From Brumimicrobium sp. (lineage in GTDB: Bacteria; Bacteroidota; Bacteroidia; Flavobacteriales_D; Crocinitomicaceae): 64,000 nucleotides of DNA. How positions within the stretch are numbered: the first letter of the stretch is position 1; every line of letters begins with the position of its first letter. The stretch is taken from assembly GCA_040882265.1 (NCBI GenBank), contig JBBEBO010000157.1, positions 14,778 to 78,777 on the forward strand, read 5' to 3'. Below, piece after piece: positions 1-64,000 of the stretch. The notes under the pieces are model-generated. The model was given only the letters and a program-made list of their open reading frames with translations. It ran no database searches and was not told where the DNA came from. The translations under genes were made by a program, and so were the position numbers.

Positions 1-10
1 ACTTGATGCT

Positions 11-1894
11 ATGGATTTTATGTTGAGAAAAGTTCGGCGAATAGACATTCCTTTTGGTGGGGTTCAGGTATTATATATTGGAGACTTACTACAGCTACCA
101 CCCATTATGAAAAGAGAAGAATGGCAAGTACTTAGAGAATATTACCAAGGAACATTCTTTTTTCATTCTCATGCTGTACAAAGTCAACCGCCTTTATACA
201 TTGAACTTGATAAAATTTATCGCCAAAATGACGAGCGTTTTATTGAAGTGCTGAATAATTTGAGAAACAATTTTATCTCTCCAAATGATGTTGAGACACT
301 AAATAAATACGTACAGCCCAATTTCGATTCTTTAGAACATGAAGGGTATATTACACTTACAACACACAATGCAAAAGCTGAACGTATAAACGCTGAAGCA
401 CTTAAAGCCTTAAAGAATAGAAACCATAAATTTTACGCTAAAATTGAAGGAGAATTCCCAAAACACATGTATCCTATAAATGAGGAAATGGATTTAAAAA
501 TTGGATCTCAAGTGATGTTTATAAAAAATGATTTATCGCATGAAAAACTATACTTTAATGGTAAAATAGGAAAAATTATCAACCTTTCTAGAGATGAAAT
601 AAAAGTGCTTTTTCCTGAAGAAAATAGAATTATTGCTGTTGAAAAATATGTTTGGGAAAACGTAAAATTCTCACTTGATGAAAAGTCTGGGGAAATTCAA
701 GAAGAAGTTATGGGCACGTTTGAACACTACCCACTTAAACTCGCATGGGCAATAACTGTTCACAAAAGTCAAGGACTTACATTTGACAAAGCTGTCTTAG
801 ATTTATCAAATGTTTTTGCCCCAGGTCAAGCCTATGTTGGATTGTCCAGACTACGCAGTTTGGATGGTTTAGTTCTATTAAGCCCAATTCAATTAAACGG
901 GTTAAAAAACGATCAGCATGTAGTTAATTATGCTAAAAACAAAGCAGAAGAAAAAGTACTTAAAAATCAATTAGAAGTTGGAACGATGCATTTTATTCAA
1001 AGTCGGTTACAGCAAGCTTTTAATTGGGAGTATATGGTTAGCAAGTTTCTTTCGTTGGAAGCGTTACATAAAAACGCTGGGGAGCGAAGTGAAATGGGTA
1101 AAAATCGCATTTGGTTTGAAAAACAAGTGAAGGATTTATTTGAGACACTAGAACCCGCTCGAAAATTTCGAAATCAAATTCATAAAATCTGCCACGAATC
1201 AAATTTTAATATTGAACAAGTTCATGAACGGGTGCAAGCTGCCTATGAATATTTCATCCAAAAGTTAGAACCTGTTTTTAGAAGTAACCTCAAACATTTG
1301 ATTCTGCTCGGGCGTAAAAATTCAACTAAAAATTATGTTGAAGACTTACAAGAACTCGATGATTTTATCACTGAGGTTATATTGCAACTTAAGCGAGCGC
1401 GTTTATTGGTGGAAAACATGTATAATGGTAAAGAACTGAGCAAAGAGAATATTTGGAACGAACAAATTAAAACCTTTAAAATGGCTAAAATTGCCATTGT
1501 AAAGAATGAAATTCGTGAAGAAAATCCGACAATTGAAGATTTTAGTGATGAAGATGTAATAGAAATAAAATCTTCTAAAAAAAAGAAAAAAAATAAGGAA
1601 AAGAAAAAGTCTACTTTTATCAAAACACTTGAATTATTTGAACAAGGCAAATCAATTCAAGAGATTGCCAATGAACGTGAATTAACAACGGCTACTATTT
1701 ACGGTCACTTAGCACGATTAATCAAAGATGAAAAAATTGACATTACGCATGTTATGGATTCTGAACGTTTAGAAGAACTAAAGAAAACGCTCGGAAATGA
1801 ACTTGAACATGGAATATCAGCTGCAAAGAAAAAAGTAGGAGAAGATGTTTCTTGGGAAGAACTGAAACTATATCATGCGAGTTTGATGCTATAA
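11..1894 (+). CDS. Pif1/RecD-like SF1B helicase with C-terminal helix-turn-helix domain (5' truncated by window edge)
   Basis: Motifs GDLLQLPP, ELDKIYRQ, LAWAITVHKSQGLT and GQAYVGLSR; C-terminal 'KSIQEIANERELTTATIYGHL' HTH. The frame stays open to the window start and Walker A is not in the window. Confidence 0.85.
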   Translation: MDFMLRKVRRIDIPFGGVQVLYIGDLLQLPPIMKREEWQVLREYYQGTFFFHSHAVQSQPPLYIELDKIYRQNDERFIEVLNNLRNNFISPNDVETLNKYVQPNFDSLEHEGYITLTTHNAKAERINAEALKALKNRNHKFYAKIEGEFPKHMYPINEEMDLKIGSQVMFIKNDLSHEKLYFNGKIGKIINLSRDEIKVLFPEENRIIAVEKYVWENVKFSLDEKSGEIQEEVMGTFEHYPLKLAWAITVHKSQGLTFDKAVLDLSNVFAPGQAYVGLSRLRSLDGLVLLSPIQLNGLKNDQHVVNYAKNKAEEKVLKNQLEVGTMHFIQSRLQQAFNWEYMVSKFLSLEALHKNAGERSEMGKNRIWFEKQVKDLFETLEPARKFRNQIHKICHESNFNIEQVHERVQAAYEYFIQKLEPVFRSNLKHLILLGRKNSTKNYVEDLQELDDFITEVILQLKRARLLVENMYNGKELSKENIWNEQIKTFKMAKIAIVKNEIREENPTIEDFSDEDVIEIKSSKKKKKNKEKKKSTFIKTLELFEQGKSIQEIANERELTTATIYGHLARLIKDEKIDITHVMDSERLEELKKTLGNELEHGISAAKKKVGEDVSWEELKLYHASLML

Positions 1895-1914
1895 TAGAAT
1901 AACGAGGGTTAATT

Positions 1915-2310
1915 CTAAACCACCGAAACGGGATTTTTATCATCATCAATTGCAACCATCGTAAATGTACCATGAACTGCGCGTTCTCTTTTTTCAGAGT
2001 ACATTTCTTCAACGAAAATGTCAACGCCTACAACGATACTACTTTTCCCCACTTTCTGAACATTCGCTACCAGTTCAACCAACGTTCCACTAGGAATTGG
2101 TTTTTTAAAATCGACGCGGTCAGAACTTACGGTTACAACTTTTTGTCTACTAAAACGAGTCGCGCAGATAAAGGAAACCTCATCCATTAATTGAAGCGCT
2201 GTTCCACCAAAAAGCGTATCGTAATGATTGGTTGTATTTGGAAATACTGCTTTAAAAATGCGCGTTTCTGCGTTTTTGATGCGCTCCTCTACTGATTTAT
2301 TCTGTGTCAT
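1915..2310 (-). CDS. Acyl-CoA thioesterase, hotdog fold (YciA-like)
   Basis: NHYDTLFGGTALQLMDE and VTVSSDRVDFKKPI hotdog motifs; 131 aa. Confidence 0.9.
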   Translation of the reverse strand: MTQNKSVEERIKNAETRIFKAVFPNTTNHYDTLFGGTALQLMDEVSFICATRFSRQKVVTVSSDRVDFKKPIPSGTLVELVANVQKVGKSSIVVGVDIFVEEMYSEKRERAVHGTFTMVAIDDDKNPVSVV

Positions 2311-4183
2311 TTTTTTGATCTAATTCGTTAAACTCTTCTTCTTCGATAAATACTTTTCCTTTGACTTTTTTCCAAGTCATCCAAAGTAAAATACCGCTGA
2401 TTATTGCCGTAATTGAAAGCCATAGTGCCAATATATGCTTACCGTAAATCCAGTTTCCTGTTGCAAACATTGTAGTGTAAACGAATATTGCGCCAACAAC
2501 CATAGCCAAAATCCCTGCAGGAACGGTCCACGGTTGTTTTTTGTTTTCTATCGTTACGTTCTCAGCATTTGCTTTCTGAATCACCTTCTTCCATCCTGGT
2601 CCACCGGGCTGAATTTTTGTGTAGAAATCTCTCAGTTTTTGATCACTTTCTGGTTTAGTAAACAGAGCAACAGCTACCCAAGCTATTGTTGTAATCAACA
2701 CAACGATAGGAAACATTGTCCAACTGGGGAAAATGCCTTGTATTTTTTCTCCCAACTCATTTGTTTCTCCAAAAAGTATCGTTCCAACGGCTGTAAAGTT
2801 GAATAAAATAGAAATGATCCCCGAAGAAAACATAGCTGTAATTTCGGACCATGCGTTTATTCTCCACCAAAACCAGCGCAGAATAAAAATCAGTCCTGTT
2901 CCTGCTCCAAACATTAAAATGATGTCGAACAGTTGTTTTGCATTATTCAAAAACAAAGCGAATGCCGCACTTGCAACCATCAAAACAACAGTCGATAATC
3001 GACCCACATTTACGAGTTCCTTTTCGCTAGCATTTTTATTGACTTGTTGTTTGTAAAAATCATTGACCACATATGAAGAACCCCAGTTCAAATGTGTTGA
3101 AATCGTTGACATGTATGCTGCTCCCAAAGAGGCTAAAACCAATCCTAGCAAACCACTTGGCAGCATCGTCAACATCGCAGAATAGGCCAAATCGTGTCCC
3201 AATTTTCCTTCTTCCACATTAGGAAATGCTGCTTGAATACTAGCAATATCAGGGAAAATAACAAGTGAAGCCAAAGCAACAATAATCCACGGCCACGGAC
3301 GCAGCGCGTAGTGCATAATATTGAAGAAAAAAGTTGCGCCTACTGCATGGTTTTCATTTTTGGCGGCTAACATTCGCTGAGCGATATAACCTCCACCTCC
3401 AGGTTCTGCACCAGGATACCAAGCACTCCACCACTGCACAGCGAGTGGAATAATCAAAATTCCAATTAACGCTTCCTTGTTAGAGAAATCAGGCAGTAAA
3501 TCAATCTTATTTTGAACATTCTCGTGCGTAATCATATTTGCTATCCCACCAACTTCTGGAAGGTTCACCAAATAGTAGGCTGCCCCAATGGATCCCGCCA
3601 TGGCAACAAAAAACAGTAAAAAGTCGGTATAAATTACTCCTCGAAAACCGCCCAAAGCACTAAATGCAACTGTAATCGTTCCCGCAATTCCAACGGTTTG
3701 AAGTGGTGTGAGGCCGAGCATGATTTGGCCGATTTTAATTGCCGCAAGTGTAACTGCAGACATAGCCATAATATTAAACCCGATACCGAGATAAATGGAA
3801 CGAAAACCTCTTAAAAAACGCGCAGGTTTTCCGCCATAGCGCAATTCATAAAACTCCATGTCTGTGGTAACATTGGACTTTCTCCAGAGTTTTGCATATA
3901 CAAAAACCGTCAGTAACCCCGTCAAAAGGAACGCCCACCAAACCCAGTTTCCAGAAACACCATCATTTCGTACAATGTCGGTTACGAGGTTCGGCGTATC
4001 CGTAGAAAACGTAGTCGCCACCATAGAAAACCCGAGCAACCACCAAGGCATATTCCGTCCAGAAAGGAAATATTCTGCGCTATTTTTCCCAGATTTTCGA
4101 GAGACAATGATACCAATTGCCAGTACAATCCCAAAGAATGTAAAGATGACTGTTAAATCTAAACCGCTTAATTCCATCCGCAA
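2297..4183 (-). CDS. Sodium:solute symporter family protein
   Basis: Many TM segments; YFLSGRNMPWW, SMVATTFSTDTP and AAYMSTISTHLN typical of SSS transporters. Confidence 0.9.
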   Translation of the reverse strand: MRMELSGLDLTVIFTFFGIVLAIGIIVSRKSGKNSAEYFLSGRNMPWWLLGFSMVATTFSTDTPNLVTDIVRNDGVSGNWVWWAFLLTGLLTVFVYAKLWRKSNVTTDMEFYELRYGGKPARFLRGFRSIYLGIGFNIMAMSAVTLAAIKIGQIMLGLTPLQTVGIAGTITVAFSALGGFRGVIYTDFLLFFVAMAGSIGAAYYLVNLPEVGGIANMITHENVQNKIDLLPDFSNKEALIGILIIPLAVQWWSAWYPGAEPGGGGYIAQRMLAAKNENHAVGATFFFNIMHYALRPWPWIIVALASLVIFPDIASIQAAFPNVEEGKLGHDLAYSAMLTMLPSGLLGLVLASLGAAYMSTISTHLNWGSSYVVNDFYKQQVNKNASEKELVNVGRLSTVVLMVASAAFALFLNNAKQLFDIILMFGAGTGLIFILRWFWWRINAWSEITAMFSSGIISILFNFTAVGTILFGETNELGEKIQGIFPSWTMFPIVVLITTIAWVAVALFTKPESDQKLRDFYTKIQPGGPGWKKVIQKANAENVTIENKKQPWTVPAGILAMVVGAIFVYTTMFATGNWIYGKHILALWLSITAIISGILLWMTWKKVKGKVFIEEEEFNELDQKNDTE

Positions 4184-4407
4184 TTAAATATTGAGATTCA
4201 AAGAAACAAATAATATGTGGTTGCAAAATCTATTGAAAAGATTTTGTTTCAAGTTGGGGGTGTTAGTAAGTTGCGTAACCAATATGCCGGGTGAAATTAT
4301 ATCCCTAGCCAAATGTGGTGAAAAAATATAGCTTTTGGCTGGTAATAGATAAGACAAGCGCATTTGAATTTAAAGCTCTTTTTTGTTTTATTAAATCAAA
4401 CCAAAGG

Positions 4408-4468
4408 TTCTTTTGCCACGGGGCCTGTCCCGGGAATACGGGATTAACCCGTGGTTAAAGAGGAATAA
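4408..4468. repeat. Nested imperfect inverted repeat (REP-like)
   Basis: CCACGGG (4416-4422) pairs with CCCGTGG (4448-4454); inner TCCCG-GGAATA-CGGGA (4428-4443). GC-rich island in an AT-rich gap. Confidence 0.55.
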
Positions 4469-4604
4469 GGAAGATCTTATTTTGGCGCGACTTTTTGCTT
4501 CAAAAATCGTGACAAAATGCTCTCTTTTCGAGATTTCGTTTTTAAATGCGTTTGGCCTATAGTAATAGGTTATTCATTTACTTTTTAATTGAAAAACTCG
4601 AGTT

Positions 4605-4680
4605 TACGGCTCAAACTAATTACAAATACGGCTCAATATTAGGTGTTTTTGAGCTGAAAAAGACATATATTTGAGCTGTA
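4605..4680 (+). promoter_or_regulatory. Four 10-bp sites at exact 22-bp period (two direct, two inverted), probable operator of the Fic gene
   Basis: TACGGCTCAA at 4605 and 4627; TTGAGCTGAA at 4649; TTGAGCTGTA at 4671; ends 16 bp before the Fic ATG. Confidence 0.7.
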
Positions 4681-4696
4681 TTTAATATTTACTATT

Positions 4697-5731
4697 ATGT
4701 CAAATCAGGAAAAAGTATTAGAAGTAGTAAAAAATTATCCTTTATTATCTTCATCAGAAATACATGAAAAACATGGCTTAGACATTAGTTTTGCTACAAC
4801 CAAAAGGCTGCTTGCGAAGTTGGTTTTAGAAAATTTAATAGAATCTGAAGGAAAAGGAAAAGGCACGAAGTATAAAGTGTCTATAGCGTCTCAAATTATA
4901 AAGAAAGTCGATTTAGAAGAATATTATAAACAAGAAATTGACGAAAGAACAATTAAGCGCCAATTTGATTTTGAGTTAATCAATGATGTATTGCGAACAG
5001 TCAATCTTTTTAATGAAGAGGAATTGAAAAAACTAAACAGTCTACAAAATCAGTTTTCTTTAAAAAGCCAAGAGCTTTCCCAGTTTGAGTTCGAAAAAGA
5101 AATGGAGCGTTTAGCGATTGATTTAAGCTGGAAATCATCAGAAATAGAGGGAAACACCTATTCTCTTCTAGAAACAGAGCGTTTATTAAAAGAAAAAATA
5201 ACTGCTGAAGGTAAAACCAAAGATGAAGCTACCATGCTGCTTAATCATAAGGATGCATTGGATTTTATTTTGCAAAACCCTGACTATTTAAAAGAGTTAA
5301 CGGTAGCAAAGATTGAAAATATACATAGTGTTTTAGTTAAAGACCTTCAAATTGATCGGAACATTAGAAAACGAAGAGTCGGTATTTCAGGAACTAACTT
5401 CAAACCCATTGACAATGAATTTCAAATTAAAGAAGCGCTTCAAAGTATGTGCGATTTAGTGAACGCTAAAAGTAGTGTTTTTGAAAAATCCCTATTCATC
5501 ATCGTTCTCATTTCTTATATACAACCTTTCAACGATGGAAACAAGAGAACAGCACGCATTGTGAGTAATGCCATTTTAATAGATAAAAACTTTTGCCCCA
5601 TTTCTTTTAGAACCGTTGATTCTATAGAGTATAAAAAAGCGTTGTTGTTATTCTATGAGCAAAATAACATTTCTGCTTTTAAGGAGATCTTTATTGAGCA
5701 ATTTGAATTTGCTGTGGATACTTATTTTTAG
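4697..5731 (+). CDS. Fic-family protein with N-terminal winged HTH; atypical active-site loop
   Basis: QPFNDGNKRTAR Fic loop (His replaced by Gln); SSEIEGN inhibitory-helix motif; N-terminal wHTH with 'EGKGKGTKY' wing. Confidence 0.88.
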   Translation: MSNQEKVLEVVKNYPLLSSSEIHEKHGLDISFATTKRLLAKLVLENLIESEGKGKGTKYKVSIASQIIKKVDLEEYYKQEIDERTIKRQFDFELINDVLRTVNLFNEEELKKLNSLQNQFSLKSQELSQFEFEKEMERLAIDLSWKSSEIEGNTYSLLETERLLKEKITAEGKTKDEATMLLNHKDALDFILQNPDYLKELTVAKIENIHSVLVKDLQIDRNIRKRRVGISGTNFKPIDNEFQIKEALQSMCDLVNAKSSVFEKSLFIIVLISYIQPFNDGNKRTARIVSNAILIDKNFCPISFRTVDSIEYKKALLLFYEQNNISAFKEIFIEQFEFAVDTYF

Positions 5732-5754
5732 AATATTCTAATTAATAACCGCAA

Positions 5755-7026
5755 CTACCCAATCATATCAAACCCAACATACTTAACCAAAGCCTCAGGA
5801 ATCTTAACTCCCTCATCCGTCTGGTGATTCTCCAATAAAGCAGCAACAATTCTAGGCAACGCAAGCGCACTTCCATTCAAGGTATGGCAAAGTTGTGTTT
5901 TCTTATCTTCTCCTCTGAAACGCAGCTTTAATCTATTTGATTGGAACGTTTCAAACAAAGAAACTGAACTTACTTCCAACCAACGTTCTTGAGCAGCAGA
6001 GTATACTTCAAAATCATAGGTGATAGCTGAAGTAAAACCTAAATCTCCCCCACACAAACGCAAAACACGGTAGTGTAACCCTAATTTTTCTAAGAGTCCT
6101 TTTACGTGATCCACCATTTCTTCCAATGCTTTTTGAGAATTGTCTGGGTGTTCTATGCGAACTAGCTCCACTTTATCAAACTGATGTAGTCTGTTTAAAC
6201 CACGAACATCTTTACCGTAAGATCCTGCTTCGCGACGAAAACATGGCGTATATCCCGTAATTTTTACTGAAAAGTCTTTATTTGGAAGAATAACATCGCG
6301 ATACATATTCGTCAAAGGAACTTCTGCCGTTGGAATAAGGTACAAATCATCTTCCGTCACATGGTACATTTGTCCTTCCTTATCAGGAAGTTGTCCGGTT
6401 CCAATTCCACTTTCTTCGTTCACTACTAACGGCGGAATCACCTCTTCGTAACCCGCTTTTTCAGCTTCATCTAAGAAAAAGTTAATGAGTCCGCGCTGTA
6501 ATTTAGCTCCTTTTCCTTTGTAGAAAGGGAAACCAGCACCCGTTACTTTAACGCCTATTTCAAAATCAATCAAGCCGTATTTATCAGCAAGTTCCCAATG
6601 AGGAATAGCATTTCCTTTGAACTGAACCTTCTCTCCTACTTCCTCAACTATTTCATTATCATCTTCTGATTTCCCAGAAGGAACAATGTCCTGCGGTACG
6701 TTTGGAATTTCGTACAGCTTATTTTGAATTTGGGTTTCAAGTTCGTTTACTTCTTGTTTTAAATCTTGCTCTTGCGTTTTTAAAACACCCGTTTTTTCTT
6801 TTGCTGCATTGGCTTCTTCCGTCTTCCCTTCACGAAAAAGCTGACCAATTTCTTTGGAAATTTTATTACTTTCAGATTGAACAGACTCCATCTCCGCTTT
6901 TTTAGCTCTCCACTGCTCGTCAAGTGATAAAATTGAATCTATCGTAGCGCTAACATCTATTCCGCGCTTTTTCAACCCTTCGACAATGACATCTCTATCC
7001 GTTCTAATTCTTGTAATTTCCAGCAT
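5755..7026 (-). CDS. serS: Serine--tRNA ligase
   Basis: N-terminal coiled coil; LIPTAEVPL, CFRREAGSYGKDVRGLNRLHQFDKVE and HTLNGSALA motifs. Confidence 0.98.
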   Translation of the reverse strand: MLEITRIRTDRDVIVEGLKKRGIDVSATIDSILSLDEQWRAKKAEMESVQSESNKISKEIGQLFREGKTEEANAAKEKTGVLKTQEQDLKQEVNELETQIQNKLYEIPNVPQDIVPSGKSEDDNEIVEEVGEKVQFKGNAIPHWELADKYGLIDFEIGVKVTGAGFPFYKGKGAKLQRGLINFFLDEAEKAGYEEVIPPLVVNEESGIGTGQLPDKEGQMYHVTEDDLYLIPTAEVPLTNMYRDVILPNKDFSVKITGYTPCFRREAGSYGKDVRGLNRLHQFDKVELVRIEHPDNSQKALEEMVDHVKGLLEKLGLHYRVLRLCGGDLGFTSAITYDFEVYSAAQERWLEVSSVSLFETFQSNRLKLRFRGEDKKTQLCHTLNGSALALPRIVAALLENHQTDEGVKIPEALVKYVGFDMIG

Positions 7027-7367
7027 GCTGTTTTTGTTTAAACGACAAATTTAAAAGTTCTTAACTAATAAGCTTGCTTACTATTAAAATAAAATGAACC
7101 TCAATTTATTCGACTGCCAAATCAATGACTTTTTAAGCGTTGATTAAGGGTAAAAGCTTTAATTCTGTAGAATATAACTATAGGGTTCTTTATAATTTTT
7201 TCAAGCTTAGTGTTATTGTTTCTTTTAACATTAAATCAATCCCACAAAATAAAAATACTTAGTGTACTCAATAACAAAATTTTATATTTTTTTAAAAATT
7301 GCTCATTTTTTTATTGTAAGTTTGTACTAACTTACTAAACATTGGTTTAACTAAAAAAACAAGACTT

Positions 7368-8927
7368 ATGAAAAAGCTACTACTAGCACTGTTCTTAGGA
7401 ACGATTATTTATGCACAGGGACAAGTGTGTACAATTGATTACTCGCAAACTTCTCCGGGAATTTACCCCGACACATTACCAACAGCAACCGTTGGAGATT
7501 TTTATGATACTGATATATCATTTCTTTTTCCAACTGATACGATGGGATTTGACTTCACTAATTTTCAGATCGTTTCTGTTAACCCACCTATGGGTCTTGA
7601 TTGGGAATGTAGTAATGATGCAAATGGATGTAACTATGATCCGCAAGCTGATCCTTTTGGCTGCGCAAGAGTATGGGGAACACCACTCATACCTGGTCAA
7701 TATACTGTTGAAATAGGTGTAATTGCTGATCTTACTATTCAATCTGGAAATGCTACAAGTTTTTTTGTGTATTTAGAAGTCCTTCCTTCACTTCAATCTA
7801 ACGCTGGATTTTCAATGAATCCTGGGTTTGGCTGTGAGGACGCTACAGTAGATTTTACAAACAACAATCCAAGCGGAAATTATACACCAATACCCAATCA
7901 AACTCAAGGGTTTTTATATAGCTGGGATTTTGGCAATGGATCACAATCAACAGCTGAAAACCCAGGATCTCAGACCTATACTGGAGCTGGTGATTATTAC
8001 GTTGATTATACTTGTATTATTGACACTTTTGGCTTCTTTTTGGACGGTATAACAATTAATAATGTTAGTTGTGATGATGCTATTGGATTTGGGGAACCTG
8101 ATATTTATATTTATGTATACGATGGTGATGACAATTTAGTACATACTACTGAGAGTTCTCCAAATGATAATAATTTACCTCAAACACACTCCATGAATGT
8201 ACAGTTAGATAACCCACCATATTATGTAATGGTATGGGATGATGATAGCGACAATTGGACTGGTACGGCTGATGATAATTGTGTCAATGGAAATGAAGGT
8301 TCTACAGCATCTGCAAACCTGTTACTACCTGCAATTGATAGTTATGGTACAACAACGCAGGTTGGTTCAAATGGAGGTTTGAATTTTACGTATGATATTA
8401 ATAAACCAATAGTTGAAATAGACTTGACGGACACGCTGACTATATACAGTAATCCTCCTACACCTATAATTGATGTAGATCAAAATGGTCCAGTATTAAG
8501 TACAGATGATCTAGGGTATAGTTATCAATGGTACCTAGATGGGACACCAATTTCTGGTGAAACATCTACATCACATACTCCAACTACTCCTGGTTTATAT
8601 ACAGTTACTGCAGTTGATTCAAATGGATGTTTTTCGACTTCACAAGAATTTGATTATGATAATGTCGGTTTAGAGAAAATGGATTTATTAGGGTTTAATA
8701 TGTATCCAAATCCTGCTTCTGATCAGGTGAAAATTGTATTTAATCCATCTGTAGAATTGGAAAGTGTTTCATTATTGGATTTGACAGGTCGTACTTTAAT
8801 TAATGAAAGTAATATCGATAAAAATTCAATAGTATTAAATGTTGCTGATCAAACTAGCGGAGTTTATATTGTTGCACTTAAGGCGGTTTCAGGACAAGTT
8901 CATACTTCGAAGTTAGTGATTGAATAA
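7368..8927 (+). CDS. Secreted PKD-domain protein with T9SS type A sorting domain
   Basis: Signal peptide; 'YSWDFGNG' PKD motif; C-terminal 'MYPNPAS...GVYIV...SKLVIE'. Confidence 0.8.
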   Translation: MKKLLLALFLGTIIYAQGQVCTIDYSQTSPGIYPDTLPTATVGDFYDTDISFLFPTDTMGFDFTNFQIVSVNPPMGLDWECSNDANGCNYDPQADPFGCARVWGTPLIPGQYTVEIGVIADLTIQSGNATSFFVYLEVLPSLQSNAGFSMNPGFGCEDATVDFTNNNPSGNYTPIPNQTQGFLYSWDFGNGSQSTAENPGSQTYTGAGDYYVDYTCIIDTFGFFLDGITINNVSCDDAIGFGEPDIYIYVYDGDDNLVHTTESSPNDNNLPQTHSMNVQLDNPPYYVMVWDDDSDNWTGTADDNCVNGNEGSTASANLLLPAIDSYGTTTQVGSNGGLNFTYDINKPIVEIDLTDTLTIYSNPPTPIIDVDQNGPVLSTDDLGYSYQWYLDGTPISGETSTSHTPTTPGLYTVTAVDSNGCFSTSQEFDYDNVGLEKMDLLGFNMYPNPASDQVKIVFNPSVELESVSLLDLTGRTLINESNIDKNSIVLNVADQTSGVYIVALKAVSGQVHTSKLVIE

Positions 8928-8951
8928 CTAGTAAGATAATTTGTTAAGAAG

Positions 8952-8993
8952 TGGAGAAATCGATCTTATTGATCTATTTCTCCATTTTTTTTT
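8952..8993 (+). terminator. Intrinsic terminator
   Basis: TGGAGAAAT...ATTTCTCCA stem followed by a T-run, 25 bp after the stop. Confidence 0.75.
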
Positions 8994-9064
8994 AAAATTC
9001 GCTGTTAAAAAAGGTTAACTGTGATAGTTACGTTTTCATAATCCACTACATTAGGAACAAAAAG

Positions 9065-10708
9065 TTGAAACGTATAGGTCTTAAATACATTGTAATTCTA
9101 ACAAGCACGGCGCTTCTTGTTCTTGTAAGTTTACAACTTTATCAAGCAAAACAACTTTATAATCAAAAGTCAGAAGAATTCAATTCACACATAGACAATG
9201 TTTTATCAAAAGTTGCTATCCGCCATGAAAAAGCTTCTGACCTAAAAAGATATTCCTCGTTCTTCAACAAAGACTTCAGTGGGCAGTACAAAAAAGCGCT
9301 AAAACAAGAGTTTCAAAATTTAGTTCCAGTAAGGGAGTCTGTTTCTATTCGAGACACCACGATTCAAGAAGATGGTAGAGGTGTGAAATACCTGTATATA
9401 ACAGGAAAATCTTACGATTCTTTAACTGATGTAACAGCAAATCATAGTGTTCTTGCAAGAGATATTAGTGAGCTAGGTACTTTAATTAAAATGGGTGCAG
9501 ATGATAAAAAAAAGAATCAACCCGACTCAACAGACTTAGCATATCAACTTGATAAAAATGTTATTTCTAGCTTATTTAAAAAGTCTAAATATATTAACGA
9601 GATGATGGTGAGTGCATTTAGAACTGCAGATTTTCTGTCTCCATCTCAGCGAGTTGATTTAGCTTTTTTAGACTCAATGATTGCAAAGACATTTGAATAT
9701 GAAAAGTTAGAAACCAAATACAATTATGCTATTCTAAATGAAGAATCAGAAATTGTAAACTTTCCGTCCTTTACAGACAAGTATAATATTGATATAGATA
9801 CAACTAGGAGTAAATCAGTAAGACTTTATCCAGGCAATATTTTTGACGAAGAATTGACATTACATGTATCTTTTCCAAGTAAAGGGAGTATTTTATTTAA
9901 TGAAATGTGGCTTACATTAACCGTGAGTATACTTTTAGTTATATTAGTTGTAATTTCTTTTTATGCAATGTTTAGAACCATTATATATCAACGTAGATTA
10001 GCGATAGTTAAAAGTGACTTTATAAGTAACATGACTCATGAATTTAAAACTCCAATAAGTACTATTTCGTTAGCTTGTGAAGCTATGAGGGATCAAGATA
10101 TGACGAAAGAAGATGTTGAATCAATCAAGCCATATGTTAAAATGATTGATGAAGAAAATAAAAGATTGGGAGGTCTAGTAGAGCAAATTTTAAAAACGTC
10201 CGTGCTGGACAAAGGCGAACTTCAACTAAAAAGACAAAAACTTGAACTCAACGATATTGTAACAACGGCAGTACGTAAAGCTAAAATTAGAGTTCCTGAA
10301 AACAAAGGGAAAATTACGCTAAACCAAGCTCCAGGGATGCTTTATTTTGAAGGAGATGAAGTGCACACAACTAATTTAGTGTCAAATTTAATTGACAATG
10401 CAATAAAGTACAGTAAGAAAGAAGTTGATATCACTATAACAACTGAAAAAACAAACGATGAATACAAGCTGATTGTTGAGGATAAAGGCATAGGAATAAA
10501 AAATGAACACTTAGATAAAATATTTGATAAATTATATCGTGTACCTACTGGTAATATTCATAACGTAAAAGGATTTGGTTTAGGATTAAGTTACGTTAAA
10601 GCTATTGCCACAATGGAAGATTGGAGAATTAAGGTTAAAAGTAAATTTGGAGAAGGATCAACCTTCACACTAATAATCAATACAAATAAAAACAAAAAAA
10701 ATGAGTGA
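9065..10708 (+). CDS. Sensor histidine kinase (RprX-like, inferred)
   Basis: Two TMs; H-box THEFKTP; N-box NLIDNAIKY; DKGIG and GFGLGL boxes; TTG start. Confidence 0.9.
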   Translation: MKRIGLKYIVILTSTALLVLVSLQLYQAKQLYNQKSEEFNSHIDNVLSKVAIRHEKASDLKRYSSFFNKDFSGQYKKALKQEFQNLVPVRESVSIRDTTIQEDGRGVKYLYITGKSYDSLTDVTANHSVLARDISELGTLIKMGADDKKKNQPDSTDLAYQLDKNVISSLFKKSKYINEMMVSAFRTADFLSPSQRVDLAFLDSMIAKTFEYEKLETKYNYAILNEESEIVNFPSFTDKYNIDIDTTRSKSVRLYPGNIFDEELTLHVSFPSKGSILFNEMWLTLTVSILLVILVVISFYAMFRTIIYQRRLAIVKSDFISNMTHEFKTPISTISLACEAMRDQDMTKEDVESIKPYVKMIDEENKRLGGLVEQILKTSVLDKGELQLKRQKLELNDIVTTAVRKAKIRVPENKGKITLNQAPGMLYFEGDEVHTTNLVSNLIDNAIKYSKKEVDITITTEKTNDEYKLIVEDKGIGIKNEHLDKIFDKLYRVPTGNIHNVKGFGLGLSYVKAIATMEDWRIKVKSKFGEGSTFTLIINTNKNKKNE

Positions 10709-11393
10709 TAAAGTTAAAATTTTATTAGCTGAAGATGATAGTAATCTTGGATTGTTGTTAAACTCTTTTATCAAAGCCAAAGGGTTTGATGTTGACCTAG
10801 CTCATGATGGTAAGCAGGCACTAGAAAAGTTTAATAATCAAAACTATCAATTTATAATATTAGACGTAATGATGCCCGAAATGGATGGATTTACTGTTGC
10901 TAAAGAAGTAAGGAATGTTGATAAAAAAATACCTATTCTCTTTCTTACAGCTAAAACAATGAAAGAAGATAAATTAGAAGGATTTTCAATAGGAGCTGAC
11001 GATTATCTAACAAAGCCTTTTAGTATGGAGGAGTTAGTTGCAAGGATTGAAGCAATCATTAAACGCTCTGAAATAAATAATTCGCCATTTCGAAAGGAAT
11101 TTATTATTGGTAAATTTATTTTTGACCCTGAAAAAAGAACAATTTCCATAGATGAAAACGAAGAGCGTTTAACGACAAAAGAAAATCACTTACTTAAGTT
11201 ACTTACTAAAAATAAAAATCAAGTGCTAGATCGTCAGGCAGCACTTCGAGCTATTTGGGGCGATGACAATTATTTTAATGGAAGAAGTATGGATGTTTAC
11301 ATTGCTAAACTGCGAAAAATTCTTAGGCAAGACGAATCTATTGAAATAATGAATGTTCACGGTAAAGGATTTAAGTTAATTGACAGAAACTAA
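10701..11393 (+). CDS. OmpR-family response regulator (RprY-like, inferred)
   Basis: ILLAEDD, ILDVMMP and GADDYLTKPF receiver motifs; winged-helix C-terminus; overlaps the kinase by 8 nt. Confidence 0.92.
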   Translation: MSDKVKILLAEDDSNLGLLLNSFIKAKGFDVDLAHDGKQALEKFNNQNYQFIILDVMMPEMDGFTVAKEVRNVDKKIPILFLTAKTMKEDKLEGFSIGADDYLTKPFSMEELVARIEAIIKRSEINNSPFRKEFIIGKFIFDPEKRTISIDENEERLTTKENHLLKLLTKNKNQVLDRQAALRAIWGDDNYFNGRSMDVYIAKLRKILRQDESIEIMNVHGKGFKLIDRN

Positions 11394-11492
11394 GATAGTC
11401 TCTTATAGGGGTTCAATGCCTTTATTTAAAAGAGAATTCCCACATGGCATGAGATTTGGTGTTTTTAGATTATAATTTTAAAAACTATAATT

Positions 11493-12206
11493 ATGATCGC
11501 GAAAAAAAATCCCAAATTCCAAGAGGGTAACAACCGTGGAATTTATTTTCAGTTAGGCATGCTAATAACTGGAACATCTCTTTTAATGGCTTTTACATGG
11601 AAAACCCCTGTGAACAAGAACTATAAATCAACTGATGAAAGAATTGCTGAAGTTCCAACTATTGAGGTAGTCAAAGAGAAAGTTGAAAAGCCAATTGAAA
11701 TACCAAAAGTTGAAAAACAACAACCTCAAAAATCACCTGACCCAATAACTGTTAAAGCCCTTACAGCCTTTATTAACCCTATTGATAATAAAGATAAGAA
11801 TGAAAAGGTTGATGTAAAACACAAACTAAACAAGGGTGATATAGTTGGTTTAGGTGGAGATATTGATGATCTCGGTGATCCACCAAAGCTTGATGAAGTT
11901 GTTAAATTTCCAGATAGAGAGGCTAAGTTTAATGGAAATTGGAAACAGTTTTTAAGCAAAAACGTTGTTTATCCAACTGCTTCTAAAGAATGGGGTGATC
12001 AAGGGGCTGTTCATGTATCTTTCGTAGTAGAAAAAGATGGCTCTGTTACAGATGTTGATGTTTTAAACAAAGAACGAGTAACAAAAGAATTGCAAGAAGA
12101 AGCAATAAGAGTGGTTAAATCTTCTCCAAACTGGGTTCCTGGAACTTTAAATGGAGAATATGTTCGTTCTTATGCTAATGTAAAGATTAACTTTATACTT
12201 GAGTAA
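11493..12206 (+). CDS. Energy transducer TonB family protein
   Basis: N-terminal TM, Pro/Lys/Glu-rich linker, TonB_C domain 'YP...QGAVHVSFVVEKDG...PG'. Confidence 0.85.
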   Translation: MIAKKNPKFQEGNNRGIYFQLGMLITGTSLLMAFTWKTPVNKNYKSTDERIAEVPTIEVVKEKVEKPIEIPKVEKQQPQKSPDPITVKALTAFINPIDNKDKNEKVDVKHKLNKGDIVGLGGDIDDLGDPPKLDEVVKFPDREAKFNGNWKQFLSKNVVYPTASKEWGDQGAVHVSFVVEKDGSVTDVDVLNKERVTKELQEEAIRVVKSSPNWVPGTLNGEYVRSYANVKINFILE

Positions 12207-12250
12207 GTGAACCCTTCTAGGTTTTAACTATTTTCGAGTAATATTAAAAT

Positions 12251-12283
12251 AAAAAAGAGAGGTTTTCGACCTCTCTTTTTTTA
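12251..12283. terminator. Bidirectional intrinsic terminator
   Basis: AAAAAAGAGAGGT-TTTCG-ACCTCTCTTTTTT between convergent genes. Confidence 0.9.
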
Positions 12284-12301
12284 TTGAATAAATATTGATT
12301 T

Positions 12302-13996
12302 CTATTTGTTCACCACAACTCTTCTTGAACTTACCCCACTTGATGAGCTCACATTGACTGTATAAACACCATTGTTTAATTGTGAAACATCTATAGACGT
12401 ATTTGTAGAGGCTTTGCTGATTTTAGACTCATAAACCACTTTGCCTAACATATCAACAATTGAAATACTTTGCTTTCCTCCAATGTTTTCAAAAGAAACA
12501 TTTAATTCTTTAGCAACAGGGTTAGGAAAAACAGACAGTTCTGATAAATCACCATTATCGTTTAAGTCTGCCAACTTGTTTAATTCTAACAAGTCCCCTC
12601 CAGAAGCAAAAGCAACCCACAAACCAAATACAGAACCATCTTCATTAACAGCTGGATCGAAAAACCCAGAAGCAAGAACTGTGATTGCACTGTCTGCGAG
12701 CGCAGTTAAATCTGCTTCATAGGTATCAATAGTCGTTCCAGTTGAAATAACACTTAAAAGGTGTTCTTGTGGGTCAAGTTCTACATATCCTTGTGCCTCT
12801 CCATAACTAATAGATGTCGCCAAAGGTCCTTCTGGAACAAGTGTCTCTTCTACATCAACTGTAGGAGCATCAGTGGATCCATGATATATTAAAACGTCTA
12901 CTTTCCCATTGTTTTCTGCTTCTTCTCGAGCAGCTTCAATTGGAATTAGTTCGAAAGGTGTATTTGGATCATAATTTCCAGAACCTATTATTCCACTTGC
13001 AACTACAATGTAGGTCTTACTGCTTTCTAGTAAGAAATCTTCGTCGTAAATCGCATCGCCAACACTTGCGCTATTCTCTGGCGCAACAGCTAAATTAAAA
13101 GACTCACCAGCTGGTGCATCCATAAATGCTGATGCTGTTCTAAATTCAAAGTTATTTAAAAGCGGTGTCGCTCCAGCATTTAAATATACATCAACTGCAC
13201 TTGCGTCTTGTGCCGCTGAATTGTGGATTGCTTGTAAACGTGCAGGTGTAGTTGCTTCAGTTGGCAACAAGGTAACTGTACCATCTTCGGCCACAGCCAT
13301 TAATCCAAAAAGCTCAGTTCCAACTGCTGATCCTGGATCTGCATAGCCTGTTGCTAAAACTGTAACTGATTCATCAGCAAATCCTGATAATGGAGCAGAA
13401 AACTGGCTTTCTACTACTGTGTTATCCATCAACCTCACCTGAATACTATAATCTAATGCAGGTAAATCGGAGTATCCTGTATCATCTCCAAACTCAAACC
13501 CTGGAACTAAAACGGATGCATTGTTAGCATCATAAACATTTACTTCTGGAGCATCGTAGGATGAATGAATAATATTAAGATCTGTATTGCCAGCAGTTGT
13601 TGATCCTTCTAGTCCAGCGTATGTACGTAAATCAAATTCTGTTGCTCCCGTTTCTGCTAATCCTCCAGATGCAACGATAACATAAGCTTGACCGTTATTT
13701 AAAGTGAAATTTTTCTCATAAAGTACAAGTGAATTATCCGTTGTTGGATCATAAGTTGCGTCATTAGATGCCGAGGGATCACAGACGTAGAGTGTAAATT
13801 GCATTCCAAAAGGAGCGTCAATATATGGACTCGCTTCTTGATAGGAAATGTCATCAAAAGCTACATTGTCATCTAAATATACATCAACTGTTCCAGCCAT
13901 TGGATCTGGACAATTATGTATGGCTTGCACTCGTGCTTGACCTATAGCCATTGTACCAGCAAGTAAACTACTGATTAAAAGAGTAAAATTTTTCAT
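12302..13996 (-). CDS. DUF4397-repeat secreted protein with T9SS sorting domain
   Basis: Repeated 'ARVQAIHN...VDVYL', 'IIHSSYDAPEVNV' and 'HGSTDAPTVDV' units; C-terminal 'VFPNPV...NGVYTV'. Confidence 0.8.
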   Translation of the reverse strand: MKNFTLLISSLLAGTMAIGQARVQAIHNCPDPMAGTVDVYLDDNVAFDDISYQEASPYIDAPFGMQFTLYVCDPSASNDATYDPTTDNSLVLYEKNFTLNNGQAYVIVASGGLAETGATEFDLRTYAGLEGSTTAGNTDLNIIHSSYDAPEVNVYDANNASVLVPGFEFGDDTGYSDLPALDYSIQVRLMDNTVVESQFSAPLSGFADESVTVLATGYADPGSAVGTELFGLMAVAEDGTVTLLPTEATTPARLQAIHNSAAQDASAVDVYLNAGATPLLNNFEFRTASAFMDAPAGESFNLAVAPENSASVGDAIYDEDFLLESSKTYIVVASGIIGSGNYDPNTPFELIPIEAAREEAENNGKVDVLIYHGSTDAPTVDVEETLVPEGPLATSISYGEAQGYVELDPQEHLLSVISTGTTIDTYEADLTALADSAITVLASGFFDPAVNEDGSVFGLWVAFASGGDLLELNKLADLNDNGDLSELSVFPNPVAKELNVSFENIGGKQSISIVDMLGKVVYESKISKASTNTSIDVSQLNNGVYTVNVSSSSGVSSRRVVVNK

Positions 13997-14125
13997 TTTT
14001 TTTCATTTTAAGTTAATAATTAATTTCTAAACAATATAGGCTTTAAAAAGTTGATAGCCTAAGGGTTGAAAACACGCTTAAGTTATAAAAATGACAATTT
14101 AAAACAAAGTAAATGAAGAAATAAT

Positions 14126-15685
14126 TTACCTTAATGGCAATATAATTCTGAAAGTTGTACCTCTATCTATTTCAGAATTTATTACTTTAAGATGTCCTTT
14201 GTGATATTCGTTGATAATTCTTTTTGCTAGAGATAAGCCCAAGCCCCACCCTCGTTTTTTAGTGGTATAGCCTGGTTGAAAAACACTTCGCTGTTGTCTT
14301 GGTGTCATTCCTTTACCGGTGTCGGTAATATCAATATAAACCTTTTCTTCAGAACTTGATATTTTAACGATCAACAACCCACTTCCCTCCATAGCATCAA
14401 TTGCATTTTTACAAATGTTCTCAATCACCCATTCAAACAATGGTGGATTATGTGCTGTAATTATTTCATCTGTATCAGTTTCAAATCTAAGTTCGACCTT
14501 TTGCGGAAGACGTGTTTTTAAATATGATAGAAATAAACGTGTTGTTTTAACTATATCTGTTTTTTTCAATTGTGTTCCAGCACCAATCTTTGAAAACCTA
14601 TCCGTAACCTGAGATAATCTCTTTACATCTTTATTCATCTCAAATGGAATACTTTTATCGATATCCATTTCTTCTAATAACTGAATCCAAGCCATTAGTG
14701 AAGAAATTGGAGTCCCTAATTGATGAGCCGTTTCTTTTGCCATACCAGCCCAAACCTGATTCTGTTCAGCTTTTCGGAATGTACTAAAAATGACATATCC
14801 GATAAAAACAAATAGTCCAATAATTAAAAATTGAATATAAGGGAAGTACTGAAGCTGTGTTAGTTCGGGGCTATTTGCATAATAAACAAAGTTTTGATTG
14901 TCTTCTGAAAACTGTATAGTAATTGGTTTATTGTCATTTGATAATTGATTTAACTTTTGCTCTAATTTGCCTGATTTGAGTTCTTCATCGTCTAAATTTG
15001 TGGCAATTATGTTTTTTCTGGTACTGTCTGTCAGAATAACGGGCACAAGATCTGCATTTTCAATCAATTCATTGTTAAAGGCATTAATTAGTGAGTCCCT
15101 CTCGTTCTCTAACCGTAATATATCTTTTGAATCATTGTAAAAATAGGTCATAAATAGCCCTTCATAAATTTCACTCGTGAAAGAAGGATTAATTTTTTCC
15201 CAGCTGTATGCCAATTTGACTAAAGAGTCTTCAAACTTTCTTTTGACTTCCTCTTCAGATAGGTTAGGGTTGTCTTTTTGAAAAGTTTTAATTGTGAAAT
15301 CGAGGTTGATGTGTGTAGATACTTCATCATATTGATCGAGTACAATAACAGGAATATCATTGTTTCTGTTTATAATTTGTAATGGTAGATTGTAAGATTG
15401 TTGAGTATTTAAAGGCGAGGCCTTAGAAATCTCTTTGGTAGCAGCTACCCAAAGTTCCATTTCGGAGAGTTCTTTTTCCCGAAGTTCATCAAAGGAATTG
15501 TTGGTTAGTCTGACTAATTCCGCCCTCTTTTTAATGGCATCGGCCCATTGTGTAACTCTTCCACGTTCTCTCTGTGCTACCTTGGATACAATATTGTTGG
15601 ATACAAACAATGATACCCCTACCAATACTAAGGCTAAGAACAGCAATACTATTTTCCATTTCTGCTTATTGGAGTATAATTTCAT
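14126..15685 (-). CDS. Orphan membrane sensor histidine kinase
   Basis: H-box AHQLGTP; ENICKNAIDA; DTGKG; GWGLGL; two TMs; no adjacent response regulator. Confidence 0.9.
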   Translation of the reverse strand: MKLYSNKQKWKIVLLFLALVLVGVSLFVSNNIVSKVAQRERGRVTQWADAIKKRAELVRLTNNSFDELREKELSEMELWVAATKEISKASPLNTQQSYNLPLQIINRNNDIPVIVLDQYDEVSTHINLDFTIKTFQKDNPNLSEEEVKRKFEDSLVKLAYSWEKINPSFTSEIYEGLFMTYFYNDSKDILRLENERDSLINAFNNELIENADLVPVILTDSTRKNIIATNLDDEELKSGKLEQKLNQLSNDNKPITIQFSEDNQNFVYYANSPELTQLQYFPYIQFLIIGLFVFIGYVIFSTFRKAEQNQVWAGMAKETAHQLGTPISSLMAWIQLLEEMDIDKSIPFEMNKDVKRLSQVTDRFSKIGAGTQLKKTDIVKTTRLFLSYLKTRLPQKVELRFETDTDEIITAHNPPLFEWVIENICKNAIDAMEGSGLLIVKISSSEEKVYIDITDTGKGMTPRQQRSVFQPGYTTKKRGWGLGLSLAKRIINEYHKGHLKVINSEIDRGTTFRIILPLR

Positions 15686-15928
15686 CAGGGATAAAAATAC
15701 AATTATTTAAATAACGATTCATAAACGTTAATATTGAAGTCTGGTTAAGTTTTACTATAAATGAGCTTCATTTAAAAGTCAATGTTAGAAACACTGTTCC
15801 TTGGTAGTTCTGCATCTGCAATAGCGTATTGTTTAGGCTTTGTGTTAGAACAAATTTTTATTGGTTGAACCGTTCTTTTGAAATAATATATGCTTATACT
15901 TGAATAAGAATTATAAACATAAGTTAAT

Positions 15929-16786
15929 ATGATACGCGCAATTTTAATATTTCTTCCCTTATTTTTCGTCAATGGGCTCTTTTCTCAACAAATTAAAGCC
16001 TATCAATTGTACAATAGTAAAGGAAAGAAGATCTCTTTTGAGAAAATGAATTCATCACTTAAAGAAAAAGATATAATACTTTTCGGGGAGCTGCACAACA
16101 ATCCGATTGCTCATTGGATGCAGTTAGAACTCACTAAAACTTTAAATAAAGAAGAAAAGATTACGCTTGGTGCAGAAATGTTAGAAAGTGATAATCAAGA
16201 CGCATTAAACAAATATATCTCTAGCGAAATTGACCAAAAAGGGTTGGATACGCTAGCGAGGCTGTGGAGCAATTATAAAACTGACTACAAACCACTTGTT
16301 GATTACGCAAAATCAAATGATATAGATTTTATAGCGACTAACATTCCCAGAAGGTATGCTAGTTTAGTATACAAAAAATCATTTGAAGCGTTGGATAGCC
16401 TTTCAAATGAAGAAAAAGAATGGATTGCTCCACTACCTATTCTTTACGACCCTGAACTTTCTAGCTATAAAAAAATGTTAACAATGATGAGCGATCACGC
16501 CAACGAAAATTTCCCAAAAGCACAGGCTATAAAAGACGCTACAATGGCTCATTTTATATATGAAAATTTTAAAGAAAATAATTCATCTTTTCTTCATTTT
16601 AACGGAGCATACCACAGTGATAACTACGAAGGAATATATTGGTATTTGAAACAACTAAATGATGAATTAAATATTTCGACAATTACAACTGTTTCACAAA
16701 AAGATGTGTCTATTCTAGTAGATGAAAACAAAAACGTAGCTGATTTTATCCTTGTAGTAGATGAAGATATGACGACTACACATTAA
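15929..16786 (+). CDS. ChaN/PhuW family (Tiki superfamily) exported protein
   Basis: ILFGELHNNP, LGAEM, IATNIPR and HFNGAYHS motifs; signal peptide. Confidence 0.85.
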   Translation: MIRAILIFLPLFFVNGLFSQQIKAYQLYNSKGKKISFEKMNSSLKEKDIILFGELHNNPIAHWMQLELTKTLNKEEKITLGAEMLESDNQDALNKYISSEIDQKGLDTLARLWSNYKTDYKPLVDYAKSNDIDFIATNIPRRYASLVYKKSFEALDSLSNEEKEWIAPLPILYDPELSSYKKMLTMMSDHANENFPKAQAIKDATMAHFIYENFKENNSSFLHFNGAYHSDNYEGIYWYLKQLNDELNISTITTVSQKDVSILVDENKNVADFILVVDEDMTTTH

Positions 16787-16850
16787 TTTTCTAATAACAA
16801 ACCTTAAAGGTTAATGTTATTAAAGTGGTTAATTTAAGCTTTAAAGACAT

Positions 16851-17750
16851 ATGAAAATACCTGCATTTTTAAAGAAAGGAGATACTGTAGCAATTGTTGC
16901 TCCTGCCAAAGCCATTGAAAAGAAATATATTGATAATGCGAAGAATTTTTGGGAAGAGAAAGGCTTTAAGGTGAAAATTGGAACAAATTGTTCAGGAAAA
17001 TCTAATTATTTTTCTGGAACAGATGCAGAACGTACTCAAGACCTTCAAACTGCTATTAACGATGAATCTGTTAAAGCTATAATCTGCGCCAGAGGAGGCT
17101 ATGGGTGTGTGCGCATAGTTGACAGAATAAACTGGGCTTCTTTTTTGAATGATCCGAAGTGGATTGTTGGTTTTAGCGATATTACTGTTTTTCATCAGCG
17201 ATTAGCAAAATTAAACATTGGCTCTTTACATGCTTCAATGCCTCTAAACTATATGGAGAACACATCTGAATCATTGTTGTCTATGGTTGATGTACTTAAA
17301 GGGAGTCAGACGAATTATCAATGGAAAAGCTCAACTAAAAACAAAAATGGTACAGTTACTGGTCAACTAATCGGAGGGAATATGGCTGTTTTAAACGGAC
17401 TTATTGGAACTAACGAAATGCCTGATTATTGCGATAAAATACTGTTTTTGGAAGAAGTTGGTGAACACCTTTACAAGCTGGATCGAATGTTTTTTCAGTT
17501 GCAGAAGAGTGGTGTTTTGGATCAAATTCGCGGGTTAGTTCTAGGTGGTTTTACAAGTACAAAAGATACTGATGTTCCATTTGGCAAACCTTTTGAGGAA
17601 ATCGTTAAAGAACATTTCCAGTATAAAAACATACCTTTAGCATTTGATTTTCCTGCAGGACATCAAATTGATAATCGAGCGCTTGTCTTTGGAGAAACCG
17701 TCCAATTCAAAGTTGATGATAATGAGTGCAGCTTAATTAGCTTGACTTGA
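16851..17750 (+). CDS. LD-carboxypeptidase (peptidase S66)
   Basis: ARGGYG, VGFSDIT, GGN, FLEEVGE and PAGH catalytic motifs. Confidence 0.93.
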   Translation: MKIPAFLKKGDTVAIVAPAKAIEKKYIDNAKNFWEEKGFKVKIGTNCSGKSNYFSGTDAERTQDLQTAINDESVKAIICARGGYGCVRIVDRINWASFLNDPKWIVGFSDITVFHQRLAKLNIGSLHASMPLNYMENTSESLLSMVDVLKGSQTNYQWKSSTKNKNGTVTGQLIGGNMAVLNGLIGTNEMPDYCDKILFLEEVGEHLYKLDRMFFQLQKSGVLDQIRGLVLGGFTSTKDTDVPFGKPFEEIVKEHFQYKNIPLAFDFPAGHQIDNRALVFGETVQFKVDDNECSLISLT

Positions 17751-17780
17751 TGTTTTTTCATGTGAATGAGATTATAACTT

Positions 17781-17788
17781 TATATTTG
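17781..17788 (+). promoter_or_regulatory. Bacteroidota -7 promoter element
   Basis: TATATTTG matches TAnnTTTG; 4 nt before the ATG at 17793. Confidence 0.55.
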
Positions 17789-17792
17789 TTTC

Positions 17793-18914
17793 ATGGGTCA
17801 TAAAAATCGAGTCATAGTTTCTGTTACAAATGATTTGTATACTGATCAACGCGTGCATAAAGTTTGTCTTTTTTTACATGAAAAAGGGCACGATGTTTTG
17901 CTTGTTGGAAGAAAACGGAGGAATTCAATTGATTTAGAAAGACGAGATTATAAAACTAAACGTATTAAGTTGCTTTTTGAAAAAGGCGCCTTATTTTATG
18001 CGTTTTACAACTTAAGACTCTTTGTATTCTTACTTTTTAATAAATCCGATGTTCTTTTAAGTAACGACCTCGATACATTACTCGCTAATTATTTAGCTTC
18101 AAAGGTTAAGGGTAGTAAGCTGGTGTATGATACCCACGAACTTTTCACGGAAGTTCCAGAATTAGTAAGCCGTCCAAAGGTTAGGAAAATTTGGTTAAAA
18201 ATAGAAGGGTGGATATTTCCAAAACTAAAACATGTATACACTGTAAATCAATCAATTGCTGATATTTATATGAAGCGATACAACACCCACGTTAGTGTTG
18301 TAAGAAATGTTTCTCCAAAGTGGGAATCATCAAATATTTCTACAAAGAAGGAGCTTGGAATTCCAGAAAATAAAACCATTATTATACTTCAGGGAGCTGG
18401 AATAAATGTTGATCGTGGAGCTGAGGAAGCAATAGAAGCAATGAAAAGTGTTGATCATGCAGTTTTAATTATTGTAGGTGACGGTGATGTTGTTCCATCA
18501 CTTAAGCAAAGTGTTAAAGCACAATCAATGGAAGACAAAGTTATTTTTTATGGTAAAAAACCATACAATAAGTTGATGGAATACACATTTCACGCTGATA
18601 TTGGACTAACCCTCGATAAAGACACTAATCCCAATTACAAATATTCGCTTCCAAACAAGGTGTTTGATTACATACATGCAGAGACACCAATTATTTCCTC
18701 AAACCTTATTGAAATTAAACGAATAGTTGAACGACATGATGTAGGTATTGTTTTGGGTGAACACAGTTCTAAAGCTATCTCCAAGGCGATTAATAACTAT
18801 ATTGAACATCCAGATATACTACTGCAAAAAAAGAAAAATTGTAAAAAAGCAGCTAATGTAGAATGCTGGGAAAATGAAAAGAAAGTTTTAGAAGAAATTT
18901 ATATGTCAATTTAG
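17793..18914 (+). CDS. Glycosyltransferase family 4
   Basis: GT-B fold; YDTHE and 'LPNKVFDYIHAETPII' motifs. Confidence 0.9.
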   Translation: MGHKNRVIVSVTNDLYTDQRVHKVCLFLHEKGHDVLLVGRKRRNSIDLERRDYKTKRIKLLFEKGALFYAFYNLRLFVFLLFNKSDVLLSNDLDTLLANYLASKVKGSKLVYDTHELFTEVPELVSRPKVRKIWLKIEGWIFPKLKHVYTVNQSIADIYMKRYNTHVSVVRNVSPKWESSNISTKKELGIPENKTIIILQGAGINVDRGAEEAIEAMKSVDHAVLIIVGDGDVVPSLKQSVKAQSMEDKVIFYGKKPYNKLMEYTFHADIGLTLDKDTNPNYKYSLPNKVFDYIHAETPIISSNLIEIKRIVERHDVGIVLGEHSSKAISKAINNYIEHPDILLQKKKNCKKAANVECWENEKKVLEEIYMSI

Positions 18915-18995
18915 TCTTTTAATAACAGTATTTAACGCTTATAGGTTTATTTTAACTGTATTCTGCCTTATTTTCCATTATCTTCGTAACAATTA

Positions 18996-20135
18996 ATGCA
19001 AAACAAAGAACTACATATTATTTCTTTTGATGTGCCATATCCGCCTAACTACGGAGGAGCATTTGATGTCTTCCATAGAATTAAAGCACTTCATAATGAT
19101 GGTTATAAAATAACTTTACATTGTTTTGACTACGGTCGTGGAAAAGCTGCTGAATTAAATGAAATAACAAATAAAGTAATCTATTATCAACGCAAAAATA
19201 AGTTATTAAGCGCTGTTAAAAAAACACCTTTAATCGTTTCGTCAAGAGAAAATGATAAGCTTTTAACTAATTTATTAAAAGATAGTTGCCCTATATTATT
19301 TGAAGGACAACATTCAACAGCTTTTTTAAATCATGCACTTTTGAGAAACAGAACTAAGCTGGTTCGAATTCACAATGTTGAACACGAATATTACCAAGGT
19401 CTTTTTTCTAGTGAAAATAACCCTTTTCGAAAACAATATTTTAAAAACGCATCAAGACGGCTTAAGAAACATGAAAAGGAACTTTCTGCTGCACAACATT
19501 TACTGTGTATTACAGAAAAAGACACGCAATATTATCATGAAAAATTCGGAACAGCTTTCTACTTGCCTGTAGCTTTGCCATTTAATTTTTCCAAAAACAT
19601 CCCAAAACTAGAAGATTATGCGCTTTTTCATGGTAATTTAAGTGTTCCCGAAAATGAATCAGCTGTACTTTGGATCTTAGAAAAATTAGCCAGTAAAACG
19701 AAATCAAAATTTATAATTGCAGGCAAATCACCTTCAAATAAGCTGTCTAAACATATAGAAAGTTATGACAATGTATCACTTTATAGTGATGTATCTGAAC
19801 AGAAAATGGCGCAATTAAAGGCAAAAGCAAAAATTCATCTTCTAATTACATTTCAATCTACTGGGATCAAACTAAAGCTGTTAAATTCATTATGTGAAAG
19901 AGGAACAGTTATTTGTAATTCAACAATGGTAGAAGGAACAAATCTTTCAAAATTTACCGTTATTTGCAATCAACCTGAAGCTTTTCTTAATGCTATTGAA
20001 AACGAAGAGTTAAAACCAGTTAATGAAAAGGAGATTGAAGAACGACATAATTTCTTAAAGCAAAATTATAGTTATGATTTACACGTAGATATCATTAATA
20101 AAATACTTTGTCTATCTTCTGGTAAGATGCTTTAG
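18996..20135 (+). CDS. GT-B glycosyltransferase (GT4-like)
   Basis: PYPPNYGG N-terminus; RIHNVEHEY; GIKLKLLNSL. Confidence 0.85.
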   Translation: MQNKELHIISFDVPYPPNYGGAFDVFHRIKALHNDGYKITLHCFDYGRGKAAELNEITNKVIYYQRKNKLLSAVKKTPLIVSSRENDKLLTNLLKDSCPILFEGQHSTAFLNHALLRNRTKLVRIHNVEHEYYQGLFSSENNPFRKQYFKNASRRLKKHEKELSAAQHLLCITEKDTQYYHEKFGTAFYLPVALPFNFSKNIPKLEDYALFHGNLSVPENESAVLWILEKLASKTKSKFIIAGKSPSNKLSKHIESYDNVSLYSDVSEQKMAQLKAKAKIHLLITFQSTGIKLKLLNSLCERGTVICNSTMVEGTNLSKFTVICNQPEAFLNAIENEELKPVNEKEIEERHNFLKQNYSYDLHVDIINKILCLSSGKML

Positions 20136-20470
20136 TAAATTGTATTTTACAACCATTTAAATCAAGTATATAAACAGCTTTATTTAATCTAAAAATTTAG
20201 ATATTTGTTTAGTTAAATTATAATAAATCACGTCTTCTTTAATGGCTTTTCTAAATGAATTTCATAGCTTGTTTTGGATATATATCTATTTGGGCTATAT
20301 GAATGCAAAAGCAATAGTTATGGAAGAAGCAATTTGGCTTTGGAATAGGAAATTCATGAATAAATCGGGTTAAAACCTCTAGGATTTTTAATTGGTTATG
20401 AAAGACTGGGAGCGGGAGCTGATTTATATCAAAAAATTAAGAGGAAGCTAAAGGGATGACAAACAAATAG

Positions 20471-21739
20471 TTAAAATGTTGATACAAAATCAATTAGTAA
20501 CTTTACAATATTGTCATAAGCCGCAAAAGAAAGTTCTTCGTGGGTATCAAAAACATCATGGTAGTGTTTATTGTGCCCCATTGTGTATATAAAGAAACTT
20601 GGCACACCTTCTTTATAAAAATAGTAGTGATCGCTGTTTTGGGTTTCTCCTCTCGATTTTACTTTTGTTAGATAGTTCTTTTCAGCATTAATTTCCTGCA
20701 GTTTTTCAAACGGTTCTTTCAGTTTTGAGCCATTTACAACTGTTATTCCTTCTTCTCCACTTCCCATGATATCTAAGTTCAACAAAAAGGCAATTTTTTT
20801 CATTTTTATAGATTTTTCCTCTACAAAATGTTTGGAGCCTAGTAAACCAGCTTCTTCTCCTGCAAAGGCAATAAAAAGTAAATTGTAATCAACTGGGTTT
20901 TCTCTGAAATAATCAGCCATAGAAATCAACATGGCTGTGCCACTTGCGTTATCGTTTGCGCCTGGGAAATACGCTTCAGTACCCATCCCCCCCAAATGGT
21001 CATAGTGAGCTGTAAAAACAATAGTTTTCGCTCGTTTCTTACCAGAAGGCAAATAGCCAGCAACATTTTTGCTTTCAAAGTTTTGAACGAATTTTGCTTC
21101 TATATCTAATTCAAAATTCATTTTTTCTTCCACAAATTCTTCTTTGAGGATAACGAAAGGAAAATTCATTTTTTCACGTCCAACAGACCATGTAAATTTT
21201 TGTGAAGTAGTGATCACAACGGGAGCTTTATTGGCTAAAAACGTTAATCCATAAAGCATTTCATTTTCTTTTTTTGAGCTAGTATTGCGCACATCAATAA
21301 AAAATGCGTTTGCATCGCTTGACTCAATTTTTCCAATTGCTTCTTTTATTTGTGTTGGGTCATCTAAAACACTTGTATCAATCGTAGGAGCAAAAATTAA
21401 TTCTCCTTCAAAACCACCAGAGCTTGCATCAACTACAAAGTCTTTTCCCGCAGTTAAAGTTTTATCATTCAGCTTGACATCCATATTTCCTGGAAATGTA
21501 TTGACATCAAACTTGAAGTGTTGAAAATAGGAGTCATCAAAATATGGTTGGAGTCCTGATTTTTTAAATTTTGAGGCTAAATAGTCACCAGCTTTGTTTA
21601 CACCATTTTTTAGGTAACCACGGCCAAAAAGTGAATCGCTACAAAGCACTTCTGTAATTTCCATTGCTTTTTCGCGCTGGGTAATCCCCGCTGAAACAAA
21701 AAGAAAAGTGATCAAAAACAAATAAATTTTAATCAGCAT
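20471..21739 (-). CDS. Peptidase M28 family, exported
   Basis: AHYDHLG, GANDNASG, FAGEEAGLLGS, NLDIMG, SDH and YHDVFD zinc-binding motifs. Confidence 0.92.
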   Translation of the reverse strand: MLIKIYLFLITFLFVSAGITQREKAMEITEVLCSDSLFGRGYLKNGVNKAGDYLASKFKKSGLQPYFDDSYFQHFKFDVNTFPGNMDVKLNDKTLTAGKDFVVDASSGGFEGELIFAPTIDTSVLDDPTQIKEAIGKIESSDANAFFIDVRNTSSKKENEMLYGLTFLANKAPVVITTSQKFTWSVGREKMNFPFVILKEEFVEEKMNFELDIEAKFVQNFESKNVAGYLPSGKKRAKTIVFTAHYDHLGGMGTEAYFPGANDNASGTAMLISMADYFRENPVDYNLLFIAFAGEEAGLLGSKHFVEEKSIKMKKIAFLLNLDIMGSGEEGITVVNGSKLKEPFEKLQEINAEKNYLTKVKSRGETQNSDHYYFYKEGVPSFFIYTMGHNKHYHDVFDTHEELSFAAYDNIVKLLIDFVSTF

Positions 21740-22517
21740 ATCTACGATCGATTATTTTAACAAACTCTTCAACTATTGGACTTTCAGCGTCCCAACTTTG
21801 TTCAGCAGCAATTTCACTTAATTGATAACGTGCATTTTCATTGCTTTCTTGATTATCCAAAATGTCAATTGCTTTGTTAAACAACTCACTATTTCCAGCA
21901 AAAAGTTCTGATATAAATTGTAATTTATCGTTTAGCCCAATGGATCCCTTTAAAGAGTTGATTTTAGCCGAACCCAGTTTCCCCATTAACGAATCGTCGT
22001 GAACTTGAGTAAACCGTTCAAAAAATGAACTAATTTCAGGGTCTTCTATATTTTTAGTTTCAGGCACTTCTTTTTTGTTGTTTTCATTCTTCGCTTTTTC
22101 TACCTGTTTTTCCTGAACGTTATTGGTTATGTTGTTTTCTTCTGCCTCTAAATTTGATTTCTGATCTTTATTACCTGTTGTTTGAGGTGCGTCTTCATCA
22201 CTCGAAAAATCAAATGCTATTTCACCTACAACCTCTTTTTGAGGCTTTGGAGTCGGTTTTTCTTCTTTTTTAGAAGAATTTCCCTCTGCTTCCACTTCCT
22301 TTACGGGTGGAATTACTTGTTCTTTTTTGCTTTCTTTCTTGGAATAAACGTTTGCTTCTTTGGCTTTATAATTTAATACAATCGCACGTTCGTAAAGCCT
22401 GCGCGACAATGTTTCAAATTCAATTAACTCGTCTTCAGACAAATCTCCTTTAGACAATTGGTCGCTTAAAGCTTTTAGACGGTTTGTAATTTCCTGATGT
22501 GAATGAAATGCCGACAT
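21729..22517 (-). CDS. Hypothetical protein (N-terminal helix, long charged linker, conserved-looking helical C-terminal domain)
   Basis: 262-aa ORF overlapping the M28 gene start; C-terminal 'IGLNDKLQFISELFAGN...FVKIIDRRY'. Confidence 0.75.
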   Translation of the reverse strand: MSAFHSHQEITNRLKALSDQLSKGDLSEDELIEFETLSRRLYERAIVLNYKAKEANVYSKKESKKEQVIPPVKEVEAEGNSSKKEEKPTPKPQKEVVGEIAFDFSSDEDAPQTTGNKDQKSNLEAEENNITNNVQEKQVEKAKNENNKKEVPETKNIEDPEISSFFERFTQVHDDSLMGKLGSAKINSLKGSIGLNDKLQFISELFAGNSELFNKAIDILDNQESNENARYQLSEIAAEQSWDAESPIVEEFVKIIDRRYAD

Positions 22518-22710
22518 AATAAATTATTCATGTTATTTTGTAAATACCAAAGTTAAGACTCTTTTTAATATAGTCAGAAAGAGGAAAGTTAAAAGTTTGC
22601 AAATAAAAAAGAGGGTACCCATTTTCAGGACGAGACAACCTTTTGTTTGCCTATTATGGTGTTATAATCCATTGTAAATACAACCAAGCAACTTAAATAA
22701 CTATTTTTCG

Positions 22711-22718
22711 TATATTTG
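22711..22718 (+). promoter_or_regulatory. Bacteroidota -7 promoter element of the TA operon
   Basis: TATATTTG 16 nt upstream of the ATG at 22735. Confidence 0.55.
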
Positions 22719-22734
22719 AATAAATATCAGTAAG

Positions 22735-23040
22735 ATGGTAAAATTGATTCAAGAAAATAGAGATGAATTGCAAAGGCTTTGTGAAAAGTACGATATTAAG
22801 ACTATGTATTTGTTCGGTTCAGCCACATCAGATAAATTCAAAGATTCAAGTGATGTAGATATACTAATATCTTTTCAAGAAATTCCTTTCGATAAATACA
22901 CTGACAATTACTTCGAGCTACACGTAGAACTCGAGAAGTTATTTAATCGCAAGGTAGATCTTGTGACAGAGCGCTCCCTATCCAATCCATATTTTATACA
23001 GAGCGTAGAAAAATCGAAGCAATTGTTATATGCTGCATAA
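22735..23040 (+). CDS. mntA: Minimal nucleotidyltransferase (MNT) antitoxin
   Basis: GS-X10-DVD motif (GSATSDKFKDSSDVD); KVDLV; 101 aa. Confidence 0.9.
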   Translation: MVKLIQENRDELQRLCEKYDIKTMYLFGSATSDKFKDSSDVDILISFQEIPFDKYTDNYFELHVELEKLFNRKVDLVTERSLSNPYFIQSVEKSKQLLYAA

Positions 23041-23365
23041 TGTAAAAATGTATTTATCAGACATTTCGAATTCAATTGAATCGATCTATGAATATCTCGG
23101 CGAAGAAAGAGATTTTAATAAATATGAATCGAATAAACTTCTTCGTCGTGCTGTAGAGAGAGAATTGGAGATTATTGGAGAAGCAGTAAATCGTTTACTA
23201 AAATTGGACTCGAGCATTGTCATTTCTGATGCGCGAAGAATTGTAAGCCTACGCAATTGGGTTATACATGCTTATGACAATGTCGATAATGTAATTATTT
23301 GGGGAATAATAAATAAAGATCTGCCTATGCTTGAAAAACAAGTCAAAAAGTTACTCAAAGAATAG
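23030..23365 (+). CDS. hepT: HEPN/DUF86 RNase toxin
   Basis: RNWVIHAY matches RX4HXY; AVERELEIIGEA; overlaps the MNT gene by 11 nt. Confidence 0.9.
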   Translation: MLHNVKMYLSDISNSIESIYEYLGEERDFNKYESNKLLRRAVERELEIIGEAVNRLLKLDSSIVISDARRIVSLRNWVIHAYDNVDNVIIWGIINKDLPMLEKQVKKLLKE

Positions 23366-23413
23366 GGCTAATAAGATAACTTCCGCCGTTAGGAGCATTG
23401 GTTCATCAGCAAT

Positions 23414-23456
23414 AAGCTATCGAGCCGCTACTAAAACGTCATGGACTCGATAGCTT
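23414..23456. repeat. Inverted repeat between convergent hepT and hppD
   Basis: AAGCTATCGAG (23414-23424) and CTCGATAGCTT (23446-23456), 21-nt loop. Confidence 0.6.
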
Positions 23457-23519
23457 TGCAAAACGATGATAGTTTGACATAATTACCCCGTCTTACCCTC
23501 TTAAAATCTCAACATCTAT

Positions 23520-24680
23520 CTACAAAGTCCCTCTCAACCCTTGTTCACGTTCGATTGACTCAAACAAAGCTTTAAAGTTCCCTGCGCCAAATCCTCTCGC
23601 TCCCATTCGTTGAATGATTTCAAAAAACAACGTTGGACGATCTTCAACTGGTTTAGTAAATATTTGAAGCAAGTATCCTTCTTCGTCAGCATCAACCATG
23701 ATGCCAAGCTTTTGAATTGCATTAATATCTTCTTGAAGCTCATGATCATGTGCTCCTAAACGCTCTGGAATTTCATCATAATACGTCTGTGGTGGAACAG
23801 ATAAAAACTCTACTCCACGATTTCTCAAGTCCGAAACAGTTTTTATGATATCGTCTGTGGCAACTGCGATATGTTGTACACCTGATCCTTCATAATAATC
23901 GAGATATTCTTCAATTTGAGATTTTTTCTTTCCTTTTGCTGGTTCGTTGATAGGGAATTTAATTCTTCCGTTTCCATTCGACATCACTTTCGACATCAAA
24001 GCAGAGTACTCTGTGTGAATTTGTTTATCGTCAAACGAAAGAAAGTTTTCGAATCCCATAACATCTTCATACCATTTTACCCAAGTATCCATTTGATTCC
24101 AACCTACGTTACCTACCATGTGGTCGATAAACTTTAAACCAACAGGCTCTGGGTTGTAATCTGATTCCCATTTTACATATCCTGGTAAAAAGTCGCCGTT
24201 GTAATTTTTACGCTCTACAAACATGTGAACCGTTTCACCATACGTGTAAATTCCAGCGCGAACAACTTCACCATTTTCATCTTTTTCAACAGTTGGTTCC
24301 ATGTAAGATTTTGCTCCACGTTTTGTTGTTTCTTCATAAGCTAAGCGAGCATCTTCAACCCACAAAGCGACAACTTTCACACCATCACCGTGTTTTTTCA
24401 CGTGTTCTCCAATTGGAGATTCTGAGTTAAGTGCTGTCGTTAAAACAATGCGGATTTTATCTTGCTTTAAAACATAAGAAGCACGATCTCTCACACCTGT
24501 TTCCAATCCAGCATAAGCATGTGATTGAAAACCGAAAGCTGTTTTATAAAAATGTGCTGCTTGCTTTGCATTTCCTACATAAAACTCAACATAATCCGTT
24601 CCTAAAAGCGGTAAAAAATCTTGAGCTCCTTCAAATATCTTCTCTAATCCGTATTCTACATTTTTTACTTGTTTTGCCAT
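23520..24680 (-). CDS. hppD: 4-hydroxyphenylpyruvate dioxygenase
   Basis: IDHMVGN, GVQHIA, LLQIFTKP, FFEIIQR and GFGAGNFKALFESIERE. Confidence 0.97.
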   Translation of the reverse strand: MAKQVKNVEYGLEKIFEGAQDFLPLLGTDYVEFYVGNAKQAAHFYKTAFGFQSHAYAGLETGVRDRASYVLKQDKIRIVLTTALNSESPIGEHVKKHGDGVKVVALWVEDARLAYEETTKRGAKSYMEPTVEKDENGEVVRAGIYTYGETVHMFVERKNYNGDFLPGYVKWESDYNPEPVGLKFIDHMVGNVGWNQMDTWVKWYEDVMGFENFLSFDDKQIHTEYSALMSKVMSNGNGRIKFPINEPAKGKKKSQIEEYLDYYEGSGVQHIAVATDDIIKTVSDLRNRGVEFLSVPPQTYYDEIPERLGAHDHELQEDINAIQKLGIMVDADEEGYLLQIFTKPVEDRPTLFFEIIQRMGARGFGAGNFKALFESIEREQGLRGTL

Positions 24681-24729
24681 ACCTTTTAATTTTTTTGAAT
24701 CTAATCAATTCTGTTTTTGTCAATTTTTA

Positions 24730-25890
24730 TTATTCTTCCAACCAAGATTTAAAATAATCTTTGTCAGCGATATCTAACGCTGTTTGTGTAAGTCTTAACG
24801 GTTTAAACGTATCCACCATTACTGCCAATTCTCCCGTTTCTTTTTTTCCGATACTTTTCTCCATAGCTCCTGGGTGCGGTCCGTGAGGGATTCCCGCTGG
24901 GTGCAATGAAATATATCCTTTCTCGACGTGATTTCTCGACATAAAATCTCCATCCACATAATAAAGCACCTCATCAGAATCAATATTACTGTGATTATAA
25001 GGTGCGGGAACTGCTTCAGGATGGTAATCATAAAGTCTCGGACAGAATGAACAAACTACGTAGTTATGCGCTTCAAACGTTTGATGTACGGGTGGTGGCT
25101 GGTGTACTCTACCTGTTATTGGTTCGAAATCCTTTATGTTAAATGCATAAGGGAAATTATATCCATCCCAACCTACCACATCAAAAGGATGCGAAGCATA
25201 AGTGATTTGGTGCAATTCATTTTCTTTTTTGATTTTAATCAAAAACTCCCCTTTTTCATCGTGCGTTTCAAGTTTTTCGGGAGTTCTCAAATCGCGCTCA
25301 CAAAATGGCGCGTGTTCCATCAATTGCCCAAAGTTATTTCTATAACGCTTTGGAGTTAAAATTGGCGAAAATGATTCTACAATAAATAACCTGTTACTTT
25401 CTGTGTCAAATAAAATCTGATAGATAATCCCTCTTGGAACAACTAAATAGTCACCGGGACCAAATTTTATGTTTCCAAGCATCGTTCTTAATGTTCCCGT
25501 TCCCTGATGCACAAAAATCATTTCATCAGCATCAGCATTTTTATAGAAATAATCTTTTAATGAATCTTTCGGTGCAGATAGAACAATGTTGAGGTCATTA
25601 TTAAATAAGACCGTTTTTCTACTTTCTAAAAAATCTTTTTCAGGTTTAACTTGAAACCCGTTAAGCATTTGACTTGTGATGTTTTTATTTACCGCCGCCT
25701 TTGGTGTGAGGTCTATACTTTTACCAATCGTTTTCACCTGAGTAGGGCGGTGTACATGATACATCAGCGAAGCCATACCGCTGAAACCTTCAGTTCCAAA
25801 CAGCTGCTCGTAGTAATATCCACCATCCTCTTTTTTAAAAGTGGTGTGTCTTTTATGTGGAATTTTACCAAGTTTTGAATAAAATGGCAT
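24730..25890 (-). CDS. hmgA: Homogentisate 1,2-dioxygenase
   Basis: QPPPVHQTF, PYNHSNIDSDE, SLHPAGIPHGPHPG and LAVMVDT; adjacent to hppD. Confidence 0.95.
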   Translation of the reverse strand: MPFYSKLGKIPHKRHTTFKKEDGGYYYEQLFGTEGFSGMASLMYHVHRPTQVKTIGKSIDLTPKAAVNKNITSQMLNGFQVKPEKDFLESRKTVLFNNDLNIVLSAPKDSLKDYFYKNADADEMIFVHQGTGTLRTMLGNIKFGPGDYLVVPRGIIYQILFDTESNRLFIVESFSPILTPKRYRNNFGQLMEHAPFCERDLRTPEKLETHDEKGEFLIKIKKENELHQITYASHPFDVVGWDGYNFPYAFNIKDFEPITGRVHQPPPVHQTFEAHNYVVCSFCPRLYDYHPEAVPAPYNHSNIDSDEVLYYVDGDFMSRNHVEKGYISLHPAGIPHGPHPGAMEKSIGKKETGELAVMVDTFKPLRLTQTALDIADKDYFKSWLEE

Positions 25891-26025
25891 AAATAATATT
25901 TTTATATGTGAATAATTCTTTCCTGAGCTTTTTTACGCCAGGGTCATTCGGGATTGCGTTTTAAAAGACGCTTTGTTTTTTTACCAATACTACCGTATGT
26001 ATTCATAAATAAAATCTGTTTCCTA

Positions 26026-26033
26026 CAAATATA
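26026..26033 (-). promoter_or_regulatory. Bacteroidota -7 element for hmgA-hppD
   Basis: TATATTTG on the minus strand about 135 nt upstream of hmgA. Confidence 0.5.
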
Positions 26034-26110
26034 AAAATTTGAGAGCGGTTTACGAACAATATTGATATACTTTATCAAGTCATTATGACAAAAGTCAGTT
26101 CTAAGTATGG

Positions 26111-26860
26111 CTATTTTGCAATTGCAATTGTCAATAGGCTGATTTCAATTTCAGGAATTACTTCTTTAATTGTTCTCGCAGCAGATTCTAAAGTTGATCC
26201 AGTTGTGAGTACATCATCAACGATTGCTACGTGTTTGTATTTACTTAGATCGTTTACATTGGCTTTAAATATAGACTTTACATTATCCCAACGTTCAAAA
26301 CGATTCTTTTTAGTTTGTGAATCGTGATGCTTCTTTCTTTGTATTCCCACAATAATTGGAATTTCAAGCACATTGCTAACTCCTTGAGCGATCAATAAAC
26401 TCTGATTGTAACCTCTTATAAATCCTTTTTTAGAATGAAGGGGGATTGGGATTAAAGCATCAATGTTCTTGTATTTAGACTTATCTTTAATTCGCTTGCC
26501 AATAATTTCACCCATATATATACCAAGTTCCTTTCCCTCTTTGTATTTAATGGTATGTAAGATCGTTTGAGTTGAATTTCCCTTTTCAAAAAACAAACAT
26601 GCAAATACATTTTCAATTTTCACTCTTCCCCAAAATAATTCATCTGCAATTGTTTGATTTTCATACTTTTCATAATCAGTGAAATGTATTTTTTCAAAGC
26701 AACTAAAACAAAAATGAGGTTGCGTTTCTGGAAGTTCGACTCCGCAAATTAAACATGGTTTCGGATAGATCAGTGAAAGAAATCCATCCATACTTTTCTT
26801 TAAATTCGTATGCGCCTTTCTCAGCTTCATTTTGCGTTTGATTTTAGGTTTATTCAACAA
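26111..26860 (-). CDS. comF: ComF family phosphoribosyltransferase-like protein (true start probably the downstream MDGFL)
   Basis: CxxC...CxxC zinc motif; IPIPLH, RGYNQS and IVDDVLTTGSTL. Confidence 0.88.
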   Translation of the reverse strand: MLNKPKIKRKMKLRKAHTNLKKSMDGFLSLIYPKPCLICGVELPETQPHFCFSCFEKIHFTDYEKYENQTIADELFWGRVKIENVFACLFFEKGNSTQTILHTIKYKEGKELGIYMGEIIGKRIKDKSKYKNIDALIPIPLHSKKGFIRGYNQSLLIAQGVSNVLEIPIIVGIQRKKHHDSQTKKNRFERWDNVKSIFKANVNDLSKYKHVAIVDDVLTTGSTLESAARTIKEVIPEIEISLLTIAIAK

Positions 26861-27068
26861 TAATTTGTTCGTAACATCGGTAGAATATTTTTTATTTAAG
26901 GTAAATTATAGCTTAATTTTATAGGACGTTCTTCTAAAGTGCTGATTGTACAAGATGTCGGATAAGATACTGATATTTATCGATAAAACAATATTAAATT
27001 ACTGTGAATATCTTTTTAATTGATGTTAATAATGTCCTCGATGACCATCAGTCAAGGCGTTAAAAATT

Positions 27069-27077
27069 TTATCCACA
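27069..27077 (+). promoter_or_regulatory. DnaA box (perfect consensus)
   Basis: TTATCCACA about 220 bp upstream of nrdB; a one-mismatch inverted box TGTGAATAT lies at 27003-27011. Confidence 0.55.
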
Positions 27078-27297
27078 TTCTAAATTTAGAATTGTGAATT
27101 TCTTTAGTTGTGAGTGAGCAAATAATTGACAATTTTTGTAGAGCTCAAATGAGGGTTTCGATTTGCTAAATGAAGAAACTTTTTTCAAATCTGAGCAATT
27201 AACAAGAAGGACTGGGAGAGTTGATTTTTGAATGAAAAAAGTGTAGAGAAGACTACACATGATAATATATTATTGCACAATAAAAAAAGGTTAAAAA

Positions 27298-28272
27298 ATG
27301 GCACAAAACGAACCAATCTTAGAGGAAAACAAGAACAGATTTGTACTGTTCCCAATTAAACATGATGACATCTGGGCATTCTACAAAAAAGCGGAAGCAA
27401 GCTTTTGGACAGCAGAAGAAATAGATCTATCACCAGACTTAGTCGATTGGGAAAACAAATTAAATGATGATGAACGTTATTTTGTAAAACATGTACTGGC
27501 TTTCTTTGCCGCTTCGGATGGAATTGTTAATGAAAATTTAGCTGAAAACTTCGTGGCTGAAGTACAATACACAGAAGCAAAATTTTTCTATGGTTTCCAA
27601 ATTGCAATGGAAAACATTCATTCGGAAACATACTCTTTGTTAATTGACACTTATATCAAAAACAATGAAGAAAAGAACGAGCTTTTTAATGCTATTGACA
27701 CAATGGAGTGTGTTAAGAAAAAGGCAGATTGGGCGCTTCGTTGGATAGATGAAGGTAACTTCGCAGAGCGTTTGATTGCTTTTGCTGCAGTTGAAGGAAT
27801 CTTTTTCTCAGGGTCTTTTTGTTCAATCTTCTGGCTGAAGAAAAGAGGCTTGATGCCAGGTCTTTCTTTCTCAAATGAATTGATTTCAAGAGATGAAGGA
27901 TTGCATTGTGATTTTGCGTGTCTATTATACAACAATCACTTAAATAATAAGCTTTCAGAAGAAAAAGTGAGAAGTATCATTTTAGACGCTGTTGTAATTG
28001 AAAAAGAATTTATCCTTGAGGCATTACCAGTTCGTTTAATTGGAATGAATTCAGAATTGATGTCTCAATATATCGAATTTGTTGCTGATAGACTGTTAAT
28101 GGAGCTAGGATGTAAAAAAGAATATAACGCTACAAACCCATTCGACTTTATGGACATGATTTCTATAGAAGGAAAAACTAATTTCTTCGAAAAACGTGTT
28201 GCAGAATACCAGAAAGCAGGAGTGATGGGAGATAATGAAGATAAGTCATTTAGCACAGATGAGGACTTTTAG
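27298..28272 (+). CDS. nrdB: Ribonucleotide reductase class Ia beta subunit
   Basis: [26 protein letters not shown] (radical Tyr), [14 protein letters not shown] and NFFE. Confidence 0.97.
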
Positions 28273-28326
28273 TATCAGAAAATTAGTTAAGGAAACCAGT
28301 AGTATAAACCCAATAAAAAAACTTAC

Positions 28327-30696
28327 ATGTACGTAATCAAAAGAGACGGCAGAAAAGAGCCAGTAAAATTCGACAAAATAACCGCAAGAATAGTGAAGAT
28401 GTGCTACGGATTAGATCCGCTAGTATCACCTGAAAGTGTTGCAATGAAAGTAATTGAAGGAATCTATGACGGTGTGACAACTATCGTTTTAGATAACCTT
28501 GCTGCTGAAGTAGCTGCTTCAAAAACAATTGAACACCCAGATTATGCGTTACTAGCTTCGCGTATCTCGGTTTCGAATTTGCACAAAAACACGAAAAAAA
28601 CGTTTTCTGAAACAATGGAAGACCTTTATCGTTATATCGACCCAAAAACAGGTAAAAATGCAGCTTTGTTAGCAGACGATGTATACGACATCATTAAGGA
28701 AAACAGTGAACGTCTCGATTCTAGCATTATTTATGATCGTGATTTTAGATATGATTACTTTGGTTTTAAAACATTAGAGCGTTCTTATTTACTGAAATTA
28801 GATGGAGAAATAGCTGAACGTCCTCAACATATGTTGATGCGTGTTTCTGTTGGTATTCACAAAGATGATATCGATTCAGTGATCAAGACATACAACCTTA
28901 TGTCAGAAGGTTGGTTTACACATGCTACTCCAACTTTGTTTAATGCTGGAACACCAAAACCTCAGATGTCTTCTTGTTTCTTACTAACAATGAAAGAAGA
29001 TAGCATTGAAGGAATTTATGATACGCTTTCAAGCTGTGCTAAAATATCTCAATCTGCTGGCGGAATAGGATTGGCTCTGCACGATATTCGTGCAAAAGGA
29101 TCTTATATACGTGGAACAAACGGTACTTCGAACGGGATTGTACCAATGCTGCGCGTGTTTAATGATACTGCAAGATATGTTGATCAAGGTGGAGGAAAAC
29201 GTAAAGGTTCTTTCGCAATGTACCTCGAACCATGGCACGCGGATGTGTTTGACTTCCTAGAAATGAAGAAAAACCACGGTAAAGAAGAAAACAGAGCACG
29301 TGATTTATTTTACGCACTTTGGATTCCAGATTTATTTATGCAACGTGTTGAAGAAAACGGGGAATGGACGTTAATGTGTCCTAACGAGTGTCCAGGTTTA
29401 TCTGATGCATACGGGGAAGAGTTTGAAGCGCTTTATACGAAATATGAAAAAGAAGGAAAAGGAAGAAAAACAATTAAAGCACAAGAGCTTTGGTTTAAAG
29501 TTTTGGAATCTCAAATTGAGACAGGAACTCCTTACATGCTTTATAAAGATGCAGCAAACAAGAAATCAAATCAAAAGAATTTAGGTACGATTAAATCGTC
29601 CAATTTATGTACTGAAATTATTGAGTACACTGCACCTGATGAGGTAGCTGTTTGTAATTTGGCATCATTAGCCCTTCCAAAATATGTAACAGAAGATGGT
29701 TTTGATTACGATAAATTGTTTGAAGTTACATATCAAGCAACTGTAAACTTAAACAGAATCATTGATGGAAATTATTACCCTGTAGATGAGGCGAAAAATT
29801 CAAATATGCGTCACCGTCCAATCGGATTAGGTGTACAAGGGTTGGCTGATACATATATTTTAATGAGAATGCCTTTTGATTCTCCAGAAGCACAAAAGTT
29901 AAACAAAGAAATTTTTGAAACAATCTATTATGCTGCAATGACAGCATCTAAAGACTTGGCTAAAGTAGAAGGTCCATACGAAACTTGGAAAGGTTCTCCT
30001 GTTTCTGAAGGAGTTTTCCAGTTCGATATGTGGGATGTTACTCCTTCTGATCGTTGGGAGTGGGATATACTGAGAGATGAAGTTAAAGAACACGGTGTTC
30101 GTAACTCATTGCTACTTGCTCCAATGCCGACGGCATCTACAGCTCAAATTTTAGGAAATAACGAATGTTTTGAGCCATATACGTCAAACGTTTATACAAG
30201 ACGCGTACTTTCAGGTGAGTTTATTATCGTAAACAAGCACTTGTTACGTGACTTGGTAAAAGAAGGTTTATGGAACAACAATATGCGTCAAAAATTAATG
30301 GCTGCAAATGGTTCAGTTCAAGATATACCAGAAATTCCACAACACATAAAAGACCTTTATAAAACAGCCTGGGAATTGTCTCAAAAAGCGATTATTGAGC
30401 AAGCTGCAGATCGCGGAGCTTATATTTGTCAATCACAATCGTTAAATATTTTCATGGAAAATGCAAACTTTGGTAAGTTGACATCAATGCATTTCTACGG
30501 TTGGAAAAAAGGACTTAAAACAGGAATGTACTATTTAAGAACGAAAGCCGCTACTAATGCAATTCAGTTTACTGTTGATAAATCAATAACTGAAAAAGGT
30601 AAAGAAGAAGATGCTCCAATGACAACAGAAGAAATCCAATCACAGGTTTCTTGCTCATTGGATGATCCAGATGACTGCGAAATGTGTAGTGGTTAA
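28327..30696 (+). CDS. nrdA: Ribonucleotide reductase class Ia alpha subunit with ATP cone
   Basis: VIKRDG ATP cone; ATPTLFN, SSC, SNLCTEI, VCNLAS, PMPTAS and YYLR; C-terminal CxxC. Confidence 0.98.
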
Positions 30697-30730
30697 TAAT
30701 TGTGCCGTTTTTATTGCACTACTCAAACAG

Positions 30731-30759
30731 AAACACGTCTCGAAAGGGACGTGTTTTTT
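30731..30759 (+). terminator. Intrinsic terminator of nrdBA
   Basis: AAACACGTCTC-GAAA-GGGACGTGTTTTTT. Confidence 0.85.
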
Positions 30760-30841
30760 GTTGGTGTAATAAGTGTTTTGAAACACTATTGTCTGAGATA
30801 AATTGGGTCCTCTCATTTCATTCAAGGTTGTAGGATATACT

Positions 30842-30869
30842 GTAGGGACGAACGGCTGTTCGTCCCTAC
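30842..30869. repeat. GTAG-family REP-like palindrome
   Basis: GTAGGGACGAAC-GGCT-GTTCGTCCCTAC, perfect 12-bp stem; partial CGCCCTAC half-site at about 30894-30901. Confidence 0.75.
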
Positions 30870-30930
30870 TTGATATAAAAATCACGCAATACACGCCCTA
30901 CACAAAGTGCCGACGGATTCGGTAAATTCG

Positions 30931-31536
30931 TCACTGGTTACTACAAAATTTGTCATTAAAAAAAGTCACCATCTTCTCAATTGCCCTTCCCCGATGACTC
31001 ATTCTATTTTTTTCATCCATCGACATTTCGGCAAATGTTCTACCACAGTTTTCAGGTTCAAAGATTGGGTCATAGCCGAAGCCATCATTTCCAACTCTTT
31101 TATTGCGAATTTCTCCATTTACAATTCCTTCAAAGAAATGTGTTTCATCATCTAAAAGAAGTGCAACAACCGTTCTAAAATTTGCCTTTCTACTGGGTTG
31201 ATCTTTTAACTTTTGAAGTACTAAATCCATGTTTTTTTCGCTATTTTTCTCCGGCCCAGCATATCGTGCACTATAAACTCCTGGCTCACCATTTAGCGCA
31301 TCAATTTCTAGTCCAGTGTCATCAGCAAAGCAATTCACTCTGTATTTGTCACGAACATATTTTGCCTTCTGCAAAGCATTTCCTTGTAAATCTGGTTGGG
31401 TTTCAGGTATTTCATCAGTACATCCAATCTCTGAAAGTGTTTTAACCACAACGTGTGAAGGTAGTAACGATTGAATCTCTTTTGCTTTATTTGCGTTTTG
31501 AGTGGCAAAGACTAACGTAATTGTTTCTTTTGACAT
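30931..31536 (-). CDS. rdgB: Non-canonical purine NTP pyrophosphatase (RdgB/HAM1)
   Basis: ATQNANKAKE, ADDTGL, PGVYSARYAG, FGYDP and SHR. Confidence 0.96.
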   Translation of the reverse strand: MSKETITLVFATQNANKAKEIQSLLPSHVVVKTLSEIGCTDEIPETQPDLQGNALQKAKYVRDKYRVNCFADDTGLEIDALNGEPGVYSARYAGPEKNSEKNMDLVLQKLKDQPSRKANFRTVVALLLDDETHFFEGIVNGEIRNKRVGNDGFGYDPIFEPENCGRTFAEMSMDEKNRMSHRGRAIEKMVTFFNDKFCSNQ

Positions 31537-31608
31537 GAGATGTTTTTTACGAAATTAAAAATTACAGTTGAATTAAAAAGATTTAGTAGAGGAGGCATGG
31601 AAAAACTA

Positions 31609-32679
31609 TTATTTAAATAATGCCAAATAGTTATTTAAGTTAGCTTCAACGCTGAATTTTTCTTTAACAGTATTCTTTCCTTTTAATCCAATTGATTTTC
31701 TAAGTGACTTATCCTTGATTAATTGTCTTAAAGTTTTTTCCCATTCTTCAACAGTATTACACAAAAAACCATTATTTCCATGAGAAATAATTTCTTTGTT
31801 AACCCCAACTGGTGAAGCGATTGTTGGAATTTCCAACGCCATGTACTGTAGAGCTTTAAACCCACATTTGCCTTTTGACCAAACATCTTCCTCTAAAGGC
31901 ATAATTCCGATATTTATTTCAGCTAAATCTTGAATCTCCGTTTCCTTTTGCCATTTGACAAAGTGCAATGATTTTAATTTATAGTTGGGCGCTTCATTAG
32001 ATATAACACGAAATTCAAATTTGTGTTCTTTTTCAAGCTTTGTGATAATTGGTACAATAAAATCTAAGTAACGCATGGTTGTATGGGTTCCAGTCCATCC
32101 AATTGTCAATAGTGGTTTTTCTTGATTTGTTGAAAGATTGTGGTGATTAACTAAATCAATAGTTGTTGGAATTACTTTTACATTGGAGTTAAATTGTTTA
32201 GCATAATCTGCTAAATATTCATTTCCTGCTGTAATTTGATGTGCCCATTTGATACAATATTTTATTTTCCAGTAAGCTTTCAATCTATTGTATTTAGCAT
32301 TTATAGCACTGAAGTTGGGAAGCCAAATTGCATCATCAAAATCGTAAATGTATTTTACACCTAAAACTTTTGACAAGACCCATTCAAAAACAGGTGGCCC
32401 TAAATGAGCTGTTTCTCGGTGAATAAAAACGTAATCGGCTTTTTTAATATGAAAAAGCAGAGCCCAACGTCGAAGGAAACTATTAAGAATTCCAACTATT
32501 TTATAAAGGGTGTTTCCTTTAGTATATAGCGTTTTCCAGATTTTTTCGTTAAGAAAAGCGTAAAAACTTACTTCATAGCCCTCTTTTTCGAACGATTCAA
32601 TATATTGTTCAAATCTAAATCGTTGTGAGGGAGCTTCGCCTTTTGGATATGGAGCCAGTATGTAAATTTTTTTACTCAC
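31609..32679 (-). CDS. Glycosyltransferase family 4
   Basis: PSQRFR, YDFDDAI, IGWTGT and GKCGFKALQYMA. Confidence 0.92.
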   Translation of the reverse strand: MSKKIYILAPYPKGEAPSQRFRFEQYIESFEKEGYEVSFYAFLNEKIWKTLYTKGNTLYKIVGILNSFLRRWALLFHIKKADYVFIHRETAHLGPPVFEWVLSKVLGVKYIYDFDDAIWLPNFSAINAKYNRLKAYWKIKYCIKWAHQITAGNEYLADYAKQFNSNVKVIPTTIDLVNHHNLSTNQEKPLLTIGWTGTHTTMRYLDFIVPIITKLEKEHKFEFRVISNEAPNYKLKSLHFVKWQKETEIQDLAEINIGIMPLEEDVWSKGKCGFKALQYMALEIPTIASPVGVNKEIISHGNNGFLCNTVEEWEKTLRQLIKDKSLRKSIGLKGKNTVKEKFSVEANLNNYLALFK

Positions 32680-32764
32680 CTGACGAATATAGCGTAAACT
32701 AAGGGAAAATTTATACTTAAATAAAGGATTTGTTTATTCTATAGATGAAATAATCTTTTTTAGA

Positions 32765-33760
32765 CTAAACAAGAAAGTCTATCTCGTCAAATCGCTGACT
32801 TATTTCATCTAAAGTGTCATATATTTCATTTAGATCAAAAGTAGTGACCAACTTAGTTCGATAAGGCTTAAAGTGAGGAATACCTTTGAAATAATTAGTG
32901 TAATGTCGTTTCATTTCAACTAATGCTAGTTTTTCTCCTTTCCATTTTATACTCATATCTAAATGCCTACGAGTAACGTCTATTCGTTGTTGAAGTGTTG
33001 GCTTTGGTAAATGTTCACCGGTTTTATAATAGTGTTTAATTTCATTAAAAACCCATGGGTAACCAATACTAGCTCGTCCAATCATAAGCCCATCTACACC
33101 ATATTTATTTTTGTATTCAACAGCTTTTTCAGGTGAGTCAATGTCACCGTTACCAAATACAGGAATGTGCATTCTTGGATTGTTTTTCACTTCTGAAATC
33201 AAGCTCCAGTCTGCTTCACCTTTATACATTTGTTTGCGTGTACGCCCATGGATTGAAATCGCCTCTATCCCTACATCTTGTAGGCGCTCAGCTACTTCAA
33301 CAATGTACTTTGTGTTTTCATCCCATCCCAAACGAGTTTTTACAGTAACAGGAAGCTTAGTGCTTTTTACTATTGCTGCAGTCATTCTAACCATTTTAGG
33401 GATATCTTGTAAAATTCCCGCACCAGAACCTTTACAAGCTACTTTTTTTACGGGACAACCGTAGTTGATATCAATAATGTCTGGATTCGTTTTTTCGGTG
33501 ATTTCAGTTGCTTGCTTCATACTTTCGATATCATTACCGAAAATTTGAATGCCTACAGGTCTTTCATATTCAAAAATATCAAGTTTTTGAACACTTTTTA
33601 CGGCATCACGAATCAATCCTTCAGAGGAGATGAACTCTGTGTACATCAAGTCTGCACCATTTTCTTTACACAAAGCACGAAATGGCGGATCACTCACATC
33701 TTCCATCGGTGCAAGCAATAAAGGAAAATCTCCTAATTCTATGTTGCGTATTTTTGTCAA
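32765..33760 (-). CDS. dusB: tRNA-dihydrouridine synthase B
   Basis: LAPMED, YTEFIS, INYGCP, TVKTRLG, IHGRT, NGDI and MIGRA. Confidence 0.95.
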   Translation of the reverse strand: MTKIRNIELGDFPLLLAPMEDVSDPPFRALCKENGADLMYTEFISSEGLIRDAVKSVQKLDIFEYERPVGIQIFGNDIESMKQATEITEKTNPDIIDINYGCPVKKVACKGSGAGILQDIPKMVRMTAAIVKSTKLPVTVKTRLGWDENTKYIVEVAERLQDVGIEAISIHGRTRKQMYKGEADWSLISEVKNNPRMHIPVFGNGDIDSPEKAVEYKNKYGVDGLMIGRASIGYPWVFNEIKHYYKTGEHLPKPTLQQRIDVTRRHLDMSIKWKGEKLALVEMKRHYTNYFKGIPHFKPYRTKLVTTFDLNEIYDTLDEISQRFDEIDFLV

Positions 33761-33902
33761 TCTACTTTACTGAAAAGTGTGTACAAAAGTACGGCTTAGT
33801 ATGAGAACAACAAAAAATAATTTGAGTAGCCTTTTTTACATTGCTTTCGTAAACAGGTTAGTCGTTACAATACAAGCTTAATTCCTGCGTTTTAAGTTTG
33901 TT

Positions 33903-34574
33903 ATGAAAACTATCTCATTTATTATTTTCTTTATTCCGTTTTTTGTGTTAGCTCAACAGCGTATAGGATTTGATGTGAGTTACAGACAAATGGGTATTAA
34001 TTCGACATTAAGTTATCACAAGGTTTTTGCAGAAAACTGGTTAATATCAGGAGCACTTACTTATGGACAAAAAGGTAGATATATAGCTGATTACCGAGAT
34101 TATGACCTTAGCAAAACAACGTTCTTTTCACCTTGGAATGAGGTGAATGAACCAATTATATCGAATGGTTCAGAATACCATCTAAAAAACTATTCTGTAA
34201 AAAATAAAGCCTTATCTGTTCAAATAGGAATTGGTTATTTCCACAGCTTTAATGTTCAGCATGGACTTCGGGGACACATTTTAGCGCAGTATGGTCAAGC
34301 TTTTAACCGAATAAATGGCACTTATGACGCTAGTGATCAAAGTTACAACAAACATAGATTAACAAAAACAAATCATTCCATAGCAGCCGTAAGCGCCGAA
34401 TTATATCATACGATTCAAGTGTGGCAAAAATTCACGTTCTTTTATGGACTGAAAGCACCATATTATTTCTCGATTGATAAAAGTCGATTTAACCCAACAA
34501 GAAAAGACGACAATTTTTATGGAATTGAACCTGAATTGAGTTTGGGAATAACTTATTTAATCGGAGATTGCTAA
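33903..34574 (+). CDS. Hypothetical exported protein, probable outer-membrane beta-barrel
   Basis: Signal peptide; alternating aromatic/hydrophobic beta-strands; C-terminal 'SLGITYL'. Confidence 0.6.
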   Translation: MKTISFIIFFIPFFVLAQQRIGFDVSYRQMGINSTLSYHKVFAENWLISGALTYGQKGRYIADYRDYDLSKTTFFSPWNEVNEPIISNGSEYHLKNYSVKNKALSVQIGIGYFHSFNVQHGLRGHILAQYGQAFNRINGTYDASDQSYNKHRLTKTNHSIAAVSAELYHTIQVWQKFTFFYGLKAPYYFSIDKSRFNPTRKDDNFYGIEPELSLGITYLIGDC

Positions 34575-34634
34575 TGCTTCACACATTTTATGTCAATTAA
34601 AGGCGTTGACACCTAAAAAATAGATTCTTCTTTC

Positions 34635-34642
34635 TATTTTTG
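34635..34642 (+). promoter_or_regulatory. Bacteroidota -7 element for aspS
   Basis: TATTTTTG 18 nt upstream of the ATG. Confidence 0.5.
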
Positions 34643-34660
34643 TCCAAAATTGAATAAGTC

Positions 34661-36418
34661 ATGTACAGAACGCATAATTGTGGAGAATTAAGAATTTCGA
34701 ATGTTGGAAATACAGTAACGCTTTCCGGATGGGTGCAGAGAACTCGAGAAATGGGAGGAATGACCTTTGTCGATTTACGCGACCGTTATGGAATTACACA
34801 ATTGGCATTTAGTACTGATGATAATGATGCTTTAAATCAGTCTGCTCGAAAGTTGGGGCGTGAATTCGTCATTCAAATTAAGGGAGAAGTCATTGAACGT
34901 TCAAGCAAAAATAAAAATATCCCAACAGGTGAAGTAGAGATTAAGGTTTCAGACCTAACGATTTTAAATGCTGCTAAAACACCACCTTTTACAATTGAAA
35001 AAGAAACAGATGGCGGAGAAGAGCTTCGCATGCAGTACCGTTATTTAGATCTTCGAAGAACAGTTATTCAAGATAAACTTCGCCTTAGAAATAAAGTTGC
35101 TTTAGAAACAAGAAAATATTTGGACGGAATTGACTTTATGGATGTTGAAACTCCTTATTTGATTAAATCAACTCCTGAAGGCGCTCGAGATTTTGTTGTA
35201 CCAAGTAGAATGAACCAAGGTGAGTTTTATGCGCTTCCACAATCTCCACAAACCTTTAAACAGTTGTTAATGGTTTCTGGAATTGATCGCTACTATCAGA
35301 TTGTAAAATGCTTCAGAGATGAGGATTTAAGAGCTGACAGACAACCAGAGTTTACTCAAATTGATTGTGAAATGTCTTTTGTAGAGCAAGAAGATATTCT
35401 CAAAACATTTGAAGGATTGGTAAAACACCTATTTAAAACATGTAGAAGTATAGATTTTGATGGAGACTTCCCACGTATGTCTTACGCTGAAGCAATGGAA
35501 AAATACGGTTCTGATAAGCCAGACATTCGTTTTGGAATGGAATTTAAAAACTTGAACGCTGTTGCCCAAAATAAAGGGTTTAAAATATTTGATGAAGCAG
35601 AATTGGTTGTTGGAATTGTTGCAGAACAATGTGCTGTTTACACCAGAAAACAACTAGATAAACTTACAGATTGGGTAAAAAGACCACAGGTTGGAGCAAA
35701 AGGATTGGTTTACGTGAAGTACAATGAAGACGGTTCTTTTAAAAGTTCAGTTGATAAATTCTATTCACAAGAAGACCTAAAAACTTGGGCCGAAATAGCA
35801 GGAGCAAAACCAGGTGATTTAATGCTCATTTTGAGTGGAGAAGCTGAAAAAGTTCGCAAACAAATGAGTGATTTGCGTTTACACATGGGGAATGAACTAG
35901 GGTTGAGAAATCCGAATGAATTTAAACCTCTTTGGGTAGTTGATTTCCCCCTTTTAGAGTGGGATGAAGAAACTGAGCGTTATCATGCAATGCATCATCC
36001 GTTTACTTCACCGAAATCAGAAGATTTGGAACTCATTAAAACAAAGCCAGGAGAAGTTCGTGCAAACGCTTACGATTTAGCGATGAACGGTGTGGAGCTA
36101 GGCGGAGGTTCAATTCGTATTCACGATCGCGAGCTTCAATCACAAATGTTTGACTTACTAGGCTTCACAAAAGAAGAGGCTGAAGCTCAATTTGGATTCT
36201 TGATGAATGCTTTTGAATTTGGAGCTCCACCGCATGGAGGAATTGCTTTTGGTTTAGATCGGTTGGTGGCAACTATGGGTGGATCAGACTCAATCCGTGA
36301 TTATATTGCATTTCCAAAAAACAACGCCGGTAGAGACATCATGATTAATGCACCAGCAAATATTGACGAAGTTCAATTAAATGAGCTTGCGCTTAGTTTG
36401 AAGAAAATAGAGGATTAA
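34661..36418 (+). CDS. aspS: Aspartate--tRNA ligase
   Basis: [43 protein letters not shown] and GAPPHGG. Confidence 0.98.
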
Positions 36419-36497
36419 AAAAAAGTGACGAATCTGAGGTAAAAACCATTTATGATTCGTCACTAATTGCATTTTATGATAACTAATGTTCGAACAA

Positions 36498-37115
36498 TTA
36501 ATCGAAAAACTTAACTTTTCCAGATTCGATATCGTACATTCCACCGAGAATTTTGATCTCACCGTTTTTCTCCATTTCTGCAAGTACTTCGCTTTTATTT
36601 CGAATTTCATCAATCGCATGCATTACATTTTCGTCCGCTACTTTTTGTACAGCATCTGGGTTTGTAATGTCATCAACTGAAGGAGAAACTTTTGCAATGG
36701 CTGGTTTTACTTTGCTCAAAAGCGCTGTAATATTACCCATTTCTACATTTTTACAAGCCGCAGTTACAGCACCACATTTTGAATGACCTAGCACTAAAAG
36801 CAACTTAGATCCTGCTACTTTACAAGAGTACTCAAGAGATCCGAGTACATCTTCGTTAACGATATTTCCGGCTACACGAGCATTAAAAACATCACCAATT
36901 CCTTGGTCGAATATTAATTCAGAAGAAGTCCTTGAATCGATACAACTCAAGATTGCCGTGTGTGGAAATTGTCCATCTACGGTATCTTTTACTTGACTCA
37001 TTAAGTTTCTATCAGTCATATTTCCAGCTACAAACCGGTTGTTTCCTTCAATTAATAATTTTTTTGCTCCATCTGGGGTGAGCTGTGTTTGTGATTCTTT
37101 TGTTTGTGTTTTCAT
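36498..37115 (-). CDS. Beta-class carbonic anhydrase
   Basis: CIDSR and GHSKCGAV zinc ligands. Confidence 0.95.
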   Translation of the reverse strand: MKTQTKESQTQLTPDGAKKLLIEGNNRFVAGNMTDRNLMSQVKDTVDGQFPHTAILSCIDSRTSSELIFDQGIGDVFNARVAGNIVNEDVLGSLEYSCKVAGSKLLLVLGHSKCGAVTAACKNVEMGNITALLSKVKPAIAKVSPSVDDITNPDAVQKVADENVMHAIDEIRNKSEVLAEMEKNGEIKILGGMYDIESGKVKFFD

Positions 37116-37141
37116 ATCTATAAATTTTTCGTTTTAACTAA

Positions 37142-38707
37142 TTAATCTTTTCGCTTTGTTTTGTCTTCGGTTATATCTATTAAGCCCACAGTGATGTTTT
37201 TGGTTGGAGCTGTAAACTCTTTAAACTCTAGTATCCTTTCAATCACATCATAAGCAATGTATTTTGATTGTGAACCGTCGATAATAACTTCTGTACCATC
37301 TTTTAAATCGTCTAACGCTTTGGAAACACTTGCTTTATTCAAGAAGCTTACTTCTTCAGAAAGTTCAATTCTAACTTTGTGATCATCATCTTTATCGTGT
37401 TTTGTGTAAGGGTTTCTAAAGTTTTTACGAAGAATATAAAATATAGCAACCGCTACACCAATTCCAATACCTTTTAACAAATCTGTAAGTACAACTGCTA
37501 CAATTGTAGAGACAAAAGGAACGAATTGTTCCCAGCCTAATTTATACATTGATTTAAAAAGAGATGGTTTTGCTAATTTATATCCTATAGTAAGAAGAAT
37601 CGCTCCTAATGTAGCAAGAGGAATGTAGTTCAAAATACTGGCAATTAGAGCAACTGAAAACAATAGAATAAACCCGTGAAAAATAGCTGATAATTTAGTT
37701 TTACCACCAGTATTAATATTTGTAGAACTTCTAACGATAACTTGAGTTATAGGTAAGCCACCAATCATCCCAGAAACCATATTCCCGACACCTTGTGCTT
37801 TTAATTCTCGATTTGTGGGGGTCGTTCGCTTGTAAGGGTCTAATTTATCTGTTGCTTCAACTGATAGTAATGTTTCTAAACTAGCAACGATTGCTATTGT
37901 AATTGCAACGACATAAATATCTGGATTAGAGAATTGCGTAAAGTCAGGCATACTAAAAAAGCTAACAAACTCTTTGGCAGAATCCGCTTGTGGTAGCTGA
38001 ACTAAATGCTTTCCGTCCATAAACAAACCGGGCGAATAAATAGAGAATAAGTAGTTCATAATTGAACCTAAAACAACAACAAATAGCGCTCCAGGCAAAA
38101 ATTTAAAAAGCTTAATTTTTTTCATGAATTTTTGCTCAAAAAGGATTAAAAGTGCTAAAGAAAATAATCCGATTATAATTGCTCCGGGGCTGAAGTATAT
38201 AAATGAATAATACACTTCTGTAAATGTGTTTTTACCATCCATTTGAGCAAAATCCATATCACCTATATAGTCTTCATCATAACCAAGAAGGTGTGGAATT
38301 TCTTTTAAAATCAAAATAATACCAATAGCCGCAAGCATTCCTTTAATGACAGACGAAGGGAAATAATATCCTATAATTCCAGCTTTCAAAAATCCAGCAA
38401 TCAACTGGATTACACCCGCTAAAACAACGGCTAAAAGAAATGCTTCAAAGGAACCAAGCGTTCCAATAGCCGCAAAAACTATTGTTACAAGTCCAGCTGC
38501 AGGTCCTGATACTCCGAGCGCAGAACCACTTAATGATCCGACAACTATACCGCCGACAATACCAGCAATAATTCCTGAAAAAATTAGACTTGGATCACCA
38601 GTTGAAGCTAGACCAATTCCTAGACATAATGGAAGTGCCACAAGAAATACGACTAAACCAGCAGGTAGATCGCTTCCTAAATTTTTAAACATATTTGAGT
38701 TCTTCAT
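37142..38707 (-). CDS. SulP (SLC26) anion transporter with short STAS-like tail
   Basis: VALPLCLGI, VSGPAAG, ASLETLLS, NRELKAQG and VRSS; co-oriented with the carbonic anhydrase. Confidence 0.93.
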   Translation of the reverse strand: MKNSNMFKNLGSDLPAGLVVFLVALPLCLGIGLASTGDPSLIFSGIIAGIVGGIVVGSLSGSALGVSGPAAGLVTIVFAAIGTLGSFEAFLLAVVLAGVIQLIAGFLKAGIIGYYFPSSVIKGMLAAIGIILILKEIPHLLGYDEDYIGDMDFAQMDGKNTFTEVYYSFIYFSPGAIIIGLFSLALLILFEQKFMKKIKLFKFLPGALFVVVLGSIMNYLFSIYSPGLFMDGKHLVQLPQADSAKEFVSFFSMPDFTQFSNPDIYVVAITIAIVASLETLLSVEATDKLDPYKRTTPTNRELKAQGVGNMVSGMIGGLPITQVIVRSSTNINTGGKTKLSAIFHGFILLFSVALIASILNYIPLATLGAILLTIGYKLAKPSLFKSMYKLGWEQFVPFVSTIVAVVLTDLLKGIGIGVAVAIFYILRKNFRNPYTKHDKDDDHKVRIELSEEVSFLNKASVSKALDDLKDGTEVIIDGSQSKYIAYDVIERILEFKEFTAPTKNITVGLIDITEDKTKRKD

Positions 38708-38806
38708 AAAATAAATTAATAATTCGATTCTGCATCTTGTTACAGTAATGCAAACAATGTAAAATAAATAAAGTTTAATATTAAAAAAAGGCGGTGGTCA
38801 ATAATA

Positions 38807-39127
38807 TCAGATAAAGTCTGGTGGCGGAGTTATTGTTGTACGCGGAACAGACTTCCAATCTGAGTGTAAATACAAATTATTTATAGTCTCAGTGATTTCA
38901 CTTCCAAATGTGTCTTGAATTTCAATAGAAATAGAATGTTGTTCTTCTTCAAGTGGGACAGGTATCTCATTTTCTGTTTCTGATTCACTGTCTAATAGAT
39001 CAACATGTTCTATGTTTACTTCTGTTAAGCTGTCAAATACAACTCCTGAAATAAAGATAACAGGACCTGTAAAAAAGAGGAGTAAGCTTATTAAACAAAC
39101 AAATGCATATGTCTTCTGCTTTTCCAT
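38807..39127 (-). CDS. Small hypothetical protein: N-terminal hydrophobic segment, acidic middle, C-terminal TPPP; candidate leader/arrest peptide
   Basis: 106-aa ORF about 100 bp upstream of SulP on the same strand, ending ...TITPPPDFI. Confidence 0.6.
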   Translation of the reverse strand: MEKQKTYAFVCLISLLLFFTGPVIFISGVVFDSLTEVNIEHVDLLDSESETENEIPVPLEEEQHSISIEIQDTFGSEITETINNLYLHSDWKSVPRTTITPPPDFI

Positions 39128-39292
39128 GAAATGCGAAAATAATTATTTTTTATTTAAAATGAACGAATTCATACAAATGTTTAAAGTTAATTTAACCTAA
39201 TAGATCTAAGCATTATAAATAAAGTTGTTCAATCGTGGCACATATCTTGAAATCAAATTAATTCTTACTTTTGTAAACATAAATGGTCAATT

Positions 39293-39808
39293 ATGAAGTT
39301 TATTTTATTTCTTCTTTTCGTCTCTGCTTTTTCACCTGCTTTCTCTCAAGAAAAAAAATGGTGGGAAAAAGGCAGTGAGAATGAAACCAAAACGGATGAT
39401 ACAACCGCTATTGAAAATAAATCTGATAGTGTTGTGGAACAGCCAGTTGGGCCAGGGGAAATAAACATCATTAAAGATAAACGAGTAGATAAATTAATTG
39501 AGTTTAAATCAACTACAATTCCTCCTGCTTCAGAACCTCAAATTGATGGTTTTCGAGTACAATTGTTTTTTGACCAAAGTAAAACAGAAGTAAATGAAGC
39601 AAGAGCTAAAGCTTTAAAAATAGACTCTGATTTTGATACTTATATTGAATTTGATGCACCTAATTACAATTTGTTACTAGGGAATTATCGAACACAGCTT
39701 GAAGCAGAAAAGATCCGCGCTGAATTAAGTGAAGAATTTCCAGCGGCAATCATCGTAAAGTCTCGCATTTACTTTCCCGAAGTTAGAGATACTTCTAAAA
39801 CTAGATAA
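39293..39808 (+). CDS. SPOR domain-containing protein
   Basis: Signal peptide; GFRVQLF...PNYNLLLGNYRTQLEAEK. Confidence 0.85.
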   Translation: MKFILFLLFVSAFSPAFSQEKKWWEKGSENETKTDDTTAIENKSDSVVEQPVGPGEINIIKDKRVDKLIEFKSTTIPPASEPQIDGFRVQLFFDQSKTEVNEARAKALKIDSDFDTYIEFDAPNYNLLLGNYRTQLEAEKIRAELSEEFPAAIIVKSRIYFPEVRDTSKTR

Positions 39809-40829
39809 AATCAAAACCAGTTACATAAGTTGGTTTTGAAAATTTTTCCTTCTTTTCAGAATTATTTTTTATTACTAAGTCGACTTCGTGAGTACCATTA
39901 ATCTTATTTAAAAGCCCCCAATTGATTTTCTTTTTTAATTTTTTATAAATTAGGTCTTTAGTATCTACCCACCAAACCATTGTGTTTTTGTCTTCTTTTT
40001 CTAAAATCCCTTCAAATAACTCTTCCATATATTTTGCTTCACTTTCCTTTGCCCAAACAGTATCTACAACTGTAAATTTATGTGCCGCTGGTCGAACCAC
40101 CTTTCGGACACCTGGAACATAGGGGATAATACTCATTAAAAAGCTTTTCCTTTTACCTGGCAATCTTTCTATTACCCATTCAGCACTATGTGTTTTAGCA
40201 AACGCAACTGTTTCACCCTCTTTAACAAGTTCATAAAACGGACTTTCATTAAAAGTATGATGATCAAAATACAGTGGAAGATTTGAGAATTCTTGTTTGA
40301 TTTTTTCTTTTATAAAAGTCAAATCGTCTGCTACAACAACGTCGTCTTTTCTTTTTGGTCTCACGCGACTGAACGTTTGTGTTGCGATTTTTGCAACAGT
40401 ATAAAATCCAAAGTTTTGACTCATCCATAAAGAACGTTCATTCCTTGGGTCAATGTATGCGTATAGCAACTTTGGAGAGTCTTCTCCTTGATCAAAAACA
40501 TCCGCAAAGAATGATTGAATAATTGTTTTTAGCTTATTCGTTTTTGTTTTAGGTTTTACTTTGGTTTTTTGATTTGTTTGCATCTTGGGATCAAATGCAA
40601 AATAACGTACATACCAGCCAACTTCTCTACGACAAAGAGTCAAATTACCTAATATTTTTTCAGACCTTTCAAGATTTAAGTACAATGGTTTATATAGATT
40701 CTTTATTCTTTGTTCTATGTTTCTATGTCTATATCTTGCTCCATTTGAGCCAAGTGTAACAGTTTTTAGCAAATTGAGAATTTCACTTGAGTAGTTGTCA
40801 CGTATATAAAATGGAGGATCTACTTTCAT
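39801..40829 (-). CDS. Hypothetical protein, possible tandem GNAT-like fold
   Basis: 342-aa ORF; 'YAYIDPRNERSLWMSQNFGF' resembles GNAT motif B. Confidence 0.5.
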   Translation of the reverse strand: MKVDPPFYIRDNYSSEILNLLKTVTLGSNGARYRHRNIEQRIKNLYKPLYLNLERSEKILGNLTLCRREVGWYVRYFAFDPKMQTNQKTKVKPKTKTNKLKTIIQSFFADVFDQGEDSPKLLYAYIDPRNERSLWMSQNFGFYTVAKIATQTFSRVRPKRKDDVVVADDLTFIKEKIKQEFSNLPLYFDHHTFNESPFYELVKEGETVAFAKTHSAEWVIERLPGKRKSFLMSIIPYVPGVRKVVRPAAHKFTVVDTVWAKESEAKYMEELFEGILEKEDKNTMVWWVDTKDLIYKKLKKKINWGLLNKINGTHEVDLVIKNNSEKKEKFSKPTYVTGFDFI

Positions 40830-41024
40830 TTAAATTGTTATTAAAGGTTCTGTTTTAAATATTCATTGTTAAAATTTGTTCAGCTTTTTGTGGTGTTTTG
40901 CTTATTTACGTTCACTAAGTCTTGATAAGTTGCTCAAACTTTGCGAATCTTAGTTTTTTGCATTAAATTACTGTTTTTATCAACTTAAAATCCAAAAGTG
41001 TATGTTAATCTATGCTAATCTTGA

Positions 41025-41657
41025 TTAGATGATGGTAAAAAGCGAAGATTTTTCACGCCTTACTTTTGAAATTGAACTATACTTATCGTCTGGAGACCTA
41101 AAACCTATTGGACATAGAACAACTGCATTTAAGCCAAGTGTATTTAAGCCTAAAAATTGGTTTAACTCTGTTCGTTTAAATCCTTCCATTGGGCAAGAAT
41201 CAATTTTTTCTGCAGCGCAAACGGCCATTAAGTTTCCCAACGCAATGTAGACTTGATTTTCCATCCAAGCTTCTTGTTGTGGCTGAGGCAGACTAAGACT
41301 ATTGCGCAACATTTGTTCGTAGTTTCTGATCGTTGGACTATCTTCGTCAAGTTCTCTTACACTTCGTGTTCTTTCAACAAAAGATAGAATATCTGCTTCT
41401 TCAACACTAGTTTTTCTACATAAAACAATAAGTTGAGAGCAATCCCTTACCTGAGATTGATTAAATGCAAAGGGTACAATCTGTTCTTTGAGTTCTTGGT
41501 TTTCAATAATGATAAACTTCATTAACTGCAACCCCATAGATGTTGGAGTAAGTTGTAACCCCTCCTTAACACGGTCTAATTGTGCACTACTTAGTTTTGT
41601 TTTTGGATCAAAACTTTTTACTGCATACCTCCATTTTAAAGATTTAATTATATCCAT
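41025..41657 (-). CDS. NAD(P)H-dependent nitroreductase (NfsB-like)
   Basis: KWRYAVKSFD, PTSMGLQ, YIALGNL, DSCPMEGF and K-x-R at the C-terminus. Confidence 0.92.
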   Translation of the reverse strand: MDIIKSLKWRYAVKSFDPKTKLSSAQLDRVKEGLQLTPTSMGLQLMKFIIIENQELKEQIVPFAFNQSQVRDCSQLIVLCRKTSVEEADILSFVERTRSVRELDEDSPTIRNYEQMLRNSLSLPQPQQEAWMENQVYIALGNLMAVCAAEKIDSCPMEGFKRTELNQFLGLNTLGLNAVVLCPIGFRSPDDKYSSISKVRREKSSLFTII

Positions 41658-41785
41658 TATTTTTAATGCTTCTTTATTAAAATGTAAAAATAGTTCATCA
41701 CAATTTATAAATACTATTGACAGAAAACGAAATTCGATTATATTTGTTCGATACGAAATTGGAATACATCCTTAATTACGAAATT

Positions 41786-42169
41786 ATGTCAAAAGAAAAA
41801 ACAAGATACTCAGACGAAGAATTAAACGAATTCAAAGAAATAATTTTAGGAAAGTTAGAAGAAGCGAAAGAAGACTTAGAACTACTTAAAAACTCTTTGT
41901 CTCATAAAGATGATCACGGAACTGATGATACAGGACGGACTTTCAATATGATGGAAGACGGATCTGAAACTTTATCTAGAGAGGAAATGGCTCAGTTAGC
42001 TTCTCGACAAGAAAAGTTTGTCCAAAGCCTCAATAATGCACTCGTGCGTATTGAAAATAAAACTTATGGTATTTGTAGAGTAACAGGAAAACTTATCCAA
42101 AAAGAACGTTTAAAATTAGTTCCTCACGCAACACTTAGTATAGAAGCTAAGAATCAACAAAACGAATAA
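41786..42169 (+). CDS. DksA/TraR family protein (single-Cys type)
   Basis: Coiled coil plus 'ALVRIENKTYGICRVTGKLIQKERLKLVPHATLSIEAK'. ATG at 41786 preferred because a TATATTTG element lies at 41739-41746. Confidence 0.9.
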   Translation: MSKEKTRYSDEELNEFKEIILGKLEEAKEDLELLKNSLSHKDDHGTDDTGRTFNMMEDGSETLSREEMAQLASRQEKFVQSLNNALVRIENKTYGICRVTGKLIQKERLKLVPHATLSIEAKNQQNE

Positions 42170-42173
42170 AGCG

Positions 42174-42851
42174 TTGAGAAAAAGATATTTAATCACATTC
42201 AGTGTTGTACTTTTTGTTCTAATATTAGACCAAGCAGTTAAGATTTGGGTAAAAACAAGTTTTTCATACGACGATCCAAGTGTAAACTTACTAGGAGATT
42301 GGTTCAAATTAAATTATGTTGAAAATCAAGGAATGGCTTTTGGAGCAACCCTTGGTGGAGGCATGTGGGGGAAATTATTACTTTCAATATTCCGAATTGT
42401 AGCTATATCAGCAATAACTTATTACATTGTTAAACAAATTAAAACCAAAGTACGGTTAGAGTTTTTAATTGTTACGGGGTTAATTCTTGCTGGTGCTACA
42501 GGGAATTTAATTGATTCAATGTTTTATGATTACATATTTAGTGATTATTTTGACCCTTGTATTTCTTTTAATCAACTTCAAGGCTCTGGCAACTGGGCAG
42601 AATGCGATTACGGTTATGGGCATACTCAATCCGTAGAAGTTCGACACCATGGGTTTTTATTTGGAAATGTAGTAGATATGTTTCAATTTGATGCTCACTG
42701 GCCTGAATGGGTGCCTTGGCTGGGTGGGTCACAAGTGTTTCCAGCAATTTGGAATGTTGCTGATGGTGCCATTTCAGTTGGTGTTGTGTTAGTTTTAATT
42801 CGCCAAAAAGTTTACTTTTCAAATGAAAAGAAAAAAGAAGAAGTTGAATAA
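42174..42851 (+). CDS. lspA: Lipoprotein signal peptidase
   Basis: DQAVK, VENQGMAFG, GATGNLID, VVDM and WNVAD; TTG start. Confidence 0.93.
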   Translation: MRKRYLITFSVVLFVLILDQAVKIWVKTSFSYDDPSVNLLGDWFKLNYVENQGMAFGATLGGGMWGKLLLSIFRIVAISAITYYIVKQIKTKVRLEFLIVTGLILAGATGNLIDSMFYDYIFSDYFDPCISFNQLQGSGNWAECDYGYGHTQSVEVRHHGFLFGNVVDMFQFDAHWPEWVPWLGGSQVFPAIWNVADGAISVGVVLVLIRQKVYFSNEKKKEEVE

Positions 42852-42861
42852 GCGATAACTT

Positions 42862-45800
42862 TTATTCATTCTTAAAATATTCTTCTAAAAGAATAAAGAA
42901 AGTAGTCCCTTTACCTTTTTCTGTTTCAAACCATATTTCACCATTGTGATTGTTGATGATTTGCTTTACCATTGCTAGACCCAAACCAGCTCCCGTGGAT
43001 TTCGTTGTGAAATTTGGAACAAAAATTTTGTTTTTAACTTCATCAGAAATACCATCTCCATTATCTTTTATACGTATAAGAAAACGATCATTTTCTCTTT
43101 CTATTTTTATTGAAATTTGTGGTGTTTGATCTTCAGCTGTAGCTTGAATGGCATTCTTTATTAAATTGTTAAAAACACGAATAATTAGATCTTTATCAAC
43201 AAAAACAACAGCATCTTTAAGAGTTGTATTTAATGAAATATCAACGGCTTCCGATTGATATAGGTTAATTACATTTTCAATTAATGGGATGAGGTTTATA
43301 CGTTGTTCGTTTGCCTTGGGCATTTTCGCAAAGTTTGAAAATTCATTGGCGATTTTTGTAAGAATATCTATTTGCTCAACTAGTGAATCTGCAATGCGAT
43401 TAATTTTCTCTTGAGCATTTTCAGCGGTTGGATCAAAGGAGCGTTGGAAATGTTGTAAACTAAGTCGCATTGGTGTCAAAGGATTCTTAATTTCGTGTGC
43501 AACCTGCTTTGCCATTTCTCGCCAAGCTGTTTCTCGCTCACTTCTTGCCAGCTGCATGGCTTTAAGTTCTAACTCTGCGAGTTTGTCGTTGTAATCTTTA
43601 ACAAGTGCTCCAATTTCATCATCACCCTTATATGCAATAGGTTGATTTTGTTTTCCAAGCTCTACATTTTTAAAACTTTCTTGAATCAGTCGTAAAGGTG
43701 TTGTAATCCAACTTGAAACAAATATGGCAATAACCACAGTAATCACAAGTAACAAAACAGCAATGTTTATAATTGTAACAATAAAATCATTCACTTGATT
43801 TTCGTAAGCATTTTGCTTAGCAAAATGTTGTAAGTTTAAATAACCTAACAGCTTGCCTTGATTGTTTATAAAAGGTAAATAAGCAGAAAGATATTCTAAT
43901 TCACCGATAACTTCTTGATGTATAAATTCACTTTTCCTATCAAAACTCATTGCTTTATATGCATTTGAGTTCATGTGTTCTGCATTAATACCTTTTTCAT
44001 ATAACTTAGGTTGAGAACTTGCCAACAAACCACCATTTAGGTCATATAAGTTGATGTCTGTTACGAACACAGTAGAAAACTTTTTAAGAATATATTGCAT
44101 ATAATTTCCGAGAATATCTCTATCCAATTCATCTTTGTCTCCTAACTTTTGACTGACCTCCGTTTCAACTGAATTGGCTTTTTCTTTTAAATTATCATGG
44201 CTATACCTATGGTATTGATTGCGCGTATAATTTCCAGCTACAAAAGCAAAAACAACGAATGAAACAACTACGATTCCAATGAGTACCAATTGTATTTTGA
44301 ATGATAACTGTAGACTTTTTACTTGTATGATCTTGTTGCGTTGATTAAACAAAAGAATTAGCATTGAAAAAATCCCAAAGAATAAAAACAAATAGGAAAA
44401 AGTGGTCATTTTTTCAATTAAACGTTTTTCAGATTTTGATATAATTACCGTTTGGTTACCTTCTTTTTGATAGATATAATGGCTGACATTTTCACTACTC
44501 GTGAACCCATTTTCTAGCTTATATTTGTTTGTAAAATTATCTTGCCTCGTTGGGTAGTTGAAATTTCCAAACCGCATTACCAGCTTTCCGTTTGAATATC
44601 TTGCAATTGAGTAGTCTTCTAAGTCTTTTAGTGCGTATGATGTTTCATTCATTAACAATCTTGGAAATCCAATTTGTTCTGGTATTTTCTTTGACCTGAA
44701 TAAAATAAATAAAGTTATTTTTTCTCCAGATTTGCTTTTTAATGGCTGTTTTGCAACATAACTCAACCTATCATAATAGTTTTCTATAAAATAAAGTGCC
44801 TCAGAAAAAGAGGATTTCATTCCATTATTTTTTACGATTTCTTCTAGTTCATCATAACTTATGGTTTGATTAGAAATATAATTGATAATAGGTTCTGTTG
44901 CTTCATCAAACAAGAAGTAGTTCATCTCATATCGCTCCCAAAAAGAATTTAAACAACACTCTTCAAGTCTATCTGCGTATTTTTGAGCTGAATATTCTTT
45001 AGAATCATCCAACATTTCCTTAAAGGTGGAATCCTTCTTTATTTGTTCAACTGTGGAAAGATACTCTATTTCAGTTGTTGGGTCTTGATCAGTAACGAGT
45101 TGGTTTGCATAAAGATCTCTTTTTTGATATTCATTTGATTGATTGCTTTCGAATAATATAAATGCCGCATAAAAACTGACAACGACCAGTACAATAAGTT
45201 GGTATTTAAGTGCTAATTGATTTTGTTTTTTTGAAGCAATAAAAAACAGGATTGCATTGAGTAAGATTGGCCAAAGTGCATTGTAAATGTTTTTCTGAAA
45301 AAAGAAAATTTCTGCAATAAAATAGGTTACACCAGTTAAAAACCAAAGAAGCGCTAAGTGATTTAACTGGATTTTGGAGTTCACTAATTTTCTAATAATG
45401 ACTCGAGCTAATACGTAATAACCTAAAAACAACGCAGCAATAATAACCAAAGCGACAAAGGAGTATATGCTTAAAGAAAAAACTTCATCTATCACCAATG
45501 AAATAGTACTGTTTAATACTAAAGACTCGAAAAGCCAGCTGATAAAATAAGAGCATGGAAATAAACCTAAATACAAGAGTATCAATAAATAGTTGATTTT
45601 TCTATTGGAGTTTTCGTGACTTACGACTAGTCTATAAATCCACCATACGATAACCAATAGACAACCTATGCTAATAACTAAACTTCCAAGATTTGGAAAA
45701 AGTTCAGAACTAGCATACAGTTTTGGATTGTAAATTTCGAATTCTGAAAATAGTTGTATCCATGAGTTTTTTATAGAAATCCATCTTAAAATCAATATTG

Positions 45801-46527
45801 TAATTGGATAAGTAATAATTAACCAAGGACGTTTAGAAGTGAAGGGTAATAAAAACTTTGCTAAAGCAGTTAATAAACACAACAAACCAATTACGTATAG
45901 CCCAAAAATTAGAAGCTGCTTATAATCACTTATTGATTTTGTTTTCGTAAATGAAATGTAAAAAAGAGGCTTTCCATTGACATCATTAATCACACTTGTC
46001 TCTTTTTTGTTTTTTACATACAACTTGATGTTGTCGGGCAGCGATAGTTTTTTTGTTAAAGTATTTTTTAGGCTTGTATTTTCATAATAATAGTTGTGTT
46101 TTATCTTTGAACTAACAACTAAGGTGAGATCGTGAACTCTTTTCACATAGACCAAATAAAAACCATTAGACAGTTCTAATACTTTAGGTACTTTAAGTTC
46201 AAATATTTCTTTTAGCTGTTGTTTTAAAGGAGCTTTATTGTTATTCCAAAAAATAAGTGAATCTGAATTGTAGAGATTAATAGAAAACTTTGTACCAGTT
46301 AAGTTTTTATTTTCCCATAAATCATTAACGGTTGAAGTAGAAATAATTTTAGAACTATAGTCAAGAAATTGATGCTGTTCATTTTGTAACTCTATAATTG
46401 AGTTTTGAAATTGCTCCTTTTCTTTTTCAAGATCAGTGTTAAAAAAAACACTATAAAATATCCATGAAAGTAAAATGCTTACAATCGCAACGAATAACCA
46501 ACTATACTGTAATGACTTTGTTTTCAC
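42862..46527 (-). CDS. Large multi-TM HAMP sensor histidine kinase (NtrY-like)
   Basis: Many TMs; HAMP 'DDEIGALV'; H-box AHEIKNPLTP; NLIKNA; DNGDG; GAGLGL; GTG start. Confidence 0.9.
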   Translation of the reverse strand: MKTKSLQYSWLFVAIVSILLSWIFYSVFFNTDLEKEKEQFQNSIIELQNEQHQFLDYSSKIISTSTVNDLWENKNLTGTKFSINLYNSDSLIFWNNNKAPLKQQLKEIFELKVPKVLELSNGFYLVYVKRVHDLTLVVSSKIKHNYYYENTSLKNTLTKKLSLPDNIKLYVKNKKETSVINDVNGKPLFYISFTKTKSISDYKQLLIFGLYVIGLLCLLTALAKFLLPFTSKRPWLIITYPITILILRWISIKNSWIQLFSEFEIYNPKLYASSELFPNLGSLVISIGCLLVIVWWIYRLVVSHENSNRKINYLLILLYLGLFPCSYFISWLFESLVLNSTISLVIDEVFSLSIYSFVALVIIAALFLGYYVLARVIIRKLVNSKIQLNHLALLWFLTGVTYFIAEIFFFQKNIYNALWPILLNAILFFIASKKQNQLALKYQLIVLVVVSFYAAFILFESNQSNEYQKRDLYANQLVTDQDPTTEIEYLSTVEQIKKDSTFKEMLDDSKEYSAQKYADRLEECCLNSFWERYEMNYFLFDEATEPIINYISNQTISYDELEEIVKNNGMKSSFSEALYFIENYYDRLSYVAKQPLKSKSGEKITLFILFRSKKIPEQIGFPRLLMNETSYALKDLEDYSIARYSNGKLVMRFGNFNYPTRQDNFTNKYKLENGFTSSENVSHYIYQKEGNQTVIISKSEKRLIEKMTTFSYLFLFFGIFSMLILLFNQRNKIIQVKSLQLSFKIQLVLIGIVVVSFVVFAFVAGNYTRNQYHRYSHDNLKEKANSVETEVSQKLGDKDELDRDILGNYMQYILKKFSTVFVTDINLYDLNGGLLASSQPKLYEKGINAEHMNSNAYKAMSFDRKSEFIHQEVIGELEYLSAYLPFINNQGKLLGYLNLQHFAKQNAYENQVNDFIVTIINIAVLLLVITVVIAIFVSSWITTPLRLIQESFKNVELGKQNQPIAYKGDDEIGALVKDYNDKLAELELKAMQLARSERETAWREMAKQVAHEIKNPLTPMRLSLQHFQRSFDPTAENAQEKINRIADSLVEQIDILTKIANEFSNFAKMPKANEQRINLIPLIENVINLYQSEAVDISLNTTLKDAVVFVDKDLIIRVFNNLIKNAIQATAEDQTPQISIKIERENDRFLIRIKDNGDGISDEVKNKIFVPNFTTKSTGAGLGLAMVKQIINNHNGEIWFETEKGKGTTFFILLEEYFKNE

Positions 46528-46556
46528 CTAATACAAAGCTACTTATTTCAATCGAT

Positions 46557-47180
46557 TTATATAACTTTCTCTTTTGGTAAAATTTCTTCAAGTACAAGAA
46601 GCAATCTTTTAAAATCACTTTCTGAACGACTATCGTTATGATAAATGAAGTCAGCTTTTGTTTCGTGCGGTGCTAAAAATTGATCATAACAGGGAATCAC
46701 ATGGTTTTCCCATTGGTATAAGATTTCAGAGCGCGTATATCCTCTCGACTCTTGGTCACGATAAATACGTCTGTCAAGTTGTATAGCTGGATCTACATCA
46801 ACAAAAATACTGAAATCCAGCATTTTATATACTTTTTCGTATTCAAAAACAAATAAACCTTCTACTATAATTAAATCTGAAGGGTCGATGGTAATAAGGA
46901 CATGTTTATTATTCCCAGCGTTAAATTGATATTCAAAAACCTCTATACTTTCACCGCTGATTAATTTTTTTAGGTCACTCTCAAGCTTTTCTTGGTTGAG
47001 TGCTGTTGGAAGGTCGAAATTTACAACACCATTATTGTCTTTAATTTGCTCTTCAATTGGTTTGTAATAATTGTCCATTGAAAACACAGAGGGTGAATAA
47101 TTGCTATAATGTTCTGACAATCGATTCAACAATGTTGTCTTCCCAGATCCACTTCCACCACAAATACCGATTACCGTCAT
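46557..47180 (-). CDS. udk: Uridine kinase
   Basis: GICGGSGSGKTT, MDNYY, NFDLP and IVEGLF. Confidence 0.88.
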   Translation of the reverse strand: MTVIGICGGSGSGKTTLLNRLSEHYSNYSPSVFSMDNYYKPIEEQIKDNNGVVNFDLPTALNQEKLESDLKKLISGESIEVFEYQFNAGNNKHVLITIDPSDLIIVEGLFVFEYEKVYKMLDFSIFVDVDPAIQLDRRIYRDQESRGYTRSEILYQWENHVIPCYDQFLAPHETKADFIYHNDSRSESDFKRLLLVLEEILPKEKVI

Positions 47181-47182
47181 AA

Positions 47183-48415
47183 TTATTGTTCATTAAACAC
47201 GACCTTCTTTGATTGTCCTAATTGATTCAAATCAAAAGAATAAGTTTTATCACCAACTAAGTGAACAAAATTAGTGGATTTATTTTCTAAAGAGGGTCTT
47301 GAGGGATTAATTTGTAAAATATTTAGGTTAAGATTTTTAGATTTATAGTGTTCGATTTTTGAATTATATTCACTGTAAACGTTAGTTTTTCCTTCTATTT
47401 CACTTAAAATCAACACCCTATTTAGGCAGTCAATCCACTTAATTTTTGCATTATATTTTCTTGATTTATCAGCTGGATTATTACACTCATTAAGAACATC
47501 AATTTCACCATCTTGATCTGCTCCGAATATTTTCACGCATTTATCTGTTTCATCATTGGCAACATAATAAAAGCGATTATTTGCGTATAGTCCTACGCCA
47601 AAACGTTCAATTACTTTTTTATTAAGTACTTTTTGATAATATGAGCCACATAAATTATGATTTATAATTTCAGAATAAATAGGGTTGAAATCAGTACCTA
47701 GAGAAAAACTGTATTCATTCCCTTGTTTTGCTTTTGGAGTGATTGGATAGAAATGTACACGGTGTTTTCCTCCTTGTTTTATTAATCGTGAAAAATATAT
47801 GTTTTCTTCATCACTTCCAGCATAGTTAAACAAACCCTCTTTTCCATCAGCAACAAAATCAGGATGGGTGTTTTTACCTTGAGAATGATACATACGATTG
47901 TTGTGATGCGTAATTGTGACAAAAAAGTTTTCTATAATATTCTTATCTTTAACCTCAAGTGTAAAATGAAACACTAAAGCTTTGGGTGTGTTTACTACTT
48001 CTTCAACCACTAATTCATTTGGAATAGTATATCCATACGATCTAACAACTTTTAATAAATCAAAATTTGTTGAAACAACACTTCCACTTCTATTGATTTG
48101 GATATAGCTGAATTTATTGTTTTCTACTTTAAAATGATCGATAAAATAGATGTAATTGGATGATTCGGATACAATTATAGAGGGTTTGCTATGTGAAGGG
48201 TAAATTAATTTCCTCCAGTTTAACTCTCCTGAATTATCAAATAGCACAATCTCAACATCTCTGACTTTATCTTTTGGATCACTGCTCACCAGTAAAGAAC
48301 CATTGTTTTTCCATTCAACAATCTGATTAAATGGAAATTTCTCAGCTTCAACTTCAATTTGAGCATGTAATTGAACAAAAAACAGTAGAGTAAGACAATA
48401 GAAGATAGCTTTCAT
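47183..48415 (-). CDS. Hypothetical exported protein
   Basis: 410-aa ORF with signal peptide; beta-rich; 2 bp from udk. Confidence 0.65.
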   Translation of the reverse strand: MKAIFYCLTLLFFVQLHAQIEVEAEKFPFNQIVEWKNNGSLLVSSDPKDKVRDVEIVLFDNSGELNWRKLIYPSHSKPSIIVSESSNYIYFIDHFKVENNKFSYIQINRSGSVVSTNFDLLKVVRSYGYTIPNELVVEEVVNTPKALVFHFTLEVKDKNIIENFFVTITHHNNRMYHSQGKNTHPDFVADGKEGLFNYAGSDEENIYFSRLIKQGGKHRVHFYPITPKAKQGNEYSFSLGTDFNPIYSEIINHNLCGSYYQKVLNKKVIERFGVGLYANNRFYYVANDETDKCVKIFGADQDGEIDVLNECNNPADKSRKYNAKIKWIDCLNRVLILSEIEGKTNVYSEYNSKIEHYKSKNLNLNILQINPSRPSLENKSTNFVHLVGDKTYSFDLNQLGQSKKVVFNEQ

Positions 48416-48553
48416 AATATATTGGTGTTGTCATTTTTGCTTAATTTTTGGTATTAAAAATTACTATTAATAACAAAAGAAAGCAAAAGTTTTAAAAAAT
48501 GTTATTTATGACGTAAATTTAGCATTCAATTATTAATTACTAATATTTTTTCT

Positions 48554-49189
48554 ATGTCAAATTTCAAAATTTTTAGCTCATTGGTTGTGATTTCACTAGT
48601 TATTTTTTCATTTCAAAAAGATGAGAATAAAATTAAGACACTCAAAATTGGTGAGCAGGCTCCTATGCAAGGTTATAAAATGAAGTCTACTTCAAATAAT
48701 GAAGAAACATTAAAGACTCTTTCCAAAGAAAAAGGTTTGATTGTAGTTTTCTCTTGTAATACATGTCCCTTCGTTATTGGGAATGATAGTTTTGAAGGTT
48801 GGGAAAGAGATTACAATAACTTAAGTACGATTGCCAACCAAAATGGGCTTGGGTTCGTTTTAGTAAATAGCAATGAAGCTAAACGGAAAAAAGGAGATGG
48901 GTTCGAGGACATGATAGCAAGAGTTAAAGATTATGAATATAAAATGCCTTACGTTTTAGATAAAAAGCACCAATTGGCTGATGCTTTTGGCGCTAAAACT
49001 ACTCCTCATATTTTTATGTTTGACAACAATATGGAATTAATTTATGAGGGAGCAATTGACAACACATGGAAACCTTCTGAAGACGAGGTAAAGCCTTATC
49101 TAATTAATGCAATAAATGCACATGTTGAAGGAAATATAATTGAAATAAACAAAACTGCCCCAAAGGGATGTAGTATAAAACGTATATAG
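48554..49189 (+). CDS. Redoxin/thioredoxin-fold exported protein (AhpC/TSA-like)
   Basis: FSCNTCPFV (CxxC), AKTTPH, YEGAID and C-terminal GCSIK. Confidence 0.9.
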   Translation: MSNFKIFSSLVVISLVIFSFQKDENKIKTLKIGEQAPMQGYKMKSTSNNEETLKTLSKEKGLIVVFSCNTCPFVIGNDSFEGWERDYNNLSTIANQNGLGFVLVNSNEAKRKKGDGFEDMIARVKDYEYKMPYVLDKKHQLADAFGAKTTPHIFMFDNNMELIYEGAIDNTWKPSEDEVKPYLINAINAHVEGNIIEINKTAPKGCSIKRI

Positions 49190-49226
49190 ACAATATAGTT
49201 TGCGCTAAACTATTTAAATTAAAACT

Positions 49227-51521
49227 ATGAACATAAAGTACATAATACAATTAGTAATGTTTTTCACTATGGCCTCAGTCTACGCCCAACAAGGTGCAGG
49301 AGGAGATCCGAATGGGTCTAGTTATGTACTTAAAAATTATAAGTCTGTTGATAAGCAGGTTTTTGAGAAGCCAGATATTGATGCACTTCGTGCTGAAGAT
49401 AAAATTAACGATCGTGAAGCTAACGGCCCCTGGAGGTTTGGATTTAACAATGATACATCTCTTGACTTATTCGATAATGGCACTTGGTTTGAAACACCAA
49501 CAGGTGATCGTATTTGGTTGATCGAAATTGAAGCTGAAAATGCGAAAACAATTAACTTAACTTTTAGTAATACATTAATACCTGAAGGCAACGAATTATT
49601 TGTGTATAATCCAGACAAATCATTTATACTGGGTAAGTTTAAACAAAAGCATATTTATAAAGGAGAATTAGGTACAGAACTAGTACCAGGCAGTAAAGTA
49701 ATCGTTGAATATTTTATTCCAAAAGAAAACATTAACAATGTTGGAAACATCGAGATTAGCCGTGTTACTCATGGATACAGAACTGCAAATGAGTTTAATC
49801 AAAGAGGGCTAAATGATTCTGGAACATGTAATATGAATGTAAATTGTCCAGATGGTGCAAACTGGGTTGACCAACGTAATAGTGCTATAATGCTGGTTTC
49901 TGGTAGCAATGGGTTTTGTTCTGGAGCTTTAATTAACAATGTTTTATACGATGGAACACCTTATGTTCTGACTGCAAATCACTGTTACACTGACCCTACG
50001 AATTGGGTTTTTAGATTTCAATGGCAATCCGACGATTGTTCAAACCCAACGTCTTCGCCCTCTTTTGAGTCTCTATCAGGAGCTACTTTAAGAGCAAGAA
50101 GAACTCCTTCTGATATGTGCTTGGTTGAAATAACAGGGGGACTAGATAACGGTACAGTTCCAGAATTGCACACGCCTTTCTTTGCTGGGTGGAACAATTC
50201 AAATAACCCACCCTCATCAACTGTGAGCATACATCATCCAACTGGCGATATTAAAAAAATCTCATTTGATGATGATCCAGCTATAGCTGCTACAGGGATG
50301 GGTTCTTCTGAAGCAAACAGTAGTTGGGAAGTAGTTTGGGATAGAAATACAACTACAGAAGGTGGATCTTCTGGGGCACCATTATTTGACCAAAATAGAC
50401 GTATTATTGGCCAACTCTGGGGTGGAGGCGCATCATGTAGTAATTTAAATGATCCAGATTGGTATGGTAGAGTTTATAACTCATGGAACCCAGATGGAAG
50501 CGCAAATGATGAGCAACTGCAACATTGGCTCGATCCTGAGAATTCTGGAGCAGAATCAATTGATGGTTACGATCCATATTCGGATCCTTTAGACTATGAT
50601 GTGTCTATCAGTGAATTAAAAGGAGCAAATGGAATTATTTGTGGACCTGCTGCATATCCAGTTGTTACTATAAGAAACAATGGCTTTGAAACATTAACTT
50701 CGGCTAAAATTACATGTAATTATAATAACGGTTCAGATCAAGTTATTAATTGGACAGGAAGCTTGTCTACTTATCAATCTGAGGATGTTAATTTATCTTA
50801 TTTTGGAGCCGATAATGGTTTTAATACAATTGAAGTTGAAGTTTCAGAGCCTAATGGTCAAACTGATGAAGAGCCCATCAACAATTCGGCTGATGATGAT
50901 TTTATTGCAGTAATCGAAGGTGAAAAAATACACATGGATCTGACACTTGATTGTTTTGCTGACGAAACCTCATGGTATGTTGAAGACGAAGATGGTTTTG
51001 TTTGGTATAGCGGTGGGGGATACGAAAACCCAGGAAACACAACTGAGTTAGTTAAAGAAAAATTTTGTTTGTTAGAAGGATGTTATGATTTAGTCATAGA
51101 AGACTCACATGGTGATGGATTAAACGGTTCCAATTTTAATGGTTGTGACTATGATGGAAGCATGATTTTAACTCGTTCTAATGGTGAGTTTTTAGATGAA
51201 ATAACTGAAGAAAATTCTGATTTCGGTTCGTCAATAACAATTCCTTTTTGTGCAAACAATACGGTTAGTAAAAAAGAACTTAATGAAAAATGCGACATAA
51301 TTATATACCCTAATCCATCGAACGGTGAGTTTACTGTTGTTACAGGTTTTGAAGAAAGTCAATATATTGTCTTACAAGATGTTACGGGTAAAATCATTGC
51401 AAATAAATCTACTGATAAAAATAAGTTGATATTTAATGAAACTCACCTTTCAGCGGGAGTTTATATTATCAAAGTGGTTGCTGGCTCAGAAATGGCTACA
51501 AAAAGAATTGTTATAAAATAA
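49227..51521 (+). CDS. Secreted S1 serine protease (lysyl-endopeptidase-like) with T9SS sorting domain
   Basis: CSGALINN, LTANHC (His), GGSSGAP (Ser); C-terminal 'YPNPSNG...GVYII'. Confidence 0.9.
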   Translation: MNIKYIIQLVMFFTMASVYAQQGAGGDPNGSSYVLKNYKSVDKQVFEKPDIDALRAEDKINDREANGPWRFGFNNDTSLDLFDNGTWFETPTGDRIWLIEIEAENAKTINLTFSNTLIPEGNELFVYNPDKSFILGKFKQKHIYKGELGTELVPGSKVIVEYFIPKENINNVGNIEISRVTHGYRTANEFNQRGLNDSGTCNMNVNCPDGANWVDQRNSAIMLVSGSNGFCSGALINNVLYDGTPYVLTANHCYTDPTNWVFRFQWQSDDCSNPTSSPSFESLSGATLRARRTPSDMCLVEITGGLDNGTVPELHTPFFAGWNNSNNPPSSTVSIHHPTGDIKKISFDDDPAIAATGMGSSEANSSWEVVWDRNTTTEGGSSGAPLFDQNRRIIGQLWGGGASCSNLNDPDWYGRVYNSWNPDGSANDEQLQHWLDPENSGAESIDGYDPYSDPLDYDVSISELKGANGIICGPAAYPVVTIRNNGFETLTSAKITCNYNNGSDQVINWTGSLSTYQSEDVNLSYFGADNGFNTIEVEVSEPNGQTDEEPINNSADDDFIAVIEGEKIHMDLTLDCFADETSWYVEDEDGFVWYSGGGYENPGNTTELVKEKFCLLEGCYDLVIEDSHGDGLNGSNFNGCDYDGSMILTRSNGEFLDEITEENSDFGSSITIPFCANNTVSKKELNEKCDIIIYPNPSNGEFTVVTGFEESQYIVLQDVTGKIIANKSTDKNKLIFNETHLSAGVYIIKVVAGSEMATKRIVIK

Positions 51522-51633
51522 GTTGATTCTTGTCTTGTGTCTAACATCTATTGTCTAATTCTTTATATTAATTGTAGAATTTTATTCTCATCTAAATTAA
51601 TAGCACTTTTCAGTCCATAGTGGTTTAGCTATG

Positions 51634-51677
51634 AACCGTAAGAAAACGAATGTCAGTTCTCTTACGGTTTTTTCTTT
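51634..51677 (+). terminator. Probable intrinsic terminator
   Basis: AACCGTAAGA...TCTTACGGTT followed by a T-rich tail. Confidence 0.65.
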
Positions 51678-51742
51678 TTATGATTTGACACTTTAAACTC
51701 TCTAATTTTTATGTAGTTTTAGACTAAAATTAAAGAAGTTGT

Positions 51743-53143
51743 ATGAAAATCACTTTTGCAGGCGGAGCAGGTACTGTTACAGGAAGCAAGTTTGTTGTTC
51801 AATTATGGGATAACAAACGGATTTTGTTGGATTGTGGTATGTATCAAGGAATGGGTAAAGACACTCATAGTTTAAATGCTGCGGAGTTAATAGATCCAAA
51901 AAGTATTGATGCAATACTTTTATCACACGCCCACATTGACCATTCTGGTCTCATTCCAAAATTAGTGAAAGATGGTTTTGAAGGCCCTATTTTTTGTACC
52001 GAAGCAACTTTTGCTCTGTGTGAAATAATGTTGAGAGATAGCGCTTATATTCAAGAAGCGGATGTTAAATACTCAAACAAACGACATGGTAGAGGGAGTG
52101 AAGATGGATATCAACCACTGTATTTGTTTTCAGATGTAGAAACATCCCTTGAACAGTTTGTAGTTGTAAAAGAAAATGAAAAAACAAGTATAATTGATGG
52201 TATTGAAGCAACTTTTATCCCTAATGGACATATATTGGGTAGCGCTGCGATTTATCTGAATATTGATGAAATAAGCGAAAAACATACATTGCTTTATACT
52301 GGTGATATTGGAAGATACAACACTTCCTTTATTCGTGATCCAGAGCCTCCACCACAAGCAGATTATATTTTATGTGAATCAACGTACGGAGATAGACTTC
52401 ATGACAATTCAGTTGATGCCGAACAAGAGCTTTTAACTGTTATACTCAATACAATTAAAGAAAAAAAAGGTAAACTAATCATTCCTGCTTTCAGTTTGGG
52501 ACGTACTCAGGAATTAGTTTTTGCATTAAATAAAATGGATCTTCATGGAATATTACCAGAGGTTAAAATTTTTGTTGACAGCCCTTTAGCTACTGATGCA
52601 ACAAATATAACACGACAATTTTCTTATTTGTTAACTCGAGAAGTACAGCGCTTTTCAGAATCAAGAAGCGACCCTTTTGGTTTCCAGAAGTTGTCTTACG
52701 TAAAAAACAAAGAAGCATCTCAAAAACTTAATTTTTCTAAAACGCCATGTGTAATTATTTCAGCTGCTGGAATGGCTGATGCCGGAAGAGTTAAACATCA
52801 TATTTACCACAGCATTGAGGATGCTAATAACACAATACTCTTTGTCGGTTATGCAGAACCAAACTCACTTGGAGGGAGACTACAGAATGGTGATAAAAAA
52901 GTAACTATTTTTGGAGATGAAAAACGAGTTGAAGCTGAAATAAAAGTCATTAAATCACTTAGCGCGCACGGTGATTATGAAGAGATGATTCAGTACCTAA
53001 AAAGTCAAAATGCAGGAAAAGTAAAAAAAATGTTTTTGGTTCACGGCGAAGAAAAAGTTCAAAGAAAATTCAAAGAAAAACTTACAGAAGCGGGACATCA
53101 TTCTGTAATTATTCCCAAAAAAGGAGATGTTTTTAGCACATGA
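51743..53143 (+). CDS. MBL-fold beta-CASP metallo-hydrolase (RNA-processing family)
   Basis: HAHIDH, GHILGS, ESTYG, AFSLGRTQE, SAHGD and LVHGE. Confidence 0.93.
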   Translation: MKITFAGGAGTVTGSKFVVQLWDNKRILLDCGMYQGMGKDTHSLNAAELIDPKSIDAILLSHAHIDHSGLIPKLVKDGFEGPIFCTEATFALCEIMLRDSAYIQEADVKYSNKRHGRGSEDGYQPLYLFSDVETSLEQFVVVKENEKTSIIDGIEATFIPNGHILGSAAIYLNIDEISEKHTLLYTGDIGRYNTSFIRDPEPPPQADYILCESTYGDRLHDNSVDAEQELLTVILNTIKEKKGKLIIPAFSLGRTQELVFALNKMDLHGILPEVKIFVDSPLATDATNITRQFSYLLTREVQRFSESRSDPFGFQKLSYVKNKEASQKLNFSKTPCVIISAAGMADAGRVKHHIYHSIEDANNTILFVGYAEPNSLGGRLQNGDKKVTIFGDEKRVEAEIKVIKSLSAHGDYEEMIQYLKSQNAGKVKKMFLVHGEEKVQRKFKEKLTEAGHHSVIIPKKGDVFST

Positions 53144-54138
53144 AGAAATTTTGTACATATCTAATCTTTTCGATTCTTTTATTTGGTTGCAATGAAAAAG
53201 AGCAAAACCAAACGAAAAAGAATGTGGCTCCAACAGTAAAAGAAATGCTTGTTAATTGGAGTACCTTTAACGAAAGTGGATTTCAAAACGTTAGCTTTCC
53301 AACCTGGTTTAATCAAAAACAAGTTCAACTGAAAAATATAAGTCAAATTAAGCTTTTCTTTTACGACTTTAATGAAATCGACACCGTTAATACCTTTTCT
53401 GACACACTACCTGAAACACTACTTTCCTTTGATTTTGATAAAGAAAAATTAGCACAGATGCAATTAGAGGAGTTTTCATCAGAAATGCCCATCGCAAAAC
53501 ACTTTTTTAATTATAGAAATAAACAAGATAGTGTAGGTTATTCTGCACCAGATATTACAAATAACGTTGTGTACAAAGACAATAAATGGATACCTATATT
53601 TTCAACTTATAAAGTAGCTCAAGTTTTTCAACGCCTTCATTTTGTTAAAAAGGATTCAGTAGTTATTGAATATACAAACACTTTAAATCCAGATGATAAT
53701 AAACATGTATTTATCCTTGATAGCGCAAATTGGAATGTGATGTTTATTGATAAGTGGTTTAAGCCAAAAAATAACAATACATTTTATTATGGTTCTCCTA
53801 AACAAGTGCACGAATCTTTCAAAGTAAAAAACCTTGTTGAGAAAGAACAACTTGTTAAAAACACCTATTTTGAAAACAATGTAGCTTACCAGCAATCTTT
53901 TTTTACAGATGGTTTTGAAAAAAGAAGAACTTTTCAGTATGATAATGAGGGGCAATGTGTTGGTTATGTAGATAGTTTAATAGCGATACCTAATGATTAT
54001 ATAGAACACACAATTTCAAAAATACAGTTTGATAAAGAGCTGCCAATCAACTTATTTACTTATGATCCAACAGATTCCCTTTATGAAAATCCGTTGAAAC
54101 AAATTTCATTTAAGTATGAATATAGAGAAGTACAATAA
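53140..54138 (+). CDS. Hypothetical lipoprotein
   Basis: Lipobox LFGC; overlaps the MBL gene by 4 nt. Confidence 0.7.
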   Translation: MKKFCTYLIFSILLFGCNEKEQNQTKKNVAPTVKEMLVNWSTFNESGFQNVSFPTWFNQKQVQLKNISQIKLFFYDFNEIDTVNTFSDTLPETLLSFDFDKEKLAQMQLEEFSSEMPIAKHFFNYRNKQDSVGYSAPDITNNVVYKDNKWIPIFSTYKVAQVFQRLHFVKKDSVVIEYTNTLNPDDNKHVFILDSANWNVMFIDKWFKPKNNNTFYYGSPKQVHESFKVKNLVEKEQLVKNTYFENNVAYQQSFFTDGFEKRRTFQYDNEGQCVGYVDSLIAIPNDYIEHTISKIQFDKELPINLFTYDPTDSLYENPLKQISFKYEYREVQ

Positions 54139-55708
54139 ACGGCATCTAATAATCGCCTTTTTTACTCCCTTGGTTCTAGGTTTATTGTTTCACCTTTCAC
54201 CATACATAGGCGATGCGTTTCATCTCCTCCCTGGTGATTTAGGAGATACCCGATTCAATATATTTATACTAGAACACGCTAAACAGTTCATGACTGGAGA
54301 AGTGTCAGAATATTGGAATGCAAATTTCATGTATCCTGAACCTGAAGTTATTTCTTTATCAGATAATTTATTGGGAACGTCACCTATTTATGCTCTTTTT
54401 AGAATTCTTGGGTTTGATTTATTTACTTCATTTCAATACTGGCTAATAACGCTCACTATACTTAACTATTGGGCTTCATTTAAGTTGTCAAATTTTTTAT
54501 TTAAAAGTCCATGGATTGCAGGGTTGTCAGCATTTATTTTTACGTTTTCAATTAGTTTGGCATCACAAATGAATCACGCACAAATGTACCCGCGATTTGC
54601 TATACCACTTGCCTTTTTAGGTCTATTGCTCTGGAGAAAACAATTAAACTGGAAGTATTTTGCATTTGCTATTACAATGCTCGTTTATCAATTTTATTGT
54701 GGAATTTATCTAGGGTTTTTAATGCTGATTCCTTTTTTGATTGTAATGGGAGTGATTGTTTACGAACAATGGACAACGCTTAAAGTGTTTTTTTTAAAAG
54801 TTAAAAACCTTGTACAGTATGGGTTGCCTATAATATTTAATGGTGTGTTTATGTACATACTTTTTGCACCATATTTACGTAGGTCTGAAGGTGAATCATT
54901 ACATACTTTTAGTGAAATTGCTCATACATTACCTGGGTTTAATAGTTATTTGACACCTCCACCAGGCACAGTAGTTCACGGATTTTTAGAAGAAAATATG
55001 GGAAATCATTTTGCTTTTTGGGATCACTGGATTTTTACTGGATGGATGGCAACTATAGCTTTTGTGGTAATCATAGCGCTTTTAATTTACCAAAAAGTAA
55101 GGCAAAAATCAATATTAAGTAGTGATTTAAACCTTATGTTGTTGGCTGGAGTAATTACTTTTATTACTTACCTTCGAGTAGGTGATCTGTCACTCTATTA
55201 TTTTGTACAAAAAATTCCCGGTTTTGGGGCTATGCGTTCCCTTACTAGAGTAATAAATGTAGAGCTTTTATTTTTTGGAATCGCTTTTGGGGCTTTGGCC
55301 TTGTTGCTTATAAAAAAATATAATATTAAAATTAAGCATCTTTTTTTCGTGGCTTTACCATTCTTAATAGTAGATAACTTCTTGAAATTTGAGATGGCAA
55401 ACACTACACCCAAAGAAACAATGCTAGAAAGACATTATAACTTAGTTGAAAAAATGGATCACCTTCAGGAAGGAACTATTGTTTCGTACGAACCAGATAC
55501 ATCAAGTTTAAATAGCAATATCATGCACTATCAAATTGATGCTATGCTGGCAGCTCAGGACTTGCACTTAAAATCAATTAATGGATATTCAGCAAAAGCT
55601 GCTTTTGGTTTTGATAGGTTTTGGAGGGTTCCTAATAAAGAGAATTTGTTGTTTTGGCTAAATAGATTTCCTGAGGTTGATACCTCTGAAATTGTTGTAA
55701 TTAAATGA
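54116..55708 (+). CDS. Polytopic membrane protein, GT-C glycosyltransferase-like
   Basis: Many TMs; 'GDLGDTRFN...EH', 'WNANFMYP...SDNLLG' and 'INGYS' resemble GT-C/YfhO-like proteins. Confidence 0.6.
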   Translation: MNIEKYNKRHLIIAFFTPLVLGLLFHLSPYIGDAFHLLPGDLGDTRFNIFILEHAKQFMTGEVSEYWNANFMYPEPEVISLSDNLLGTSPIYALFRILGFDLFTSFQYWLITLTILNYWASFKLSNFLFKSPWIAGLSAFIFTFSISLASQMNHAQMYPRFAIPLAFLGLLLWRKQLNWKYFAFAITMLVYQFYCGIYLGFLMLIPFLIVMGVIVYEQWTTLKVFFLKVKNLVQYGLPIIFNGVFMYILFAPYLRRSEGESLHTFSEIAHTLPGFNSYLTPPPGTVVHGFLEENMGNHFAFWDHWIFTGWMATIAFVVIIALLIYQKVRQKSILSSDLNLMLLAGVITFITYLRVGDLSLYYFVQKIPGFGAMRSLTRVINVELLFFGIAFGALALLLIKKYNIKIKHLFFVALPFLIVDNFLKFEMANTTPKETMLERHYNLVEKMDHLQEGTIVSYEPDTSSLNSNIMHYQIDAMLAAQDLHLKSINGYSAKAAFGFDRFWRVPNKENLLFWLNRFPEVDTSEIVVIK

Positions 55709-55802
55709 TTGAATCTATTCTTTGTATTCGCCAGTTTTTAAATTAGTGAATAACTTTTAATTACTTCTCAATTTCAATATGAATTATAAAAATTCATTCC
55801 CT

Positions 55803-55810
55803 TACATTTG
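55803..55810 (+). promoter_or_regulatory. Bacteroidota -7 element for tdk / murF-alr
   Basis: TACATTTG 23 nt upstream of the ATG. Confidence 0.55.
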
Positions 55811-55833
55811 TTGAAACAATCAATGATAAGTGT

Positions 55834-56409
55834 ATGTTTTTAGAACAATTCCCAGAAGATGGTAAGCGTCATGGATGGATAGAAGTGATTTGCGGTTCTA
55901 TGTTTTCTGGTAAAACTGAAGAGTTAATTCGCCGTTTGAGACGTGCCAAATTTGCTAATCAGGAGTTGTTGCTCTTTAAACCTAAGATTGATCGTAGATA
56001 TAGTGAAGAAAATGTGGTAAGTCACAATGGTGTTAGTTTTGAAGCTATTCAAATTGAACAATCTAAAGAAATTTTAGAACATTGGAAAAAAGAAAGAATT
56101 GTTGCGATTGATGAGGCTCAATTTTTTGATATGGAAGTTGTACAAGTTGTAAACCAACTTGCTTCAAAAGGTGTTCGTGTTGTATGTGCTGGGCTTGACA
56201 TGGACTACCAAGGCAATCCGTTCGGACCAATTCCTAATCTTTTAGCTTCAGCAGAATATGTAACAAAAGTTCACGCTATTTGTATGTCATGTGGAAATCT
56301 TGCTCAATTTTCACACAGAAAAAGTAAAGAGAAAGAACAAGTACTTGTAGGAGCTGTTGATGAATACGAACCATTATGTCGTTCTTGCTATAATAAAATT
56401 GCGCATTGA
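55834..56409 (+). CDS. tdk: Thymidine kinase
   Basis: GSMFSGKTEEL, IDEAQF, AGLDMD, C-x2-C...C-x2-C and YEPLCR. Confidence 0.97.
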   Translation: MFLEQFPEDGKRHGWIEVICGSMFSGKTEELIRRLRRAKFANQELLLFKPKIDRRYSEENVVSHNGVSFEAIQIEQSKEILEHWKKERIVAIDEAQFFDMEVVQVVNQLASKGVRVVCAGLDMDYQGNPFGPIPNLLASAEYVTKVHAICMSCGNLAQFSHRKSKEKEQVLVGAVDEYEPLCRSCYNKIAH

Positions 56410-58691
56410 AACTTGGACTAAAACATCGGGAAATTGCAGATATAATTGAAGGCACTATCATTCAAAAAAATGAAGGTACAGTTGATATTGTAGTTTACGA
56501 TTCTCGTGTGATTACTACTGATCGATCGGGCGTTTTTTTTGCACTGAAAGGAAAGCGTGATGGACATGAGTTTTGTCAAAAAGCATACGATAAAGGAGTG
56601 CGGTGTTTTGTAGTCAGTAACACAGTAAATTTACCTGAAGACGCATGTGTTATTTCGGTAGATGACGCACTAACAGCACTACAATTACTAGCGAAAAATC
56701 ATCGCAATCAATTTTCATTTCCCGTATTAGCAATTACAGGTAGTTTAGGTAAAACGATGATTAAAGAGTGGCTATATTTTTTAATTAAAGATCATTTTAA
56801 TGTTGTTCGAAGCCCTAAAAGTTATAACTCTCAAATAGGCGTGGCAATGTCATTGTTAGAAATGAATGATCAACACAATTTTGCCATTATTGAAGCTGAT
56901 ATTTCACATCCAAATGAAATGATTTCGCTGGAAGAAATGATTTCGCCTACTTTAGGAATCTTTACAGGTGTTGGCAAGAACTATGAAGCGAATTTTAAAT
57001 CGAAAAAAGATCATATTTCAGAACATTTGTATTTGTTTAAGCACTCTAACATTACTTTAGCATTAGATGATGAGCACAGTTCACTTAGAAGGAACAAAAT
57101 TAATGCTGAATTAACCAATTTAAAGTCTTGGAGCAATTTCAATGTTGAGAATAAACCATTTCCAAAAAATCGAACACTTGCGCTATTTGCCGCTGAGTTT
57201 CTTGGAGTGTCCAAGAGTGAATTGAGCGGAAAAGTTGATTTACTACCCATATTATCTAATCGTCAGGAGGTGTTTGAAGGTCAAAACGGCAATTTAATTA
57301 TTAATGATACGTATAATATTGATATCGATGCGCTAGAACAGTCTTTGGAATATCAGTTTTCATCTGACGAAAGGAGTAAAAAAGTTGTAGTTCTCGATTT
57401 ATCTCATGTTGATGAAACACGCAAGAAACAGATTGTTGAGCTCGTGAAAAGTTATCAACCGGATGATTTTTTTATTGTTAAAAATGATCAAATTCCTAAT
57501 GACCTCAAAAAAATAGAAAACGCTAGTATTCTTTTTAAAGGCTCTTATCGCTCTAATTTAAAGCAAACTGTACAACTATTTAAAAATAGAAAGCACGAAA
57601 CATGGGTAGAGTTTGACTTAAAAGCAATTAAGCACAATATCAGTGTTTTACAATCAAAATTGCCAGTTGGCACCAAAACACTTGTTATGGTTAAAGCTTC
57701 GTCTTATGGGACGGGAGATGTAAACATTCCTCATTTTTTACAACAAATTGGAGTTGATTACTTGGGTGTAGCTTATACAGACGAAGGTACAACATTAAGA
57801 GAAAAAGGAATTCAATTGCCTATTCTAGTCATGAATACAGAATTTAATGCGTTTGAGGATGTAACAAAGTTTAACTTAGAGCCTTCTATTTATGCACTTA
57901 GTCAGTTAAAGGTGTTTTGTGAGCACTTAGAAAAAGAAGGACTATCAAATTATCCAATTCATCTAACTTTTGAAACAGGAATGAATAGACTTGGTTTTGA
58001 CGAAGCCGATATTCCTGAATTATTGAACTTTATTACGTTGCACAAGGAAATTCAAATTCGAAGTGTTTATTCACATTTAGCTGACGCAGATAACAAGGAT
58101 ACGGAGTATACTGAAAATCAAATTTCCCGCTTTAAAAAGATTCGATCAATCATATTGGAAAATAAAGATATTCCTAACAGAGAAAATATCATTTTCCACA
58201 TATTGAATAGTGAAGGAGTGCTTCAGTTTGGAAAAAAAGCTGGTTTTGATATGGTTCGAGTAGGAATAGGTGTTTTTGGATATACATCTCAAGCAGAAGA
58301 ACTATTACCTTGTATTCGTTGGAAAACAACAATTTCACAAATAAAAAATTTAAAAGCAGGAGAAACGGTTAGTTATGGAAGAACTTTTCGTGCTGAAAAA
58401 CCAATGAAAACTGCTACTCTTCGAATTGGATATGCTGATGGTTTTAGACGATCTTTAAGTAATGGTGTAGGGAAAGTTTATATTAATGGTGAGTTTTGTC
58501 CTGTAGTTGGTAGTGTATGTATGGATATGATGATGGTGGATGTCACTCATGCTGATTGTAAAGAAGGAGATGAGGTTGAAATCATTGGTGATCACATTTC
58601 TATGCAAGTATTTGCAAAAAGCATTGGAACGATCCCTTATGAAGTGATGACGAGTATCAATAAACGTGTAGCCCGGATTTATTATTATTAG
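56406..58691 (+). CDS. alr: MurF-like/alanine racemase fusion
   Basis: N-part: AITGSLGKT, RSPKSYNSQIGV, NDTYN. C-part: MVKASSYG (PLP Lys), IGYADG, VCMD, TIPYE. Confidence 0.92.
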   Translation: MKLGLKHREIADIIEGTIIQKNEGTVDIVVYDSRVITTDRSGVFFALKGKRDGHEFCQKAYDKGVRCFVVSNTVNLPEDACVISVDDALTALQLLAKNHRNQFSFPVLAITGSLGKTMIKEWLYFLIKDHFNVVRSPKSYNSQIGVAMSLLEMNDQHNFAIIEADISHPNEMISLEEMISPTLGIFTGVGKNYEANFKSKKDHISEHLYLFKHSNITLALDDEHSSLRRNKINAELTNLKSWSNFNVENKPFPKNRTLALFAAEFLGVSKSELSGKVDLLPILSNRQEVFEGQNGNLIINDTYNIDIDALEQSLEYQFSSDERSKKVVVLDLSHVDETRKKQIVELVKSYQPDDFFIVKNDQIPNDLKKIENASILFKGSYRSNLKQTVQLFKNRKHETWVEFDLKAIKHNISVLQSKLPVGTKTLVMVKASSYGTGDVNIPHFLQQIGVDYLGVAYTDEGTTLREKGIQLPILVMNTEFNAFEDVTKFNLEPSIYALSQLKVFCEHLEKEGLSNYPIHLTFETGMNRLGFDEADIPELLNFITLHKEIQIRSVYSHLADADNKDTEYTENQISRFKKIRSIILENKDIPNRENIIFHILNSEGVLQFGKKAGFDMVRVGIGVFGYTSQAEELLPCIRWKTTISQIKNLKAGETVSYGRTFRAEKPMKTATLRIGYADGFRRSLSNGVGKVYINGEFCPVVGSVCMDMMMVDVTHADCKEGDEVEIIGDHISMQVFAKSIGTIPYEVMTSINKRVARIYYY

Positions 58692-58695
58692 AGCG

Positions 58696-59937
58696 TTACT
58701 GTTTTTGAATGGTTTTTCCGAACACTTGCTTATAAACATCAAAATAACGTTGAACTCCTTTTTTTAAGCTGTAAACTTCATGTGCTCCATCTATTATTTT
58801 GCCTTTATCGTACTTGGAGAAATCCAACGATATTTTGTTATAGGTCTTATAATTGAATGACTCTACTATTTCACCAGCGTTATATTTTAATACAATTTCA
58901 TCCGTATCACCCACACCAGAATTACAAATTATTGGAACTCCCATTGCCATTAATTCTCCTTGTTTTGTTGGTGAGGAGGCTTTTTTTGAAAAAGTTGGCC
59001 GAATAAAAAATATTGAACAATCAAAAATGGAAGAATAAAGAGGAACCTGATCATGCTTAACTTTTTTGACAATAACTTCCTCTTTAGGTATGCCTTTACT
59101 CCTTGCTTTACTAACAATATTTTCAGGTGATTCACCAGAAATAAACAGAAATTTAGAAGACTTTTGTTTTGTTCTTAAAACTGCATAATAGTCAAGCATT
59201 TCATCTAACATATACCAAGTTCCAATGGAGCCAATGTATCCAAGAACGAACTCTTCTTTTAAAATATCAAGTTGGGCTTTTACTTCTTTTATTTCAGAAG
59301 AACTGATCTTGTTAGGATTAAATTTTTCTAAATCAACACAGCACGGTATTACTTCAATAAATGGTGAAACTTTACTAATTTCCTCCCATGAAAGTATTTC
59401 GTTTCTGCCATTTTCAGTAAGTGAAATCGTAGCATCAGCATCTTTGAAAAAAAGCCTTTCTTTCCTTTTAAAAAAACGGTATACAAGTTTAAAAATAGGA
59501 TTTGATAGCGACCAAATTTTACCTTCAACACGTTCATCAGCCCAAAATCCACGCATATCAAAAACAAACTTCACATCATGGTTAAGTTTTAACTTATGTC
59601 CAACTACTGCGGGTAAATAACTACGACAATGAACAATGTCAAATCCAATACTTGCCTGAAGATTTAAGGCCTTTTTTTGCATTTTTCTTAGGTCATAAAG
59701 CGTTGAAAATAAAGGTGGATTTTTAGTGTAATTTATTGGGTGCCAATTAATATTTGCCTCTATACATCTCTTTTCAACAACACGTTTCAAGGATTTAAAT
59801 TGTTCCTTTTTTTCAAAAGTAATTAGATGAAAATTTACCCCAAACTCAGACAATCCTTCTAAATAAGGTAATATCTGAGATTGACCCAAAGGATCTGTTA
59901 AACCATCATAAGATATATAAAGTACTGAAAGATTCAC
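58696..59937 (-). CDS. Glycosyltransferase family 4
   Basis: SQILPYL, VHCRSY, FDMRGFWADER and SPTKQGELMAMG. Confidence 0.92.
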   Translation of the reverse strand: MNLSVLYISYDGLTDPLGQSQILPYLEGLSEFGVNFHLITFEKKEQFKSLKRVVEKRCIEANINWHPINYTKNPPLFSTLYDLRKMQKKALNLQASIGFDIVHCRSYLPAVVGHKLKLNHDVKFVFDMRGFWADERVEGKIWSLSNPIFKLVYRFFKRKERLFFKDADATISLTENGRNEILSWEEISKVSPFIEVIPCCVDLEKFNPNKISSSEIKEVKAQLDILKEEFVLGYIGSIGTWYMLDEMLDYYAVLRTKQKSSKFLFISGESPENIVSKARSKGIPKEEVIVKKVKHDQVPLYSSIFDCSIFFIRPTFSKKASSPTKQGELMAMGVPIICNSGVGDTDEIVLKYNAGEIVESFNYKTYNKISLDFSKYDKGKIIDGAHEVYSLKKGVQRYFDVYKQVFGKTIQKQ

Positions 59938-60077
59938 ATTTTTTTAATTGAATTGCAAGTTAATATAATTGTAAAGAAATAAAATTTATCTATTATGAAT
60001 TATTAGCATTTTTATATAATAAATATTAATGTTGCAAGCTTAATATTTATTAATATTGGCTAATAGAATTAACAACA

Positions 60078-61115
60078 ATGAAAAACGAACTTTTAGCAAT
60101 AAGAAAGTTATTATTGATTATAGTAGTGCCCTTGGTACTTTATTTATTAAATGTACTTTCTTTAATATTTATTCCTCTGGTATTTGCATTATTTGGGTCT
60201 TTACTTTTTATGCCGCTTATGCGTTGGTTTGCTAAAAAAAGAATTCCTAATTTTTTGGGAATTATTGCAGTTATTTTGATAATATCAGTTGGATTAAAAG
60301 GTGCTTACGAAGTTGTTCAACTTTCTGGGAAGGAAATTTCAAGTGCTAATGAAGATTTTTATCAGAAATTTGATAGTAAGCTCAATGATATTATAAGCCC
60401 TGTTATCGACTTTATGGGAATTGATGTTTCTGAAGGAGAAACAGATTTAGAGGCATTTATGAATGATGAAAAAGTTAGTTCTAATTTATTTGGTAATGTT
60501 GGAAGCGGGTTGAATTTTGCCAGAAAATTTGTAAGTATGCTTTTAATGACAATATTCTTTATGGTCTTATTGCTAGCTGGATCTATGAACATCCAAAAAG
60601 TGATGGAATTATTGATTTTTAAACAGCGATTTTCTTCGGTCAAAACGTTTAGACAAATAGAAAAAGATATTTTTAAATTTATTGTAGTTAAATTCTTTTT
60701 AAGTCTTTTTACTGGAATAGGTTTTGGTTTGGCGTGTTATTTCTTTGATGTAAGCTTTCCTATTTTTTGGGGCTTATTTGCATTTTTGATCAACTTTATT
60801 CAGATGATAGGCTCTGTAATATCTGTTGTTGTTTTATCTGCTTTTGCATTGGTAGAATTAGATCAAACAGGCACACTTCTTGTGTTTGTACTTGTAATTA
60901 CTGGCGTACAAGTATTATTTGGCGGAATATTAGAACCTATTCTAATGGGTAAATCTTTCTCAATTAATACCGTTACGGTACTCTTTATGCTAGCGCTTTG
61001 GGGCTTCATCTGGGGGATTCCAGGCTTGATTTTATCTATTCCAATTACAGCTTTGGTGAAAAAAATTATGGAACAGTTCCCAGGCACACAGGTTTATGCT
61101 AGAATTATGTCGTAA
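60078..61115 (+). CDS. AI-2E (PerM/TqsA) family transporter
   Basis: WGLFAFLINFI...IG, LEPILMG and WGFIWGIPGLILSIP. Confidence 0.92.
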   Translation: MKNELLAIRKLLLIIVVPLVLYLLNVLSLIFIPLVFALFGSLLFMPLMRWFAKKRIPNFLGIIAVILIISVGLKGAYEVVQLSGKEISSANEDFYQKFDSKLNDIISPVIDFMGIDVSEGETDLEAFMNDEKVSSNLFGNVGSGLNFARKFVSMLLMTIFFMVLLLAGSMNIQKVMELLIFKQRFSSVKTFRQIEKDIFKFIVVKFFLSLFTGIGFGLACYFFDVSFPIFWGLFAFLINFIQMIGSVISVVVLSAFALVELDQTGTLLVFVLVITGVQVLFGGILEPILMGKSFSINTVTVLFMLALWGFIWGIPGLILSIPITALVKKIMEQFPGTQVYARIMS

Positions 61116-61117
61116 AT

Positions 61118-61153
61118 AAAAAAGTCCGCCACGTAATTTGTGACGGACTTTTT
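61118..61153. terminator. Bidirectional intrinsic terminator (AI-2E gene / ssb cluster)
   Basis: AAAAAAGTCCGCCAC-GTAATTT-GTGACGGACTTTTT; the single mismatch is a G-U pair on the minus strand. Confidence 0.85.
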
Positions 61154-61232
61154 AAACTAACTTAACCATAAATCAAACTTGATTAAGGCGGTCGGCTAAG
61201 TTGATGTTTTTGGTGCTTAAGTTAGGTTGACT

Positions 61233-61550
61233 TTATAATGCAATTGCTTTTCTAACTTCTATTGCGGTTATTGATTTTTGCTTTCCTTCTTTAGAAAGAA
61301 ATTTTTGTGTTACTAATTTCCCAGTGATTGCTAGCTGTGTACCTTTTTTACCAGATTTAGCAATGTAGTTTGCTGTTGGGCCCCATGCATACAAATTATG
61401 CCAGAAAGTCTTTTGCTTTTTCTCACCTGATTTTGATGCGTAATATTCATTAGTAGCTAAAGTAAACCTTACTTTTTTTGCCCCACTTTCAAAATTTGTG
61501 ATTTCTGGGTCTATACCTACGTTGCCGATTAATTGAACTTGATTTTTCAT
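61233..61550 (-). CDS. ssb: Single-stranded DNA-binding protein paralogue 3 (tail-less, basic)
   Basis: NQVQLIGNVGIDPE, LATNE, WHNLYAWG and GKL; ends with the OB fold; no DDxPF tip. Confidence 0.88.
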   Translation of the reverse strand: MKNQVQLIGNVGIDPEITNFESGAKKVRFTLATNEYYASKSGEKKQKTFWHNLYAWGPTANYIAKSGKKGTQLAITGKLVTQKFLSKEGKQKSITAIEVRKAIAL

Positions 61551-61579
61551 TTTCTTAATTTTTATTTGCTTAATTCTAT

Positions 61580-61909
61580 TTATAATATTACTAGATCGTT
61601 GATCTCTACTTCTGTAAAAGCTTTTTTCTGTCCAGTTTTACTATTGTAAAATCTAGAGCGCAATTTACCTTCTATTGCAAGTGCCTGACCTTTACTCCCG
61701 AGTTGTTCGAGTACACTTACCCATTTACCCCATGCGGTAATGTTGTGCCAATTATTAATAGATTTTGTTTGGCCTTCATCGTCAAGATAGGTTTCTCGAG
61801 TTGATAATGAAAAACGTGCTATTCGTTTTCCGTCTTTAAGTTCTACAAACTTTGGGTCGCTTGACATTTGTCCTATTAAATTTACGTGGTTCATTTGATT
61901 AATTGTCAT
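61580..61909 (-). CDS. ssb: Single-stranded DNA-binding protein paralogue 2 (tail-less)
   Basis: NHVNLIGQMSSDP, WHNITAWG and IEGKLRSR; start probably 61909 (ORF open to 61936); no acidic tail. Confidence 0.88.
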   Translation of the reverse strand: MTINQMNHVNLIGQMSSDPKFVELKDGKRIARFSLSTRETYLDDEGQTKSINNWHNITAWGKWVSVLEQLGSKGQALAIEGKLRSRFYNSKTGQKKAFTEVEINDLVIL

Positions 61910-61946
61910 AATTATATTGATTAAATTAAAATTCATTTAAAAACTT

Positions 61947-61997
61947 ACCTAAATGCGAGGATGTCTATTTTTTTCGACACCCTCGCTGTGATTAGGT
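61947..61997 (-). other. Strong intergenic mRNA hairpin between ssb paralogues 1 and 2
   Basis: Minus strand GCGAGGGUGUC-GAAAAAAAUA-GACAUCCUCGC (11 bp, one G-U), extended by ACCUAA/UUAGGU. Confidence 0.7.
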
Positions 61998-62007
61998 GGC
62001 ATAAATG

Positions 62008-62379
62008 CTACGCTTTTTCTTTTTTATCTGTGTTAGACTTGTTTTTATCACGACTCAAAAGCATAAACTCACGAAGATTTATTTCCGTTTTATAGCGTTT
62101 TTCACCTTCCTTTGTGGTGTATGAGTCATTTACAAGCTTGCCTTCTAACACTATTTCAGAGCCTTTTTTCAATAGCTTGTTGCAAAGTTCTGCACTCTTG
62201 CCCCACGCTACAATGTTATGCCATTGTGTGTTCTCTACCCACTCGCCTTCTTTGTTTTTGTACGATTCGTTCGTAGCCACTCTAAAACGTGTAAGCATGT
62301 TGCCGCCTTCTAAAGTTTTAAATTCAGGATCTACTCCCAGGTTCCCGATTAAACTAACTGTGTTTCTTAACGTGTTCAT
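62008..62379 (-). CDS. ssb: Single-stranded DNA-binding protein paralogue 1 (no acidic tip)
   Basis: NTVSLIGNLGVDPE, VATNESY, TQWHNIVAWG, LEGKL and RYKTEI; ends DKKEKA. Confidence 0.92.
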   Translation of the reverse strand: MNTLRNTVSLIGNLGVDPEFKTLEGGNMLTRFRVATNESYKNKEGEWVENTQWHNIVAWGKSAELCNKLLKKGSEIVLEGKLVNDSYTTKEGEKRYKTEINLREFMLLSRDKNKSNTDKKEKA

Positions 62380-62448
62380 GTCTGTAAATTTTTAATTAAT
62401 AATAGTTTGAACATTTCGTCATAAGCTGACTCTCAGCGATTGACACTG

Positions 62449-62516
62449 CAAAGTTGAGACAAGTGCTTTCCTATATTCGGTTGTTTGTCGATTGTTGTCG
62501 AATATCTTTCGTTTGT
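62449..62516 (-). promoter_or_regulatory. ssb-cluster promoter: near-consensus -7 element plus four phased ACAANCGA(A/C)-like repeats
   Basis: CAACTTTG at 62456-62449; repeats at plus-strand 62476, 62487, 62497 and 62508. Confidence 0.6.
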
Positions 62517-62667
62517 AAGTAATTAAAACCGTTTATTGGTCTTATTTTACTGGTGATTTTAGAAATTGGAAAATTGAAAAAATTTAAACTTTTTTATTAG
62601 CAAACGATATTAACTTCATAATAAAGGATGATTCCTGTGTTGATTTCACCATATTCTGAAGATAAAC

Positions 62668-63339
62668 ATGCTTAGTACAAATTTTCTTTCTATATTTAAA
62701 GCTATAACATTAAAACACTTAACAAATCATACCTTTTTGAAAAAGAAAACTTTTTTACTTTTCATTACAATTTTCATCCTCAGTTTTTTTAACTGCTTGA
62801 TGGCTCAAAACAGCTCATCAACTAAAGAGAGGGGTGATGGTTTGTTTGGAAGTAGTATTTATGTTGGTGCAGGTTACGGATATGGATATTATACACGTAT
62901 ATGGACAGATTACCCTTACTCTGCAATTACTGGAAAGATTGGAAATAGATGGAAGTTAAAAGGTTCACATCACGCTATATACAATTTTGGCATTCAATTT
63001 ACTTGGCTAACTATTTCTATAAACGAGAACCTTGCTCCACAAAAAGAGTACTTTCCATTTGGGGTCGGCTTTGCTGGCATTGGAATTTCAAATATGTTTA
63101 GAGCCAATAAGAGCTTTGGCTTTGAGGTGAATATAAACTTAATGCCACATATTCAGAAAAAAAGTAATCACAACAATCGTTATATTGGCCCAATGGTAAA
63201 CCTTGAATTAAGAATGAGGTATAAAGCATTTTATATTGGTTTAGATTCAGGGGTTTCCATAAACATAAGCGTACCAGATTTTATTCTTGGAGGCTATTCA
63301 GGTCTAAAACTTGGTTTTAATTTATTTGCTAAAGAATAG
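62668..63339 (+). CDS. Hypothetical exported protein, probable outer-membrane beta-barrel (start uncertain)
   Basis: Signal-like hydrophobic stretch, Gly/aromatic-rich strands, C-terminal 'LKLGFNLF'. Confidence 0.55.
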   Translation: MLSTNFLSIFKAITLKHLTNHTFLKKKTFLLFITIFILSFFNCLMAQNSSSTKERGDGLFGSSIYVGAGYGYGYYTRIWTDYPYSAITGKIGNRWKLKGSHHAIYNFGIQFTWLTISINENLAPQKEYFPFGVGFAGIGISNMFRANKSFGFEVNINLMPHIQKKSNHNNRYIGPMVNLELRMRYKAFYIGLDSGVSINISVPDFILGGYSGLKLGFNLFAKE

Positions 63340-63420
63340 TTTCGTTCTTTTATATTCGTACTCCTATTACACATACGTCATCTATCCATGATGCATTGAT
63401 CAGAATCTTGATGTTGCAAG

Positions 63421-63999
63421 TCATAGTCTCACGCCAATGACACAAACATCATCGACTTGCTCAAACTCCCCCTTCCAATCTTCAAATGTTTTTTTTATAA
63501 TTTGTTTCTGCTCTTCCATCGAGTTTTCTTGGATTTGAAACAACAATTTTTTGAAATTGCCTGATTTAAATTTCTTGTTCTTCTCTCCTCCAAATTGATC
63601 TTGATAGCCATCAGTAAATATGTAAACGGAATCACCTGCCTGAAGTTTCAATTCGTGTTTCGTATAAGGCTTTGGGTTTTCATGTTTTCCAATCGGTTGT
63701 TTGTCGGCTTTTATTTCTTCTACTTGATCTGAATCTTTACGGATGATCCAAAGCGGATTGTTTGCGCCAGACCAACTTAATGAAAGAGTTGTCAACGAAA
63801 GAGAGCAAATTGAAATATACATTCCGTCTTTTACCGCTTCTTCTGACTTCTCAAACTCCTGAACAACTATCTCTTGTGTTTTATTAAGGATTTCATCGGG
63901 ACCTGTCAACTCATATTCTCTTACGCTTCTGTTTAATCCATTGTTGCAAACAACACTCACCATTGCGCCAGGAACTCCATGACCCGTACAGTCAGCAGC
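63421..63999 (-). CDS. SpoIIE/PP2C (RsbU-like) Ser phosphatase domain protein, 5' truncated by window edge
   Basis: AADCTGHGVPGAM read from the window end, DGMYIS, FTDGYQDQFGG and QVDDVCVIG. Confidence 0.9.
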   Translation of the reverse strand, partial: AADCTGHGVPGAMVSVVCNNGLNRSVREYELTGPDEILNKTQEIVVQEFEKSEEAVKDGMYISICSLSLTTLSLSWSGANNPLWIIRKDSDQVEEIKADKQPIGKHENPKPYTKHELKLQAGDSVYIFTDGYQDQFGGEKNKKFKSGNFKKLLFQIQENSMEEQKQIIKKTFEDWKGEFEQVDDVCVIGVRL

Positions 64000-64000
64000 G

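What the first reader, a model, noticed from the sequence alone, without database searches (positions are those of the whole stretch)
61233..62379. Operon of three diverged, tail-less SSB paralogues: candidate heteromeric (RPA-like) ssDNA-binding system
Seen: three consecutive co-oriented OB-fold genes (123, about 109 and 105 aa) that have clearly diverged. All keep aromatics at the E. coli W40/W54/F60/W88 positions (Y,W,W,Y; Y,W,W,Y; Y,W,W,F) and the oligomer-interface His of 'WH'. All lack the linker and acidic DDxPF tip. Their surfaces differ: paralogue 1 has LVNDSY in place of LRTRKW, paralogue 2 keeps LRSR with an acidic L45 loop (LDDEG), and paralogue 3 is strongly basic (hand count 18 K/R versus 7 D/E). 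Known: bacterial SSB is a homotetramer that recruits partners via the tip; a single extra short SSB (SsbB, PriB-like) is linked to transformation or restart; eukaryotic RPA is a heterotrimer. Inference: subfunctionalised subunits of a hetero-oligomer, or a set of specialised inducible ssDNA/RNA protectors for repair, DNA uptake or anti-phage roles. I know of no described three-SSB operon.
Basis: partly seen in the sequence, partly recalled or inferred. Interest (0 to 1): 0.8.

Follow-up and report, generated by a model that had tools for sequence, protein, structure and literature searches.

The report
Conserved operon of three tail-less SSBs
This marine Flavobacteriales bacterium (Brumimicrobium group) has, besides its normal single-stranded-DNA-binding protein, a conserved three-gene set of old, diverged copies that lack the partner-recruiting tail; they probably act together, but whether they form one mixed complex is untested.

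Summary
Three co-oriented SSB-fold genes of 123, 109 and 105 aa lie on the minus strand at 62379-61233. They are 37-43% identical and none has an acidic tip. A canonical tailed ssb (…DDDDLPF) lies elsewhere in the genome.

The trio is not strain-specific. A paralogue-2 orthologue occurs in 82 of 121 Crocinitomicaceae genomes (21 of 29 genera). The order 1-2-3 held in every intact Brumimicrobium-type locus and in 19 of 20 loci from 14 other genera. dN/dS is about 0.07-0.11.

New here:
- Paralogue 1 is the family's version of a short tail-less SSB found across class Bacteroidia.
- That gene always sits behind the same promoter, with about five helically phased CG-centred repeats. In other orders it is linked to an uncharacterised Zn-ribbon gene.
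- Paralogues 2 and 3 are family-specific duplicates.
- Clade-specific fixed residues fall on the tetramerisation face.
- Paralogue 1 lost an otherwise conserved Arg only in trio-bearing genera.

A hetero-oligomer is plausible (about 0.45) but unproven. It is not an RPA homologue. This scan already found the same trio in another genome (e1-4420436).

The parts
62008..62379 (-). P1: 123-aa tail-less SSB. It is the orthologue of the short SSB found across class Bacteroidia and ends in a short K/E-rich C-terminus without an acidic tip.
   Evidence: PF00436 E 1.2e-31 and TIGR00621 132 bits. It groups with the short SSBs of other Flavobacteriales families in the tree. dN/dS is 0.11.
61580..61909 (-). 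P2: 109-aa tail-less SSB. This is the most diverged clade, with a long stem branch. It keeps the RSRF motif and has invariant His/Asn at EcoSSB positions 7 and 9.
   Evidence: PF00436 E 1e-22. Its clade has 100% SH-aLRT support. dN/dS is 0.07. The AF2 model has pLDDT 91.9 and matches SSB folds. The start codon is set by its orthologues.
61233..61550 (-). P3: 105-aa strongly basic tail-less SSB (pI 10.0). Glu80 is replaced by Thr or His in the whole clade, and Lys62 by Pro in Brumimicrobium-type loci.
   Evidence: PF00436 E 9e-25. Charge count is. dN/dS is 0.11. The AF2 model has pLDDT 93.3.
62474..62537 (-). Upstream operator: helically phased CG-centred repeats (TTACAAACGAA / AGATATTCGAC / AACAATCGAC / AAACAACCGAAT, plus a distal AAACGG unit). 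They occupy the place of the missing -33 element.
   Evidence: The region is conserved across about 20 loci of the genus group. Anchored on the TTTG box, 28 of 29 short-SSB loci from many Bacteroidia genera show the same architecture. In this genome it occurs only here and before the second P1-like gene.
62449..62456 (-). Bacteroidetes-type -7 promoter element, CAACTTTG. The conserved CAGTGTCAAT follows it and is the likely transcription start region.
   Evidence: The alignments show CTTTGCAnTGTCgAT as near-invariant. The last repeat unit lies 29 nt upstream of TTTG in many loci. The promoter consensus is from established knowledge; the transcription start was not mapped.
62380..62448 (-). Conserved, mostly unstructured A/U-rich 5' leader. 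It has a small covarying hairpin (62425-62437) and a near-invariant translation-initiation region, GTTCAAACTATTATTAATTAAAATTTACAGAC.
   Evidence: Bases -150 to -1 show 73% mean pairwise identity, against 48% at P1 third codon positions and 42% further upstream. The fold z-score is 0.26, so it is not structured.
61955..61986 (-). Strong hairpin in the P1-P2 spacer. It is a candidate partial terminator, attenuator or mRNA-stability element.
   Evidence: Free energy is -26.1 kcal/mol, z -6.7, with 0 of 200 shuffles as stable. Most Brumimicrobium-type loci (at least 15 of 18 folded) have a GC-rich hairpin of differing sequence at this place. Other genera have P1-P2 gaps of only 10-30 nt, too short for such a hairpin.
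61118..61228 (-). 3' UTR of P3. A long stem (61155-61228) encloses a conserved CCTAAATCA…GGTATGCA-type motif in relatives. An intrinsic terminator (61118-61153) follows and is shared with the convergent transporter gene.
   Evidence: Fold is -32.6 kcal/mol, z -5.3. The motif and the flanking complementary arms are visible in 12 loci. The alignment was too gappy for a formal covariation test.

Best explanation
Shown:
- This is a chromosomal, vertically inherited module of three anciently diverged tail-less proteins of the bacterial SSB fold. It is additional to a canonical tailed SSB.
- P1 is the Crocinitomicaceae version of a short SSB present across class Bacteroidia.
- That gene is driven by one dedicated, deeply conserved promoter that lacks a -33 element and has about five helically phased repeats.
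- P2 and P3 arose by duplication inside the family and have stayed directly downstream of P1 in the same order ever since.

Inferred:
- The three genes are expressed together from that promoter when its unknown activator is engaged.
- They coat ssDNA through the retained aromatic and basic residues, and they cannot recruit the SSB interactome because none has the acidic tip.
- They most likely co-assemble into mixed tetramers through a beta1/beta4 face that has diverged in a clade-specific way.
- P2 and P3 then supply a DNA-contact Arg that P1 has lost.
- In this genus, the hairpin after P1 probably makes P1 more abundant than P2 and P3.
For: - Fold and residues.
- Canonical ssb between mutY and a gldE-like gene.
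- Distribution: P2-clade hits in 82 of 121 family genomes and 21 of 29 genera.
- Order: 1-2-3 in 19 of 20 loci from 14 other genera and in every intact Brumimicrobium-type locus. Gaps are often 10-30 nt. Whole trios are duplicated in G001 and G011.
- Tree: P1 groups with the short SSBs of other families, P2 and P3 form a sister group, and genera with pairs hold an intermediate form.
- Selection: dN/dS 0.07-0.11.
- Interface: four of the 10 columns fixed differently in the three clades are EcoSSB positions 7, 9, 76 and 80. Gln76, Gln110 and His55 are named as homotetramerisation residues in PMC3991886.
- Arg loss: the Arg at EcoSSB position 86 is present in 18 of 19 first-gene short SSBs outside trio genera but in only 5 of 41 trio P1s. 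It is replaced by D, S, Q, T, K, N, H or Y. P2 and P3 keep it in every orthologue shown from the 14 other genera (20 and 19) and P2 in 19 of 20 Brumimicrobium-type loci; Brumimicrobium-type P3 keeps it in only 10 of 20.
- Promoter conservation.
Against:
- P1-type SSBs work alone in most Bacteroidia. This genome also has an extra solo P1-like gene with the same promoter. P1 therefore probably still forms homo-oligomers.
- All three keep His55 and could each form homotetramers.
- The strong P1-P2 hairpin in this genus argues against equimolar subunits.
- Assigning positions 7, 9, 78 and 80 to the dimer-dimer face rests partly on my memory of the EcoSSB structure.
- The Arg pattern could also reflect a changed role of P1 without any physical association.
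- Related genomes are not independent observations.
Confidence: 0.45

Rival explanations
1. There are three separate homo-oligomeric accessory SSBs. After duplication each paralogue was insulated from the others and specialised, for example by binding mode, affinity, salt or temperature optimum, or ssDNA versus RNA. The operon only ensures co-regulation.
For: - His55 and the full set of aromatic residues are kept in each paralogue.
- Each clade has its own invariant surface signature and a different charge: pI 9.2, 9.3 and 10.0.
- P1-type proteins occur alone in other families and as an extra solo copy here.
- The hairpin after P1 allows different dosage.
- Divergence of interface residues is also what insulation between paralogues would look like.
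Against: - P2 and P3 were never seen without an upstream P1 in about 40 loci.
- Whole trios are duplicated as units.
- Many genera have very tight spacing between the genes.
- P1 lost a conserved Arg only where P2 and P3 exist.
Confidence: 0.35
2. The proteins bind RNA or act as regulators rather than protect ssDNA. They could be OB-fold chaperones or translational autoregulators acting on the conserved A/U-rich leader and on the CCTAAATCA-type motifs near the P2 and P3 start sites and in the 3' UTR.
For: - The 5' leader is strongly conserved and unstructured.
- CCTAAAT-type motifs recur before the P2 and P3 starts and in the conserved 3' UTR element.
- The proteins are basic.
Against: - The canonical ssDNA-stacking residues are fully retained.
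- No known RNA family matches the region.
- The motif observation is anecdotal and its alignment is poor.
Confidence: 0.07
3. The tail-less subunits mix with the canonical tailed SSB and so lower the number of acidic tips per tetramer, which would tune recruitment of repair and replication partners.
For: All are the same fold with His55 conserved, and the promoter looks inducible.
Against: Residues at the putative tetramer face differ systematically between the tailed and short clades: Y78 versus A/V, I9 versus S/N/Q, L59 versus A, R61 versus G. The short and tailed clades separated before the orders of Bacteroidia diverged.
Confidence: 0.05
4. The genes are cargo of a mobile element, phage or defence island, such as a leading-region or anti-restriction type SSB, rather than a core chromosomal function.
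For: The flanking genes differ between genomes and some genomes hold two trios. Another finding of this scan described tandem tail-less SSBs on a conjugative element.
Against: - The neighbours here are housekeeping genes: a MurF/Alr-like gene, a glycosyltransferase and a transporter.
- PADLOC gives no hits.
- The distribution is family-wide and synonymous divergence is about 1.0-1.3 even in the least-diverged pairs.
- The tree clusters rows by genus and family, and the P1 promoter is conserved across the class.
Confidence: 0.03

Closest known systems
SsbB-type tail-less SSB paralogues of Firmicutes (B. subtilis and S. pneumoniae SsbB; S. aureus SsbB and SsbC)
   Same: These are extra SSB-fold proteins of about 105-130 aa beside a canonical tailed SSB. 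They keep the OB core and the aromatic residues, lack or shorten the acidic tip, and are expressed from their own regulated promoter. Solved SsbB structures are among the fold matches. A third paralogue in S. aureus is described in PMC5945547.
   Different: - Those are single genes that form homotetramers and, for SsbB, are tied to competence regulons.
- Here three diverged paralogues sit in one fixed-order operon.
- The lineage arose independently within Bacteroidia: the NCBIfam equivalogs for the Firmicutes types score far below cut-off.
- No competence link was found.
Deinococcus-Thermus SSB (two diverged OB folds in one chain; homodimer with four OB folds; PDB 1se8, 2fxq, 2ihf)
   Same: It is a functional tetramer of OB folds built from non-identical, anciently duplicated SSB domains. 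Its C-terminal OB domain is among the best sequence matches of P1. This is the best precedent for a pseudo-heterotetrameric bacterial SSB.
   Different: There the two OB folds are fused, the protein carries an acidic tip and it is the cell's main SSB. Here the OB folds are three separate genes, all lack a tail, and they are accessory to a normal SSB.
Eukaryotic and archaeal RPA (heterotrimer)
   Same: Only the idea is shared: several different OB-fold subunits encoded separately could act as one ssDNA-binding complex.
   Different: The OB-fold families differ: only PF00436 matches here. The P2 and P3 models end in a beta-strand with no C-terminal helix for a three-helix trimerisation bundle. 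There are no zinc-finger or winged-helix modules. Hetero-association is not shown.
PriB (replication-restart protein of beta- and gamma-proteobacteria, derived from SSB)
   Same: It is a roughly 104-aa tail-less derivative of SSB that exists beside the canonical SSB.
   Different: PriB is a dimer encoded in the rpsF-priB-rpsR operon and has lost SSB-type tetramerisation. These genes keep His55, lie in a different context with their own promoter, and gave no PriB family hit.
The unnamed short SSB of Flavobacteriia noted in Nowak et al. 2014 (PMC3991886)
   Same: That paper records a 102-aa SSB without the terminal motif in Psychroflexus torquis and an extra SSB-like gene in Flavobacterium psychrophilum. 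These fit the P1-type family described here.
   Different: The authors set those proteins aside without study. The paper does not mention a trio, a promoter or a linked Zn-ribbon gene.

Membership tests
Bacterial SSB family (Pfam PF00436 / TIGR00621) | OB-fold domain matching the family model above the curated cut-off | tested here: met
   P1, P2 and P3 score 109, 81 and 87 bits against a cut-off of 26, and 132, 77 and 95 bits against TIGR00621's cut-off of 54.
Bacterial SSB family (Pfam PF00436 / TIGR00621) | SSB-type three-dimensional fold: a five-stranded OB barrel with long beta-hairpins and one helix | tested here: met
   The AF2 models have pLDDT 91.9 (P2) and 93.3 (P3). The P2 model matches SSB chains such as 1eyg, 2vw9, 7f2n and 5odn at TM 0.8-0.87.
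Bacterial SSB family (Pfam PF00436 / TIGR00621) | Aromatic stacking residues at EcoSSB positions 40/54/60/88 and the oligomerisation His55 | tested here: met
   Y/W/W/Y(F) and invariant His in all three clades, about 20 orthologues each.
Canonical (replisome-organising) SSB | Disordered linker plus an acidic C-terminal tip (D-D-D-I/L-P-F) | tested here: not met
   P2 and P3 end at the OB core and P1 ends …DKKEKA. The canonical gene with …DDDDLPF is on another contig.
Homotetrameric assembly as in EcoSSB | Four identical subunits | not testable with these tools
   Only single chains could be modelled. Residues on the tetramerisation face differ between the clades.
SsbB-type competence SSB (Firmicutes) | Membership of the SsbB equivalog families | tested here: not met
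   NF005579 and NF005242 score 33-61 bits against cut-offs of 169 and 189.
SsbB-type competence SSB (Firmicutes) | Control by a competence regulon | not testable with these tools
   No competence regulator motif is defined for this group. The upstream repeats occur only before the P1-type genes in this genome.
PriB | Gene lies inside the rpsF-rpsR ribosomal operon | tested here: not met
   The neighbours are an AI-2E-type transporter and a beta-barrel-like protein, and no PriB model matched.
RPA-type heterotrimer | RPA-family OB domains and a C-terminal helix for the trimerisation bundle | tested here: not met
   Only PF00436 matches. The P2 and P3 models end in a beta-strand.
RPA-type heterotrimer | Stable association of the different subunits | not testable with these tools
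   No multimer prediction or experiment was available. The evidence is indirect only: co-occurrence, fixed order and complementary residue changes.
SOS (LexA-type) regulon of Bacteroidetes | A GGA-N5-TCC or CTAA-N5-TTAG operator upstream (PMC8565304) | tested here: not met
   Neither motif occurs in 62380-62667. The motifs were taken from the paper.
Known anti-phage defence systems (PADLOC) | Match to a defence-system protein model | tested here: not met
   No hits for any of the three proteins.

The most novel reading that the evidence does not exclude
The three proteins are obligate subunits of a defined hetero-oligomeric bacterial SSB, with P1 as scaffold and P2 and P3 as the main DNA-contacting subunits. 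It would have evolved by duplication and complementary degeneration of a homotetramer. It would be switched on by a dedicated, class-wide regulatory circuit: the phased-repeat operator read by the linked Zn-ribbon protein. That would be a bacterial counterpart of RPA that arose independently, plus a previously unrecognised inducible ssDNA-protection pathway in Bacteroidia.
Probability: 0.25. Interest if true: 0.8.

Novelty: new variant of a known kind. Interest (0 to 1): 0.55.

Why it matters
Bacterial SSB is the textbook homotetramer that organises genome maintenance through its acidic tails. A family-wide, selected operon of three tail-less paralogues offers a natural experiment on how a homo-oligomer turns into a hetero-oligomer, or into insulated specialists. 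Complementary changes at the oligomer face and at a DNA-contact arginine make that question concrete.

The wider point may be more useful. Most Bacteroidia appear to carry an unstudied short SSB with one of the most conserved promoters I have seen in the group, often paired with an unstudied Zn-ribbon protein. Working out what induces it would open a new piece of DNA metabolism in a phylum whose stress regulation is poorly known. Tractable species such as Flavobacterium johnsoniae or Bacteroides may carry the single-gene version; I did not check.

Tried and rejected
- Rfam scan of 60900-62800 at permissive E-values: only chance-level hits, so no known riboswitch, leader or STAXI motif.
- PADLOC: no defence-system match.
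- Bacteroidetes LexA operators from PMC8565304: absent upstream.
- A wider regulon for the phased repeats in this genome: fuzzy and periodic pattern searches and short-word BLAST found only the two P1-type promoters.
- Literature: searches for multiple SSBs in Bacteroidetes or Flavobacteria, for short-SSB expression, for Riemerella competence plus SSB, and for the repeat sequence gave nothing specific. The only relevant item was the passing remark in PMC3991886.
- A formal covariation test of the 3' UTR element was dropped because the MAFFT alignment was too gappy.
- My first crude chain-counting of repeats undercounted them. I replaced it with an alignment anchored on the TTTG box.
- A mirror-tree or rate-correlation analysis was considered and dropped, because shared phylogeny would confound it.
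Full report
**1. Observation**

The minus strand of 61233-62379 carries three consecutive ORFs.
- P1 is 62379..62008 (123 aa).
- P2 is 61909..61580 (109 aa). An upstream ATG at 61936 would give 118 aa, but orthologues begin at the M-x-V/I-x-Q-M-N-H-V position.
- P3 is 61550..61233 (105 aa).

Each matches Pfam SSB (PF00436; E 1e-31, 1e-22, 9e-25) and TIGR00621 above cut-off. They are 37-43% identical to one another.

I aligned them with about 20 orthologues per clade and with EcoSSB. All three clades carry Y/W/W/Y(F) at EcoSSB positions 40/54/60/88 and an invariant His55. None has a linker or an acidic tip.

AlphaFold2 models of P2 and P3 are confident (pLDDT 91.9 and 93.3). The P2 model superposes on solved bacterial SSB cores at TM 0.8-0.87.

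**2. The rest of the genome**

The assembly is 3.7 Mb in 213 contigs, and close relatives are labelled Brumimicrobium. It holds six SSB-family genes.
- A canonical 149-aa SSB ends in …DDDDLPF and lies between a mutY-like and a gldE-like gene.
- The trio described above.
- A fourth short gene, 82% identical to P1, stands alone next to a convergent transporter gene at a contig end.
- A divergent 147-aa SSB has an acidic tail ending in …GENDF.

The trio is therefore accessory to a normal replicative SSB.

**3. Distribution and history**

With P2 as query, 82 of 121 sampled genomes of the family Crocinitomicaceae have a P2-clade hit (E ≤ 1e-27, at least about 45% identity). That covers 21 of 29 genera.

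The genes lie in the order P1-P2-P3 on one strand in every intact Brumimicrobium-type locus fetched from public genomes. The same is true in 19 of 20 loci from 14 further genera, often with gaps of only 10-30 nt. Two genomes carry two complete trios, some carry a fourth P1-like gene inside the array, and the flanking genes differ between genomes.

Outside the family, Flavobacteriales genomes typically have the tailed SSB plus one short tail-less SSB of 110-117 aa, sometimes two. That short gene is most similar to P1.

The maximum-likelihood tree has only 123 columns, so deep forks are weak. It separates a tailed group from a short-SSB group.
- P1 clusters with the short SSBs of other families (SH-aLRT 83).
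- P2 (100) and P3 form a second group (88).
- That second group also holds the second gene of the two-gene arrays in two other genera of the family.

The simplest reading has three steps. An ancestral short SSB (P1 type) duplicated in the family. The copy then duplicated again into P2 and P3. P2 then changed rapidly (stem branch 0.94) before settling.

Pairwise dN/dS among orthologues is 0.11 for P1, 0.07 for P2 and 0.11 for P3. These are Nei-Gojobori estimates from pairs with dS 0.1-1.5.

**4. Regulation**

The 150 nt upstream of P1 are 73% identical on average between loci. This compares with 48% at P1 third codon positions and 42% further upstream. The region consists of the following parts.
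- Phased repeats at 62474-62518, plus a distal unit at 62527-62537.
- A variable spacer of about 20 nt.
- A Bacteroidetes-type -7 box, CAACTTTG, at 62449-62456, with no -33 element.
- The conserved CAGTGTCAAT.
- A small covarying hairpin.
- An unstructured A/U-rich leader that is nearly invariant up to the ATG.

This confirms and extends the neighbouring first-stage note e1-5274216.

The same module precedes the solo P1-like gene and occurs nowhere else in this genome. Its depth of conservation was unexpected. I anchored the upstream regions on the TTTG box. In 28 of 29 short-SSB loci, drawn from other families of Flavobacteriales and from other orders of class Bacteroidia, three features recur.
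- About five CG-centred units at steps of 10-11 bp, of the type TTACAAACG / GTAAACG / AACCGAAT.
- The last unit 29 nt before TTTG in many loci.
- CTTTGCAnTGTCGAT after the box.

Other classes of the phylum had only tailed SSBs in the sample.

The known Bacteroidetes LexA operators (GGA-N5-TCC and CTAA-N5-TTAG; PMC8565304) are absent upstream. Phased direct repeats that abut a promoter with no -33 element are what a dedicated activator site looks like. This is an inference; nothing here shows binding.

**5. A linked Zn-ribbon gene**

In several orders a gene of 113-130 aa is transcribed divergently from the short ssb, and the repeats fill the shared intergenic region. The protein has the pattern CxxC…GRxDKKFCxDxCRNxYNN…LRKNRRIL…YGYLPLE. 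Its only family matches are sub-threshold zinc-finger models (DUF2116 treble clef, zf-FCS, YacG-like). Databases call it hypothetical or 'predicted nucleic acid-binding Zn ribbon protein'.

In the phylum-level sample it is present in 11 of 14 Bacteroidia genomes and in 0 of 46 genomes of other classes.
- All 11 genomes also have the short SSB.
- In all 11 the two genes lie within 7 kb of each other, and in 6 they are directly divergent.
- Only one genome has the short SSB without the Zn-ribbon gene.

In the present genome the two homologues are unlinked: C64 16963-17337, and the start of the window's own contig. The protein is a candidate regulator or partner of the short SSB. This is a lead and has not been tested.

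**6. Operon structure in this genus**

The P1-P2 spacer holds a strong hairpin at 61955-61986 (-26 kcal/mol, z -6.7). Most Brumimicrobium-type loci (at least 15 of 18 folded) have a GC-rich hairpin of unrelated sequence at the same place, and some are followed by a T-run. The rest of the spacer is too short and too unlike a promoter to start transcription. P2 and P3 therefore probably depend on read-through, which would make P1 more abundant than P2 and P3.

In many other genera the P1-P2 gap is only 10-30 nt, leaving no room for such a hairpin. Tight co-transcription is thus probably the older state.

Downstream of P3 lies a conserved 3' UTR: a long stem around a CCTAAATCA…GGTATGCA motif, then a terminator. 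I could not align it well enough for a covariation test.

**7. Homo- or hetero-oligomer?**

No tool here tests this directly. The indirect evidence leans towards joint action.
- P2 and P3 were never seen without P1 upstream. The order is fixed, and whole trios duplicate as units.
- Ten columns are fixed within each clade but differ between clades. Four of them are EcoSSB positions 7, 9, 76 and 80. Gln76, Gln110 and His55 are cited as the EcoSSB homotetramerisation residues in PMC3991886.
- I place positions 7, 9, 78 and 80 on the sheet face that packs dimer against dimer. That placement comes from my memory of the EcoSSB structure and was not checked against coordinates. At positions 7/9/76/78/80/110 the patterns in this genus are T,S,E,V,E,M for P1, H,N,A,A,E,V for P2 and Q,Q,Q,A,T,V for P3. 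The tailed clade has K,I,K/Q,Y,E,T.
- The Arg at EcoSSB position 86 is present in 18 of 19 first-gene short SSBs outside trio-bearing genera. It is kept in only 5 of 41 trio P1s, where it is replaced by many different residues. P2 ('SRF') and P3 ('NRTY') keep it in every orthologue shown from the 14 other genera (20 and 19). Among the Brumimicrobium-type loci P2 keeps it in 19 of 20 but P3 in only 10 of 20. The variety of replacements points to relaxed constraint on P1 once the other two exist.

There is also evidence against an obligate heteromer.
- P1-type proteins work alone in most Bacteroidia, and there is a solo copy here.
- All three keep His55.
- The hairpin suggests unequal dosage.
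- Divergence at the interface is also what insulation between paralogues would produce.

I put mixed assembly at about 0.45 and separate homo-oligomers at about 0.35.

**8. Comparison with known systems**

The nearest functional precedents are the tail-less SsbB and SsbC paralogues of Firmicutes, which are single genes forming homotetramers, some under competence control. For the idea of non-identical OB folds in one tetramer, the precedent is the two-OB SSB of Deinococcus-Thermus. An earlier follow-up in this scan (e1-4420436) named that same precedent for the same trio in a freshwater member of the family.

The proteins belong to the bacterial SSB fold family. They are not canonical SSBs, because they lack the tip. 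They are not members of the SsbB equivalogs or PriB, and they are not homologues of RPA (see the membership table).

I found no paper describing the trio, the class-wide short SSB as a family, its promoter or the Zn-ribbon linkage. Nowak et al. 2014 only mention such short genes and set them aside.

**9. Verdict**

The feature is real, conserved and selected. I class it as a new variant of a known kind, accessory tail-less SSB paralogues.
- P1 is an orthologue of a class-wide short SSB with a dedicated, deeply conserved phased-repeat promoter.
- That gene is linked to a Zn-ribbon gene in other orders of the class.
- Complementary residue changes among the three paralogues make the heteromer hypothesis concrete and testable.

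Noticed in passing
window 62449-62537 (minus strand); also L046, L048, L052-L057, L071-L092, L098, L111: The promoter of the short tail-less SSB is conserved across class Bacteroidia. It has about five CG-centred units at steps of 10-11 bp (TTACAAACG / GTAAACG / AACCGAAT). The last unit lies 29 nt before the TTTG of a -7 box with no -33 element, and CTTTGCAnTGTCGAT follows. I saw this in 28 of 29 loci. In this genome it occurs only before the two P1-type genes.
   Followed up: yes
own genome contig C64 16963-17337 (+) and contig C157 162-524 (-); L074, L079, L083-L085, L087, L098, L100, L111: An uncharacterised Zn-ribbon protein of 113-130 aa (CxxC…GRxDKKFCxDxCRNxYNN…LRKNRRIL…YGYLPLE) has no Pfam match above cut-off. 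It is present in 11 of 14 Bacteroidia genomes sampled and in 0 of 46 from other classes. It always lies within 7 kb of the short ssb and is often divergent across the repeat region. It is a candidate regulator or partner. In this genome it is unlinked.
   Followed up: partly
window 61955-61986 (minus strand): A strong hairpin lies between P1 and P2 (-26 kcal/mol, z -6.7). Most Brumimicrobium-type loci (at least 15 of 18 folded) have a hairpin of different sequence at the same place. Genera with 10-30 nt P1-P2 gaps have no room for one. It may be an attenuator that sets the ratio of P1 to P2 and P3.
   Followed up: partly
window 61155-61228 (minus strand); L019-L034 downstream of P3: The 3' UTR of P3 is conserved. 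Complementary arms enclose a CCTAAATCAAAACGGTATGCA-type motif that resembles the translation-initiation regions of P2 and P3, and in several loci contains a mini-ORF, ATG CAA CCA TAG. It could be the relic of a fourth gene start or a regulatory RNA element. Rfam has no match.
   Followed up: partly
own genome contig C55 36090-36449 (L003 1438-1815, minus): A second, solo P1-like gene (125 aa, 82% identical to P1) has a 90%-identical copy of the promoter and leader. The contig breaks inside that repeated promoter, and contig C109 probably continues it.
   Followed up: partly
own genome contig C2 (L006 1483-1926, +): A divergent 147-aa SSB-family protein has an acidic C-terminus ending in …DDYTLGENDF. 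It lacks several aromatic positions (VNCTIW in place of WHN). In the tree it groups with one long-branch tailed protein of another family. Its origin may be a mobile element or phage; I did not examine this.
   Followed up: no
L029 1111-1449: In one small metagenome contig, labelled Xanthomarina but with Brumimicrobium-type content, the P1 orthologue has an in-frame stop at codon 22 while P2 and P3 are intact. This is either a sequencing error or a rare pseudogene.
   Followed up: no
window 56406-58691 (+): A 761-aa ORF appears to fuse a MurF-like N-terminal half with an alanine-racemase-like C-terminal half. I judged this by eye from the translation only.
   Followed up: no
L013, L015-L018 (flanks of the trio in other Brumimicrobium genomes): In several congeners the trio lies next to lycopene-cyclase-domain and beta-carotene-hydroxylase-like genes, instead of the transporter seen here. 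The flanks are therefore not conserved. A link to light or UV is pure speculation.
   Followed up: no
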